Of a stretch of DNA of 64,000 bases, positions 1-64,000 are shown in pieces. Source of the DNA: Picochlorum sp. SENEW3 (lineage: Eukaryota); NCBI GenBank assembly GCA_034226945.1, contig CP120458.1:496001-560000 (forward strand). Reading direction: 5' to 3'. How positions within the stretch are numbered: the first letter of the stretch is position 1; every line of letters begins with the position of its first letter. Below the pieces are notes generated by a model. The model did not search any database and was not told the origin of the DNA. It worked only from the letters and a program-made list of their open reading frames with translations. Both the position numbers and the translations under genes were made by a program.

Positions 1-840
1 TACCAGGTGAAGTATCGCCGTCGCCGAGAGGGAAAGACGGACTACAGAGCCCGTCTTCGCTTGTGTCGCCAAGATAAGAACAAATACAACACCCCAAAAT
101 ATCGTATGATTGTGAGATTCACCAACAGGGATATTGTATGCCAGATCGCCTATGCCACTCTGTCAGGCGACGTCATCGTCAGTGCGGCGTACTCACACGA
201 GTTGCCACGCTATGGCCTGAAAGCTGGACTCACAAACTACTCTGCTGCGTACTGCACTGGTCTTTTGTTGGCTAGACGCACATTGCAGAAGTTTGGGTTG
301 GACAAGGCGTATGAAGGTAACACTGAGGTTGATGACCTGGGAGAGGATTACACGGTGGAGGCGAACGAAGAGGGGCCAAGGCCATTCTACTGTATTCTTG
401 ATACAGGATTGAAGAGAACGAGTACAGGAAGCAAAGTCTTTGCTGCATTGAAGGGAGCTCTGGATGGTGGTCTTGACATCCCCCACAATGAGAAGAGGTT
501 TGCTGGATATGAGCCAGACGAGAAGGAGTTTGATGCGGAAATCATGCACAAATACATTTTTGGAGGACATGTAGCAGAGTACATGGAGGAAATGATTGAA
601 GAGGATCCGGAGAAATACCAGTCTCACTTTGCTGAGTACTTGAAGAATGGCATTGAGCCAGATAACTTGGAAGAGATGTACGAGTCTGTCCACGAGGCCA
701 TTAGAGCAGATCCATCTCCAGCTCAGAAGAAGGAGAAGTCCCAACCAACAAGTGGCACCAAGCAATGGAAAGCAAGGAAGCTCACCTACGACCAGAGGAA
801 AGAGAACCTCAAGGCCAAGCTTGCTGCTCTCATGGGATAA
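1..840 (+). CDS. RPL5: 60S ribosomal protein L5 (uL18), 5'-partial
   Basis: The frame is open from base 1 ([17 protein letters not shown]...[32 protein letters not shown]), the typical eukaryotic L5 sequence. Stop TAA ends at 840. Confidence 0.98.
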
Positions 841-888
841 GATGATATTGCTCTGCGTGAGTGATTGGGTTTATATATATACATATCA

Positions 889-893
889 TGTAA
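889..893 (+). promoter_or_regulatory. TGTAA poly(A) signal of RPL5 (green-algal type)
   Basis: TGTAA lies ~50 nt after the stop. The same motif follows other genes, e.g. 37371-37375 after RPL7 and 964-968 on the minus strand. Confidence 0.6.
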
Positions 894-1085
894 GAGTTTC
901 ATACATAGTCTGGTTCTTTCTTGGTTTATCAAAAAAAAACCATCCTCATGCATTTTCATAAAGTTACAATGGTAAAAAAACAAAATTGATGACCTGAATG
1001 TTGCCATGTGCATGTCAGATCTGGTCACCCAGCAGATCGTCATATTCAATTCCACAAGGCTAGCATGTACGCTCAGTTCATCAAC

Positions 1086-1739
1086 TCATCGATGCAATTT
1101 GTCTAGAATACTTTCAAGATTCTTTATGAGGATTGGAATGTGCACATGTGAACCGTCAGTTGTAGACGGCCCCTTTGCAGAGAAGGCTATCCTCTCGCCA
1201 TTCAGTGATACATGGATTTGGTCCTCTGGGCTCATCTCTTCCTCGTATTCTTCCCCTTCGACAAGCACTTGAGGAAAACGCTCCTCAATACAATCTGCCA
1301 TCTCAATGAAATCGTCAACACGTGCCCGATCATACCTTACCAACACAGTCGGTGGAGGAGGCCGATCGAGCATGGATTTTCATGCAAAATGCCGCCCTTG
1401 CTTTGCAAACATGCTGTCTATAGGCGACACTCTACTCACTAAAGGTGCTCTTGAGATGCCCTCGGTCGATACTATGCGCAGAGTTGGTGCAGGAAGGTGT
1501 CGTGAAATACTACCACACAAGGTTCTAAAACTGTGGCCGCGACATCCAAATGCGCCATCATTCGGCAGCTCTCGAGACGTGATATGATTTTTAATACCAA
1601 TATTCGATGCAGAAGAGGGTGTTGTCCCTTCAATGCCGGGGAGGTGAGAGAAAGCACGCAAGCTTGCGTTCCTCAAGACGGTCTCCTCAAGTGGCCACTG
1701 CTGAACCGACCGAACCAAAAGGCTCCGGTATCGATTCAT
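1086..1739 (-). CDS. Putative organelle-targeted protein with a C-terminal Rdx/SelW-like domain; in-frame TGA at 1380-1382
   Basis: ORFs 1380..2027 and 1086..1373 are in the same frame, separated by TGA-AAA-TCC. From ATG 1739 the N-terminus is R/S-rich and transit-peptide-like. The C-terminus (TVLVRYD...FIEMADCIEERFPQVLVEG) resembles the Rdx fold but lacks CxxC/CxxU. Confidence 0.5.
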
Positions 1740-1877
1740 TACCGGTATTATTTTATGACGACGCACTGTACAGCTTTGGGCCACAACCAAGACATCAAAA
1801 AGAGTTCTGCGGCCACGATTACGAAGAAAACGGGACGTCGGGGATTCTTGAATAAAAATGTATAAAAATTCTGTTGG

Positions 1878-1979
1878 TATCCCGCATGGGGTTCGAACCC
1901 ACGACCTTCGCTTGTATCCACCGCCACACGAGGTACTTGCGGTCCGGAGAGCGACGCTCTTCCACTGAGCTAGCGGGAC
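1878..1979 (-). tRNA. trnR-CCG: tRNA-Arg(CCG) with a 30-nt intron at the canonical 37/38 position (intron 1914-1943)
   Basis: Full cloverleaf: acceptor GTCCCGC/GCGGGAT, D-arm GCTC-AGTGGAA-GAGC, anticodon stem TCGCT/AGCGA with CT-CCG-G, T-arm GTGGG-TTCGAAC-CCCAT. A TTTTT Pol III terminator follows at ~1864-1868. Confidence 0.95.
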
Positions 1980-2301
1980 TTGCGAGCGGTGTCCAGTCCC
2001 CAGACATGCTGGTACGGACACGCACAAAAATCACTCGATATTGCAATATTTCAACGAATAGGATGCTCAGACTTATGCGCCCTGCTCAAAACGACGGGTT
2101 TTGAAGCCATTTAGCACTTGTAAGGGTATGTAAATAGATGCATAGAAGGATTCCTGTCACCTGCCATCCATAGAACTCATGAAATCCTGGTGCATATCTG
2201 TGAGGATGTTTTCACAGGACAGAGACCCAGCAGCAGAGTAGTAGTAGCAGTAGTACAAACAAATACAAGTATATATTATATCACACAAGAAGAAGAATCA
2301 A

Positions 2302-3438
2302 CTACTGTTTCTGCTCATTGCCTTTCAAGAAGGAGATGAGTGACTCAATCTCACTTTGCGAGAAGTTGGACACTAATTGGACCAAATCCTCAGAAGGCTT
2401 GCCAACGGGAATCTGCACAGGTGGGCTGATTTCAACGCCACTCTTCGACTGCTGGTTCAGCAACGTTTCCAATATTTGCCTTTGCTCGCTGTTCAATGAA
2501 CTTGAAGCCGAGGTGAACGAGAGGTCCAGAATATCTGATGAATTCCCATTCCCCATCATCATCCTCTTGGAGTTGGAGGATGAGAATCCTCCTGGAGGCA
2601 ATAAATTTTGCGATGCAGACTGCAACAAACTGTAAAAGTCTCCCATCGCCATTTGCTGTGATGGGGTTCCAGTCATCCGTGGAGCTCCCAGCGGCCAACT
2701 CGATAGGTATTGCCGCATCACATCAGAAGCCTCGAGAATGTCCTTGGGAAATATAGAATGACTGGTATTCACACCAGTTGATTTGGTATTGTCCAGGGAC
2801 GAGTGTGACATCTGACCTGCTTTGAAAAGATTATGATACCGCGAGTCTTTGGGCAACAATGGGTCAATGTGCCTCCTCAGCATGTCTGCTGGCCCTGCAG
2901 AGAGATCATCCGTGCTCCTCTGATCAAATGGCGTGGGAAGCGAGCTTCCACCATCTAACGTGGGTACACCTGCACCTACATGTGTTTGGTCACGAGTTTG
3001 CATTGCAGGTTCACGTCGCTGCCTCACAGAAGACCTCTCTGATGAACTCGCCTCAATCATCGTGTGCGTCCGTGTACCCCGCTTCACCCCCACAAGAGTC
3101 ACTGGAGCCGCATCATGAACCAGACTAGGGTGCTTCCTGCACAATGCACTCCATCTATTCTTCGCTGCATTATCAGTCCGATCCCCAAATCTTCTACTAA
3201 TCTCTGTCCATTTATTCCCCAGCTCCTTGTGGTACCGTATAAGCTTCTGGTCCTCCTCCTCAGACCACGTCGTCGTCTTTGCATTGATCGTCAACGCATT
3301 CTTCCACCTCCGCCGACACTGCTTCCCCGTTTTCGTCTCCATTTCTCTCGCAATGTCAGCCCACTTATTCTCCCCAATCCTCCTCACAAGCCCCCTGAGT
3401 TTCTCATCTTCTTCCCGTGTCCAAACCAACGTGGGCAT
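2302..3438 (-). CDS. R2R3-type MYB transcription factor
   Basis: Two MYB repeats (WTREEDEKL...W..IA...KTGKQCRRRW; WSEEEDQKL...GNKW..IS..FGDRTDNAAKNRW) followed by a low-complexity C-terminus. Start taken at MPTLVW. Confidence 0.92.
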   Translation of the reverse strand: MPTLVWTREEDEKLRGLVRRIGENKWADIAREMETKTGKQCRRRWKNALTINAKTTTWSEEEDQKLIRYHKELGNKWTEISRRFGDRTDNAAKNRWSALCRKHPSLVHDAAPVTLVGVKRGTRTHTMIEASSSERSSVRQRREPAMQTRDQTHVGAGVPTLDGGSSLPTPFDQRSTDDLSAGPADMLRRHIDPLLPKDSRYHNLFKAGQMSHSSLDNTKSTGVNTSHSIFPKDILEASDVMRQYLSSWPLGAPRMTGTPSQQMAMGDFYSLLQSASQNLLPPGGFSSSNSKRMMMGNGNSSDILDLSFTSASSSLNSEQRQILETLLNQQSKSGVEISPPVQIPVGKPSEDLVQLVSNFSQSEIESLISFLKGNEQKQ

Positions 3439-3970
3439 TTGATACACCTCGCTTGCTCTCACACACGTATATAAATCTGCACATACAGTGCACAATATTG
3501 TATCGAATATGCCCAGTCGTCTCGTTGATTCCCAACCCCCCTACCCACGTGAAACAGAAACAAACCACCCTCGGCATCCCCATGCCATCTGTCTGTAACC
3601 CACCTTGAAAGTTTTTAATAAATCAATGCTCCTAAATATCACGCAAGGGTAATAAAGGCCTGTTTCAATCGGAAATGGAATGAAACTTTCGCACTGGTTT
3701 CATGAAGTCGACAGTGCCCAGAGATCTCCTTTCTTTGTACATCTATAATCAAAATAATGTATATAAAATGCATCAACCCAGGCAATGCATTGTTGTATTT
3801 GGTAGAACAAGGCCAAGATCTCAGAAGAGTCTGGGTACATCACCAGGATGGCTGTGAGTATTTGTAAGAGACGAGCATGACCTATTTTTGTGATACTATT
3901 CATGTATCTGTCTTCTTGTCTCTAACGAAGCAGCAGCAGCAGCAGAAGGAAGAAGAAGAACCAGAACAAG

Positions 3971-5231
3971 ATGTCTTCTGCTGACACGGAAGCAGTTGAT
4001 GACCAAAAAGTGTCTCAGTTTTGTGCAGTGACTGGAGCAGATGTGTCAAAGGCTTTACAGGTACTACAAGCGACAGATTTTAATCTGCAAGATGCTATAG
4101 AGCTATTCTTTGCGAGTGGAGAAGGGCAGGGTGGGGTTTCACCTGTGTTGAGGGAGGAGGAACGAGCGACGCAGTTACAAACGCATGGCGGGGAGGAGGT
4201 TCGAGCACCCATGCCAACCAAGGTTGATCGGTTGTATGGGGATGCTTATGGGACGGAGGTGGGTGGGTCTGGGCGTGAGGGTACGTCGGGTGCTTCCATT
4301 GTGGATGCATTCAGAAAGAGACTGGAGGAGCCTGGGAGCTCGCATGGCGATGGCAGGCTGTCTTCGATGTTTGAGCCTCCGAGAGGGATTCTATGTACTG
4401 GTGGGTTTGAGCAGGCGAAACAAGAGGCGCAGAGGAGGAATCGGTGGTTGGTGGTGAACATTCAGTCTCCATCCAACTTTGATAGTCATCGGCTAAATAG
4501 GGATACGTGGAGGGATGGAACCATACAGGCATTGGTGGAAGCGTATTTTATACTTTTTCAGACGTATGATATCGCGGAGCAAGGGCAAGAGTTGATGGCG
4601 TATTATGATGTAGAAGAGTTGCCTGTGATTTTGGTTGTTGACCCAGTGACTGGGGCTCCCATGAGGAGGTGGTATCGGTTTATAGAGGCCGTTGATCTTG
4701 CTGAGAATTTTATACCTTTTACGGAAATTTCGTTTGATGATCCTCGGGCAGCTCGCTTGGCAGCCTCGTCTATGAGGAAGAGGCATGGTGGGGTGAGTGT
4801 TTTAGAATCTGGAGGGCAGGAGGAATCATTTCCTTCCATGACAGAGATGGACGAAGATGAAGAATGTCCCGAGGAAAAGGCCCAGGAGGCAATGGAGTCC
4901 CTACCACCTGAGGAATCAGGGAGTGGAACATGTAGGATTGGTATGTTGTATTTGTCTTGTGGACTATACATGTTGTGCAATCAAACCCATGTTACTGCTC
5001 GCAGGTATCCGTCTGCCAGATGGCATGAGGATTCAAAGGCGATTTCCAACGAACATGCCTGTGTCTGTTCTGAAAACATGGTGTATATCTGAGAATCTGG
5101 ATGCTGCAGCAGGGAAACCTTTTGTCCTCGTGCGAGCAGAACCAGGCTCGTTGCCACTCGACGATTGGTCGAGGTCCATCGATGAAAGCGGTGTTGCAAA
5201 CTGCATGCTACAGATGAGATGGCACGAGTAA
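3971..5231 (+). CDS. UBA-UAS-UBX domain protein (PUX7/UBXN7-like); intron 4941-5004
   Basis: N-terminal UBA-like region, UAS domain (WLVVNIQ...FDSHRLNRDTW) and UBX domain (RIGIRLPDG.RIQRRF) joined across a GT..AG intron. Confidence 0.92.
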
Positions 5232-5496
5232 CCTTGACGAGGGACACCAAGTGCATCATGCACAGCGTATTCGCATGCAACATGCAGGTCCCATCAAATA
5301 GACATGTTGATGGGATGAGAGCGTCGTGCATGTGCGCGTCGAGGACGTCGTAACAATGCACGAATCCTGCAATTTATACTTGCGAAAGGCTCAGCAACAG
5401 CATTAAAAATTCATATTAATCGGTACATATAGTACGGAGATCGATTGACCTTGTAAGGGTCGTATTATTCTTGTCCTTTTACCAACGAATCAAACG

Positions 5497-6492
5497 ATGG
5501 CGCCCCGAGCTCCAGCCAAAAAGGTGCGAGATAGCGTGTACACCTCCTCCGTAGGTATTTCTGATGTCTATTGGGGTATTCTAGTAGTCTGATTTTGGTT
5601 GTGTCGGTTTCTGTTGTCGTTTGTCTTGGGTGTGAGCATACCAGTGATCCGAGACGGAGCATAACAACCGCGCAACGGGTTTCCAAGGGTATTCCCATTT
5701 GTCTGATTTGACAAGCCTAGACGCTCGCATATACGTGTTTATATTCAAATATTGTTCAAGCATGGCATTCAATCGGTGCAGGGCGCAACAGTAGCCACGA
5801 AGAAGAAGGCACCAGCTGCAAGGAAAGCAGTCACCAAAAAGACTGCTGCTGCTGCGAAGAAAAAGGCTCCGGCGACAAAGAAGAAGGCTCCAGCAAAGAA
5901 GACTGCTGCTGCTACTGGAGTGAAAAAGACTACGGCGACAAAGAAAAAGGCCCCAGCAAAGAAGACTGCTACTACCGCTGTCAAGAAAACACCAGTGAAG
6001 AAGGCCGCTGTCAGTGCCAAGAAGACTGCCGCAGCAACAAAGAAGAAGACACCAGCAAAGAAAACGACTGCCGCTGTCAAGAAGACAACAGCAACCAAGA
6101 AGGCCACTGCTGCAGCAACAAAGAAGAAGACACCAGCAAAGAAGGCTGCTGCTGCTACTGCTGTGAAGAAGACAACAACAACTAAGAAGAAGGCCCCAGC
6201 AAAGAAAACTGCTGCAGCAACTAAAAAGAAGGCCCCAGCAAAGAAAACTGCTGCCGCTGCTACAAAGAAGACCGCAGCAGCAACTAAGAAAAAGGCCCCA
6301 GCCAAGAAAACTGCTGCCGCTGCTACAAAGAAGACCGCCGCAGCAACTAAAAAGAAGACCCCAGCCAAGAAGGCTGCTCCTGCAAAGAAGACTACTGCGG
6401 CAACAAAGAAGAAGACACCAGCAAAGAAAGCTCCAGTCAAGAAAGCCGCCACAAAGAAGGCAGCAACCAAGAAATCATCACGAACAAAGTAG
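5497..6492 (+). CDS. Histone H1-like Lys/Ala/Thr-repeat protein lacking a globular domain; intron 5524-5781
   Basis: Exon 1 MAPRAPAKK|GTGCG splices in frame at TGCAG 5781 into about 235 aa of KKTAAATKKKAPA-type repeats. Confidence 0.8.
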
Positions 6493-6609
6493 TAGTAGAG
6501 CTTCTACATGAATTCTTGTTTCCAGGAAATTTGACATATATGACTCTCTTACATTCAAATTACATTTGTAGTTCCTCTATCTAGTAATGACTCCTTCTTG
6601 TGATATACC

Positions 6610-7151
6610 TCATTTTTTTGGTTCCAACTGCACATTGGGATTTGTCAGCAAATCCGATTCATCTACTGGTATCCGCAGGCCATCTCGCTCCACCACCTCG
6701 GGGAGGGGCACACTATTCACTTGAGAGGCAATCATACCCACCGTATGCAACGGTGGAGCATCTACAAACGTGTGATGGCTCTGCAACTTCATGGCTATCG
6801 CCACATCATCAGTCCCTATTGTATTGGTCTCTGCATGCATTTCTTTCGAAATCTCCTGCACCCATCATCCATTCATTATTGACATGGTTCCACCATGTCA
6901 AAGAAATCAACGCACCTGTGCATCCTGTAGCACATTCGACGTGTATCCATACATGAAGCTCACGAGTTGGTCTACTACTCGACAATCATAATCCTCAACT
7001 TTCTACGCATACAGAGCAAATATGTGTCATTAAAAACATTAAAAACATGCCAATGTAAAGAATAACTTACAGCAGAGTCCAAAACATCACAAATTACTTG
7101 GACATCCCCAGGCAAAGGACCCCCTTTACAAGTATCCTCCTCGGATGGCAT
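6610..7151 (-). CDS. TAF9: TFIID subunit 9 (histone fold); two introns
   Basis: Spliced product MPSEEDTCKGGPLPGDVQVICDVLDSA|KVEDYDCRVVDQLVSFMYGYTSNVLQDAQ|EIS...DDVAIA...PP.....IASQVNSVPLP...GLRIP matches the TAF9 pattern. Confidence 0.88.
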
Positions 7152-7380
7152 ACTACCTACTTCCTTTAATGTGAATATCGTAATTTTTAAATGAGGTATA
7201 AGCCATGCTTTGGCGTGGATATCCCTTATCCTCTTCTCAATGAGAAGTTCTCACTTCGGAAGCCTCTAGGATTCCTAGACCAGGAAACGATGGCCATCTC
7301 ATCATGGGCCGAATCCACCTTACTAAAAAATAAAGAGATACCCGCATCTCAGATTCATCTGAAAAGAAAGATGAATCCAT

Positions 7381-8406
7381 ATGATGACAATACACGGGTC
7401 ATCGGTCGTACTTTTCACCAGAGCAGCAAGGCCTTTGTACTTTGTTCAAAATAGTGCTAGCAGTAGGCACGCATGTCGTGATGCCCATACAGGGGGGCAT
7501 GCAGTCGTGTATCATAAAGACTTTAGGATACAGCCTCTTCCTCTGGATCACAAATTTCCAATGCCAAAGGATGCGTTATTGTACCAGCATCTGGTCTCCA
7601 TTGGGTTGGCAACAAACACATTGACACCCACAGCACCAGATGCTGATACCCTTGGCCTTGTTCACGAGCGCTCGTATATCGATGCATTTCTATCAGGTAC
7701 TATACGTGAGGAGTATATGAGAAGGATTGGGTTGCCCTGGTCTCGTCAACTGGTTCGAAGGACTCTGATTGGTGTGGGCAGTGCTCTGGAAGCTGCGAGG
7801 CATGCTGTTGAACACAATACTGTCGCGTGCATGACCAATGGAGGCACTCACCACGCCCATAAAGGCCACGGAAGTGGGTGGTGTATTTTCAATGATCAGG
7901 CTATCGCAGCAAAGTATGTTCAAAAGCACCATGGTGTTGGCAATGTCCTCTTTGTGGACCTGGATGTCCATCAAGGAGATGGAACTGCAAGCATTTTCTT
8001 CGACGATCCGTCCGTGTATACATTCTCAATTCACTGTGCAGACCAATATTTTCCCCGTCAATTACAATGTAGCAATATGGATGTTGCACTCCCATCCGGA
8101 TGTTCAGACGATGAGTACATGGATACTTTGGTGCCAGCACTCGAGGACATTCTACACACCTATCAGTTTGACCTTGTCATGTACAATGCAGGCGTCGATG
8201 TACATGCTGATGACTCTCTGGGTAAGATGAGTCTGACCGACGAGGGTATCGAGCGCAGGGATAGATACGTGCTGACCACGTGTGCCGAGAAGGGCATCCC
8301 TGTTGCCTGTGCCATTGGTGGAGGGTATGCAGTCAACCATGCTTCAATCGTGATGAGACATGCAATTCTCCACCGAGTAGCATCTCAAATATATACATTA
8401 TATTAA
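7381..8406 (+). CDS. Zn-dependent histone deacetylase family protein (class IV/AcuC-like), intronless
   Basis: Motifs HKFPMPK, GGTHHAH, G.G.C.FND, DLDVHQGDG, AGVD.H.DD.LG and GGGY are all intact. Confidence 0.95.
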   Translation: MMTIHGSSVVLFTRAARPLYFVQNSASSRHACRDAHTGGHAVVYHKDFRIQPLPLDHKFPMPKDALLYQHLVSIGLATNTLTPTAPDADTLGLVHERSYIDAFLSGTIREEYMRRIGLPWSRQLVRRTLIGVGSALEAARHAVEHNTVACMTNGGTHHAHKGHGSGWCIFNDQAIAAKYVQKHHGVGNVLFVDLDVHQGDGTASIFFDDPSVYTFSIHCADQYFPRQLQCSNMDVALPSGCSDDEYMDTLVPALEDILHTYQFDLVMYNAGVDVHADDSLGKMSLTDEGIERRDRYVLTTCAEKGIPVACAIGGGYAVNHASIVMRHAILHRVASQIYTLY

Positions 8407-8661
8407 ATTAATGGGTTATATCTGAAGGAAAATCCGATAAAGCACTGTAACTCGTTCCATTTTCGAATTCTGATTGATTGCTGCCTTTGTGTTTCGGCAT
8501 TTATATCCCTGGATCGGAGCACATCGTGTTTATTAAGAAAATAGACAATATAGATCCTTTTTTTGGCATATCCATGCGCGGTAGATCTGTCTAATCGAGA
8601 GTATAGCAGCACGTGGTTCATTCCCAGAGGGGTGTTCAAATCTGAGAAAGCGTTGGAAATC

Positions 8662-11600
8662 ATGCCGTGTATATGGAATGACTGGCTGCCCAAGGCAATA
8701 TCTGATGAGATAAAGCACGGTATGTTTGTGGTGATTGCGGTTGTTGTTATGCCAGATATCCTTACCGAGACTTGTGAGGACGTGCAGAGGAGCCAAAGAG
8801 GTTTGCCAGGCTGATTGATCAAATCTGCATTGGATGGAGCCCTGAGGCTGATGCAGAGCAGGTGAACAAGATTTTGTCATATGTTCCTCTTATCAGGGCC
8901 ATGCTGGATGCCAAGGCTGATCCAGGGGTGGCGTACATGCAAAAGCTGGCTGAGACGTTGTTTGATATTGTGCTGTGTTCTGAGGATGATTTGACTGTTC
9001 AAGCACGGTGGGGAGGAATATTGCATCGGATTCTGCGAAGTCATGGAAAGAAGATGGACTTGAAGATTTCGTGGAAACCATTGTATAGCATGCTGCGGCG
9101 GCATCACCTAGTTTGCAGCTGCAACTATGAGGGTGCGGGCGTGGTGGAAGCTCGGCGGCAGGCTCTGGTGCACTTGGTGCACCAATCGCGCAGGTTCTTT
9201 CACCCTGAAACGGCACGAGAAGTATGGGAGCATTTCAGACCACTTTTAGCGAGTGATCCACATTCACCGGAAGCAATGGAGTCGATCGGGTGGCTCTGTA
9301 TGATGTTGCCAACTCAAGAAGCAACAAAAGGCCAGGGTGATTGGGCAGCCTGGATGACAGAATGGATGGATATCTGGGGACAGAGAGTGCATAATCAAAC
9401 ATGGCAATCGTTGTGGTTCTCTCTCATAGCTCGACTGGCGAAGCATGATGTTCATGGTCTGGTTGATTGGCACAGCATTGTCGGATTGATGGTGAACAGG
9501 TTTCTGTGGGCATTCAATGTGCCTGTAGGACCAGCATCGGCAAACCCTCCATTCAGCGCCGGAGCGCCGGCGATCATCGAAGCATTATTTGCGAATGATA
9601 TGCAGTCTAGATCGGCTTCAATCGCCAAAGCTCTGATATATTCCATCGGCAGAGACAATGTGACCTCGGAGGCCATGGAGATGGAAAACAGAGACCCTGG
9701 TTTGGTGTGCTTGGAGACTGCTGTAGCCATGTTTGAGCAATACTATCATCCGTCGAATGGCGGAAAGTGGTCTTCTAGTTTGGCCATGTTTATGAGAGAG
9801 CTTGCGTTTCATCTTTGTAGAAGGCTTGTCGCGGAACATTCTGTTCTAGTGTCGTCATTTGACATTGGTATGGACTCTGGGGGAGAAAGTGAAGAGGAGC
9901 CATCGGATGAGGAGGACGATGAGAGCGTGGGGACGGCCGAGGATGGGGTCGACAGCTCGGTAACAGATGAGGATATTGCTGCTGGTGGGATGGATGGCAT
10001 GGAATCATCATCCAAACCCCTCAATGGAAAATTTCCCCGTCGGCATCTTACTGCTGAGACACGGATGGCCATTGTGAAACTCGTGATGAGACTGGCCCTC
10101 AAGGGACAATCTGGGAAAGACTCAATCATGAGGCGTTATTCGTCACAGGTTCTTTGCATGCTAGCAAATATTGAACCCCGTATTGTACTACCAGAAGTAG
10201 AAAGGCACTTTGTGACTGCACTTGAGACCATAACTGCTGCGAAACAGTATGGCAATGCCATCCAAACTCTATCCCTATGTGTTAGGCCGATGCTTCTCGC
10301 AGGGATACCTCCGCATCCAGTTGATTCTATGGATGTAGAAGGTGAGTCAGATGCCGTTCGTAGGTTGAATGCAATCCAGTGCATCAGAACAGCCCTGACC
10401 TCAACATTGCCTGGTATTGATGCGAATGATCCTCCAAAAAGTCTTGCTGTCTTTAGGTTGTACTGCTGTGTGCTGAGCTGTGTGGGGGCCGTCGATAATT
10501 TTCATACGTGTCTCTATTCCGAGGAATGGGTGGTTGACCTCCTTGCCAGAATATTCACAGTGTTGTCGAATTTGGACTCTCCTGGGTCTGGAGGAGAGCA
10601 CAACAGCCATCCAGGCAGCCAACAGGAGGAGGAAGCATCCTTTCTGCTGGACGGAAATTCCATGTTTAGACCTCTGATCGAGCTTTTGTTCGCCAGAGTT
10701 GATAAAGACCTCAGAAAGAGGCTTGTGAGGCAGACATCTGAGTATCTTCTTGGGAACACATTTTCTTCGGTGGCTCCAGAGGCAGCCATTCTCTGCAATT
10801 CAATGGCTTGGGCCGATCCAGAAGAAACTGAAAAATGTATTCTTGCACCTCTGATTTCAAAGCTTCTAGAGGAATGTGATGCAATAAAGCAAGGGGGGCA
10901 AGATTTCTTTGGAGCCTCTGTGCCGCGATTGAGCAAAGTTCAGGAAACGACATTAGCTTGGAGGCTAGGCTTGATGTCTTCTCTGGTGTATCACATGGGT
11001 CAGCAGGCTTCAGTGCATAAAAACGATATAAACTGTATATTTTCTGTCTTGCTGAGGTTTCCCTCTCCATCAGTCCAAAGTGCTGCTTCCAGGTGCCTGT
11101 CGTCACTGTTGATAGGTCTGGTTTCATTTTATCCATTGCATCAGTACGCCCCTGCACCAATCAAGCTGGAGCAAGATGGACTATGTTTAGAACCATTTGT
11201 AGACAAATTTGGTGAGTGGGATTTATCAGAGCATAGCAAAATAAATGGATTCCATGGCTGGAAGGATTCCTCTGCTCTTCCAGTCTGGCATGAGCCTTGC
11301 CAGTCCGAGGTTAGTCTTGCTGAACAGATCCTGGCGACGTTTTTACAAAATCCAAAGGATCGTCTGAGAGAACTGGCTTCACAAAGTGAGCCAATAAACA
11401 AGCAAGAAGTCCGATACCTTCTGAATTCTATTGAGGGTGTGATTGAGGGTGCGAGGAGCTGCCTGCCTGATTTTGAGGAATTCCGGAATCCTGAAAGGGG
11501 CGATGAGGCGGCAATCGTGGGAAAAAGCGGTGTTACGATCGGGCATGGTGGAATTAGATCGCAGGTGACGGAGGCGCTGGTATCTCTTGCCAAGTTGGTT

Positions 11601-14600
11601 GACATGAGTGATGTGGAAACACTCACCATTTTACTGAGGCTCCTTGATTCGGTGCTTTCCGTCGGGTCTGCGGAATATCACTCATCGGATTCTTCTGCAT
11701 CGGCTTGGGCATCAGATGATCGATGGTTGCAGCAACCAGCGGTAGCAGGCTTTCTTACATCCCCAGAATGTGCAGGTGATTTAATCTGGAGAAGAAGAAG
11801 ACCACGGTGGGTTGCAATTGAGAAGGTTTATATGAATCTAGAATGGAGAGCATCCCAAGCAGTATATAGAGATTTTGCATCTATATCTAACCCATGGATA
11901 TCTGTCAAGCGGATCCCAAAGATATACACTGATGCAGTTGGTCTATCACTTCATTATGTGCTCAAGGGTGGGAGCAGCCTCAGAGATCTGGCTGGCAGTC
12001 TCGTCGAGCGTGCTGCTAAACGATTTCCTCGATTAACAGAATATATTTATGCTCCATTATGTTCTGCACTCGCAAAAGTCCCGCATCAAATCCAGGTTGA
12101 TCTATCAGTGACGTGCTCCGACCTGATCCCAGTACTGTTGCAGGCGGCCAAAGATTCAGCCAGCAGGGCAGCAGAGGCTGTAGCAAGTGGCGTTCCAGGT
12201 AGGGCTTTGGATTTCTCATTCATAGAACGTTTCATTCTTTCTCAACGCCGTGTCATGCGTTTGCAGAGAGTGAAGAAGACCAATCAATGGGCATAGGAGC
12301 AACGACTCTGATGCGATGGGTCTCAGGGTGGAGGTATTTCACCAGGAACTACCATGGCTTTCGAGCCCTCATTCTCTCCATGATAGCGAGTTTTTCGTAT
12401 ACTGGACCAGAAGTACAAGTTTCAATGGCAATGACACAGGTTATGTTTGCTCTTAGATCAATGAGGCCTTCAGGAGCTGAGTCATCTGACGTAGCAGACC
12501 AAATCTGCTTGGATTGCATTCGGCTCGTCCAGGGATGCGGTGACGGCAGAGGATCTGGTCTTTCTGGTAGACAGGAGACGATAGTCACGTTGTTTCCCTT
12601 ATTTATTCTTCCAGACATCACAGCAGGATTGTCGAAGGAGTTGATTGTGTTTTATGGCCAGCAACTTGCAAGTGACACTCCTCTTTCCCGAAAGGTTGCA
12701 ATGGTTGCGATCGTAGTGATGCTTCTGCCACTGTGGAGGCCTTATTATGATGAAAGTTTTTCTGGAAAGACACCGAAAATGGAAAACCATATAGTGCGAG
12801 CATGTGAGGAGGGCCTCAAGAAATTCTTAGACGAGCAAGGAGAGATCATTCTACCCAAGCTTGTTCAGATGCTGTCCCTATCCCACCACGCCATGGCAAC
12901 ATTGGCAGAGGACGAAAGGGATAGGAGAATGAGGATCATCAGTGGAACCAAAGAAGATACCGTCGTCACTGCAGTTTTGAGCACTCTCTTGAAAGGCCTT
13001 GAGTGGCCATCAACTCCAAGTGCATTCAAGGATATTGCCAAAGGGAATTTCACAGTTCGGCACGCGAGGATTGTTCAAGTTCTGGCACAAGTAAATCCAT
13101 CTATCGTGATAAAATCGCTGAAAGATCCCATCGAGAGCATCCTAAGTAAGCCTCAGGATTATGACAAGCCAGCTACTGCTGCTGCTGCAGAGATTTGTGC
13201 GGGTCTGTTGGCTTCTGGAGTGGTTTTCGATGCCGCGGGGAGTACCCAATCTCCTTGGAATCAATGGCTTGGAAAACTAGTTTTTCAAGCATTGGAAAAT
13301 GCACCCTTTGACTTCCTGAATATTTGGGGTGATTGCGTGCTGAGGTTTGCAGTAAATGGTCTGAAAGAGAAGGGCATGGACAAGGAATACGTTCCTCTGA
13401 TCCTAGAGACTGCTCTGACTCAGCGTTCAATCAGTTCTGGCGTCATTTCAGTGTCAGATGTGCACAAAAGAGTGATTTATCTCACTGAATTATTACAAGA
13501 AGTCATTGGGGACTGTCTTGGCCAGGCACCAAAGCCTCTCTCAGTGGGGCAGATTGAAGAGAGCATTCTAATAAATTGTCTGGATGAGCTTCCCTCTCTC
13601 ATTGATAAGGGATGCGAAACTGATATATCGAGGCAAGCAGTGGCTGGATTGGTTGCAGATGTTTGTACCATCATTCTGACAACCTGTGCATCAAAGTGTC
13701 CTGGAGGAGTAGAGAAGATGATTGCTCTCGAGTCGAGAGTGCACAGCATGTTGGACGAGTTATACTATAGGTTTGATCTTGCAGTAGACTATTTCTTCAA
13801 TCAAAACAAAGATAAATTGTCGAAAGGAACAAGTAAAAGTGTCTCATCAGGAGGCATAGATTCCATTGATACGCATCCAAGAACTCTTGAAGAAAGCAAG
13901 GCTTTATCCCATCTTGCTTTCGTGTGTGAGCTCACGTACCAATTTCTAGCGAGTGCCTCATCTATTGTGACCACTTTTCTTATTAGGCCGATGAACAGTA
14001 TTATGAGATCTCTAGAGCTTATTCCTAGTGAATCACAGTTTGTTGCATCAGCTGCACAACTGGCATTGAGGACTCTGAAGTATCAGCCACTGGAGCCAGA
14101 AAGCGTCGCACATTCATTACAATCTTTGTTGAAATCATCACAGAGTACACTTTGGACGGAAAGAGCAGTTGCACTTCAGTTTATGCAGTATTTCTGGTTC
14201 AGAAATGCCATTCTTCTTGGAGAGGAGGGGAGTCAAACCGTGCTCAGGGAGGCCATGAGGCTTCTGGAAGATCCTAAGCTGGAAGTCCGCGACATGGCTT
14301 GTGCCACCGTGTCAGGCGTCATTAGAATAATGACACCTGCAAGCCAGAGGGAGTGCAGAAATTTAATCATATCTCGATCTCAAGAAGTCTTCCCAGACCG
14401 CAAGAGGCGAAGAAGAACAGATGGCAGGTCATCTAGCGATGAACTCATTGATTCCACCGCTGTCCGGCATGGAGCGGTGCTCGGGTTAAAAGCCCTCGTT
14501 ATATCATCACCGTACGATGTTCCTGAATGGTTACCTGAGGTCCTGATGTCTTTGGTTAGGCTGGCTTCAGAGCCAGCCCCAGTAAGAAGCACAGTAAGAG

Positions 14601-14725
14601 AATCCCTCTCCGAATTTCGAAGAACGCACGAAGAAGGAGGGCTCTTGGCAATAAAAGACGCGATCAGCGCGGAGCATTGGGAAGCAATCCGCGATGTGGC
14701 TACGCCAGCCAACTACTTTGTTTGA
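8662..14725 (+). CDS. PA200: Proteasome activator PA200/Blm10 (PSME4); introns 8720-8787 and 12199-12266
   Basis: N-terminal W.DWLP, YYHPSNGGKWS, LPGIDANDPPKS, C-terminal RHGAVLGL.ALV.SSPYDVP.WLP...EFRRTH and a terminal HbYX motif (YFV). ORFs 8862..12296 and 12287..14725 are joined in phase by a GT-AG intron. Confidence 0.95.
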
Positions 14726-14739
14726 TTTATTTACAGAGA

Positions 14740-16632
14740 TTAGAGCCACTGAGGTGTTCCTGTGTTTTCATAAATTTTTATTTCCCCCTTATAGCCGCAT
14801 GTTAAAATGACTTGTCCAAAAGCCGCATATTTTGCCTTCTCTGGAGAGACAGGCTTTAGTTGGACTGCCTCTGGTGCAAATACTGCAGAGGTAACAACAT
14901 CATCCGACACTTGAAATGATTCCCACGATGAGTTCTTCTCCTTGATGAATGGCTCGGAGATGGTTTCGATCGTCCGCTCAACCAAATTAGGGGATGCAGT
15001 TCGTGATGTTGAGGTCGGGAGCGTTGGTTTCCCTGGTATGGGAGATTTTGAACAGTCCCAGATATACACTGCCCCATCATCCGAACCGCAAATCACAAAA
15101 TTTCCCTTGGGAGAAAAGGATGCCTTGATTTGAGTTGATTTATTCGCCAGACCTTTATACTTGAATCTGAGAGTGAACCCATCGTACAAGCGAATTCTTG
15201 AATCATTTGACGTGATAAGTAGAGCGTTTGGAAATAGTTTTGGTGCAAATGTCAAGCCTGTGATCTTTTTACCTCGAGAATGCTGCCCTCTCTTGTTCTT
15301 TACATCCAGCTGCGCATCGTATTCCAGCGTGTTAGCGATTCCAAGGCTGTAAAATCGACACTTCCCCCGCATAGATCCTACGACGGCTTTATTTCCATCC
15401 CGCGAGAAGGTAACAGCTGTCACCATGTCATGAATATCTTGCCAACTCGATACTCGTGCCTCGGGCACATTCCACAATCTCACCTTTCCATCGATAGAGC
15501 CAGAAAGAAATAGAGTTTCATTCAAAGGATGTACAGCAATTGATGTCACAAAGTCATTATGGCGGAACACTTTTAGACACTCTGCAACAGAAATATGCCA
15601 TAATCTCACAGTTTTGTCCATTGACGCTGAGAAGAGAAAATTGCTACCAGACCATGACAAATCCAGAACATCTTTTTTATGACCCTTGTAGTGTCTGAAT
15701 GGAGTGGTATTCAGCACAGGAACGCCATACACCACCCCTGGTGCCTCAATGCTCTCATGCTGACCCACCATTGAAGCCTCCTCTCCGTCAGGAACCTCGT
15801 CATCATTGCCTGCTTTAGCACTCGTGCTTCTATTCGTATCTACTTTCCAAACTATAACATTGGTATCCTGGCCAGCAGTGGCCAAATACCTTCCAGACTT
15901 GCTAAATTTTGCTGCCCAGATCACTCCCTCGTGGGCATAGATGCTTTGCACCAGCCTTAGCCCAGAGAATTCCTTGAAATTCTTCCTCGACGTAAGAACT
16001 TTTACCTTGAGTCCTAGAGAATCTTGCGTCGGCGAAGATGCACTAGACAACGATCTCTGTACCGGAGAATCGGATGCCTCCGATGGCACGTGTCTCCTGA
16101 GCCCAAGCCGTGACATGGTCTCATGAAACCATCGAACGCCCGAACGAACAATGGCTGGATTCGTGACAGCACGGTCCTCCATGGCGATCTCCGGAGACAT
16201 AACATGACCACGATACCCCATCGAGGACTCGAAATCTTTCAGCGCAAGACTCTCTCCAGTCAAAATATCTGACACTTGTATATCAGCAGCCTTCTCATGG
16301 TATCCCTGCTCCATTGGACCTGTCGCTGAAGGACCAGCGTCACCTGCGCTGCTCTCCATACGCTTTGTATCCTCCAGCGAATACACCTTCCCGGTATCAA
16401 TGTCTTTGATCCAATATTTGGGGTCCAACCCCAACACTTTGCCAGAACCCTCCAAGTCAACCCCCTCGAGCTCCTTCTCCATCGCATATATACCAGACTT
16501 GGGAGCTGATTTTGGTGGAACACTAAATAAAGACGATAGAAAAGCACTTGAAGAGCCTGCATTGGAACTACTGCGACGTTCCTCCTCCAGAGTTCCTTGA
16601 TGCGAATCTGGTTTCTCCCCTTCCAAGACCAT
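14740..16632 (-). CDS. WD40-repeat protein, WDR44-like
   Basis: AHEGVIW..KFS..G.YLATAGQD, GHKKDVLDLSWS, SMDKTVRLW, HNDFVT, LITSNDSRIRLY. Confidence 0.92.
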   Translation of the reverse strand: MVLEGEKPDSHQGTLEEERRSSSNAGSSSAFLSSLFSVPPKSAPKSGIYAMEKELEGVDLEGSGKVLGLDPKYWIKDIDTGKVYSLEDTKRMESSAGDAGPSATGPMEQGYHEKAADIQVSDILTGESLALKDFESSMGYRGHVMSPEIAMEDRAVTNPAIVRSGVRWFHETMSRLGLRRHVPSEASDSPVQRSLSSASSPTQDSLGLKVKVLTSRKNFKEFSGLRLVQSIYAHEGVIWAAKFSKSGRYLATAGQDTNVIVWKVDTNRSTSAKAGNDDEVPDGEEASMVGQHESIEAPGVVYGVPVLNTTPFRHYKGHKKDVLDLSWSGSNFLFSASMDKTVRLWHISVAECLKVFRHNDFVTSIAVHPLNETLFLSGSIDGKVRLWNVPEARVSSWQDIHDMVTAVTFSRDGNKAVVGSMRGKCRFYSLGIANTLEYDAQLDVKNKRGQHSRGKKITGLTFAPKLFPNALLITSNDSRIRLYDGFTLRFKYKGLANKSTQIKASFSPKGNFVICGSDDGAVYIWDCSKSPIPGKPTLPTSTSRTASPNLVERTIETISEPFIKEKNSSWESFQVSDDVVTSAVFAPEAVQLKPVSPEKAKYAAFGQVILTCGYKGEIKIYENTGTPQWL

Positions 16633-16858
16633 TATACCCTACGCAGTTCTGATATTAATGGTAAAAGGGTCTATAGAATAGGTCTAGTGCAAGTAAATCG
16701 TGCATCTAAGGCTACTAGTGCGCATCAAAGGCCGCTTTCTCACCCACCCACAGAGAGATATGCAGTCAGCGACGTCTCAACTGGGATGATTTGGATGAGA
16801 TGGAAAATGATTTTACAACCAGAGTATGTATAGTACATCGGCATTTGTTTCTTCTTGT

Positions 16859-17731
16859 TTAAGCAACCACATTTGATGGCGTTTCTTGGGTGGCATCATT
16901 CAGAGCCATGAGAGCACGCACAGCTACGTCATCCTCTGTGCGATCCTTTCTCTTTCTACTATGAACAGTAGATGCGAGTGTCTGTCGCAGAAGGGCATCA
17001 TTCATAGTCTCACTCTGCAACGCATCTTTGATCTGCTGCACCACGCTGGAGAGAGCAGTGTTTCCAGGCTTTTCTTCCTTGAGGGAGTTATTTTCAGAGT
17101 CCTGGGTCTTTCTTATTGCCTGTGCGAGCAAATTGGTGATGCGATGCTGTGCATTTCCATAACTGACGACCGCATCTTCCTCAAGTCCGGAAGAGCCCGG
17201 CATGGAGCTTTCCTGTGACGCGTTATGCTCAGGGGCATCCCCGCTCTTCCCATTGGTAGCAGCAGAGCCATTCAACTCCCGCTTCAAAATGCCAGCCAAC
17301 AGATTCTTTGCTTCTTGTAATTTGCTCGAGCTTTCTGCATTGTCTTGTATCTCCTCTTGAGTGTTTGGGTGTATACCCACATCCTCCTCACTCCCCTTGG
17401 AGGAGTGAGAATCCTTCTTGATGATGCCCTCTGATGCTCCTGGCTGGCCAGGAGGTTTGACAAACCTGGAAGCCAGTTGCATAGCCCTCCGAGCTCGCTC
17501 CTTCCTCGCCTCCTTTCCAAACGCGGGATGCAATTCCAAAAGTTCAATCAATTGTGCATTCAGTAGGTCTAATTCGCTCGAGCTAGGCACCACATGACTC
17601 ATTCTAAACTTGCCCAGGTGCGTATTCAACACAGCCACCAACGTGCTCTGCACCCTTTGAAATGCAGGAGCAGAGCCAATGCTACAATTATCGGGTACGC
17701 CCACCCTTTTACTGTACTCTGAGACATTCAT
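16859..17731 (-). CDS. Hypothetical protein
   Basis: Open frame of about 290 codons from MNVSEY with coding-like composition and a basic RKRK patch. No family recognised. Confidence 0.65.
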   Translation of the reverse strand: MNVSEYSKRVGVPDNCSIGSAPAFQRVQSTLVAVLNTHLGKFRMSHVVPSSSELDLLNAQLIELLELHPAFGKEARKERARRAMQLASRFVKPPGQPGASEGIIKKDSHSSKGSEEDVGIHPNTQEEIQDNAESSSKLQEAKNLLAGILKRELNGSAATNGKSGDAPEHNASQESSMPGSSGLEEDAVVSYGNAQHRITNLLAQAIRKTQDSENNSLKEEKPGNTALSSVVQQIKDALQSETMNDALLRQTLASTVHSRKRKDRTEDDVAVRALMALNDATQETPSNVVA

Positions 17732-18235
17732 CGCAATGAGAGTAGTAGTCAATAACAATACTACCAAGGGACAGATCCTTTAATAGTATTACATGGAAGT
17801 GCCAAAAACACGTGGTAGCACTCTCCCACGGGTATCTCTTTGGATATAAACCAACCAAAAGATGTAACCGTCTTTGTATGAACAAGTGAAAAGAGTTGAA
17901 ACACGTCCGAGTTTTCTAATGCTCCGAATAGGTATATTATGGACACAATTATAGACAAAACTAGTATTTCTAATCGCTACTATGGACAAAACATACTGAA
18001 TAATAATAAATTTGCGAAAGAATTGGCATGCACATGGTTTTCTCTCTGTCTGACTGACAGACTGGCATTGGACAATCCGAGACAAGGAGCCATGGCATGT
18101 GTACATCATGATGATGACAGATAAGTATGATGGATGTTTTGCCATCTCTATACACGTGTCTATATAGATAGATACAAATGCCCACAGATGTTTCACTATT
18201 ACATGTCTATAGATACCCATACACATGTATTACGG

Positions 18236-19482
18236 TTACTTTGAAGAAATGGTGGCAGTATTCTGTCGTTGGCCACCTCTGCCTCGACCTCTGCCCCTGC
18301 CCCTGTGTTGGCTGTGGCGAGCAACTGTTCCGAATGTTGCCACGTCTGTTCTTCTCTGCTGTGCCATTCTAGCATGTCGATCATTCGCGTTTTGCTGGCG
18401 TTCCAATGCGTCGCATGATAAGGAATCAAAGAAATCATCCTTCTTGTACACATCATCCTTTGATGGGATGTGTGCTCCTGCTTCCTGAGCAATCTTGTCC
18501 TTGTCAAACTTTGATAAACTTTCCTCAAAATCGAATTCTTCCTTGGGAATGGTGATTGGCTGTGGTGGAGGGGGAGGGGGACCATGGCTCCCTCTGCCTC
18601 CTCTGCCACCTCTGCCAGAGGCCATGTGCCCATTGCCTCTACCTCCTCTTCCGCCAGAATACTGCTTCCCTCCACCTCTTCCTCCTTGATATGATGCTGG
18701 TGGCCTATTCGATGGATTGGTTCCACCAGCAGCGTGGGCATAACTTAATGGCTTTGATTTTGGCTTGGCTGGTTGCTCTGTTGCAACTGATGCAACTGAC
18801 ACTGTTGGAGCTGGTGCTGGCGCTGGAAGAGTCGTCTGCTGCGAGCCTATGTCTGAACGAACAGGTGCCTGAGCAGTCTGCCCCCATGGATTGGAACCAA
18901 ATGAATCTGCCTGTGGTGCTTGCTGCTGAACTGCAGGCTGCCCCCATGGGGATTGGACAGGTGGTGGTGGTGGCTGTGATTCAACTTGGTTTGTATACGC
19001 TGGTGGAGGCTCCAACACTGTCAACTCTTGAATTTCGGCACCTGCAATGTAAAAGCAAGCAAAGATATGATTTTGATATTTGTCATGTATTCCATGCTCC
19101 TGAGACTCATGACAGGTATGCAATCAACATACCTTTAAATACAACCATGTCAAACACCTGAGCAGATGGTGGCATTGCTGGTCCATTCACTGGCCTTCCT
19201 TCAGTTCCAAAGCATCGAACTGCACGCATATATATAACAACATGATGATCCAATCAATGACCAGCCAATCGCTGGGATTTTGCTAGATAGAGCACCGTGT
19301 GATGCATGCTGCCCCATCATAGGCATACACAACAACTAGTACAGATATAACCTACCACCAGAGAGTGTAATAGCGCTGTTTGGCATGTCAATCGAGGAAA
19401 GGACGCCCTCATATCGAACTCCGCCGTGCGTCACCAAGGACATGAGCGACCCAACATAGGGAAGTCCTGCTCCTTCAGCCAT
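18236..19482 (-). CDS. DCP5: LSM14/Scd6/DCP5 decapping factor; two introns
   Basis: Lsm14 N-terminus (YVGSLMSLVTHGGVRYEG.L..ID...|RCFGTEGR...VFK|G.EI.EL), FDF (EEFDFE), FFD (YKKDDFFDSLSCD), TFG box and RGG repeats. Confidence 0.93.
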
Positions 19483-19683
19483 ATTTCTACAGTATCTTAT
19501 CCCTCAACTACAAGAATACGTTATATGCACCTATACAACCAGTATTTCCTATGCCGGCGTTCTTCTGATGCCCCTTGACGAATACAAGACGGCCAAATCA
19601 CACTGACTGCGTTGTATTATATGGATACAATGTTTTACAATACTTTTTTTAATATTCAGACAGAAGATGATGCCATTGTATCA

Positions 19684-21498
19684 TCATACAATAGTTGCAA
19701 CCATGATGGGTTGCACCAAACCTGGTTCCATCATCTCAAACTCGAATTCGAACAATTCTGGTTGTCCAGAGTGGAGGGGGGGATTCTGTATCTCATCCCA
19801 ATGGAATGGGGGAAGAGAGTGATCTGATCCTCTGGTTGGTCCATTGATAACTTCAGCTTTAAAATTGAGGGCAAGGGAATAGGATGTGACCTTTGAGTCA
19901 TAACATCCTCGCGCCTCTCTGGCAGCAGCATCACTGAGGTCACCCCTTCCACAGATTGAAAAGACTGGGTTTCCTTTGGAGTATGCATCTGATTGAAAAT
20001 CATTATAGCGCATGATGGACTTCATCGCATCGAGGGAGTCGACGTTGGATTGGTCTCTTCGAAAGATGTTTGAGCGGGGACTGGATGTGTAGGACAACCA
20101 CAGCAGCATGTCATAGTACTCTTCATCTTGTCTCAGCTTTGGGTCGTCGAAATCAGGATACCCGCTTTGTTTGTATATCTCTGGGAAATATGGGATGTTC
20201 ATGGATGGCCAATACCCTTCCAGGAGCGTACTTGTCAGATCTTGAAATTCCACTAGTCCTGGGATTTGCTCAATGACTGTCAACAGCCCAGGCATGACCA
20301 GCTGATGGCTTGGGTCAAACTTGTTCAAGTCCACCACCATGTACTGATTATTATATGTACCAGAATTCTCTCTCTTGAAGATGTTGGCCCACTCATCCCC
20401 CGTAGACGCCAAAAAGTTGGCAGCCCTGACCCTTTGCCAACTCAACACAGAGTGGGGGTCCAGCTTCGAAAGCACGTCTCTGTTGAACATCTTGTTGGTC
20501 GTTTGCAGCAACACAAGCCTCGACCCCAGAATGAAAAAGTCATCATCGCTAAATACTTCACCTGGATAGGATGAAAAGGACATGTGCTGCGCTGCTGGCT
20601 GCAGCTCTGTCAAATTAAAGGTATAATGCTTGTAAATTCTGAGCATGGCTGTATACGAATCCCATGTGGAATGCCCCATGTAAATGTCTGACAAATCCGG
20701 AGCCAGCTTGACCAGTGCAGAACATTTCCCTGTCAAAGCAATATCCTTTAGGAAAGTAGCCTTGTTCGATATGTTCCAATGCGGCAGTTGGGAAGGATCC
20801 ATGGAATCAATCACATCATACAAATCCCCATTTGACTCTAGGAATAAAAAATCAGAGTACCCCATATGAGGCAATGCCTTGTTTTCTTTCATTGCATGTT
20901 GATACCCAGATACTACTCCATCAAACTGACGCACTGACAAACACACGGCCATCCAGAATCTCATTGTTCTTCTCCTCCCATCAGAGAAGAAGACCTTGCT
21001 CCACCTGCCAGGTGACATGTCCATACCAGTGTGCTTCTTGCACATCTTCCTCATCCACGCATCCTGTGTATGAACCCAATCCATGGGTTCATCCAGCGAC
21101 GCATTCATCGTCCTTGTAAAATACGAATGCAAATTCCTGAAATTCTCCGAAATCCTTGTCGCAGTCACATATCCTTCCAAAAACCCAGCAGCAAACATCT
21201 GCTCCTCATCTCCATATTCTCCACTCGTACGAACCTCAAACACCCCAAAATTACTTTTCCGTTCAGATGAATCGACATAGGTCCCCCAAGCAACGTCCCC
21301 TCGCCTGCCATTCTTCTTCTTGAATAAAGTCACAATATTCAAAGACCCTTCCACCCTCACACTTGGACCTTGTTCCTTTTGATTACTATCCCATGCCAAT
21401 GCATTATTAGTAATAGGTACTAATAATAGAGCCGATATCAGCGGTATTCGGAGGATGGCCAACAACAGCAACAGTCCACGCATCGCATCGCATTCCAT
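19684..21498 (-). CDS. Phospholipase B-like protein (PLBD, Ntn-hydrolase), secreted/vacuolar
   Basis: Signal peptide, AAGFLEG, CSALVK...GHSTW.SY..MLRIYKHY, FSSYPG...S.DDF, NSGTYNNQYMVVD, R.NIFRRDQ, MRYND. Confidence 0.95.
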   Translation of the reverse strand: MECDAMRGLLLLLAILRIPLISALLLVPITNNALAWDSNQKEQGPSVRVEGSLNIVTLFKKKNGRRGDVAWGTYVDSSERKSNFGVFEVRTSGEYGDEEQMFAAGFLEGYVTATRISENFRNLHSYFTRTMNASLDEPMDWVHTQDAWMRKMCKKHTGMDMSPGRWSKVFFSDGRRRTMRFWMAVCLSVRQFDGVVSGYQHAMKENKALPHMGYSDFLFLESNGDLYDVIDSMDPSQLPHWNISNKATFLKDIALTGKCSALVKLAPDLSDIYMGHSTWDSYTAMLRIYKHYTFNLTELQPAAQHMSFSSYPGEVFSDDDFFILGSRLVLLQTTNKMFNRDVLSKLDPHSVLSWQRVRAANFLASTGDEWANIFKRENSGTYNNQYMVVDLNKFDPSHQLVMPGLLTVIEQIPGLVEFQDLTSTLLEGYWPSMNIPYFPEIYKQSGYPDFDDPKLRQDEEYYDMLLWLSYTSSPRSNIFRRDQSNVDSLDAMKSIMRYNDFQSDAYSKGNPVFSICGRGDLSDAAAREARGCYDSKVTSYSLALNFKAEVINGPTRGSDHSLPPFHWDEIQNPPLHSGQPELFEFEFEMMEPGLVQPIMVATIV

Positions 21499-21633
21499 GC
21501 CCTTTTTTCTGACTCTTCTTATACTGTAGCTATGCAACCACACATCTATGTATATATCAACAATAATATGTTACTGTATATATCATTATTACAAGCGACG
21601 ATGATGATGATTAATGGTTGATATAAAAATCCG

Positions 21634-22488
21634 TCACTCATTCACTGGGAATTCGAACACCACCTCTTGTCCGGTGAGCTTCTTATACACCCCACTAAAT
21701 GACTCGGTGCGTGGCTCTGCAGAGTTCCTGTCCTTTGGATCTAACAACACCTTCAACACACGGCTGCCATCCACTCTGTGACGCATACGCTTGCCAACAA
21801 TCTCTGTTGGGTAGACCAAATCTTCCAACCAAGCTTCATGGACAGATGTGAGGGTTCTGGACCTTGGTCTCTGGACTCTGGATCCCTTTCTTGGAGGAGG
21901 GACGATGCGCCTCACGCCCACAATCACCACATCACGGCCGCTGAATTTTTTCTCCAATTCGCGCACGAGCCTCTGCTGCACCTTGTGGAATGACTTCAAC
22001 AGCCTGTATGGGACCTGAATCATGATGGCCTTTCTGGATGAGGACACATCCACTTCCTTGGCACCAGCAATATACAAATCACGCAAATCCGCCTTGAGCT
22101 CGGAGTTGGTTGCCTCCAAGTCGAACAGAGCCTGCAATGTATGTATATGTTATGATTGTGTGTGAAGAAGACGTTTTTTAATATCAGCAGCAGCACCACC
22201 AATATGGTTGCTATGACACTGGGGCAGACTCACAGCCCCTGCCAACTTTCTCTCCCATGGATAACAGACTCGTGGAATACGCATAGTGACATTTAATTCA
22301 TTAAAAAAGCCAATCGCATGCTAATGCTCATCTACTCATCCACCCACAGGGCAACTAGCCACCCAATCGACGACGGCTCCCCCGCCGGCGGCACCCATTC
22401 TTCCACGCACCTGTGCAACTTGCTCTTCTAACTCATCTACAGGCTGTCCAGCCTCTTTCACAATCTTTTTACGCACAACAGTAGCCAT
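21634..22488 (-). CDS. RPS7: 40S ribosomal protein S7 (eS7); intron 22132-22410
   Basis: [11 protein letters not shown]...[45 protein letters not shown]. Confidence 0.97.
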
Positions 22489-23089
22489 GTTGGTGAACAG
22501 ACTGCAGCAAGAAGAAGTCCAAATAATTAATTTCATTTCATTTCATGGTCCAGCAGTCTCTCGAGCTCTCTCTCTCTCTATCTTATAGTGCAGAAATGCA
22601 ATGCAACTCACCTCCGATGCCAATATATGTAAATCTAAAGTATTAATTGTATGGGTAATGATGATCGGTGTAGCCGTGATGAGGAAGAATGTTGAGACTC
22701 CGCCATGGCCATTGGCCAACCACGAAGGCAATCTGTCCAGAGTAATTCGACAATCGCATCACATGCAGTCTCATGTCATCCTCAGACCATCAATGCATGG
22801 GCCCAATGGGGGACACAACACTGCCAAATGTATGTGTTTTTGCCTTGAATAGGGACAGAGATACGGACCGACGATGAATCTACCTTATGGCCTGGTAGTA
22901 CGGCGTTTTCCTAGTATTCATATACCATTGTGTTGGAACAATAACATATGCCTGTAGAATAATGGACAAAGGAGGCATAGGCGAACGTATGGCTGTACGA
23001 CCACGTCCGATTGTTTGAGAGCGTTAGCGGTATCGGTTGTGGGGTACAACCATTGGTAGTAGTTGTGGTGTAGTTTATTAGTTGATTAT

Positions 23090-25561
23090 ATGCATAGGTT
23101 GTGGGGTAGGCGAAGGCTATGGCAGGAGACTGATGGTGGTGAGGGGTGTTACGACACGCTGTGGGATGCTGTGACGAGCGTGGAGAATGCTAGTGTGTGG
23201 CAGGATGGGTTGAGGAACAGTGGGTTGAATCTGATATTAGAGGATGGGGATACGCGGGGGATTGTCATGGTGGTGAGGGATGAGAGTTTGACAGGGTGTG
23301 AGGAGGTGGAGCAAGGGACTCTGTATGGTTCCTGTGCTCAGGCGATTCGGCAGTGGCTGCAGTCTCTGGGTGGTCCTGAGGGTGTGGGGTTGCTCATGTA
23401 TCATTGGTTGCCGAATGCAACGTTTGCGAGCGTTTCTGGAGTAGAGCAGGAGTGGGGGACGCTGTTGGAAGTAGCAAGTAGTGAATATGGCTTCCACGGG
23501 CTGGTTGTGGATGGTGTCAATGATTCTGTGCGTGTGCCCGAGGGTGTGGGAGTTGTTTCCGGAAGATTGGGTGGGTATGACGAGGCTACTATCATTGAGA
23601 AGAAACAAGTGTGTGGGGATGAAGAAGGCAGTGGTGTCTTTGTTCTAGACAGGCAGCTCTATCCTGAGGACTTACCTGCTGTGAATGTGACATCTCTGGG
23701 TCCGTTGGCGTCGTATTGTTGGGAGAGCATTGTGAGGCTGGCTGTCTCGTCTGAAAGTGATTTTCCTGGGTTGCCTTTGACAACATTTGCATACCCTGTT
23801 GTGAAGCCTTTATTAGATCCCAGAGCAAATGTGACGCTGTTCGTTCCCGACTTTGCCAACGGTGCTATAGATTCTAGTCTGTACGTTGGTGGCTCGAGCG
23901 ACCCTGATCTCTTCAGGGGAGAGATTACTATATTTCTGCTGAGCCACTTTTTGAGAGGGCACCATTGCCCTGAGGATTTGGATGGGAATCAGATACAGAC
24001 ATTGGCTGGGGAGTACTATGGGGAGGATTTCAAGTTGGCATTTGAGCAGGACAAGAATGATGAGAATCTCGTGTATGTGTCCATGTTGTTTGGATCAAAC
24101 CAGATGAGGCGGTATTCTGCACGATACCTGGGGGAAGCATGCTTCTCCAGTGTATACTCTCTAAACTCGCTGCTGACTCCCTGGAATACGGCACAGGATG
24201 GAACTGATATTCCTAGGCTTCCGTTTGCGTATATCGATGATATCCCATTGGTAACCTCACAGCTGGACTTGTTCAATGTGACAAATACATGCAGCCAATT
24301 CGCTGACTCGGAAATAGGCACAATCATTGAGAGCAGCAGGGATGAGATGCAGCAATCCTCAAGTACTTTGACTCTTGATGGAGGGGAGATTGCTGGCATT
24401 GTAATAGGGTCTATTGCAGGCCTATGCATTATTGTTGCCTTGTGCTTGATTGTCTGGAAACGAACCAAGGCTACAAAGGGTCCTTCAGGAGAAAAGGATC
24501 TTGTCTCAAAATATCCTGATTCAATGCAATCCATCCCTCATCATGATGATTCATTGTCTGCTTTCAAGCGCAGCAACTCTTCAGCCATGACATCCCAGTG
24601 GACCTCCTCTGGCATGCTGGAACTTCCATGGGATGATGTCATCCTCTCTGAGGATGAAGTTATTTTAGATGAAGATCCTTCGACACATGAGAAAATTGTT
24701 CTGGGACGTGGAAAGTTCGGGACTGTGTATCAAGGGTTGCTCATGGGTGCTGAAAAAGTTGCAGTCAAGTGTATCTTGGATTCAAATATAGAGTTACTAC
24801 AAAAGAGCCCAGAGTCGCTGGGGAGACCAGACTCATTAGGCCCTGTGCCGAGGGAAGAGGTTTTGAAAGAGATTAGCTTGTTGAAAGCGTGTCACTCGCA
24901 ATATGTTGTGTCCTTCCTGGGAGCAACATTCCTGCCAGGAGAAGTCCGCTTGATCACCGAACTCATGCCAGCTGGAGATTTGTGGTCTGCGCTAGGGCGG
25001 AGGGATGGAACCCGTAGAGTGACATGGTACCATGGAGGAATATATATTGCCATGGATGTCGCTGCAGGACTCAACTATCTACACGGGCGACGGGTGATAC
25101 ACTTGGACCTGAAGAGCTCCAACATTCTGCTCAGGGAATCCAGAAGATCAGAGAGCTCGTACGAAACGCAAACTGCAGAGGGCTATGACGTTGTGTATCG
25201 TGCCAAGATATCAGACGTCGGTCTTTCACGCATGGTTCCCATGTCCCACGAGTACATTGCAGCATTAGAAGCAACGGGCACATGGAACTGGTGCGCCCCA
25301 GAGGTCATTCTCTGCTCCAAATGTACAGCCGCAGCAGACATCTTCTCATACGGCATCGTCCTTTGGGAAATTTGTACAGGTGAAATGCCTGTTCGAGGCT
25401 GTATGCGCCCAGTCAGAGTCCCCGAGGAGTGCCCGCAGGAAGTGGCTGATCTGATTGATGCTTGTGTCAACTGTGACAATGGCAGGCAGCCAAGTGATAG
25501 GCCCACGGCAGCTGAAGCATTCGACATACTCCAGAAACTCCTTCAGAATAATACCAAATAA
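23090..25561 (+). CDS. Single-pass receptor-like TKL kinase with two fasciclin (FAS1)-like extracellular domains; 5' end uncertain
   Basis: TM helix GEIAGIVIGSIAGLCIIVALCLIVW. Kinase motifs GRGKFG, VAVK, HLDLKSSN, DVG, WCAPE. Ectodomain has FAS1-like motifs (LMYHWLP, GVFVLDRQL, VTLFVP, SHFL, VYSLNSLL). Confidence 0.88.
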   Translation: MHRLWGRRRLWQETDGGEGCYDTLWDAVTSVENASVWQDGLRNSGLNLILEDGDTRGIVMVVRDESLTGCEEVEQGTLYGSCAQAIRQWLQSLGGPEGVGLLMYHWLPNATFASVSGVEQEWGTLLEVASSEYGFHGLVVDGVNDSVRVPEGVGVVSGRLGGYDEATIIEKKQVCGDEEGSGVFVLDRQLYPEDLPAVNVTSLGPLASYCWESIVRLAVSSESDFPGLPLTTFAYPVVKPLLDPRANVTLFVPDFANGAIDSSLYVGGSSDPDLFRGEITIFLLSHFLRGHHCPEDLDGNQIQTLAGEYYGEDFKLAFEQDKNDENLVYVSMLFGSNQMRRYSARYLGEACFSSVYSLNSLLTPWNTAQDGTDIPRLPFAYIDDIPLVTSQLDLFNVTNTCSQFADSEIGTIIESSRDEMQQSSSTLTLDGGEIAGIVIGSIAGLCIIVALCLIVWKRTKATKGPSGEKDLVSKYPDSMQSIPHHDDSLSAFKRSNSSAMTSQWTSSGMLELPWDDVILSEDEVILDEDPSTHEKIVLGRGKFGTVYQGLLMGAEKVAVKCILDSNIELLQKSPESLGRPDSLGPVPREEVLKEISLLKACHSQYVVSFLGATFLPGEVRLITELMPAGDLWSALGRRDGTRRVTWYHGGIYIAMDVAAGLNYLHGRRVIHLDLKSSNILLRESRRSESSYETQTAEGYDVVYRAKISDVGLSRMVPMSHEYIAALEATGTWNWCAPEVILCSKCTAAADIFSYGIVLWEICTGEMPVRGCMRPVRVPEECPQEVADLIDACVNCDNGRQPSDRPTAAEAFDILQKLLQNNTK

Positions 25562-25692
25562 ATTACAACAGTTGTAGTGAATATACTATTCAGAATGTTT
25601 TTTGAGAAACAAGAGTACATTTGAAATCCCTCGTCAACTTAGTCGTATTTTCCTATACACAAGTTCTAGACCAACTTCAATCCATTCTTTTC

Positions 25693-27396
25693 ATGGGTAG
25701 GAAGAGTTTAAAGAAAGATAGGGCGTATATTACTGCTTCTGAATGGAAGGCAGAGGGGGGTGGGCACAAAGGCAGGCTGCAGGGAGCAAAAGCGACTTTT
25801 CGACGCCTTCCGTTCAACTGCTGTGCCATTAGCTTTAAACCAGTTGAAGATGCAGTGTGTACGGATGATGGGACTGTGATGGACATTGTGAATGCCGTTC
25901 CGTATGTTCAGAAGTTTCGGAAGCATCCTAGGACTGGGGAACCACTGGAGCTCAAGGACCTGGTTCGAATCAAATTCCAGAAGAATACGGACAATGAGAT
26001 CTGCTGTCCTGTTCTCGGAAAGGTTTTCAACGACAACAGTCACATTGTAGCAATCAAAGTCACAGGGAATGTGTATTCTTGGGAGGCTGTTCAAGAACTT
26101 TGCCTCAAGCCCAAGAACATGCGGGACCTGCTCACAGATGAGCCTTTTAGGAGGTCTGATATCATTGAGATACAGGATCCCTCGGATTTGTCTGCGAAAA
26201 ACTTCTCCAATTTTGATCATGTCAAGAACAATATATCTGTTGATGAATTCACAGGTGGAGAACAGGATGCAAGGAGTGATATCAAGACTGTCAGCAAAGA
26301 CATTCAAAGGAATCTGTCTGCGCTTGGGAGAGGGGAGATATCTGCAGATGTCAAAGAAAAGCAGACAGAATTATCTCAAGTACCCAAGACTGTGGATACA
26401 CGGCTCAAATCAGTGCCGAGGCATCGGGGTGATGTGGTCACATTCAAGCCTGGGGCAGCTACATGGGATACGACAGATGATCAACGCAACATAGGAACCT
26501 TTAACAAGAATGGTGGAAAGGTTATACCAAAGCCTTTCAGCGATAGATATGTGGCTTCTCATACAAGCACCGGTGCCACCTCCAAGTCATTCACCTCTAC
26601 TGCTGTGGATGTGGCAACAACCAGTGAGCGAGACATGGTTCTGCAGCAATTGCGACCAAAACAAAAGGGATACGCTCAAATGCACACATCACATGGTGAT
26701 ATCAACATAGAATTGCACTGCGATATTGTACCGAAAGCATGTGAAAATTTTCTCGCACTGGCGCAAGGGCACTATTACGATGGCACCAAGTTCCACAGGT
26801 TGATACCAAACTTTATGATACAAGGGGGCGACCCAACTGGCACTGGTAAAGGAGGATCCAGCGTGTTTGGTGACTGCTTTGAGGACGAATTTGACTCTAG
26901 ATTGGTACATGATGCACGGGGACAGTTGTCCATGGCAAACTCGGGACCCAATTCCAATGGATCACAGTTCTTCATCTTGTTCAAGTCTGCAAGGCATCTG
27001 GACTTTAAGCACACTGTTTTTGGAAGAGTCGTGGGTGGGTTCGACGTACTTACAAAGATGGAACGTATACCTACAACAGATAATGATGTTCCTCTTGATG
27101 ATATTGAAATTTTAGGCTTTACAGTCTTTGTCAACCCATACACAGAGCTACTGCAGCAGCAGAAGGAAAAGGAGGAGAGGCGAGAAGAAAGGCCCCGTGA
27201 CCTTGAAGAGAGGATTGAATCGTTGGACAAAGTTATGGGAGTAAAATCCAGTGAACCTGTCGCAAATGGTGTTGGAATATATCTACGAGCAAAGACGCGA
27301 GATGGGCCAAAATCGTCAAGTGTAAAATCATCAGGGCCTGTCTCCAAGAAGAAGAGACCAAGGTCAGCAACCCTAGGCAATTTTGACTCGTGGTGA
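25693..27396 (+). CDS. PPIL2: U-box/RING cyclophilin PPIL2 (CYP65-like)
   Basis: D..YITASEW, FRRLPF.CC.ISF, CPVL.KVF...HIVA; cyclophilin domain FHRLIPNFMIQGGDPTGTG, MANSGPNSNGSQFF, KHTVFGRVVGG. Confidence 0.95.
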   Translation: MGRKSLKKDRAYITASEWKAEGGGHKGRLQGAKATFRRLPFNCCAISFKPVEDAVCTDDGTVMDIVNAVPYVQKFRKHPRTGEPLELKDLVRIKFQKNTDNEICCPVLGKVFNDNSHIVAIKVTGNVYSWEAVQELCLKPKNMRDLLTDEPFRRSDIIEIQDPSDLSAKNFSNFDHVKNNISVDEFTGGEQDARSDIKTVSKDIQRNLSALGRGEISADVKEKQTELSQVPKTVDTRLKSVPRHRGDVVTFKPGAATWDTTDDQRNIGTFNKNGGKVIPKPFSDRYVASHTSTGATSKSFTSTAVDVATTSERDMVLQQLRPKQKGYAQMHTSHGDINIELHCDIVPKACENFLALAQGHYYDGTKFHRLIPNFMIQGGDPTGTGKGGSSVFGDCFEDEFDSRLVHDARGQLSMANSGPNSNGSQFFILFKSARHLDFKHTVFGRVVGGFDVLTKMERIPTTDNDVPLDDIEILGFTVFVNPYTELLQQQKEKEERREERPRDLEERIESLDKVMGVKSSEPVANGVGIYLRAKTRDGPKSSSVKSSGPVSKKKRPRSATLGNFDSW

Positions 27397-27435
27397 CTGA
27401 TTTTTAAAGTACAAAAGAATATGTGAATTTTGTAA

Positions 27436-28161
27436 TCAAATGCTCAGACCAAGCTGCAGACCCAGGGCAGCATGCACAAAGAAAAGGGCCATGATGCCAG
27501 TTCCAAGGAAGGCATGCATGGTGCGAGCATTTGGGTCATCCTCAAAAAACAATGGCAGCATGGCCTGGAACGCCAGGCCAGAGAGACCCAGCATCCCGGT
27601 GACAAAATGAGAGCTCCCAAAAATATTTTCCCCTTGCATCAATAGGGACATCATACCTCCTAAAGCTCCAAGTGCAAAGAAGAATGCCATGCCCCCAGCC
27701 AGCTTTGGATGCATGTCAATGGCCTTCTGCTTCAACTTGATATCATCTGTCAATCGAATCTGCCAACCGAGGTACAGAGCACCATACCCACCCATAGCGA
27801 AAAGGACCACGGCCATATTCCCAGGGTGTCCCCAGTGAACTAGCCATTCGGGGAGGTCCAAGGTCTTGAAGAATTCCGCCTGTGGCTCCAAGAAGGCCCT
27901 CACCGGGTTGGCTGCACCAAGGGTCAGCAGGGCTGCAGGAGGTCTATCCACGTCAGATGGCAAACAACAGCGCAATCAGACCCATTAAATCATAAACCTA
28001 CATGGAATAGCGGTAGAATACAATGATACATCGCTCTTTCCAGAAACACGTGAATCAGCATTGTTGCGTTGGCATGTGGCCCTCACAGCCACATGTGATC
28101 GAGAGGCAGCCAACCTTCCCAAAGGAGAGGATCTGAGCAACATTCTTGTCCCTGTCATCAT
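27436..28161 (-). CDS. Chloroplast membrane protein, DUF4079-like; one intron
   Basis: Transit-peptide-like exon (…HVAVRA) followed by LVHWGHPGNMAVVLFAMGGYG, HPKL.GGM.FFFALGA.GG, S.HF.TG, H..LG...M.LF.VHAALGLQLGLS. Confidence 0.85.
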
Positions 28162-28426
28162 GATTCTGTTTAACATAGATTGATTTACACGGAATCCGTC
28201 AGGTGATGCTCTCAATCAGTCTATTGCACGGCAGCGATGCATCGGTCTGCTGTCACCATCAGCCCCATTGCCAATCCCAAACCTGCCACAGCTACGTTCA
28301 GAAAACTATCCCAGTCGAATACCTCTCGCTTATATTAAATGGTTGTTCAAATCATATATGTACATTGTAAACCCTGTGAATAAAGAGTGATAGTTTGAAC
28401 TCAGGAGACTAGAAAACTGGCCCAGC

Positions 28427-29113
28427 ATGGCCCAGCAACGTCTGGACGAATGTACCAAAACAAGGGAAATAGAAGCTCACATGCACCATGCTCTGTACTG
28501 TTTTGATGTATTGGCAAAGCATTTGAGATGCGAAGAGCATGTGTGCCCAGTTGTGTCTGAGCAGTTGCAGAGGGCTGTAGGGGAGTATGCATGCCCCTTG
28601 TTTGTGACATGGAATAAACAGGAAGATGGGTATCATGACGGAGAAGTTACTCTACGGGGCTGTATAGGGACATTTGCACCACAGGATATCACCAAAGGGT
28701 TGGAGGAGTATGCCATTATTTCTGCTCTGCGGGATTCTCGATTTCCTCCCATTTCTCAGGCTGAATTATCTGCATTATCATGCACTGTATCTCTGCTTCA
28801 TTCCTTTGAACAGGGATCTTCATGGGATGACTGGGAGGTTGGTACACATGGGGTCAGTATATCATTCAGGCATCCAAAGACTCGGTCCCGCCACTCAGCT
28901 ACCTTTCTCCCAGATGTAGCTGCAGATCATGGTTGGGATCATCGAACGACGATGAAATACTTGATATCAAAATCTGGATGCCATATGGGGGATGATATGC
29001 GTGAATTAGAGAGAATATTATCGATCCTTCGGTTGGAACGATATCAGAGTAGCACATGCCATGTGTCATACCAGGACTATGTGCTGTTCTACTCAAGAAA
29101 TCGTCACGTGTAG
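28427..29113 (+). CDS. AMMECR1 family protein
   Basis: YCFDVL, PLFVTW, LRGCIGTF, SALRDSRFPPI, DWEVGTHG, ATFLPDVA. Confidence 0.95.
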   Translation: MAQQRLDECTKTREIEAHMHHALYCFDVLAKHLRCEEHVCPVVSEQLQRAVGEYACPLFVTWNKQEDGYHDGEVTLRGCIGTFAPQDITKGLEEYAIISALRDSRFPPISQAELSALSCTVSLLHSFEQGSSWDDWEVGTHGVSISFRHPKTRSRHSATFLPDVAADHGWDHRTTMKYLISKSGCHMGDDMRELERILSILRLERYQSSTCHVSYQDYVLFYSRNRHV

Positions 29114-29235
29114 GTGTACTCAATGCATTACAATTCTAGCAAAACAATAGTATTCTCTTCATGAATTTTTTTCTTCTTGCTATTATATTATTCAATGGAC
29201 GACACGACACAAGAACTGAACTGTATATTTCCACA

Positions 29236-29727
29236 TCATCTGGTGGTTTCAGAAGAGATCATATGGTTTTTCATCGCGGTATTCTCCGCCCTCAGACTTT
29301 GATACATTTCTGTCAGAGCACCAGCTTCCTCCTGTAAATTTGCTACTTCATCCTCGAGCTTCGACACGATAATCTCCATATCTTCCAACATGGCTGGCTT
29401 TCTCACCCTACCCCCTTTAGACAGGCCCCCATGCACGCCACCCTTCCTGCCACTGCCTCTCTTCTTCCTTCCTTGCTGCCCACTGTATCCCATAGATTCC
29501 CCCATATCATCTCCCACAATGCCTAGCTCGTCCAGAAGCTCCTCAGTCTCGGCTCCTCCACTCTCCAAAGCCCTGAAATTAGGCTTTGCCACACTCCGAC
29601 TGGAGCGCCGCGCTGGCTGCACTCTACCACTCGAACCAAACGTGCCAGCATCAGTCATCGAATCAATGCCTAGGATATCCTGTCCACCACCACGACTGTG
29701 TCCAAGAGAAAAGCCTGCTTCGTTCAT
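29236..29727 (-). CDS. Small nuclear protein with basic region and leucine-zipper-like coiled coil (bZIP-like)
   Basis: RKKRGSGRK..RVRK followed by a heptad pattern (MEIIVSKLEDEVANLQEEAGALTEMYQSLRAENTAM). The canonical bZIP N-x7-R motif is absent. Confidence 0.6.
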   Translation of the reverse strand: MNEAGFSLGHSRGGGQDILGIDSMTDAGTFGSSGRVQPARRSSRSVAKPNFRALESGGAETEELLDELGIVGDDMGESMGYSGQQGRKKRGSGRKGGVHGGLSKGGRVRKPAMLEDMEIIVSKLEDEVANLQEEAGALTEMYQSLRAENTAMKNHMISSETTR

Positions 29728-30229
29728 TTCTCAATGTTCTCCAGTTTCCTTGAGCCTGTGGCTGCTTCTCTGGCAGCGACAGTCCAATTATACAATTTGA
29801 ACCCGTAGTATTCAATTACAAAGACCTGCCTTGCCGTTGGGGTGCATTCATCTACCAGGGGTGTCAAAGCACCTATCTCACCGTAATAAGAGCATTTAAA
29901 TATTCTCGAATTCTGTGTCCAGGTACCGAATTCAAAATTTCAAACCAAAATCGAATATCCATCCGCTCTCTGTCAGTCTTTTATTATGCATATACACATT
30001 TCGCATGTTCAAAATAGCAATAGTCTATTTAGCAGAAGAAGTGAGGCGAATTCAAAGTTGAAATAACACGTGCACGACTTCAGTCGAGTGCGGATCTGAG
30101 TTTGTTCGGGTTTCATGATTCCCTTCTCATTACGGAGTTTGTGATATTATTGTTGAGAAATTCGTATATCTAATACAGTTGTCGTTGTTGATCGCTGTAT
30201 AACTACCGTCGGTATCGGCATATACCACC

Positions 30230-32363
30230 ATGGCTGGTTTCTCTTCGGCAGAGGGGCAGGCTCTTGGGGACCCTTCCTTCAGTAGAGAGGAGCGCACGTA
30301 CCTGATGGATCATGGTCGAGCAAAGAAGAGGACTAGTACAAGTAATGGAAAGGTATGCGAGCCCGATCGGCATGACGGATTTGCTGGATTCAAGTGAATG
30401 TTGGGATTGACACAAATGTGTTGCTGTGTTGCAGAATGGTGTGTGGTCTGACGAGGAAGATCGATTGCTCGCGGAGTGGCAGAAGAAAGTTGGGAATAAA
30501 TGGTCCGAAGTTGCCAAGCATATATCTGGTAAAACTGGTCAGCAGTGTGCTCAAAGGTGGAGGCACAGGGTGAATCCAGATATCAAGCGTGATAAGTGGG
30601 ATGCTCATGAGGATGAATTGTTAACGAATCTGGTGGCAAAGCATGGGAATGCCTGGGCTGAAATTGCAAGGCATGTGCCTGGGAGGACGGATCAACAGTG
30701 TATGGGGCGATGGAAGAGACATCTGGATCCGTCAATCCGGAGAGAAAAGTGGAGTGATGAAGAGGATGTCAAGCTGTGTGCATTGTTTTCCAAGTATGAC
30801 AATGCGTGGAGTAGTATCAGCAAGGCGATGCGCGGAAGAACTCCACAACAGTGTAGAACGAGGTGGCACAATCTGAAGAGCTCGTCGTTCATGACCAAGC
30901 GCAAGGAAGATATACAAAAGGTGGATATGGAGGCTCTGGAGGCACTATTGGCTCAGCACGAACGTTGTCTGTCAGCGGCGCGAGAGTCTGCAATGGGGCA
31001 AAAGGATGAAAAAGTAGAAGGAGTAGGATACCAGAAAAAGCGAAAGCGCGGAAGGCCAGCAAAGTGCGAGGGCAGAATGGGAGATTCAGGGACTGATGTT
31101 CGCGGGAGGATGCGTGGCAGGCCTCGCAGGAGGACCATGGTATCGCATATTGAGACGAGGAGTTTATCATTTTTGGATTGCATGAAAGTTGCTGGAAGTA
31201 GGAGAAGTAGAAGTACATGTCGACAGAGGAGACTGAATTTTGAGTCAACAAGACACATGCTGAAGATGTTGAAGGATGGCGAGGAATCTCAATCAGACCA
31301 CGCCCTGGGCCAATTTGATGATTGTGTGCTGCAACCATGGAGTGCAGCAAAAGCAAATGGTAGGAATAATATTGCTCTGAACAATTTGAGATGGGAAGAG
31401 AATGGCGAAGATGATGGAGAGATCATGCTGCCCATCAACAAGGCAAATATGATGGTGTGTGTGAGCCCATTCCCCAATAAACACTCCTACGAGCCAGTAG
31501 TAGCAAACGATGCGACGCCTCCCAAACCAAAGTCTAAACGGGAGGTCTTGGATGCTCACCATATACCTTCTCCCTTGAGGCAAAGCCCATATGCCATAGA
31601 TACCTACAGTGGAGAGAGTTTCCTGGGGATTGAAGATCTGATGGGCAGCAAAACTCCTCTTTCGGCTTTGAGACATGCGCCAAAGTCATGCTTCTCTCCC
31701 GCTCTAGCAGATTTGCTGAAATCTCCTCCAAATAATCACGATATGTCACACGTGAAGTCGATAGAATTTCAGGGATTTGGTTCACCTGCAGCTCATTACA
31801 ATCGAGCCGGACAACTCTGGGGCCAAGAAACACCCAGCAGAGACTTCTCCGAGGTCGTGAGATGCCTAGATGCAGACATTGAATTTGCCTGCGAACGTGC
31901 TCCAAACGGAGACTTCACAGGAAACGATGTTGCAATGCATGAGACGAACAGGGCACATCCAGAAAGTGCTCCCCTGTTCACCCCCAGTGGCATGGCCATG
32001 CCATTTCATGCCGTTGACAGCACCCCAAACATGGCTCATGGCTCTGTTATGATGAAGGGCAATAACCACGAGATATCTGTAGTAGAATCGATCCCAACGA
32101 GGTATGTGGCCGTGGAACCCACAGATCAGAGTGAGACTGCCAAGCTTTTGCCAGTCAGACTCTTGCCGTCATCACAAACATCCGAGCAACTCCACCTTTC
32201 GGTTGGAGAAGGGATCGAAAAGACTATTGGAACACTTCAAAATAAAGCCACGTTGGTGCCTGTCCATTCGAATCATCAGCAGGACACATTAAAGAGGAGG
32301 GCCAGGCGCCTGAGTAGCGCCAGTGTGCGCATGTCCCTTCACACTCTGTTGGAAAAGGTATAA
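30230..32363 (+). CDS. Three-repeat MYB (MYB3R-like) transcription factor; intron 30353-30434
   Basis: ATG in CCACCATGG context. Three MYB repeats (GQQCAQRWRHRVNPDI, RTDQQCMGRW.RHLDPSI, RTPQQCRTRW). Many SP/TP putative CDK sites in the C-terminus. Confidence 0.93.
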
Positions 32364-32705
32364 TGGTATCTTGAAGAATAGCATCTAGTTCAACTTGATG
32401 AGTTTAGTATATTTGAGAATGTAAAGAGAAACACTGTGTGATGCTTCCAAAAGCGTTCGTCCCAGGTCTGCCAGAGTCTGAGACCAGAGTCTGCATGGGC
32501 AAAACTTTGAATTACAAATCACGCTGGAGCATGCCCTCGGGGGCCATACTAAATGTTTTATGCAATTATTAGGGATAGTTGTAGGCATTTCGCTTCTGTA
32601 AGGCTGTCCAACGGCAGTAGTACAAGAGTCGTGTTTTGAAAAGTAACAATCCCTCGGGTGATCGTTACGATTGTAGCAACAGTCCCTGTATGCCCAAGCA
32701 TTACT

Positions 32706-34334
32706 ATGTCTGCGAAAGAAGATCCGAACGAGGACCTTTGCGGGGTCTGTGACAAGGGCGGAGACCTCATCTGCTGTGATAGCTGTCCCCTCGCTTTCCA
32801 CGCTGGATGCATCGGATATCGTACGTCCTGATGGTTTATATTCATAATTTTAACATAGTTTGTCCATGTGGTTGGGAATATGTACATAATTTGGGGTTTC
32901 TTTTGGACTGCAGAGGATTGGGAATTTCTAAAAGATGACGAGCCCTGGTACTGCTGGGCATGTTCCAAACGGAAGAGAAAGCCATTCACACGCGATGATA
33001 GAGCAATACAGATGCCTATGCCGGGAGATGCAGTGTATGTTGCCAGAGATGGTAGCTTGAGGGAGTATGCCTTGTTCCTTTTTGATGAAGGTGTCTCTGA
33101 GAATATGATGAGAATTACCAATGTTTCCACTGTGCGTTGGTTTTTGCATAGTTGTCTCTCGTTTGAGATGAGATTCTTCATTACTTTGTGTCGGCCTTGT
33201 ATGCAGGACGCGCAGGAAGAGATCAGGCTGTCGAGTCCGAGGATTTGGAGAGGTTCCACTGCGCAGGGGATATTTTTTGAAGCTGGCGACAGCTTCTTCC
33301 CCACATTTCACAGAATCGCAATCGACTTGAGTAAAAGAGAAGAAATCAAAAGGTTTTTAGAGAGTCGTAAAAGAAAGAGTATCTCGACAGTAGAATCTCC
33401 AGAGGAGACAGTCCGCCCAGAAGCCACGAGGGGCACCAGAACAGAAAGCATAGCACAGCCAGCGATGCATACATCAGAAGATAGGATGGAATTGTCGGAA
33501 GAAGAAGAAGAAGAGACTGATTCTCCTATGGGAAACGATCAGGAGGCTCCCTCAGACTCCCAGGAAATGCCAGAGGATGCTGTCAAGGGTAACACAGATG
33601 GCAAGAAATCTTCTATTCGTACATCAACACGGGATTCAAAACAGGCTCGAGTACGGAGAAGCGCCGAATCAAACGAAATTAGAAAGTCTCCAATGTCCGA
33701 TGACGGAGCAGCAGCAGTGCTCAGTGGCCTTGCAAACCTGGGATCAAAGAAAGAAGCCACAGTCCCAACAGTCCACAAATGTGTCAACCCCATCAAGTCT
33801 TGGAGAGCATTGCAGGTAACAGATGCCCTGCGGACACTAACTGCGGGAGATAGGATTGAGATTTGGGCCAATGCTACCAAAAAATCTCCAGGGGGATGGG
33901 TCGGTGGCACTGTGTGCGATCTATCCATTCTCAACTCTGGAGAATCTGCTCCATATTTTGCATTTATTTTGGCAAGGCTTGATAGCCTACGCGTAGCGTT
34001 TGATGGAGAGTCCTACTTGGAATGGAGGCCTTTGGCTGTTAAAGTTCCTTCGAGCGATGCCCCTGCCTATCAAATGCAAGTGAGAATACCATCTTCTCAA
34101 CCCAGGGGAGACAGCTTTACCACAGGAGACAGGGTCGAGGCGCTCATCGATCATGTTTGGTGTCCCGGGACAATCACTGCGATCGGAGAACATTTGTGCA
34201 ACATAACGTTTGATTGTCCGGCCTTGGACAAAGACAATATGCGTGTCAACCATTGCCTGACTTTTGTCCGGAGGGCGCATGGTCTCGAAGACCACTTCTA
34301 TGGAATGCTAAAGGAATTTCCAACAAATTCATAA
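32706..34334 (+). CDS. PHD-finger protein with C-terminal tandem Agenet/Tudor-like domains; intron 32821-32913 (probable second intron 33132-33206)
   Basis: [28 protein letters not shown]|..WYCWAC (C4HC3). Two Tudor-like repeats: [15 protein letters not shown] and [17 protein letters not shown]. Confidence 0.88.
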
Positions 34335-34443
34335 ATGTGCTGTCTTTGGCAGGCCTGCCGGAAGGATATATATAAACTTTCACTAAAGATGTGCTCCCAG
34401 AAAAGAAGAAGAAAATGCATGTAAGCCAGAACGTAGTGTTGTG

Positions 34444-35988
34444 TTACACACATGAAAATACTCGTAAATTGTGATCAGATGCTCCAACAAACAATTCCTT
34501 TGCATCTGACCCCCATGCCACCGAGTGCACTCCCTTTTTAGGAAAATCTGAAATCTGTTTTAAAACAGACCAAGCAGTCTTAACACCATACACAGAGACG
34601 CCTGCACCCCCAACTGCCAAGAATTGACCGCTGTAGTCAAACGAGACACATGTTGCACCCGTCCCCTTTGGCTCAAGCGACTGAATACTCTTGAGCTTAC
34701 GGAGATCCCATACTTTCACACCATCTTCAGCCGCAGATGCCATATAATATCCATTTTCTGAAAATGAAATAGACTTGATGGCACCGGAATGATCAACGAA
34801 GGATGCTACAGGCTTTTGATTCCGAGCTTCCCAGATTTTGATATCTGCCTGCTCCGAACCTGTGCAGTATATCAGTCCATCAGGGTGCAGCGCTGCGGCG
34901 GAATACACAGATGGTGGTTCTGCCTCCTCATCCCCTACGCGCACAAGTCGCTCTTGCCTCTCCAAATCAAACATACACCAGGATCCATCCCCGGCAGCCG
35001 AAAAAAAGTAGTCACCTGTTGGGTGCACTTGGACGGAAACCACCTCTGCAGATTTTGCCTTTTTCGAGGACTTTGACTGTACCACATCTCCATGTTCAAT
35101 AACTGCTTGACAGTTGTATGATGACTGTGTGTCATCCTCAGCTTGCCACAACCGCACTGTCCCGTCACCTGAGCAGGATAGCCATTTCCCAGATTTTGTC
35201 ACATACTGCACATCAGTGACCCTTTTATCATGACCTTTGAGGACAATCCCTGCAGAAATATTGGTTGTATCTACTATATGCACCGTCGAATCTGCACCTG
35301 CTGTTGCCATAAGAGATCTGTCAGGGCACATGGCAATAGACAAGATGCCTCCCTTCCTGGTTGCATGCACAGGAAAAGCACCCTGCGATTCGAGTTTCTC
35401 AATATCTTCCATAGAAGCCACAGTATCTGAAATCTTCCTATCCTTTCGCTTCACGCTCAATGCTTTGCTGGTCTTGGTCATGGCATCAATCACAGATGCA
35501 TCCAATGCCATCCTGGCCTTCTTCTGAGGATGTTCCCCAGCGCCTTCGTCGTCACGAGGTCCTTTGATATGCTTCTCTGGACTCTTCTTCTCACTACTTT
35601 CCAACCGCTTTCTAAACTCTTCTCTCTCCCGTATCAACCGCGCAATGACCCTGGTTGCAGCATCCTGTTGGTACAAGGCATGGCTGAGCTCTTGCCTCGT
35701 CTCTTGTAAGCTCTTCCTCGTCTGATACAACTCCAATGCTACTGAATCCCATTCATTTTGCAGCAATGTCAGCAGACCAGGCACTGAGCATGCACTCTCT
35801 GGCCTGGATACCTGTGTATTCCCTCCCTGGACTTCCACCAAGTCGTCAACATCAAGAATCTCGTTCGTCACTGGGCACAAACCCGTATCCTTGATCACCT
35901 TTTCTATCAATTTTCTCTCAAAGATATGCCCTGTCTTTTTAGATACCACCGGCTCTTTCGCCACGGTCCCTGAGATGGAGCACAGCAT
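34444..35988 (-). CDS. PRP19: Pre-mRNA processing factor 19 (U-box, coiled coil, WD40)
   Basis: M.CSISG....PVVS..G.IFE.KLI, S.PGLL..LQNEWD, RQELSHALYQ.DAA.RVIARL, HPDGLI, FSENGYY. Confidence 0.96.
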   Translation of the reverse strand: MLCSISGTVAKEPVVSKKTGHIFERKLIEKVIKDTGLCPVTNEILDVDDLVEVQGGNTQVSRPESACSVPGLLTLLQNEWDSVALELYQTRKSLQETRQELSHALYQQDAATRVIARLIREREEFRKRLESSEKKSPEKHIKGPRDDEGAGEHPQKKARMALDASVIDAMTKTSKALSVKRKDRKISDTVASMEDIEKLESQGAFPVHATRKGGILSIAMCPDRSLMATAGADSTVHIVDTTNISAGIVLKGHDKRVTDVQYVTKSGKWLSCSGDGTVRLWQAEDDTQSSYNCQAVIEHGDVVQSKSSKKAKSAEVVSVQVHPTGDYFFSAAGDGSWCMFDLERQERLVRVGDEEAEPPSVYSAAALHPDGLIYCTGSEQADIKIWEARNQKPVASFVDHSGAIKSISFSENGYYMASAAEDGVKVWDLRKLKSIQSLEPKGTGATCVSFDYSGQFLAVGGAGVSVYGVKTAWSVLKQISDFPKKGVHSVAWGSDAKELFVGASDHNLRVFSCV

Positions 35989-36299
35989 CCTGGATGCCTC
36001 TGTTGACTCTACAGCGCACAGAGACTCGATATATATATCAGATGAAATGATATTTTAATAAAAATTATAGATATGGAGATTTCCTTAAGAATAAATACGT
36101 AGGGATCCTGCTTTATTGGCATGGGGAACGTGGATGTTCGATCAATATTGTCAAGACGGTCAAAGGCAGGATATGAGCGGATCACATTGCCTATCACAGA
36201 ATGAGACTTCATTCTCCAAATGTCACCAGGTCCCTCGGTCAAGACGGGGCATAAAAAATCATCTTATATCATTAAGTGACAATATAATAGACTAATAAG

Positions 36300-37328
36300 A
36301 TGGCTCCTGCCGTTCCAGAGACCGTTTTGCGTAAGCGAAAGAGAAATGAGCAATGGGCCGCTGCAAAGGCCGCAGCCGCTGCCGAGGTATGTATATCGAC
36401 TGCAACGCTTTTCATCTGCACATGTCACTCTGGAAGCATTTGAATATTGATGATATATGTGGATGGTGATAAATACTGTGCCGTTCTCATAAGAAGCTGG
36501 AACACAGACGGGGCTCGACGGCGCATATCTGCCAAGTTGGAGTGCTTCCGGTCCGAGGCTGGGTGGGATGGGCCTGACACGAGCAGTGTGCCGTTTCGGC
36601 GGCGAAGGCCGTGTTTTTATTTCCCTTTCTCTCATGGCAAATTGAATCATGATGATGTTTTGTTATTGCTTACACATTTGTTTTCTGTCATGTAGGCTTC
36701 TGCAAAGTCCAAATCTCAGAGGAAGGAAATCTTCAAGAGAGCAGAGCAGTATGTGCAAGAGTACAGGAAGCAGGAGGCAGACCTTGTGAGACTTCGTCGC
36801 GCTGGAAAGGCAAGCGGAGGTTTCTATGTTGAGCCTGAGGCCAAGCTTTTATTTGTTGTTCGTATTAGAGGAATGAACGACGTTGCTCCAAAGACAAAGA
36901 AGATTCTGCAGTTGCTTCGTCTCAGACGCATCAACTCTGGTGTCTTCCTCAGGGTGAACAAGGCAACTTTGAATATGCTGCAAAAGGTCGAGCCATATGT
37001 TGCATATGGATATCCAAATTTGAAGACAGTGAAAGAGCTGGTGTACAAGAGAGGATTTGGAAAGGTTGGAAAGGATCGCATTGCCTTGACAGATAACAGC
37101 ATTGTGGAAAAGGCTCTGGGAGAAAGTGGCATCATCTGCGTGGAGGATTTGATTCACGAGATTTACACTGTAGGACCAAACTTCAAGCAGGCGAACAACT
37201 TTTTATGGCCGTTTAGACTGTCCTCACCAAAGGGTGGTATTGATAAGAAGAGACTGCACTTTATTGAGGGAGGACAGGCTGGAAACCGCGAGCACTTGAT
37301 CAATAACTTGGTTCGCAACATGAATTAG
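36300..37328 (+). CDS. RPL7: 60S ribosomal protein L7 (uL30); intron 36387-36695
   Basis: [71 protein letters not shown]. Confidence 0.97.
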
Positions 37329-37486
37329 GGGTTTCATCATCATCATTATCAATATAGTATTAGTATGCTATGTAATCGTTATTATTACATGATTCAAGTC
37401 TATTCTACACGACTATAGCATGGCAGACCACGAGCCTTGCGAGAATGCATAATGAAACCTCGCCAAGCCGCTCCTGTGTATACATC

Positions 37487-38421
37487 TTAGTTCTTGTACC
37501 CTCTGGAACTACGTCTACCACGAGCACGCTCGAATTTACGCCCCTTACTGCGCACATATGGCTTGGCCTTGGATCCAGGCACACCAGCAGCTCCAAAGTG
37601 CTTGACTGCCTCGCGGCTGTTCTTTGGTCCACGAAGAAGGACAGTGTTGGATCCTGTTGGTGCAATAAGTGCCAACTGATCGAATGTGATGATCTCTCCT
37701 CCGGCCTTGAGGATTCTTGCGCGGGCAGTCTCAGTCACACGAAGGGCGCAAATCCTAAGCTTGGGCACCTCATCCATAAAACGAACATCGTCTGTGACAG
37801 TTCCTACGAGTACTCCAATTTTATCTTCCTTACCAGACATGAACTGAACAAGCTTTGAGAGAGACAATGGTGGCTGATTGATCTTGGACATGAACAGGCG
37901 CTTCAGAATAACTTTGTTGAACTTGCACTCGGTACGGCGGTCCAGGAATCGGTACAGCTGCATAGCAACACAATAATGAAGCATTAGTATTCCTATATTA
38001 AATCGGACATACATCCATTGCATCTCTCCAAGCGCCCACACATAGAGTCAGAGTAAATCACCAAGCCACAAACGCACCTTGACCAAGAGCTTCAAGTAGG
38101 GGTTGTCGCTCTTTGGAGCAACCCTCTTGGTCTTTTTATTGCGACCTCCAGCGATAAGATCTACTCCCTACACATGGTATAGAAACAGCAGTGAGTACTC
38201 TGGTGAACTCTCTCGCACTCTGTTGAGTGGATTCAGGCTCTCTATCTCTTCAAATACATTCATCATTTTCATGCATATGCAGTATCATAGTTGGCAGCAT
38301 AGTCGCAAAGCAACTCATGAGAGGCGTGGGAATCGCCGACGCCGTCACGGCAGCCGTGCGACATTTCCTGAATATTCCCATCTCCGTTGGGTATTGACGG
38401 ATTCTCTGATATACGTACCAT
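37487..38421 (-). CDS. RPL18: 60S ribosomal protein L18 (eL18); ATG-only first coding exon, introns 38168-38418 and 37958-38077
   Basis: [72 protein letters not shown]. Confidence 0.96.
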
Positions 38422-39257
38422 ATTAACTACTATAGATGATTTTTTACTGATTTCGTAGGAGCAAAATGCGATATTTAGATGCCATTCTCTCCCAGGAAGA
38501 CCTACATTCTTGAAATGGGTGATCGTCACCGTCAGAGTGCACCTCTGATGGGGGACTACGGAGACTCTATTTTCCCGGTCAGGAAGGCCTGTCACGCATA
38601 CTCCCTGATGGTATAGCAAGGCATTGCTCATGGCAGATCTTCTGAATCCAAGAATTGTATCATACATATCACGTATTGAAAATACCATTTCTGAAACGCA
38701 ATGCAGACAGTAATTGCACTCAAGGTCCACATGATTGGATGAATAGCGTCGCGATCAGTTGCATATCTGAAGCGTTGCAGGGCTCTCCTCTGCAACCACC
38801 CTACCAAAGCAATCATCCTCATTTGCAATAGAACAGGAGATACCATTGACTTTAAATCAAACCCATTCGACGACTCCTCATCGTTTAGCAATTAGCACTG
38901 TCAAGAGACATTATCTACTCCAACATAGATGCTCTCTGTGCATCTGGCCACCATGGGCCATGGCCCAGGTGCAGGGCCATCACCAGCTGGTGGGTGCCCA
39001 CAATGCATTGGAGTCCCAAGAACGCGTTTTCAATGAATTCAAAGATCCCCAGCCCTCGAGTGACGATCATGCACAATTCAATTTTAAAAAGATTCATCTT
39101 TAGCATATTCTGATTCTATCAAACACATCCGTGGGTATCGGACTGGTCCAGGATCTGTGTGAATCTTTCGGCTCAAACGTCCTCGCTGTCTAGAGCATAG
39201 ATCAGAGGGTGGCGTGACGCATTGGTATCAATTGAGATCGTTTGAACCATTATCAGC

Positions 39258-40187
39258 ATGAATAGAAGCACTACGCTCGCATTATTGCTCCTCGTCGGGG
39301 TGAGTGCCGTGTGCTCACAAGAGTTGCCAACAGAGAGGCCAAAAGACTGTGACGGCTCCACATGTAAAGGCTGCACGCCATTTGTTCCCAAGCCTGGAAA
39401 AGCTATCGATAACTTGTGCGGCATCGTTGATGTGTACTTCCCCGTTCCAATTTACGTGGTAAGGAATGATACCTCCCCAGGTCAAGAGCTCATCAGTCAG
39501 CAATGGGCCTGCTTTGCCTGCTGCACCTTGGGATGCGGATTTGACGAGCCACAAAATACGTGTGCATATGATAACTATAATTGGGAGGAAGGACAGACCT
39601 ATGGATGCACCAAGTGCAGAGGAGGGGATGTTCTCGTGCCCAACGGTGGCAACGTCAAGACAAGTTTTGCTGACTTGTCTACATCATCAGTCTATAGCGT
39701 CATTAATCAGCCATACGGTGGTACGTCTACATGTCCTTTACATTGACTCGCCATGACATGTTATTATGAATCAGTATTAAGTATATAAATCATATTTGAT
39801 ATTGCAGCATGTGCTCCTGCCGGAACAGCAACCCCATCACCACCACCCAGTGTCCCAGTTGAGCCATCTCCAGTGGCATCTCCTTCGCCTTCTCCTGTAC
39901 CATCGCCCTCCCCCCAAACGCCTCCGCCGGCACCAGTAGAACAATCTCCGGAACCAAATGCAATTCCACCGACTACAGAAGAACCTGAAAGCTCTCCGGA
40001 ACCAATCACAAACTCACCTGCACCAGCACCAGCAGATGCCCAGCCTGAACCATCTCCTGAACCATTCGTTCCTATTTCAATAGACTCATCATCTCCACCG
40101 ACACCATCTTCCTCAGGGATGAGAAAGACCATAGCATCTGCGACTCTTGCCGTTGCACCAGTGATGATGCAATTCATCTTCTTCTAG
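39258..40187 (+). CDS. Secreted Cys-rich protein with Ser-Pro/Ala-Pro stalk and GPI-anchor-like C-terminus; intron 39721-39807
   Basis: Signal peptide, Cys-rich domain, in-frame splice to SPSPSP/APAPA repeats, terminal SSSG..hydrophobic tail. Confidence 0.8.
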
Positions 40188-40295
40188 ATTAGAAGTCTGC
40201 AGTGTAAATGAAAAGCCGAAATGTGAAGAGGAGTCATTTGAACCCACATATGGCAATGTAATAACACATTTATATTATTTCTGCATCTAATAGAC

Positions 40296-41853
40296 ATGGT
40301 TATCATTGGAACTGGGAGTTTGCGAACCTGTGGTGCCTTTTCAGCCCAACAAAGGCAACCATTAATCAAACAAAAGAGCCGCTTGGTTCGAGCACGTACG
40401 TTTAAATGATGTATATTAATAATTTATTACATCAGAAGACTCCCCAATGCAGTTTAATGTTTGTTTCCGAGCAAATGGGACTACGGCGGTAAAGAGCAGC
40501 CTCCACTCGACTTTCAGATGATGGCAGTATGGTGTTTGGAGCATTTTTGATGTGTTCTCGGTTATACATTGCAGGTAATGGTGCCAAGAATGCTTCTACA
40601 GAGTCAACAGAGACGGTAGAAGAGATTCCAACATATTTTCAACCAGTCCAAGAAGTACAGGTAGGTTGTTTGATTTTTTTTGGCTCGACTGTATTGCTGT
40701 ATAAACAAGTCTTTCTCTCTCTATGCATATATAGGAAACTGGGTATCAGGCAGCGGTTGCACCATCATCATCACAGGTGCAGCAGGCACCACAAGAGACC
40801 TCTTTCTGGGCAAGTGTCCCACCCCTGGTCTGGATTGGTGTTGGTGTTCTTCTGGCGAACGTTTTGTCTACAGTATTGAATTTCGTGAAAGGAGGACCTC
40901 AAAAGATGCAGGAGATGGCGATGCAACAGATGATGAAGCAAATGATGAAGCAAGCAGGGGCACCAGGTGCTAATCCTTTTGGAGGAGCGAATCCCTTTGG
41001 TGGGGCTTCTGGAGCAAATCCTTTCGCGACGCCAATGGGGACGGGTACAAGTCCTTTTGGTACAGGATTTCCATCTCCGAATATGACGGCAGAGGCAGCT
41101 GGTAGCACGATCGATACAACTGCATCGCCTTCCTCAATGCCGTCTCAAGAGCAAAAGCAAGAGCCAGCAGCCAGAGATACAGTCACAGCAGAGGTGAAAA
41201 CCGAGCGTCCCTCATCCAGCCCAAGTGGAACATCTAGAACAAAGAAATCGAATGCATTCGTGGACGTGGATGTGGACGTGGAGGAGAGTTCGCAGAGCTC
41301 AACAACAGAGTCAAAGCCACCTCCATTCACACCACCGCCACCTTCGACAGCGGATGCCACAGCAGATTCATCTGCAGGGAGCATGCTGGACATGTTGAAG
41401 AATCCAGAAATGCAAAAGATGCTGTACCCATACCTTCCTGAGCCAATGAGAAATCCAGAAACCTTTGAATGGATGCTCAACTCTCCAGAATACAGGGCAC
41501 AATTGGAGGGAATGCTGTCCCAGCAAATGGGTGCCGCAGCTCCCCAAGCCGTCCAGGATTTGATGCAAGATGCTGATATGAGTCCTGAGAAGATGAAGGA
41601 GCAGTTTGACGCCCTTGGCATGACCCCAGAGGATTTTGTTCAAAAGGTCATGTCCGACCCTGATCTAGCCACATCCATGACAAAGCCAAATGTCATGGCA
41701 GCAATAGCAGAGTGCACAAAGAATCCCATGGCTATTTTCCAATATCAAAATGACGAGGAGGTTATGCGAGTCTTTGAAAAGATGAGTGGATTGTTCCCAC
41801 AAGCAGCTGGTATGGGGATGCCTGGCATGCCCCCAACCCAATCAAATCAATAA
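40296..41853 (+). CDS. TIC40: Chloroplast inner-envelope translocon subunit Tic40; introns ~40396-40574 and 40661-40734
   Basis: Transit peptide, PPLVWIGVGV, MQQMMKQMM, MQKMLYPYLPEPMRNPETF.WML and a C-terminal STI1 domain (NPMAIFQYQND.EVM.VF.KMS.LFP). Confidence 0.93.
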
Positions 41854-42091
41854 TAATGAGCAGTTTTGTTGTTGTAAAACATGCACATGATCTACAAAGA
41901 TGATTTATCACTCCTGTTCCTATCAATAAAACATGTTCATGACCAACGACAGTAGAAGTGCAATGCCCAGCCCACTAGTGGAGTACTCCAAAGGGTTAAT
42001 CCTGTCCCCAGCACATGGGTCCAGCAACAATACCACTCTGGCAACGGATGGCGAATTCATAGAAATATTGGTATATAAACATGCATAATAG

Positions 42092-42858
42092 ATTTCTGGA
42101 AGGGTTTTTGAAATCATGGGGCGTCATTATCGCCTCAGAGATTGGCGATAAGACATTTTTCATCGCTGCTGTCATGGCGATGAAGAATTCCCGACGAGAG
42201 GTGCGTTGGTTTGGATCCATTTGGTATAAGACAGTATTTAATTAACATTTATTAACTTAATATCGCTACATAGGTCTTTGTTGGGGCGATGCTGGCTCTG
42301 GCAGCCATGACTGTGTTGTCTTCTTTGCTTGGTTGGGCTGCTCCAAACCTGATATCGAAAACATACACTCATTACGCTGCCACAATACTGTTCTTTGTGT
42401 TTGGATTCAGAATTTTATATGACGCGTATGCGGCGAATGGGGATGGAGAGTCAGAGTTGGTGGAAGTGGAGAGGGAGTTGGGACAGCACAGCAGTAAAAC
42501 AAGCTCTGGGAATACGGTTGAGATGGGAAAGGGGAAGAGTCCTGGTGGTGCACAGTCATCTCTGATGAATATGATCAAAGGTATTGTATCACCCATCTTA
42601 TTGGAGGCATTTACGTTGACCTTCTTGGCAGAGTGGGGTGATAGAAGCCAGATTGCGACAATTGGACTGGCAGCAGCATCAGATGTGCTTGGGGTGACTG
42701 TTGGGGGAATACTTGGTCACGGTCTGTGTACAGGTGCAGCTGTTTTGGGAGGAAAGCACCTGGCATCTCATATCGACGAACGCATGGTGGGCTTGTTTGG
42801 AGGAGTGTTGTTCCTCTTGTTTGGGGCTCATTCCCTGTGGAGCGGGGTTCCAGAATGA
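42092..42858 (+). CDS. GDT1/UPF0016 (TMEM165) Ca/Mn transporter; start codon not resolved
   Basis: Both family motifs present (SEIGDKTFFIAA and FLAEWGDRSQIATI), separated by an intron at ~42202-42273. Confidence 0.92.
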
Positions 42859-42933
42859 GACTGGTTTTGTTTTTCTCTTGAATTGTATCGGATCATCTTA
42901 TATTCATTAATATAGTACAAGGATAATGTACGT

Positions 42934-45900
42934 TTACAGCAAATCATCGTCTGCTTCCCCACCAAATCCAACTTCGAGTTCTACAGATGCCAACTCTGCA
43001 TCAATTTCACCATCTGTGAGTCCAGCCATTCTCAGCAGTTCCACAAGCCTTGATACTTTAGCTTCCTCTTGTCCAAGGGCAACGAGAGCTTCGTCTAGGC
43101 TATCATCATCTGCGATCTGAAGCCTGCCTGCCGATTCCTGTAGTTTTGCCTCATACTCGCGATTCATCTCTTCCAGCTCATCAATTCTTTCTTGGTCGGA
43201 TGCGCGAAGTTTTTTAGCCTTGACTAGTTGCAGTTTATACTTTCTTACTTCTTCATCCTTTTGCGATACTCCTCCGGACAAGGACGCCAGCTGGTGGCGC
43301 AGTGATGCCATCTCAGTTTCAAGATCTTCAGTGGAAGATCCCTGTGTTTCATACTTGTGTAGGAGGGCAGTCAGGTCTTCTATTTCCTGTTGCGACTTTT
43401 CTATGGTCGCATTTGCGACACGTAATCTAGTAGAATAATCGTCGCATTGAGACTGAAGCGTATGCTGCATACCTTCAAACTGCTCTGCCAAGTTGTGTTT
43501 CAGCTGTTCAACATCTTCAATCCTAGATGTTGCCTCAATCAATTCTTGGGATACCTTTGCAAGCTGCTGTTCCAATTCAGCAACTTGTGCTTGCGCGAAG
43601 TCTCTGTCCGCCTTTTCTTCCAAGAGAGCATCCTGAGCAGCAGATGCTGCATGCTCCCAGTGTGTGAGTTGATCCTCCACAAATCTCAGGCGAGAGAGTT
43701 CTTCAGCCATCTCTTCCAGGTCGGATTCTTTATGACAAAGCTTATCTGTCATGATTTGCCTTTCTCTGCGCAAATCTTCAATCTCTTGGATATAAGACTG
43801 TTCTGAGTTTTTCAAATCCTGCTCAAGTAGACGTATTTGCTGCTCCATGGCGCTCTTTTCCATCATAAGAGTTTCTCTCTCGTGTTTGCCATCATCCAAT
43901 TGTTGCTCTAAGGACTTGCAGTCAGCGGTCAATTCATCAATCTGGGTATTCTGAGCCTGTATTTTCTTCTTTGCTTTCAATAATTTTCTTTCCTGCTCGG
44001 AGACCTTCTCATCAAGCTCCTTTAACTTTGCTTCTTTATCCTCTACCAGCTCCTCAAGGTCAGACATCTCACTTCTCAGTTCATCTTTTGCCTTCTCGTA
44101 TGCTCCTTGGGCAGCCTTCTCAGATAGAGTCACGCGTGCCTCCAGTTGCATAATTTCGGCATCCCGCTCGTCTAAAGTTGCTTGGAATTCGTCTTCTACC
44201 TTCTTTTGGGCTGCTACTGCTTCCAGCCTCTTGCTTTCAACAACATCCCGCTCCTCTTGTAGCTGCTCAATTTGTTCCAAAAGCTCGGTAACCTGAGCCG
44301 TCAGAGTTGCATTTTTTCCCGAAAGAGATTCTGCATTCTGTTTCAACGCAGTAATGTCTTGTTCGGACTCCCTCAGCAGACGTGCAGAATCAGCCAGGTC
44401 CTCGCATTGCCCTTCGAGATCTTGCACCTGAGATTTCAAGTCCTGAGCCTCCATCTCAAGTAAGGTTATTCTCTCATTGGAATGAGCCAAAGCATCTTCT
44501 GTCTCGTTGGACGCAGCAATCTGTCCTCGGAGTTCAGCCTGCAGAGTATCAATCTCTGTATGGGCATTCTCCAAGTCTTGCTCTAACTGGGCTTTTTCAG
44601 TTGTCTTCTCCTCCATCATTGAATCCAACAAGTTCTGGAGTTCATTGATTCTGTTTTCTTTGTCCTCGATGGTGCTTCTTGCTTGTTCCAGCTTCTTATT
44701 CAAGGTTTCAAAAATTTCTGTCGTGTCTGCTTCTACTTTTTCTGCGCCAGCCATGGCAGTGGGCATTGGTAGGGCAACAGGATCACTCTCCCCTACATCG
44801 AGTCGACCACCAATCTCGGCATTATCCATGGCTGCACTGGGAATGTGTTTCATTCGAGAATTCTCGTACGCTTCTTCAAACCTATCGATTTCTTTTGAAT
44901 CGAGATGATCATGTTCTTCTTGTTCACGGAACTCGTTGAGTTTATCAAAACTGTCCACCATTGCCTGAGATTCTTCTTGCATGACATCATTATCGTAGCA
45001 TTGTCCTGGGATATTCATATCTTCTTCAATGTCAACAGGAGGCTCTTCTTCTGTTTGCTCTACATTGTTATAGCGAGTAACGCTGTACGTTTCATATGCA
45101 TGCTGCACTGCTTCTGATTGTTGATGGCAGTATGGATCCGCTGCCTCATCCTGCCACTCTGGCTGGAGAAGAGCAGTAGCATCCTCATCATGACGAGATT
45201 CCTCACTGTCATCAAGCATAACACGTGCCACGACAGACTCCTTTGCCACAATGTCTTTAGTGGTAGTAGTAGGTTGAGAATCTCCTGCCAAGTCTGACCC
45301 TGGCAGATGAGGCTTCCACGTGTTCTCAATTTTTGCGTCATTGTACTCAATGGTCACAGCATTTTCTTTACTATTATCATCTTGTCTATGGCTTTCTATA
45401 TACTCATCCACAGCTCGAGATATCCTCTCCTCCGCCAGCATCTGTTCAAAATCCAACTGGAGACAAAAGTCCTCATCATAATTCTCAGAGACCCACTCCT
45501 TCATCACATCTATCCCATACCCAGACGATCTATAATAGGACCAAAAGCTTAATATCTCCAATACAATTGGATCAATAGATTTTGTATCCTGCTGCATCCT
45601 GCTGCTGTCTTCTTCTTCTGTATCTTTTCTTCCCATCATCAGATCATTATCTGCTACTGGTTCCTCGACGGATTCTTCTGAATTCCCATTCATAGCAGTA
45701 GGCTTAAAGACAGACATTGGACGAAATGCCTGTACATTTCCTCCAGTCCCAGACAGTGGAGGAGGCTTGAGTCCAGCCATAATACCACTAGAGCCTTCTG
45801 ACGAGCCATCAGCATTCCCTGGTTGCCCAATCCGAAGCGTTGGCATCACTGCATATCTCGATGTCGACCGTGTCATTCGCTGCCTTGTAACCATATCATG

Positions 45901-46200
45901 TCCCTTCATGGCATCTTCAGATGCAGAAATTATACCTTGTGGTTGTTGTTGCAAGCTTGAGATCATTGGTGGTGGACCATTGCCTCCACCCATCATCTGC
46001 TGCCGCTTCTCCTCCTCCTCCCCAGGCATCACCCAGCACTTGAGCTCTTCATTATAATACATTTCCATATCAAGCCCCATCTTGGCCTTGGTCACCTTCT
46101 TCTTCGCACCACCAAATATCTTTCCCAAGAGACTTGCTTGCTGCTCCTCCTGACCTCCAGCACTCCCAGCTCCTTGTTGTTGTGGTTCGTCACCGGTCAT
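42934..46200 (-). CDS. Long coiled-coil protein, probable ER-Golgi tether (Sec16-C-like N-terminal motif, p115/Uso1-like C-terminus)
   Basis: 1088-aa ORF with ~550 aa of heptad-rich sequence. N-terminal KAKMG..MYYNEELKCWV; C-terminal LDEALVALGQEEAKVSRL. Confidence 0.75.
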   Translation of the reverse strand: MTGDEPQQQGAGSAGGQEEQQASLLGKIFGGAKKKVTKAKMGLDMEMYYNEELKCWVMPGEEEEKRQQMMGGGNGPPPMISSLQQQPQGIISASEDAMKGHDMVTRQRMTRSTSRYAVMPTLRIGQPGNADGSSEGSSGIMAGLKPPPLSGTGGNVQAFRPMSVFKPTAMNGNSEESVEEPVADNDLMMGRKDTEEEDSSRMQQDTKSIDPIVLEILSFWSYYRSSGYGIDVMKEWVSENYDEDFCLQLDFEQMLAEERISRAVDEYIESHRQDDNSKENAVTIEYNDAKIENTWKPHLPGSDLAGDSQPTTTTKDIVAKESVVARVMLDDSEESRHDEDATALLQPEWQDEAADPYCHQQSEAVQHAYETYSVTRYNNVEQTEEEPPVDIEEDMNIPGQCYDNDVMQEESQAMVDSFDKLNEFREQEEHDHLDSKEIDRFEEAYENSRMKHIPSAAMDNAEIGGRLDVGESDPVALPMPTAMAGAEKVEADTTEIFETLNKKLEQARSTIEDKENRINELQNLLDSMMEEKTTEKAQLEQDLENAHTEIDTLQAELRGQIAASNETEDALAHSNERITLLEMEAQDLKSQVQDLEGQCEDLADSARLLRESEQDITALKQNAESLSGKNATLTAQVTELLEQIEQLQEERDVVESKRLEAVAAQKKVEDEFQATLDERDAEIMQLEARVTLSEKAAQGAYEKAKDELRSEMSDLEELVEDKEAKLKELDEKVSEQERKLLKAKKKIQAQNTQIDELTADCKSLEQQLDDGKHERETLMMEKSAMEQQIRLLEQDLKNSEQSYIQEIEDLRRERQIMTDKLCHKESDLEEMAEELSRLRFVEDQLTHWEHAASAAQDALLEEKADRDFAQAQVAELEQQLAKVSQELIEATSRIEDVEQLKHNLAEQFEGMQHTLQSQCDDYSTRLRVANATIEKSQQEIEDLTALLHKYETQGSSTEDLETEMASLRHQLASLSGGVSQKDEEVRKYKLQLVKAKKLRASDQERIDELEEMNREYEAKLQESAGRLQIADDDSLDEALVALGQEEAKVSRLVELLRMAGLTDGEIDAELASVELEVGFGGEADDDLL

Positions 46201-46686
46201 GAGGCTTTTTCTTTCCCTCTAGGTTTTTTCCACCAGATGAAACTAGATAATAGTGACAATGACAGTATTTTTAATCAATGAGAGGGCTCTGCAATGCAAA
46301 TATTCGGGTATCACGTCAACAACAGCAATAATTACGACGACGACGACAATGTCTGGTTTTGATCACATCAGCGACCAATCTCTTGTGTCTTTTAAACTGC
46401 AATCCAACATGGCATATAAGTAACATACAAATATGATAAATGATCAGTGGTATCATCAGATCTGATCCTAATAAAAGGTCTTTGTCAGCAAAAGATGACA
46501 TCAACAATGTCGTTGTTGAAGAAGATGTTCCCTTGTTCTCTAGCAAAGCAAATGGCTATGATACCAGAGAAACAAGAGAAAAAAAAGGAATTTTTTATTT
46601 TACAAGAACAAGAATCACACATAAATGCATTGCTACATGGTAGATGGATGGATGTCCATGAAGACTCAAAAGAAGAATCTCTCATA

Positions 46687-47262
46687 TCAAAACAAGCCAG
46701 ATTTCTTCATAATTCTGAAAAACTCTTCTTCATTCACCTCTCCATCCCCATCTCGATCAGCCTCATCAATCATCTCTTGAAGCTCTTCATCAGAGATGCT
46801 CTCCCCAAGCTCCTTGGCCACCCTCTTGAGATTCTTAAAAGTAATCTTGCCAGTCTCATCATCATCAAACAACCTGAACGCCTTCATAATCTCCTCTCGA
46901 GGATCACGCTCTGCCATCTTGGCAGTCATCAAGGCCATAAAATCATCAAACCCAATAGTCCCAGACCCATCCGTATCCACATCAGAAATCATCTTCTTCA
47001 CCTCCTCCTTCTTTGGCTCAAACCCAAGCGCCCTCATAGCCACCTTGATCTCCTTGGCATCAATACTCCCACTCCCATCCGTATCAAAGAGATCAAATGC
47101 CTCTCGTATCTCTTGCCTCTGCTCCTCTGTCAGGCCCTTCTTTGAAGAGGCATCCTGCCTCTTGTCTCTCCTGGCTGTGGTAACAACCTTTCTGTAGTTG
47201 GAGGCAGACAAGGCTGGTTGTTGGTGTTGGTGTTGTGAGGGGTTGAGTGTGTTTGCCTGCAT
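46687..47262 (-). CDS. Centrin (caltractin)
   Basis: [68 protein letters not shown]. Confidence 0.96.
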
Positions 47263-47673
47263 TTTTATTATTCAATTTAATTCCATATATACGTATATCT
47301 ATGTGTCAGAAGAAAAGAAGAAAGAGAAAGAAACGCATCCATGGATGACGACGACGACGTCAACAACCGTCATTATTCGAAGTATAGTCCTACTCATACA
47401 GGGAGCATGGATGATATACACACTAGAAGAACGTACCATGATGATATTCAATTGTATATATTCCTAGTATATTTAAAGAAGTTGGACTACAAAGAGTAAG
47501 TATGATTCAAATGGATCCAAGGGACAGGTATTGTTTTAAATGCTTAATTTCGGACTTTCCTTCTCAATTTCCAACCGCACGCGTGCACTACTAATGTCTC
47601 TGTCTTCTGACAACTAGGAATAGACTTTAAATACAAATATTTACACAAAATAATAATACTATCAGTAATAATA

Positions 47674-48429
47674 ATGATATTCTCTTCTTTAAGTGGTATT
47701 CAGCAGTGCTATTCAGCAGCATTGCCAAAGAGCAGGTCATGCCCTGTGGCATCCGTGGTCGGATGTGGTTGTCAACAGCCATTTCATAGGAGAAGAACTG
47801 GTATTACAGTATCAGATTCATACAATAATAATAATAATGGACGCATTCATGGGAATACTGCATTGCCAAGAATATGTGTTGGTGGTCGTCGACGCGTGGG
47901 AGGGTTCTTGTTGCCTTGCAGTATTAGTACTATGGATGGCCCAACCAGGGTATACGCTACTGCTGCCTCGTCTTCTATTCCAGAGACATCATCTTCATCT
48001 TCATCAACATCATCCTCTGTGGTTGTGATAGATATAGCAAAGGAGGAAGAGTTTGATGCAGTGGTGGCAGCGCATCCAGGGGCCTTGGTGGTGCTCATGT
48101 GCAAGGCCAAGGGGTGCAGGCCATGCAAGCAGTTTAAGAGCAAGTATGATACGTTGGCGAATTATTTTACAGATGCGGTGTTTTGTGAGGTTATTGGGGA
48201 TAGGAATGAGTCTACAAGGAATATGATGAGGAAGATGAAGATTAGGGCAACACCTACATTTGTGTTTTATAGGAATGAAGAAAAGGTGCATGAGCATTCT
48301 GGTATTAATCCGCAAAAGATGATTGATGCTCTGGAGGCGCATGTGCTGGAAGGGGAGACTGGGTATGGGGAAGAGCATTTGCATTTTGTTGCCAATGTTC
48401 TTAGTACTACTGAAGATGATGAAGAATAG
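47674..48429 (+). CDS. Plastid thioredoxin-like protein (CRPC active site)
   Basis: Long S/R-rich transit peptide followed by a Trx fold (LVVLMCKAKGCRPCK..., IRATPTFVFYRN). Confidence 0.88.
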   Translation: MIFSSLSGIQQCYSAALPKSRSCPVASVVGCGCQQPFHRRRTGITVSDSYNNNNNGRIHGNTALPRICVGGRRRVGGFLLPCSISTMDGPTRVYATAASSSIPETSSSSSSTSSSVVVIDIAKEEEFDAVVAAHPGALVVLMCKAKGCRPCKQFKSKYDTLANYFTDAVFCEVIGDRNESTRNMMRKMKIRATPTFVFYRNEEKVHEHSGINPQKMIDALEAHVLEGETGYGEEHLHFVANVLSTTEDDEE

Positions 48430-49923
48430 TCATAGGGTGGTGATGGAGTGACATCGTAGTCAGAGTTGGTGGAAGACACTCTGGCTAGTAATACTATGTT
48501 AATATTGGTATAAAATTTTATTCTTGTAATGTATTCATGTTAGAGACAGGAAAAGGAAGTAGTCCCAGCAAGGCAAGAAACAGGGCACCTGGATAAAACT
48601 AACAGCCATCATGACTACAACTGAGCTTTGGTGAAATGATGCCGCGTCCATGCATGGTTCATATGCATATGAGCATCTAGGACTCTAGTTGGGCTAAAAG
48701 TCTGATGACAACTGACTGCAGAGGTAGATGAGATATTGCTATATCCGGTACATTTTGAACAACAGCTGATAGGCCTGGCAATGCCACGTGCATGTCTCTT
48801 GATGGTCAGAAAGAAGATATCATTTGTTGCTGAACTTCTTGGAGATACTATTGTGACACAGGAGTTTACGCCCCTTTTTGGAAACAAATTGTTAGTTGAA
48901 GCAAGTCTTGAAAGAAGAGCGTGTGGGCTTTGCGAGATGGATACCACATGTTCCTCCTTGCGAACGTGAAAAAACTACTTCAACTTCTGCTGTCGCGGGG
49001 AGACTTTATTAAGAGCGCCCGACAAAGGATATTTTTCACCCACAAGGGGCTAGGCAGTAAATTGATTGTCTGATTGGGGTCTCCATATTCTGGTGAAGGA
49101 ATTGGGTGAATGCTCATACACTGATGAAAACCTCTAGAGCGGATACTTACTTGCATGATAGTCTAAAATCAGGGCCTCTCTCAGTGTCCCCGCCGGAATA
49201 CTTCCACAAAGATACATTTACACACACAGTGCGTATCTACAACTGTAGACACGCCAAGTATCTTGCAAGTAGCTTCTCTAATCATTTCCTTGATGTCCTG
49301 GAAAGTTGGTGCTATTTCTAGGAGTAACGGACCTCGGCCACCTGTATGGAGGAGTCTGTCGACAGCACTGTGGTAGAAAGGAAGGGATATAGCGAGATGG
49401 AGAAACTGGAGCAATTGTCCGAATGGGTAAAGCAGAAGAAAACTGAGGCAAACTGAACGAAGCATGATGAGGTTGATGTGTGCCCCAGGCCTAGGAACAA
49501 GCAAAACTGAAGACCTTGAGAGTCATTTGGGGAGTTGGATGAATTCCAAACCTCATGAAGCAATTGGCAAAAGGGAACGTGAAGAATTTGGTGTGCATCT
49601 GATATCTAATCAAGAGAGTCAGATGCCAAGTGGCTCATCTAGGCCACACTGCCACTGTACAGTGTACATGTACAGTGTCGACATGTCGAGGCAGACGCAT
49701 TGAATTCATGTCAGGAGGAATTTTATGAACAAGAACATGCACGCAGTGAGATCGAATCCGGATTGGACGGCAGCAGTTGCAGCGAGGTGAGTCAGCCACG
49801 ATGTTTTTGTGGCAGAGCCCTGGACTTCTCTTGACTTGCAGGACTATGAGGATGGTGACAGCGATACAGGATCGGCGGTGATGAAAAGACGGATTTTGTA
49901 ATGATGTCAACTGTGCCCCGTGA

Positions 49924-50695
49924 TTGCAAGCAGTCATGCGATTTAAAAACATATCTAGATGCAAACACAGGGAAGGTGGGTGTGGGGCGGGTTATTATTC
50001 CGATGGGATGGGTTCTGTTTCGCTGTTGCGGTTCCTCGCAGGACTATTGCAAATAGAGATCAAACATGCTCTAACAAAGGAGTGCATGCAAGACATATTG
50101 GACTAGGCCAGATCAGGCTTGAGGTGGTACGACAGGAATATTGTGCCACCATCAGTATATCTGCTAAGACAGGTTATGGACGTGCCGGCATTGGATCGGT
50201 TCGAATACCACAAATGTCCTTGTGGATACATTTACGAGGATGTTGTGTCCTTGAAGAATCGCGACATGGACATGAAATGCGCCAAGTGCGAGAGAACTAG
50301 GTTCAAGAGAAAAGGGAGTCCAAAGCCTAGGCAGAATTTCTACTTCTTCGGCGTAGAAGAGTCCATTCGGAGTTTGTTTCAATCCGAAAGATTTAGACAT
50401 GCAAGAGACATTAGTATAAAGAACAATCGAGTTGGAAATGCATTGTACAGGAAAGAGACACCTTGGTTTGGTTTTGTCAAGGAGAAGGAACCGACAGTAG
50501 AGGAAAGCACGACTAGTATTTGGTCCATAGGCATCGACGGGGCTCAGCCATTTTCGAAACGTACTCGTTCAGTAACTTTGATTGTGATGAAATGCAAAGA
50601 CATGGATACCAATGGCCGATATCTGACATGCAACACGAGGCTGTTGGCCATCATTCCTGGTCTAAAAAAGCCAAAAGATTTAAACCCTTACCTGT
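49924..50695 (+). pseudogene. CACTA/EnSpm-type (Tnp2-like) transposase, N-terminal part; in-frame stop at 50104-50106
   Basis: N..PPSVY.L, YHKCPCG..Y...C.KC...RF, FY.F.V...I..LF, IGIDGAQPF, LAIIPG.K.PKDLNPYL. ORFs 49924..50106 and 50119..50697 share a frame. Confidence 0.8.
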
Positions 50696-50965
50696 GATTC
50701 TTTGTGCTCAAGAATCGGCTGACTCTGCCCATGAGTAAGCTCATCCCTGAGACACAAACGGCCTTTCTCCCTGGACGACATTCAGCGCAGAATGGATTCA
50801 AGATGCGGTGCCACACCTCTTGGCACATGAAAACAAATGGGCATATTTGGTGGGTCTATGTGACTTCCAGAAAGCATATGATACTAGCATTGACCGGGGT
50901 TTTCTGTTACAGATTTGCAGAGAACTCCGAATGCCAGGCTTCCTTATGGCCTGGAGCCACAGCAG
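50696..50965 (+). mobile_element. Non-LTR (LINE) reverse transcriptase fragment, frameshifted
   Basis: LKNRL....KLIPETQTAFLPGR, then after a frameshift LCDFQKAYD.SIDRGFL. Confidence 0.75.
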
Positions 50966-51267
50966 GAAAACCATAACAAAAACCTCCTCTTTTTCCTTGT
51001 CTGTTTGTCCTGATTCTACATTATTCTATCTGAAATGGATTTGTGATTGCCAATCACAGATTGGGAATCCAGAGAGAAAAAGAAAAAACATTCATCGCAT
51101 CGACGTTGAATTTGGTTTTGGCGAGAGGCGACGCCGAATCGTCGATTTGTTGGCGGATTTTTATCATTTCTTCATTCTAGTTTCTATATCTGGGATGGAA
51201 AAGGCCAGAAGAGACGAAAAGAGAGAAAAAGACTTTGAATGAATGCATGCGACTCGATGGAGGTATG

Positions 51268-51463
51268 GAAGAGGTCTTGTTTAAGACCCCGAGCTCAATC
51301 AGCGGTCGCTTAAAATACCCGACCGGCCAAACAAGGTCCAAAATCTACATGTTTTCTAACCCTAATACCCTAATCCCCTTGCCCCCTACCCGACCCTACC
51401 CGGTCCCCCGACCATTTGATGGGAAACCACTGAATTTCAGGGGGTCTTAAACAAGGCCTCTTC
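51268..51463. mobile_element. MITE-like element with 23-bp terminal inverted repeats
   Basis: GAAGAGGTCTTGTTTAAGACCCC (51268-51290) versus the reverse complement of GGGGTCTTAAACAAGGCCTCTTC (51441-51463): 22/23 identical. No clear TSD. Confidence 0.6.
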
Positions 51464-52264
51464 TCTGTATGGAGGCTCGATGACGTGCGAGTTTTCGTTG
51501 GATTGGTGGTTTTTCTTTGTTTTTTTCTTTTCTATTTAGAGACAATGGTTCAATGTATAATGAGAACGAGAGAACGCTGAGAAGTGGGGTTTGGAGGAGT
51601 TGATTTCGCTATAATGCAGAGTCCCAGCTCCAAGTGCTGAGACTTCTCAGAGACGGCAAAATTCCCCTGCCACACCATTCGACGAGGACTGTAGACAGAA
51701 TGACAAAGAAATATCCACAAATAACGCTTGACAGTATCTTGGAGGACAAAATGAAAGAGAAACAGGCAGAGGTCTCTGGAGAAAATACTGATGCAACAGG
51801 ACCAAACAGAGTCAACCACGAACCATCGCCTCAGCAGTCCTCAGAACTATCTCTACAATTACATGGAGAGTCACAGTATTCTCAAGAGCTGCTCATTGGT
51901 CACAGGCAAGTTACGACTCCTAACTTAGGAGACTGAGGAAAGTCTGCAAAATGGCCCGTCCAGATACCAACTGTTGCATTCTCAATTCTACCAAAAAGTC
52001 TTTCTTAGGTAGCGATCCCTTTTTTTAAACTGTATTCAAACATTATATATATAATTCAAAAAGAATCATCACCGCTTCAAGTGCTCGATGACAAATCTAC
52101 GACCATCGAGCAAGAAATTGAGTATGATGTGCATGATTCGGATGATGAGAGTCAGAATGGTGAGCCCTCACAAGGAGAGCATGTCTATAACCATCCCAGA
52201 GATGAGGTCAGAAACAAGATATCTTGTATCCTGATCGATCAGGCACTATCGATAGTGTTGAGGA

Positions 52265-52960
52265 GTGACACACCTCGAAACCTCTGGCGGAACGAGACCT
52301 TACCAGCCACTAGAAATCTCGTTCCGTCACTTCACCCCCAGAGCACAGGGGGCGTGGAATCACCTGAGACTCATTTGTATGCATTACATGGACCTTTCAA
52401 GCGGTCATTCAGGGAGGCAACCATCCGCAGAAGCATCAAGATGGCTTCTAGAGTATGGGAAAATATGCCAAGAGGAGGAAGCTTTTGAATTGCTCAAGCC
52501 AAACCTTCACACAGCTTGTTGCATCCTGCGAGCTCAGGAGGACTTTCTAGGCCCTGTTGGCCAGATGTCAGAGCTTTGGGTGGAACGTGCTATGCGAACA
52601 GTCTCATCCACAGACTGCAAAAAGTCACCTGAAGCAACTCTGGCGATACGTCACACAATAGAGATGGCATTGCGAGCGGCCAAACAAAAGATTCACCTCG
52701 GTGATCAATCAGTCATTCAAAAACGGTCAGCACATTGAGGCAGAGGACCGTCTGATTCGAAATTTGATACACGTCCTCCTGGTTTGCCTTATCTGGAGGG
52801 AAAAAGGTTCGCCAAACACTGTTTGGAAACAACGGATGTTGAAAAAAACAAAATTTGGTGAACCCCTCGACCCCGGGAGAACTCCAGGGTCAGTCTTCTT
52901 CCAGGGTCAATTATCGCCAATCGCCCAGATAAACTAACTTCGCTACCCACAGATGGGTAA
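52265..52960 (+). pseudogene. CACTA-type transposase, C-terminal remnant
   Basis: W.HLR....HY, LLEYG, NLH..C..L..QE..LGP....ELWVERAM matches the H..GP....ER region of CACTA transposases. Stops occur downstream. Confidence 0.65.
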
Positions 52961-53006
52961 AAAATATCCCAGGAATTTTTCGTGTGTTCGAAGGATACTT
53001 GCAATA

Positions 53007-55318
53007 ATGCAGTGCAATGCAATTCTTCTCCTTGCACTTATCGGTACGGCTTCAGAGCATTCACACGCAACTCCAAACAGCATTCTTAATTTTGATTGAT
53101 TTCTGCTGCAGGTGTGGTTCAGGCTGCTCGTCAGATAACGTTTCCACCACCTGTGCAACCGATTGTTCCCAGCCCACCTCCACCTCCTCCTGCTAGCCCA
53201 GGAGTAGCGCCTGTAACATTCCCCTCCCCCGGATTTGTGTTTTCAATGATTGTGAAGAACACGAATCAAGCAAGTTGGACAGTTGCACAGGAGGCGAAAT
53301 TCTGCGATGATCTTGTTTCCGTGAATGCACCAGCCAACACTAAAGAATCTTGTGAAGCAAAGTTTGCTCAAAGTTGGAATGGAACTGATGCCCTTATCAA
53401 TGGCTTCTTCTTCTACGAGTGGTTATCAACCCCATCAGTTACCCAGATCCAGCTCGCAAGCGCTCTCCGCGACCAAGCAGTTGAGACCTTGAGACAGAAT
53501 GCATCAAGCATCCTTGGCCAAAACTTCCCAGGATCTTATGCGAATTGTGCCTGTGATGGTCCAACAGCCGTGGTTACAGCTTCAGCCACGTCAGACTTTT
53601 CCTACTCAAAGAATCTAACAGTTATTCCAGGTCCAGTTCAATGTGGAGCAAGATTGACTTATAGCACTGCACAGAGTGATGCTGTGATTAATCAGGTCGG
53701 GGTGGATGATGGATCAACAAATCTTGCCAACATTGGCAAGTTCTGCTCAACACCAGCTGTTGTGAATGGTGTATCTGGTATTCCAGGACAAGGCTCTTGC
53801 AGGCAGTATGGTGTGGTAGCCACACCTGTTGGAACTGCACGTGCCACTGCTACTGTCACAGTGGCAGGGGGATCTGTTCAAAACCCTGGTACTGTTACCG
53901 ATGGAGGTAGCGGGTACACATCCGCACCTGGTGTAACGTTGTCAGCACCCAACCGTGTTGGTGCCACTGCATCTCTTTCTTGGTCCGGAAATTCCGGGTT
54001 ACTAACAAATGCAGCCACTCTTTCCACAGCTACAAATGGCCCTTATGCCACCACCCCAACAGGGGTGATTGGGGGGGGAACATGCGTGGATACATCAGAC
54101 ACATACTGCACAGGAGGGTCACTTAGAATCAATGTCCCAGGAACACCATCCACCCGAACAGGGCAGGTTTGTACATCAGATGACTTCAACAGCGCAACCG
54201 GATGCAATGGTGGAGCATGTGTTGTCACAGTAACAGGTGGAGCAACATCATCCGTGACCTTCCCAGGCGCAACAGGTCAGGTCTACTGCACCTCAACCCC
54301 AACTATTACTTTGGACAACAATGCTGCACTGCAAGCAGCGCAACAAGCTACTGCAGAGGCGAGATTTAGTAGCACAACAAATGCAGTGACTGCTATTGTT
54401 GTTACAGGTGCAGGATCTGGATATCTATCAGCACCAACAGTCACAATTGCACCCCCAGGCACTGGTGATGTCGGAAAATTATGCGCCCCAACACCGATAA
54501 CCGGTATTGGAGTCGCAGTAACGGAAGGAATTACCACGACCGGAGTGTGCCAACCCCTTGGGCGAGATACACAGTTTAACAGAGTTTGCAGCACTCCAGC
54601 TGTTGATGGAGGGTTATGGAGCGCATTGAACACAGCAACTTGCAATGTTATCAGTTCTTTCAGAAATCAGCCATCTCCTACAGACACAAACAAATGCGGG
54701 ATTTTAACACAGTCGTTTGTTACAAGTGTCATACCACCACCACCACCAGCTCCAGCTCCATCTCCAGCACCAAAGCCAGCTCCATCTCCAGCACCAACCC
54801 CATCTGCCCCAACTCCAGCTCCAACCCCATCAGCTCCAGTAGTCTGCTCATACAGAGGAATTTACGAAATCATCCCACTCTATGCCCCATGCAACAGATA
54901 CAGAATCGCCTCTGGAACAGACTCTGACTGTGACTACAACTTGGTCACCCTCAGAACAGCAGGACAGGTTGGACAGGGCAAGATTGCCAGACTCCACTGG
55001 GAATTCGCCACCATTGCCGAAGACGGATTGTCTGTCCCAACCAATGTCTTGGCCAGAGCCAGACGTGGATGCACCAACAGATTCTTGGCTGCCCCATCCG
55101 ACCCAACCACCCTCAAGACTGGAGGATCCTCTTGGAAGTGGCAGTTTGTTCCATGGCCAGGAGCGATCAGTTGCGAGGAGGTGAATGTCATCTCCCAGAA
55201 CAGACTCTCCACCACCGCCTTCTTGCAGGTGCCAAGGTCCTGTGACCGCTTCAGATACAATGCTACTGATGGAGGACGTCAGAGATTCAGACTCAGAAGG
55301 GTCAACTTGCCGGTCTAA
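53007..55318 (+). CDS. Secreted Cys/Thr/Gly-rich cell-surface protein with Pro-rich linkers and GSGY repeats; intron 53044-53111
   Basis: Spliced signal peptide MQCNAILLLALIG|VVQA, PSPPPPP and PAPSPAP linkers, two GSGY.SAP.VT repeats and a Cys-containing C-terminal domain. Confidence 0.85.
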
Positions 55319-55629
55319 ATGACTCAGGCACAGCTGTCACCTTGATTCTCAATCTTTCATTTCTTCCTTTCTCAAAAATAGAGGAAACAGAACGTTGAGA
55401 TCAGCAGCAGCAGAGCACACACAACAACAGAAGTATTGATGATGATGACCTTTTCTCCCACATATCTATCAAAAAAATATATGCCAGGCACACTGTGAAC
55501 TCCTGGCAGCAGCATTTGGTAGTATAGCATCTATTCGTGCATATGCATATACTACAGCCGCTGCCATGAGTAATGGTTAAGCTGTGTGTAGTGTGCCATG
55601 TGCATACACAGAATAGAATATACATTTGT

Positions 55630-56360
55630 TCTCATAACCCACTGACTCCATGTAATACACAACCCCAACACCCTTTTTGTTCTACAATGTATGAGTACTA
55701 CTCATGATGAATGAATATGTACCAAAACCAATGAGAGAGACAAAGAGAAGAACATTCAAAAGAGGAATGAATGATGGCTTCAGTGATTCCTAGCATCATC
55801 ATCCTCATGATCATCATGGAGTGATATGAAGGGTATTATTATATGTATTATTATTATATATATGAATCATGGGAAGAAGGAGGAGAAGAAGAAGAAGGCT
55901 GAATTGAATCATCATCGATGATGATTCGGCACACAGCAGCAGTGTTGCAAGGCATACCCTTTGTTCTTCTGATTATGATACTTGTAAGTATAAAGAGAAA
56001 GAGAAGAAAGAGAGGGAATGGGTTTCGATCATTCATGATCAATGATTGTCGCGATGATGATCGATGGTGGATGAATCATTTATTGGTTGGTATTATGGTT
56101 GTATAATAATATATCTGCTCCTATTGACTGCTGCTGCTGTAAACATCTGTGTGGCGTAGAGAGAGGAAGAAGAAAGGGATTTCAATGAATGAATGCATGC
56201 TGACTTTGAGGAGGAATGCGATTGTTGCTCTCTATTACGGCAGTAGCAGCTTTGTATGATCTTATTATTACTGTATATATGGATATGGATATGATTTTTT
56301 AAATGATGATACGAAGAAAATTCATTATGGTGGTTGAAGCTGATGATGCTGACTGTAGTA
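55630..56360. repeat. AT-rich low-complexity region (ATG/ATC, GAA and TAT microsatellite-like tracts)
   Basis: Runs such as atcatcatc, gaagaagaag, tattattat and gatgatgat; no credible ORF. Confidence 0.6.
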
Positions 56361-56415
56361 GCCTGGAAGAAAGTAAAGGGTCTATTTCTTCTTTACCCTT
56401 GTAGTAATTTATATA

Positions 56416-57051
56416 CTAATTATCATTGTCTTGATTATATGCACTCATCTTTCTCACTTGCTCGAGTGAAAAGCCATGGGGGAAAATCTCAGTTTTATTT
56501 TTGACAGAGTCTTCTCCTTCAGCAAGCACTTCTTCGAGAGTCGTTGGATATACTATAGCATATGGGGGAGGGACAACGTCCAGGTGAGAATAATCTCGTA
56601 TATTGGTGCCGTGGACATGCCATGATGTGATGGATTTGCTGGGGTTGCTGACTTGATATCCTGCTTTGAGCAATTCGTAGGCCAGTCTGTTGTCAATGCC
56701 TGGTTTGCCTAGGGTGAGATTGTTGTTGTTGAGTGCTGACAATAACATGCTGTTTTGTATGTGTCCCTGAAATATCCACGTGTCCTGGCTATCTGGTCTT
56801 TTGAACAGCTTTCCATTGCTATTATCGTGCCTGCTCAAGGCATACACATGATTTTGGGGCAAAGATTTTGCCGTCTTGATGGTATCATCAAAGAATATAT
56901 CAGAATTGGCGATGATGTTTATTTTGTATGGCTTGAATGCGTTGAATATATCCGAGAAATGTCGAGAATCTATCTGTGTGTAATGCTTGAACAATGCTGC
57001 ATTTATAAATATACATCGATTGAGGTATATATGAGCGTCATTGGTGCAGAA
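56416..57051 (-). CDS. Glycosyltransferase-like (GT-A-type) protein of a family common in giant viruses and some microbes; 5'-truncated or spliced
   Basis: IIANSDIFFD, ALSR, SQDTWIF, LGKPG.DNRLAY, GY.V.NPS..I...H.H....R.Y. No ATG near the 5' end of the open frame. Confidence 0.6.
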   Translation of the reverse strand, partial: FCTNDAHIYLNRCIFINAALFKHYTQIDSRHFSDIFNAFKPYKINIIANSDIFFDDTIKTAKSLPQNHVYALSRHDNSNGKLFKRPDSQDTWIFQGHIQNSMLLSALNNNNLTLGKPGIDNRLAYELLKAGYQVSNPSKSITSWHVHGTNIRDYSHLDVVPPPYAIVYPTTLEEVLAEGEDSVKNKTEIFPHGFSLEQVRKMSAYNQDNDN

Positions 57052-57456
57052 TCAGAGACGTGCGAGGCCGGAGAAGCTCGAGAGGACAGTTGCCCACGGT
57101 CAAAGAAGGCTTTTGAACGGCCTCATATGGGTGTTTCACTGATGATAACAACATCGTCTCTGTTATCATGAGGCCCCTGATGTAATAAAAACATAGAAAA
57201 AAGGGAGTGATAGTATGTAGTGTGTATATACTTGTTGTACATGATATTGCAACAGTGTATGTTTGTATACATTTTAAATCGTTTGGCTGACAATGCCAGG
57301 ACAGTTTGAATAGTGTTCAAACGCACGTGCGATTGTCCTTGTTTCTCAAGCATATTGCGCTTTTTTGTGCAGTTCAAGCAATACTATCGCTTTTAATATA
57401 TAAAATATCAAATTTGGAGGGATTTTGAGCCACAAAAAGGCGAAGCAAGGGATTTC

Positions 57457-58725
57457 ATGCCAACTTTTGCCCCGAATGCGAGTGCGGACGATGTGCCTGC
57501 GCGTGAGTTCGGCGGCACCGATCGCGCGTATTCGGATCATGCCCAAGAAATAGATTTATATATAGTGAATAATGATACATGTCGCCCAAACAAGGCGGCA
57601 CCGCCGAGAAAATTTTTCAAACCTCGGGAAGAGGAGCCTCCCAGGAAGTACCCAAGACTGGAAAATGGCCAAATTTTGGCCAAAAATAGCCTTCCTGAAG
57701 GGTTTCCGGAGCTCATCACTGCCCTGTATAGTGACGTCAAGGTGTGGTATGAGAAGAGCAGAAAGATGGAGGGAATGCACGAAGAAGAAAGGTCAAGGTG
57801 TGCCTCCCTGCAGGCTCAAGTAGCACAGCTAGAGGGTGAGTTGTCCAGGAACAGGGCCAAGGCCCAAAAGGTGGTCGAGCTGGCTTCGCCCTTGGTCATC
57901 ACATCGCAACATGCAATCGATGCATGGCAAGAGAAGACCCGGTACCTGCAACAGTGCATCCTTGGGCTTGGATCCTTTGTTGCAGAGGAGGCAGAAGCGG
58001 TTGACCACACCCCTGCAGTTGGAGTGGACGAGCCAGCCATGGACGAAGCATCGGGGGGCTTGCACGACCACATTGAGATATGCAGTTTCTACGGGACGTC
58101 AGTAGCGGGGACAGAGCAAGCTAATGTTGTCAGCACGAAAGGGTTAGAGTTCATGTTGCAGCAACGTGATGGGGACAGGGCCACAGTGGACCAAACCATC
58201 CATCTCTTCAACATCAAGGTGGGCGAACACGCAGTGATGGACAAATATGGACGTCGAATTTCGAATGGATTCTGTGTACTGCAATACGACCTGCAAAGGT
58301 GTCTGAGGAAAGCGTTTGGTGACCCTGCTGTGAAGAATTTTGGGAACCATACACAGAAGACAAACAAGTTTGTGTTGCCAAAGGCAGTACTGGTATCAAA
58401 ACTCACAGATGTGGCCGTCGATGAACTTACATCAAAAAAGATAATCATGAGGAATAAGCCGAACCAGGAATTCTGTTTCATTCCGTATGCAGATGTTGAG
58501 CATGTCCTTACCAAGTTTGCCCAGCACAACTGCAGGCAGCAGCAGACCACAGCAAGGCTCCTCCTCCTGCAGTCGATGCTTGATCAGTTCTATCGACGCT
58601 ATTGCTGTGGTGAGGAGGTTGTTGAAGGCCAGGGCGAGGCCGTGTCAGGGGATGGAGGCCAAGAGTGGTCTGTTGAGAGAACTGATGCTGTGTCCTGCCT
58701 GCCAGAACCTTCACATGGCACCTGA
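57457..58725 (+). CDS. Intact 422-aa ORF convergent with the KDZ transposase (coiled coil plus possible DNA-binding domain); likely element-encoded
   Basis: Uninterrupted ORF, more GC-rich than its left flank, overlapping the transposase 3' end by 15 nt. Confidence 0.65.
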   Translation: MPTFAPNASADDVPAREFGGTDRAYSDHAQEIDLYIVNNDTCRPNKAAPPRKFFKPREEEPPRKYPRLENGQILAKNSLPEGFPELITALYSDVKVWYEKSRKMEGMHEEERSRCASLQAQVAQLEGELSRNRAKAQKVVELASPLVITSQHAIDAWQEKTRYLQQCILGLGSFVAEEAEAVDHTPAVGVDEPAMDEASGGLHDHIEICSFYGTSVAGTEQANVVSTKGLEFMLQQRDGDRATVDQTIHLFNIKVGEHAVMDKYGRRISNGFCVLQYDLQRCLRKAFGDPAVKNFGNHTQKTNKFVLPKAVLVSKLTDVAVDELTSKKIIMRNKPNQEFCFIPYADVEHVLTKFAQHNCRQQQTTARLLLLQSMLDQFYRRYCCGEEVVEGQGEAVSGDGGQEWSVERTDAVSCLPEPSHGT

Positions 58726-59940
58726 GGACGGCCAACCGTTCCTCCTCTGCTTTCGTTTCTGCTCGATATACATTCTTTTAAGCTTGTGGTAATTCCAATG
58801 ACACATGAATGGCTTCAGGAGCGTCATGAACGATTTCTGTGACATTCTGCTCATCATGGCCTTCAGGTTCTTCAAGGATGAGTTGTTCTGCTCTGCAACT
58901 TGCGTGTTTAACGCCTGTAACCACTTCTCCTCGTACCCTTTAATCATATATCCAAGAATGCATGCTTTGTGGTTCCTCCAATGGAACGCATCCACGAAGA
59001 ATTTGGTGTGCATGAAGAACAATGGTGCCCTGCTCAAGCAATAGTCCTGCAAGTTGCATGCATTGTCGTAAATGACGTATTCCGGGGCTTTTCTGAGATA
59101 TTGTGTCATGAATGCAAATGGTTCTTTCCTCCCTTCTGCTTCTTTGATGATGACGGATGCATACACAAAAATGCTCACACAGGATGGTGAACACCCCTCC
59201 TGTCCTGTCTCCAGGCTTGCAGAACGCGTGCTCGCACGCATCTTTCCTCCTGTCAACGCTCTCTTCCTCTTTCATCGAGTCAGCCTGATAGTGGGGCTTG
59301 GATCGGACGCGCTGCAGGCCTGTCAGGCCAGAATGCAGGTATGATCCATCCAGAATTGATGGTCCCTGAGGTGGGACACCACTCCCAAGCTCGCTTTCCA
59401 GCGTGTATCTATCATGGAAAGCATTTGTACTCTCGATTCGGGTCACTAATTCATTCAGAAGATTGCCCCATTCCGCCGGAATGTGTACGCAAGAGTCCCC
59501 AGGCCGCTTGATGGTCAACAGCAGTTTGAACAGGGGTGGGGCCTCCTTGCTCAGCTGCGACAGCACACCACTCGGGACCGTGCGGCTCTCCAAACATTCC
59601 TTGAGTAAAATACAACTTCTCAACGTGATGTAGGATACAGCGGCGGACTCGGAGGCGAGGCAAAACATGAAGTCTGCCAGGCTGGTAAGCCTCTCTGAGG
59701 AGTCCCAGGCTTTGGCTTTAGCAAACGCCCATTGCAGGAAGGAATCCACATTCCAAAGGGCTCCAAGTTGTCTTAAATGTCGTCCTTTATCCCTCCAAAA
59801 TTCTTCCAGACCAACAGCGTCGCGAGCCTTCCTGATCCGCTCCTGGAACTGCAGCAACAGCCTAGCAAGGGAAAGCCTAGCTTTCCTTGTTCTTCTGGCC
59901 TTGTCTACATTGAGGAACGACCTATCCCTTTTGCCCCTTC
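58711..59940 (-). mobile_element. KDZ (Kyakuja-Dileera-Zisupton)-type transposase, frameshifted at ~59170 and 5'-truncated
   Basis: C.H.F...RTGGVFTILCEH, AEGRKEPF, VIYDNACNL..YCL.R.P.FF..T.F.VD.FHW.NH..C, NTQVAEQ.NS.L, split across ORFs 58940..59857 and 58711..59256. Confidence 0.82.
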
Positions 59941-60145
59941 ATCGCTCCACGGATTTTTAGCAAAGTCTCCTGTCGATAGAGGTATGCACGAGCATACATA
60001 TAATGTTGCGCTTCATATGTAAAAGTACCGACAACACGCATAATATTCATTAGTAGTGACAATGCGGGGCACATGGTATAGTTCTAACCCTGCGCACCTC
60101 GTGCCAACAGTGCATGCAGTGCGCGACAAAAGGTGCTTAGGTATG

Positions 60146-60375
60146 TGTTAGCTGTTGATTTGCAATAGCTTGAGCTCAGACTGCTTGGGCAGGAACTCAA
60201 TGATATAGGTTCAGAACACGTGTGTGCGTTCTATCACTTTAGATGTTAGTACAAGTTACAATAGTTACTTGTTTATATATCTTCCTTGACTGTTATTGTC
60301 GTCGCAATGCTTATATACCTTGGCAACCATCATGAGTAAATGGCTGTTCTAATTTAGATGATTTAAGACGTAACA
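60146..60375 (-). repeat. 3' LTR of the Gypsy element (TGTTA...TAACA); left boundary may instead be 60244
   Basis: On the minus strand it begins TGTTA immediately after a purine tract, contains TATATAA and TGTAA, and has TAACA candidate ends at 60244 and 60146. Confidence 0.65.
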
Positions 60376-60390
60376 TTCTCCCCTAACTTC
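60376..60390 (-). other. Polypurine tract (PPT) of the LTR retrotransposon
   Basis: GAAGTTAGGGGAGAA abuts the TG of the LTR on the minus strand. Confidence 0.7.
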
Positions 60391-60958
60391 AAATGCAAAC
60401 GTCCACGCTTTGCTAAAGACAATGAGAAGTGACAATCCACAGGAAAAGAAAACCTTGTTGGAAAAAGAAGACCATATGGATGTCTGGAATGAATTTTTTT
60501 TAATTGCTGTGCATTCTCCCTATGCAACAGAGAATGATGTCCACACTCATTCAAAACAAAAAGATAGAAAATTCAACTGGAGAATACCTGTAAAGGATGG
60601 ATAACAATGGAGAGAGATGAGCCATTGACCGACAAAAGAAGGCGTCCCCTCTGATGTGACAAGGCAACCAATCATCCAAAATCATGAAAGAAAAGAAAAG
60701 TGAACGGGGCCAGCGTTCATATGTTAGTGTCGACACAGAGATATAGTTGCAACAGAGATCAGAAAGAAGACTCAATTCGAGTTTCAGATGCATCTAATAG
60801 TAGTACTCAACAAAGGAGCATGATCTCAGAATAATAGTAAGAAGAATAGCGCTTTTTCAGAGTTCAGAAACTAACTCGATTTAATGACGTCTTAGAGAAC
60901 TGTAGTCTCTTGAAGTTGTTGCATTCTTATGCTTTGATGCATAAAAGATTCCATGAAC

Positions 60959-63900
60959 TCAGGTCACTGGAATTCTAGTCGCTTGTCTTTTCGACGGATC
61001 ACGGGGTACAACTTGTCTTGATTGATGTTGCTCATTTTGTTTTTCCCAACGTGATTTCTTATTTGAATCGTTCGATTTTCTTGACAGAGAACGTTTCTTG
61101 CCACGTACAACTTCTTTATGAGGAACCTCTTTACCTTGATGATCTTGATCTTTATGGCGATCACTCGAGTTCATCTCACCTGTTTTGAGCACAGACTTGG
61201 GTCTGGCATCAATGCTCGCTTTAGCGGCAAATAATTTCTGGACTTGTTCATTGAAAAAGTCCGCACCAGCATGAAGCAAAATCAAATTTTCGGTGCATTG
61301 CATGGTCGTACCATCAGTAAGACGAACCGTATACCAGTCTTGTTGTTTGACTCGGCGATGAGCAACAATGGCTTGCATTTCAAAGCACTTTGGGGTTTTG
61401 TCAGTATTATACCTGCGAAACCATTTAACATGTAACACTGGTCGAGCACGACGCATTGTCTGAATCAACTCCAAGTCTAATTTGGATTTAGGAGTGCCAG
61501 AATCACACAAATCAGTCCAAAAGATGAGAGCGGTGTTTGGCGAAAGCATACGCTGAATAGTAAAAGGACCAATGAAACGTGGAATGAGCTTTGGCAACTT
61601 AATTGCAGATCCCAGATGCAAATATTTCACATTCAAAAGAACACGATCACCTGGCTTAAAGTTGTGCTTTTTGAATTTTCGTTGACCAGACACAATCTTT
61701 GTCATTTGATAATGGTCTAAAGCTTTTCTGGCGTGTATCTGTGCTGTTTGAATGTTCTGTAATCGAGTCTGCACATCTGTATTATGAGGATCAAGAAGTA
61801 ATTGGCGCTCAAATTCCATAGGGAAGACTAATTCACGAACATGATTCAGAAAGAATGGGGAATGCTTCGTTCCTGTATTCACCGACGAATTCAACGCAAA
61901 TTCAATCATAGTGAGCTTATCAGCCCAATTTTGCGCATGACGAGTATCATTGTCGGAAGGATGCATAAGACAGCGCAATTTATTTAGTATGAGCCTATTA
62001 TATCGTTCCACTTGACCATTTCCTGCTGGATGATATGACGTTGTACGGCTCACTTCGATTTGGAAACACACATTCAGGCGAGCAGAAAAGTCATTCACGA
62101 ATTCACTACCTCTATCCGAAATGAAACGATGCGATATCCCAAAACGCTTGAAAACATGATGAAAATACAGGTCAGCAATCTTGGCACCAGTTAACCCTTT
62201 CTTGGAGGTAGCGACAATGACCACGAATTTGGTCAAACTGTCAACAAACACAACAATACAATCCACTATCTCCACATGACCAGAAACCGACAGTTCGACA
62301 GCTGGAAAACCTGAACAAACGTCCATATGCACTGTATGAAAGGGATGTGGAGGAACTGGCAAAGCCTGAGCATTATTAAACGGCTTTTGAGTACTGTCCT
62401 TGGCACACTGGCACACATGACAACGTGAGACAAACAAATGACACTCATGAAGATGATGCTTCCAATAAAAATGACGACTTAATCTGGCTTTTGTTTCCTG
62501 GTGTGCTCCATGGACACACTGCTCATGAAACTGACGAAGAATATTTTGTCTGAGAGCATCAGTCTGTGGGCAATTAGGAATGATGATGACCTCACGACCT
62601 CGATATTCACCTCTCAGCAATCCATTCTCCAATCGACAACTCCTGGGGTCGATTTTACGACACAAACGACTACATGTGCTGTAAGGTGCTCGTTGAGGTT
62701 CAAGCACACAACGCAACAAAACAGATGTCCAGGGATCTTCCGAGTACGACTTCCGAATCGTATCACACATAAACTGAATTGGATCCGCCAGCTCGTTGGG
62801 CTGTTCCGACACGGCTAGCAAATGATGAGGCTCGACATCTGAGGAGGGTAGAGTCTGTGCCTGATGCACCCCATTCGGCAATCTGGATAAAGGATCAGCG
62901 ACCTTGTTCTTGGCACCTGGCAAATGACGAATAATTAATTGCCCATCTCGATACTGAGATAGCACTTGCAGGTAGCGAACTTCTCTTCGGCCCTTGAGAA
63001 GTTCTCGTTGTGTGAGCATACGAGCGGCTGCGGCGTTATCTGTTTCGACAATTACCTGGGGGGATTGTGTGAGGAATTTGGCCCACTGTTTGAGACAATA
63101 CACAATAGCTAAAGTCTCCTTCTCACAAATACCATATCTCGCTTCGGTATCAGTGAACTTGTGGGACAAGTACTCTATGGGCTGCCAGCCTCTACCTGTG
63201 GGATTCTGCATCAAAACAGCACCGAGGGCTAAATCACTGGCATTACATTGAATCAAAAACGGCTGAGTGGGCTCTGGCACAGCGAGAACAGGCGCACTGG
63301 TAATCAGCTTCTTCAATGTTTCAAAGGCTATTTGAGCTTGTGCAGACCACACCAGCGTTTTACCTTTCAGCAGCTCGGAGAGAATGGCGGCAATCTTTGC
63401 ATAGCCCTGACAAAACCGTCGATAAAAGTTTGTGAGACCCAAAACTGAGCGTAATTGAGATAGGTTCTCTGGAGGCTTCAATTGCTGGAAGGCTTGCACC
63501 TTCTGAGGGGTAACTTCTATTCCATTGGCAGAAATAACATGTCCAAGCCATTCCAAACGCTCAAAGAAAAAGAAACACTTGCTCGAATTCAAATAGAACT
63601 GATACTGACGGAGACGTTCGAACAGAATTCGTAAAATTTCAAGATGGCGTGGGACACATTCAGTACCTATGAACATGTCATCCATATAGAAGAACACTTC
63701 ACCGGTGGCAAGCAGATCCCCTAAAATTGAGGCCAAACGCCTAGAGAAATGACCTGGTGCTACTCGAAGTCCAAACGGTAGCACTTTAAACATGAACCGA
63801 CCTATCGGCGTGATGAAAGATGACAGTTCCATAGACTGACGATCTTGCAATCGGAGTTGCCAATACCCACTTGCACAGTCAAGCGAGCTGAGAACCTTGC

Positions 63901-64000
63901 GATGGCGAATCTTGCTGAGGAGATATTGAATAGGTGGCAAATCCGAAGCTTGATCCACGATGAGCTTATTAATCGCACGATAATCAACTACCATGCGCAT
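60959..64000 (-). mobile_element. Ty3/Gypsy LTR retrotransposon pol (RT-RNase H-integrase-chromodomain), continues beyond the window
   Basis: RMVVDYRAIN, LD..SGYWQ, LPFGL, YMDD, FLIQC[N]AS, NKVAD.LSR, HHCC zinc finger, DDE (MD, SDRG, QVER), GPF and a chromo-like FEMQAIVAHRR....Y.V. Confidence 0.96.

Follow-up and report, generated by a model that had tools for sequence, protein, structure and literature searches.

Few superfamilies of eukaryotic DNA transposons are as poorly understood as the KDZ (Kyakuja-Dileera-Zisupton) elements. Those carrying TET/JBP genes were reportedly first described by Iyer et al. in 2014, and we know of no other extra KDZ gene for which a role has been proposed. 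Two-component transposons are represented by En/Spm, with TnpA and TnpD, and by Harbinger, in which a second protein is required for transposition. According to excerpts of the cited papers, KDZ elements are marked by TIRs and by TSDs of 7–8 bp, either 7 or 8 bp depending on the clade (PMC12730594, PMC11343200), they carry extra genes without known function (PMC11343200, PMC12477816), and Harbinger-type Nuwa elements encode a transposase together with a Myb/SANT DNA-binding protein (PMC12730594).

The Picochlorum element described here shares the Pfam KDZ domain with the fungal TET/JBP-carrying KDZ elements (excerpts of PMC12730594), as well as a large transposase, here of ca. 1050 amino acids, possibly comparable N-terminal Cys clusters, and a second, co-mobilised gene. 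Distant relatives match Pfam CxC4. The second gene, hereafter the partner, is not TET/JBP, however, and matches no Pfam family. At 5.1 kb the Picochlorum element is also small; its two genes converge and overlap by 15 nt, and it resides in a trebouxiophyte alga. The mobile elements KDZ1-3 of Cryptococcus neoformans contain, next to a transposase gene, protein-coding genes without assigned function and an RNA antisense to the transposase (excerpts of PMC11343200), and the Picochlorum element likewise has an extra gene; KDZ1-3 are, however, 9–11 kb long with 8-bp TSDs and a 236-bp TIR (reported for KDZ1), whereas only an imperfect terminal similarity of ca. 19 nt was found here. Giant KDZ elements are also present in the algae Chlamydomonas and Ectocarpus, and often include accessory transcribed genes and pseudogenised transposases (excerpts of PMC12477816 and PMC8226300), but they span 10–30 kb, hold many genes and have nested insertions, whereas the Picochlorum elements are compact and have a single fixed partner gene. 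PIF/Harbinger and En/Spm (TnpA/TnpD) likewise combine a DDE transposase with a second conserved gene for a probable DNA-binding protein, although their transposases belong to unrelated superfamilies and the fold is Myb there and, by prediction, Bro-N/KilA-N/DHD-like here. Closest to the fold predicted for residues ~245–385 of the partner, a basic domain, are the Bro-N/KilA-N domains of large DNA viruses and phages, the fungal APSES domains (Mbp1, Swi6, Bqt4), and the metazoan SKI/SNO/DAC DHD. No second gene of this kind appears to have been described so far in the KDZ group, and by its modelled fold the partner is a probable DNA-binding helper. None of the literature matches listed joined Picochlorum with KDZ, Zisupton or Kyakuja, and no paper was found in which a DNA transposon of a eukaryote encodes a Bro-N/KilA-N protein.

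The KDZ remnant and its intact relative

The window, i.e. the whole 64-kb stretch of Picochlorum sp. SENEW3 DNA that was analysed, contains single copies of the transposase and partner genes, and the 5-kb region is unrepeated elsewhere in it. An intact relative with 95% identity, L001, was the only locus obtained from the metagenome scan (174 stretches), and has the partner gene at 457–1725 (+) and an intact 1051-aa transposase ORF at 1711–4866 (−). The blastn alignment of the window with L001 covered 2777 columns, including 11 gap columns, at 95.4% identity. When the breakpoints were compared base by base, homology ended at window position 59937, and the rest of the L001 DNA was not found anywhere in the 64-kb window. 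A tblastn search of the window returned only transposase residues ~636/642–1051; the missing residues 1–641 correspond to 61% of the transposase gene. The window copy is almost certainly a dead, non-autonomous remnant of a cut-and-paste KDZ DNA transposon of ca. 5.1 kb, in which the partner is still intact.

The initial annotation had described a two-gene KDZ transposon with two lesions in the transposase. The conserved second gene was upheld, whereas the copy is not a near-complete element with two lesions, but a 54% remnant. One of the lesions, a frameshift at ~59170 where CEH[G]FVY is 2 nt short, was located as a 2-nt deletion at 59171, in the Gly codon, relative to L001, and is not a simple homopolymer-length change. 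The other, an in-frame TGA at ~59940, does exist at ~59941, but lies just outside the end of homology, and is therefore a marker of truncation and not a nonsense mutation inside the gene.

The ca. 1 kb following the truncation point is probably the 3′ end or LTR of a Ty3/gypsy retroelement. The adjoining pol ORF matched Pfam RVT_1, RT_RNaseH, RT_RNaseH_2, and Integrase_H2C2 above cut-off, and rve and SH3_Tf2-1 below cut-off, and this element has probably cut the KDZ element. No second copy of 59938..60958 and no second LTR were present in the window, and the canonical TG..CA end was absent at the KDZ/retroelement junction; a clean LTR junction at 59938–60958 was thus unconfirmed.

Table. Features of the KDZ remnant and adjoining sequence in the window (dot, no strand assigned).
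Feature	Position	Strand	Description
KDZ-type two-gene element remnant	57170..59937	.	2768 bp, ~54% of the ~5.13-kb element; equals L001 168–2942
Left terminal non-coding region	57170..57456	+	terminus GAGGCCCCTGATGTAAT... and partner upstream region
Intact partner ORF	57457..58725	+	422 aa; no stop, no frameshift
Basic, proline-rich N-terminal motif	57592..57702	+	aa 46–82, pI 10.0
Long predicted helix	57703..57993	+	aa 83–179, ~100 residues
Basic C-terminal domain and C-terminal helix	58189..58611	+	aa 245–385; predicted fold Bro-N/KilA-N/APSES/SKI-DAC(DHD)-like
Tail-to-tail coding overlap	58711..58725	.	15 nt; partner ends ...SHGT-stop, transposase ...SGAM-stop
Transposase remnant, C-terminal piece	58711..59170	−	L001 residues ~900–1051 and stop; carries the KDZ Pfam match
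Frameshift	59170..59172	−	2 nt missing relative to intact element, Gly899 codon of CEHGFVY
Transposase remnant, middle piece	59172..59937	−	L001 residues ~642–898, other frame
Sequence unrelated to KDZ element	59938..60958	.	~1 kb, from truncation point to Ty3/gypsy pol stop
Ty3/gypsy-type pol ORF (RT, RNase H, integrase)	60959..64000	−	continues past window end

The left end of the element was placed at L001 168, as the window and L001 sequences diverge to the left of window position 57170, and the left flanks of the two copies differ. The right end was placed at ca. 5294, where the match to L001 stops in two RNA-library contigs (at 5294/5295), which then continue with different letters; DNA-run depth drops outside L001 ~180–5192. 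The two termini share an imperfect similarity of ca. 19 nt (13 matches in 19 aligned positions, with a 2-nt gap), and no long TIR was found at the L001 ends, nor a subterminal repeat array or operator-like repeats within the element. The two L001 flanks do not match each other, the assembly being possibly chimeric, and the right end is absent from the window copy. In the left non-coding region the window and L001 differ by 23 mismatches in 287 nt (8.0%). This region includes the 10-mer ATTTTGAGCC (window 57422–57431). In L001 the 10-mer is also found ahead of the transposase gene, so that each gene has it upstream in the same relative orientation; with an estimated 0.1–0.2 occurrences expected by chance, it is a lead only.

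The element is multi-copy and dispersed in Picochlorum-type green algae. From one run set of ca. 13 Mb, 53 contig pieces mapped to L001, with identities of 99+% (8 pieces), 95–99% (22), 90–95% (21) and below 90% (2). The window-type transposase (P0144) was present on 19 contigs and the partner (P0124) on 18.

Transposase, convergent overlap and linkage

A transposase-like reading was recognised on the minus strand in two frames, 58940..59857 and 58711..59256. By tblastn, the C-terminal piece was 93% identical to L001 residues 896–1051, and the middle piece, with an in-frame 3-nt deletion at 59327, was 93.5% identical to residues 636–898. The KDZ type proposed in the initial annotation agrees with Pfam: the 181-aa C-terminal piece matched PF18758 (KDZ) with 27.1 bits over a cut-off of 26.6 (E-value 4.1e-06), and the intact L001 transposase with 36.6 bits (E-value 5.2e-09). 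Seven of the nine relatives scanned also exceeded the cut-off (31.5–39.2 bits), the KDZ matches reaching only profile positions ~70–217 of 217, while P0020 matched CxC4 only and P0056 had no match. CxC4 was matched by two of the nine, the distant P0019 (30.5 bits) and P0020 (27.4 bits), and the element's own transposase had no Pfam CxC match at E-value ≤1.

In an alignment of 12 sequences, invariant Cys/His clusters were identified (C267, C269, C282, H284; C335, C345, H347; C442, C444, C483, C490; C599, C602; L001 numbering), all of which are missing from the window copy. D612, D934 and E992 were invariant within the motifs LIMDGTS, VIYDNAC and AEQNN, and are a candidate catalytic triad, of which the window copy retains D934 and E992. 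Judged by sequence, the transposase is a KDZ superfamily member of ca. 1050 aa with a C-terminal KDZ domain of putative DDE type. Scanning of viral contigs gave 51 pattern stretches for the transposase and 22 for the partner, with no relatives of either. The prokaryote-genome scan gave a single contaminant-like contig (L002, 26 stretches), which is 42% identical over transposase residues 1–918; it stops before the transposase tail and is therefore uninformative on the partner.

The tail-to-tail overlap of 15 nt, noted already in the initial annotation, was found in identical form in L001 (1711–1725). Codons compatible with the overlap were possible for 11 of 12 partner C-terminal tetrapeptides in other subfamilies, when only 32 or 128 of all 160,000 tetrapeptides are compatible; the subfamily with 28% partner identity did not fit the register. 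RNA-library contigs from two studies, which are strandless and from libraries that may contain DNA, covered both genes and bridged the junction (pieces X15 542–1927 and X16 1484–1992) with no splice joint, and the coverage gaps over parts of the transposase in the X15 and X16 runs are not evidence of absence. A single MMETSP transcript held both complete ORFs.

Partner and transposase genes were linked in four diverged subfamilies. The pairs were neighbouring gene models in two named Picochlorum genomes, with adjacent locus tags in one (PSENEW3n2_00000906/907 and 842/843) and as NNA_008759/008760 and 008786/008787 in P. renovo, and in MMETSP Transcript_3515 the transposase (g.7119) was accompanied by the partner (g.7120). 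Moreover, the size of the "longest contig" was identical between partner and transposase cluster members in 19 exact coincidences. No partner was detected for transposase subfamilies of 40–45% identity (P0016–P0018 and many P. soloecismus proteins), in which it may be dispensable or too diverged for detection.

Partner family and predicted fold

The partner ORF, as the initial annotation had it, is intact, and it differs from that of L001 by 41 mismatches in 1269 nt (3.2% divergence) without indels. With one frameshift per ca. 1.2 kb in the adjoining remnant, absence of lesions in 1.27 kb is estimated to be expected by chance about one-third of the time, so that the intact window ORF cannot be taken as a sign of selection. 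The partner is under constraint, as indicated by a dN/dS of 0.41 (window against L001) and by full-length ORFs of 405–426 aa which persist down to 28% identity. Eleven full- or part-length homologues were 49–97% identical, and the features of the ORF are therefore not due to chance. The partner diverges about twice as fast as the transposase (55–58% against 75–78% identity, and 28% against 55%).

Relatives outside the family were not found, the search among 1.84 billion representatives returning eight matches. The window partner matched no Pfam family at E-value ≤0.1, and the L001 partner gave only three sub-threshold, unrelated matches of coiled-coil type. None of the 17 family members matched a TET/JBP family in Pfam, in line with the lack of such motifs noted previously. 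In PHROGs, only weak matches without assigned function were obtained, including phrog_21661 on the C-terminal helix in 12 of 17 members (best E-value 7.3e-05), and an Atlas search with the full-length partner produced no usable match.

The protein consists of an acidic N-terminal tail, a conserved basic and proline-rich motif, a long helix, a linker, a basic domain, a C-terminal helix and an acidic tail. In the N-terminal motif, P49, K52, F54, K55, R57, E59, E60, P61, Y65, P66, L68, E69 and G71 were invariant or nearly so in 13 sequences, including the 28%-identical subfamily, and the motif is possibly a nuclear-import or protein-contact peptide. The single helix predicted at residues 83–179 is a probable dimerising coiled coil, which fits the coiled coil suggested in the initial annotation. 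The C-terminal conserved region, likewise pointed out earlier, contained 33 invariant columns in 17 members, and the core of this domain has a pI of 9.4 within a protein of pI 5.6.

The partner fold was predicted as a helix and a small alpha/beta domain resembling DNA-binding domains. The Bro-N/KilA-N/APSES/SKI-DAC group headed both PDB-based fold rankings (8 and 6 rows) and comprised 31 of the 50 BFVD rows listed. These matches had modest scores, a consistent ranking, and coverage of nearly whole target domains, and a SKI/DAC- or BRO-N-like fold, weakly guessed in the initial annotation from the letters alone, is thus also the outcome of the fold searches. Residues 245–385 may accordingly be regarded, at these modest scores, as a putative DNA-binding module. 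The profile searches gave no link to a DNA-binding family: at E-value ≤10 no Pfam family was matched by the C-terminal domain, Bro-N, KilA-N, APSES and Ski_Sno were absent among the matches of all 17 members, and the PDB profile search with the partner gave only a bZIP coiled coil (E-value 0.17). AF2 modelled the full-length protein poorly (mean pLDDT 48.1), and coiled coils alone were retrieved when structures were searched with this model. In a language-model look-up, all 30 named matches were to PF28514 (DUF8422) clusters (score 0.95–0.96, 157–159 of 256 features); DUF8422 was not matched in the Pfam scans of the partner, for which the Pfam copy searched may not include this family, and no mention of DUF8422 was found in the literature.

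Role of the partner protein

As a whole, the locus is best explained, with a little more than even confidence, as a two-gene KDZ element in which the partner is a core DNA-binding accessory protein. We put at roughly one in two the chance that this element-encoded core protein recognises DNA and recruits, imports or regulates the transposase. The helix of ca. 100 residues would then pair partner molecules into a dimer of basic Bro-N/KilA-N/APSES/DHD-like DNA-binding domains, and the dimer would recognise element DNA, either at the ends or at the shared upstream motif. The bound partner would recruit, import or regulate the transposase, in a mode of action like that of the Myb-like second protein of PIF/Harbinger or TnpA of En/Spm, and the intact partner of the dead window copy could act in trans. 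A further-reaching form, which we regard as doubtful, is an obligate two-component KDZ system: a coiled-coil dimer of a virus-type Bro-N/KilA-N-like domain would be the end-recognition or import subunit for a zinc-cluster/DDE transposase, the 15-nt overlap would couple expression, and dead copies with only the partner would be trans modifiers.

The partner could instead be a transcriptional regulator or repressor encoded by the element, for copy-number control or autoregulation of both genes, with partner-only dead copies damping or tuning the family in trans, and without being a subunit of cut-and-paste transposition. A DNA-binding-like fold fits this reading equally, the phage "Repressor domain protein" accounted for 4 of the 50 BFVD rows listed, P0114 had a weak match to a phage "transcriptional regulator" family (E-value 0.012), and distant transposase subfamilies are without a detectable partner. 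The occurrence of the 10-mer in front of both genes points the same way, but falls within chance expectation, and operator-like repeats were not found. Present data do not separate regulator from co-factor, and we consider the regulator unlikely. Domains of the SKI/DAC and APSES types have roles in chromatin and transcription, and fast evolution, as seen in the partner, is frequent in proteins engaged in conflict; both would suit a host-acting cargo, i.e. an anti-silencing or chromatin factor with a function comparable to that of the TET/JBP genes which fungal KDZ elements have repeatedly captured (excerpts of PMC12730594). However, no enzymatic or TET/JBP signature was found, there is no relative outside the element family as possible donor, and a fixed position with fixed overlap in four subfamilies better suits a core gene. 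As the partner is retained across subfamilies in which the transposases are only 55% identical, it looks like a core component, so that "cargo", in the initial annotation a new class of it, is probably the wrong word and such a function decidedly improbable.

Alternatively, the convergent 3′ overlap could itself have the main role, through overlapping transcripts giving dsRNA for self-silencing or through coupling of expression. The mRNAs must overlap because the coding ends do, the overlap register is conserved, the junction is bridged by RNA-library contigs and by the transcript with both ORFs, and an antisense RNA is annotated over the KDZ transposase in Cryptococcus KDZ1 (excerpts of PMC11343200). 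The contigs, however, are without strand information and may derive from DNA, the 28%-identical subfamily is outside the register, and conservation of the partner protein is left unexplained, which makes this very unlikely as the principal function. Domestication, proposed earlier for the partner, would mean a host gene retained at the window locus during transposase decay, consistent with an intact ORF beside a dead transposase and with a dN/dS below 1 against L001. Yet the divergence amounts to just 3.2% and covers change that accrued in active lineages, intactness has the chance expectation of about one-third given above, and no syntenic single-copy orthologue is known. Far from being a single-copy host gene unlinked to KDZ, the partner belongs to a multi-copy family always found with the transposase, on which account domestication is highly improbable.

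The window copy as such is ordinary genomic debris. At the level of the family, the 422-aa models annotated as "hypothetical protein" in Picochlorum genomes can be assigned to a transposon. A compact, apparently intronless 5-kb family of two genes, in algae with small and transformable genomes, is also a simple setting in which to study KDZ accessory-protein function. If the obligate two-component reading is true, the partner would be the first second subunit to be defined for any KDZ element, and the Bro-N/KilA-N/APSES/DHD fold would have a new use, in the cut-and-paste transposition of eukaryotes. Should the partner be a DNA-binding subunit, KDZ would join Harbinger and En/Spm as a two-component system, and the fold would be placed in a transposon setting, with possible relevance to domain traffic among viruses, mobile elements and host transcription factors.

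A two-gene KDZ element and its dead copy in the window

The locus belongs to a two-gene KDZ element, which is intact in the metagenome contig L001 (5347 nt) and represented in the window by a dead copy. ORF listing and three-frame translation returned the uninterrupted 422-aa partner ORF and, on the opposite strand, a transposase-like reading in two frames. L001 carries the same partner and an intact 1051-aa ORF, and the coding regions overlap by 15 nt in both sequences. The C-terminal transposase piece of the window was barely above the gathering score of the Pfam KDZ family PF18758 (27.1 versus 26.6 bits), while the L001 ORF obtained 36.6 bits against the profile.

Features of the window and of the intact relative L001
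Sequence	Feature	Position	Strand	Remark
Window	740-aa ORF	53096-55318	+	no Pfam family matched
Window	192-aa ORF	56416-56994	-	no Pfam family matched
Window	10-mer ATTTTGAGCC	57422-57431		candidate site
Window	partner ORF	57457-58725	+	422 aa
Window	transposase-like reading	58940-59857 and 58711-59256	-	two frames
Window	Ty3/gypsy-type pol ORF	60959-64000	-	at least 1013 aa, runs off window end
L001	10-mer ATTTTGAGCC	420-429	+	candidate site
L001	partner ORF	457-1725	+	
L001	transposase ORF	1711-4866	-	1051 aa
L001	10-mer ATTTTGAGCC	4996-5005	-	candidate site

Window positions 57170-59937 aligned with L001 168-2942 at 95.4% identity, and the sequences were unrelated left of 57170 and right of 59937. 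The undisrupted partner, the KDZ-type transposase, the tail overlap and a frameshift lacking 2 nt had all been proposed in the initial annotation and were upheld, the last as a 2-nt deletion at 59171 relative to L001, within the Gly codon of CEHGFVY. A 3-nt deletion at 59327 was in frame, small compensating indels occurred at 59002-59013, and the partner gene had no indels. With the full transposase as tblastn query against the whole window, residues ~636/642-1051 were the only part matched; the copy thus lacks 61% of the transposase, including every invariant Cys/His cluster as well as the first candidate catalytic Asp. Because the matches stop at residues ~636/642, the in-frame TGA at ~59940, previously taken as a lesion of the gene, lies just past the point of truncation rather than being a nonsense mutation. 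Each gene was present as a single copy within the window, the G+C content of which was 40-50% over 2-kb windows (mostly 45-49%); 44-46.5% has been reported for Picochlorum genomes (PMC6141220). Base composition and the named relatives both indicate a host of Picochlorum type.

Right of the break at 59937, ~1 kb of unrelated sequence was followed by the pol ORF, in which the RT, RNase H and integrase zinc domains exceeded Pfam cut-offs. Truncation of the KDZ copy was likely retroelement-mediated; the ~1-kb stretch between the pol stop and the break showed no canonical TG..CA end at the junction, and no clean LTR junction was identified. The 740-aa ORF, with proline-rich stretches and abundant Thr, Ala, Ser and Gly, may encode a cell-wall or surface glycoprotein, and the 192-aa ORF immediately left of the element is presumably a host gene beside the insertion.

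Contigs of four public runs (X1 and the RNA runs X15-X17) were aligned to L001. The X1 set (~13 Mb) gave 53 pieces with identities from <90% to >99%. On the basis of the sharp drop in summed depth outside ~180-5192, the departure of RNA-library contigs (two libraries, different studies) at 5294/5295 with differing letters, and the window/L001 breakpoint at 168, the element is placed at about L001 168-5294 (5.13 kb). Its termini shared an imperfect similarity of ~19 nt (13 matches, 2-nt gap), and no longer TIR was found in L001. The 10-mer, located upstream of both genes in identical orientation relative to each and within chance expectation, is a candidate for a control or binding site common to the two. 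At L001 1992-2015 all four runs departed and rejoined with identical letters, and the window agreed with the runs; L001 is therefore locally aberrant, by assembly error or as a rare variant. One X1 contig joined L001 379, in the region of the left end, to 5239, in that of the right end, skipping 4859 nt with a shorter side of only 30 letters, and may represent a ~270-bp internally deleted, MITE-like derivative.

Linkage of partner and transposase

Partner and transposase form a unit. Among 4615 candidates, 11 partner homologues of 49-97% identity were identified, and when 1.84 billion representatives were searched with a profile, only 8 proteins were recovered, all of the partner family. The most distant homologue (P0114, 28% identity) was PSENEW3n2_00000907 of Picochlorum sp. 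SENEW3, next to tag 00000906, which encodes a transposase of 1086 aa from the 55%-identity cluster. Adjacent pairs were likewise encoded by SENEW3 locus tags 842/843 and P. renovo NNA_008759/008760 and 008786/008787, both complete ORFs (g.7119 and g.7120) were present in MMETSP Transcript_3515, and members of the partner and transposase clusters showed 19 exact coincidences in 'longest contig' length. The linkage spans four subfamilies, with transposases 100, 78, 75 and 55% identical to that of L001. Judged from protein tails alone, the 15-nt overlap with the cognate transposase tail was codon-compatible for 11 of the 12 partners in subfamilies of 49-97% identity, when only 32 or 128 of 160,000 tetrapeptides are compatible; the P0008 tail was incompatible, and both proteins of the 28% subfamily were outside the register. 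Against universal pairing, no partner was detected for the transposase clusters of 40-45% identity, to which many proteins of P. soloecismus belong.

SENEW3 tags 00000906-00000908 are consecutive and encode a 55%-type transposase, its partner and a window-type transposase, respectively, so elements of two subfamilies lie side by side or nested. In the P0001 partner cluster (51 members, 40 covered), 8 of the 15 members listed were fragments of 47 aa, carried by contigs of 2.5-13.7 kb. These contigs probably hold host flank plus the left end of the element and break off at the point of divergence between copies, in which case the element has inserted at several sites. In the contaminant-like contig L002, whose transposase belongs to a subfamily of 42% identity, positions 1-386 comprise a short 5' exon and an intron-like GT..AG gap ahead of the main ORF, a layout that agrees with N-terminal extensions in P0071, P0056 and P0101. 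Some transposase subfamilies may thus have introns, and the start of the L001 ORF may be incomplete.

Partner protein: fold, constraint and expression

The partner is a conserved, transposase-linked, lineage-restricted protein. It matched no Pfam family, a PDB sequence search returned nothing but a bZIP coiled coil (E 0.17), and an Atlas search with the whole protein gave no match. The full-length AF2 model was poor (mean pLDDT 48) with a single helix over residues 83-179, the structure matches of which were coiled coils only, consistent with the coiled coil noted initially. A second model of residues 196-385, based on 17 sequences with the 28% subfamily among them, reached pTM 0.70; across model residues 51-180, the pLDDT of 10-residue blocks was 71-90. 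In a non-Foldseek comparison with 48,161 PDB chains, the best eight matches were the N-terminal domain of CpGV Orf22 (4ye7, 104/104 residues aligned, score 6.4), Dachshund (1l8r, 5.2), Bqt4 (6a6w, 4.7; 5yc2, 4.5), Mbp1 (1bm8, 4.5; 1mb1, 4.3), SnoN (3eq5, 4.4) and Swi6 (2xfv, 3.9). Foldseek against viral models gave 30 Bro/Bro-N-named rows of 50, one KilA-N and four 'Repressor domain' (best E 4.2e-3), and against PDB no match at E≤0.001. The suggested SKI/DAC- or BRO-N-like fold was returned by the structure searches, at modest scores, and by no Pfam sequence match. A language-model look-up with residues 240-385 returned only eukaryotic clusters (arthropods, chordates) annotated as PF28514 DUF8422 (30/30 named matches, 0.95-0.96, on only 157-159 shared features). 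As a lead only, this region may belong to a wider eukaryotic small-domain family; DUF8422 was absent from Pfam scans of the partner, in a Pfam copy that may not include the family, and went unmentioned in the literature searched.

Full-length partner ORFs (405-426 aa) are kept down to 28% identity, and the partner diverges at about twice the rate of the transposase. Between window and L001 its dN/dS was 0.41 (16.7 synonymous, 24.3 non-synonymous differences); the intact gene in the window is not evidence of selection on that copy. Contigs of oligo-dT RNA libraries covered the partner and crossed the junction (X15, 542-1927; X16, 1484-1992; X17, 1442-1775 plus 1766-1992), most of the transposase being covered in X17 as well; these are assembled contigs that do not give strand or transcript ends and may include DNA carry-over. 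No splice joints on L001 were found in any RNA run.

Proposed role of the partner

The architecture of the partner, which combines a basic/Pro motif with a long helix, a predicted Bro-N/KilA-N/DHD-like domain of basic character and an acidic tail, suggests an accessory factor that probably binds DNA as a dimer. The dimer would recognise element DNA and then recruit, import or regulate the transposase, analogously to the Myb-like protein of Harbinger or TnpA of En/Spm. The main rival, in which the partner is purely a regulator or repressor, shares the predicted DNA-binding-like fold with this model.

Host-directed anti-silencing cargo is less likely. Extra genes are a known feature of KDZ elements, TET/JBP in fungi being a notable case (PMC12730594), and giant KDZ elements with accessory genes occur in Ectocarpus and Chlamydomonas (PMC12477816, PMC8226300); an extra gene is common to the fungal elements and the present one, whereas it is TET/JBP there and a Pfam-unmatched protein here. 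Self-control by dsRNA through the convergent arrangement is also less likely, and so is domestication of the partner, which recurs beside transposases in four subfamilies. For Cryptococcus KDZ1, an antisense RNA is described together with two unknown proteins (PMC11343200). In the main text of open-access papers, we found no report of KDZ elements in Picochlorum or of an accessory protein resembling Bro-N/KilA-N in a DNA transposon of eukaryotes. The window locus itself is ordinary debris, but it exposes a family that makes a tidy and testable KDZ system of two genes.
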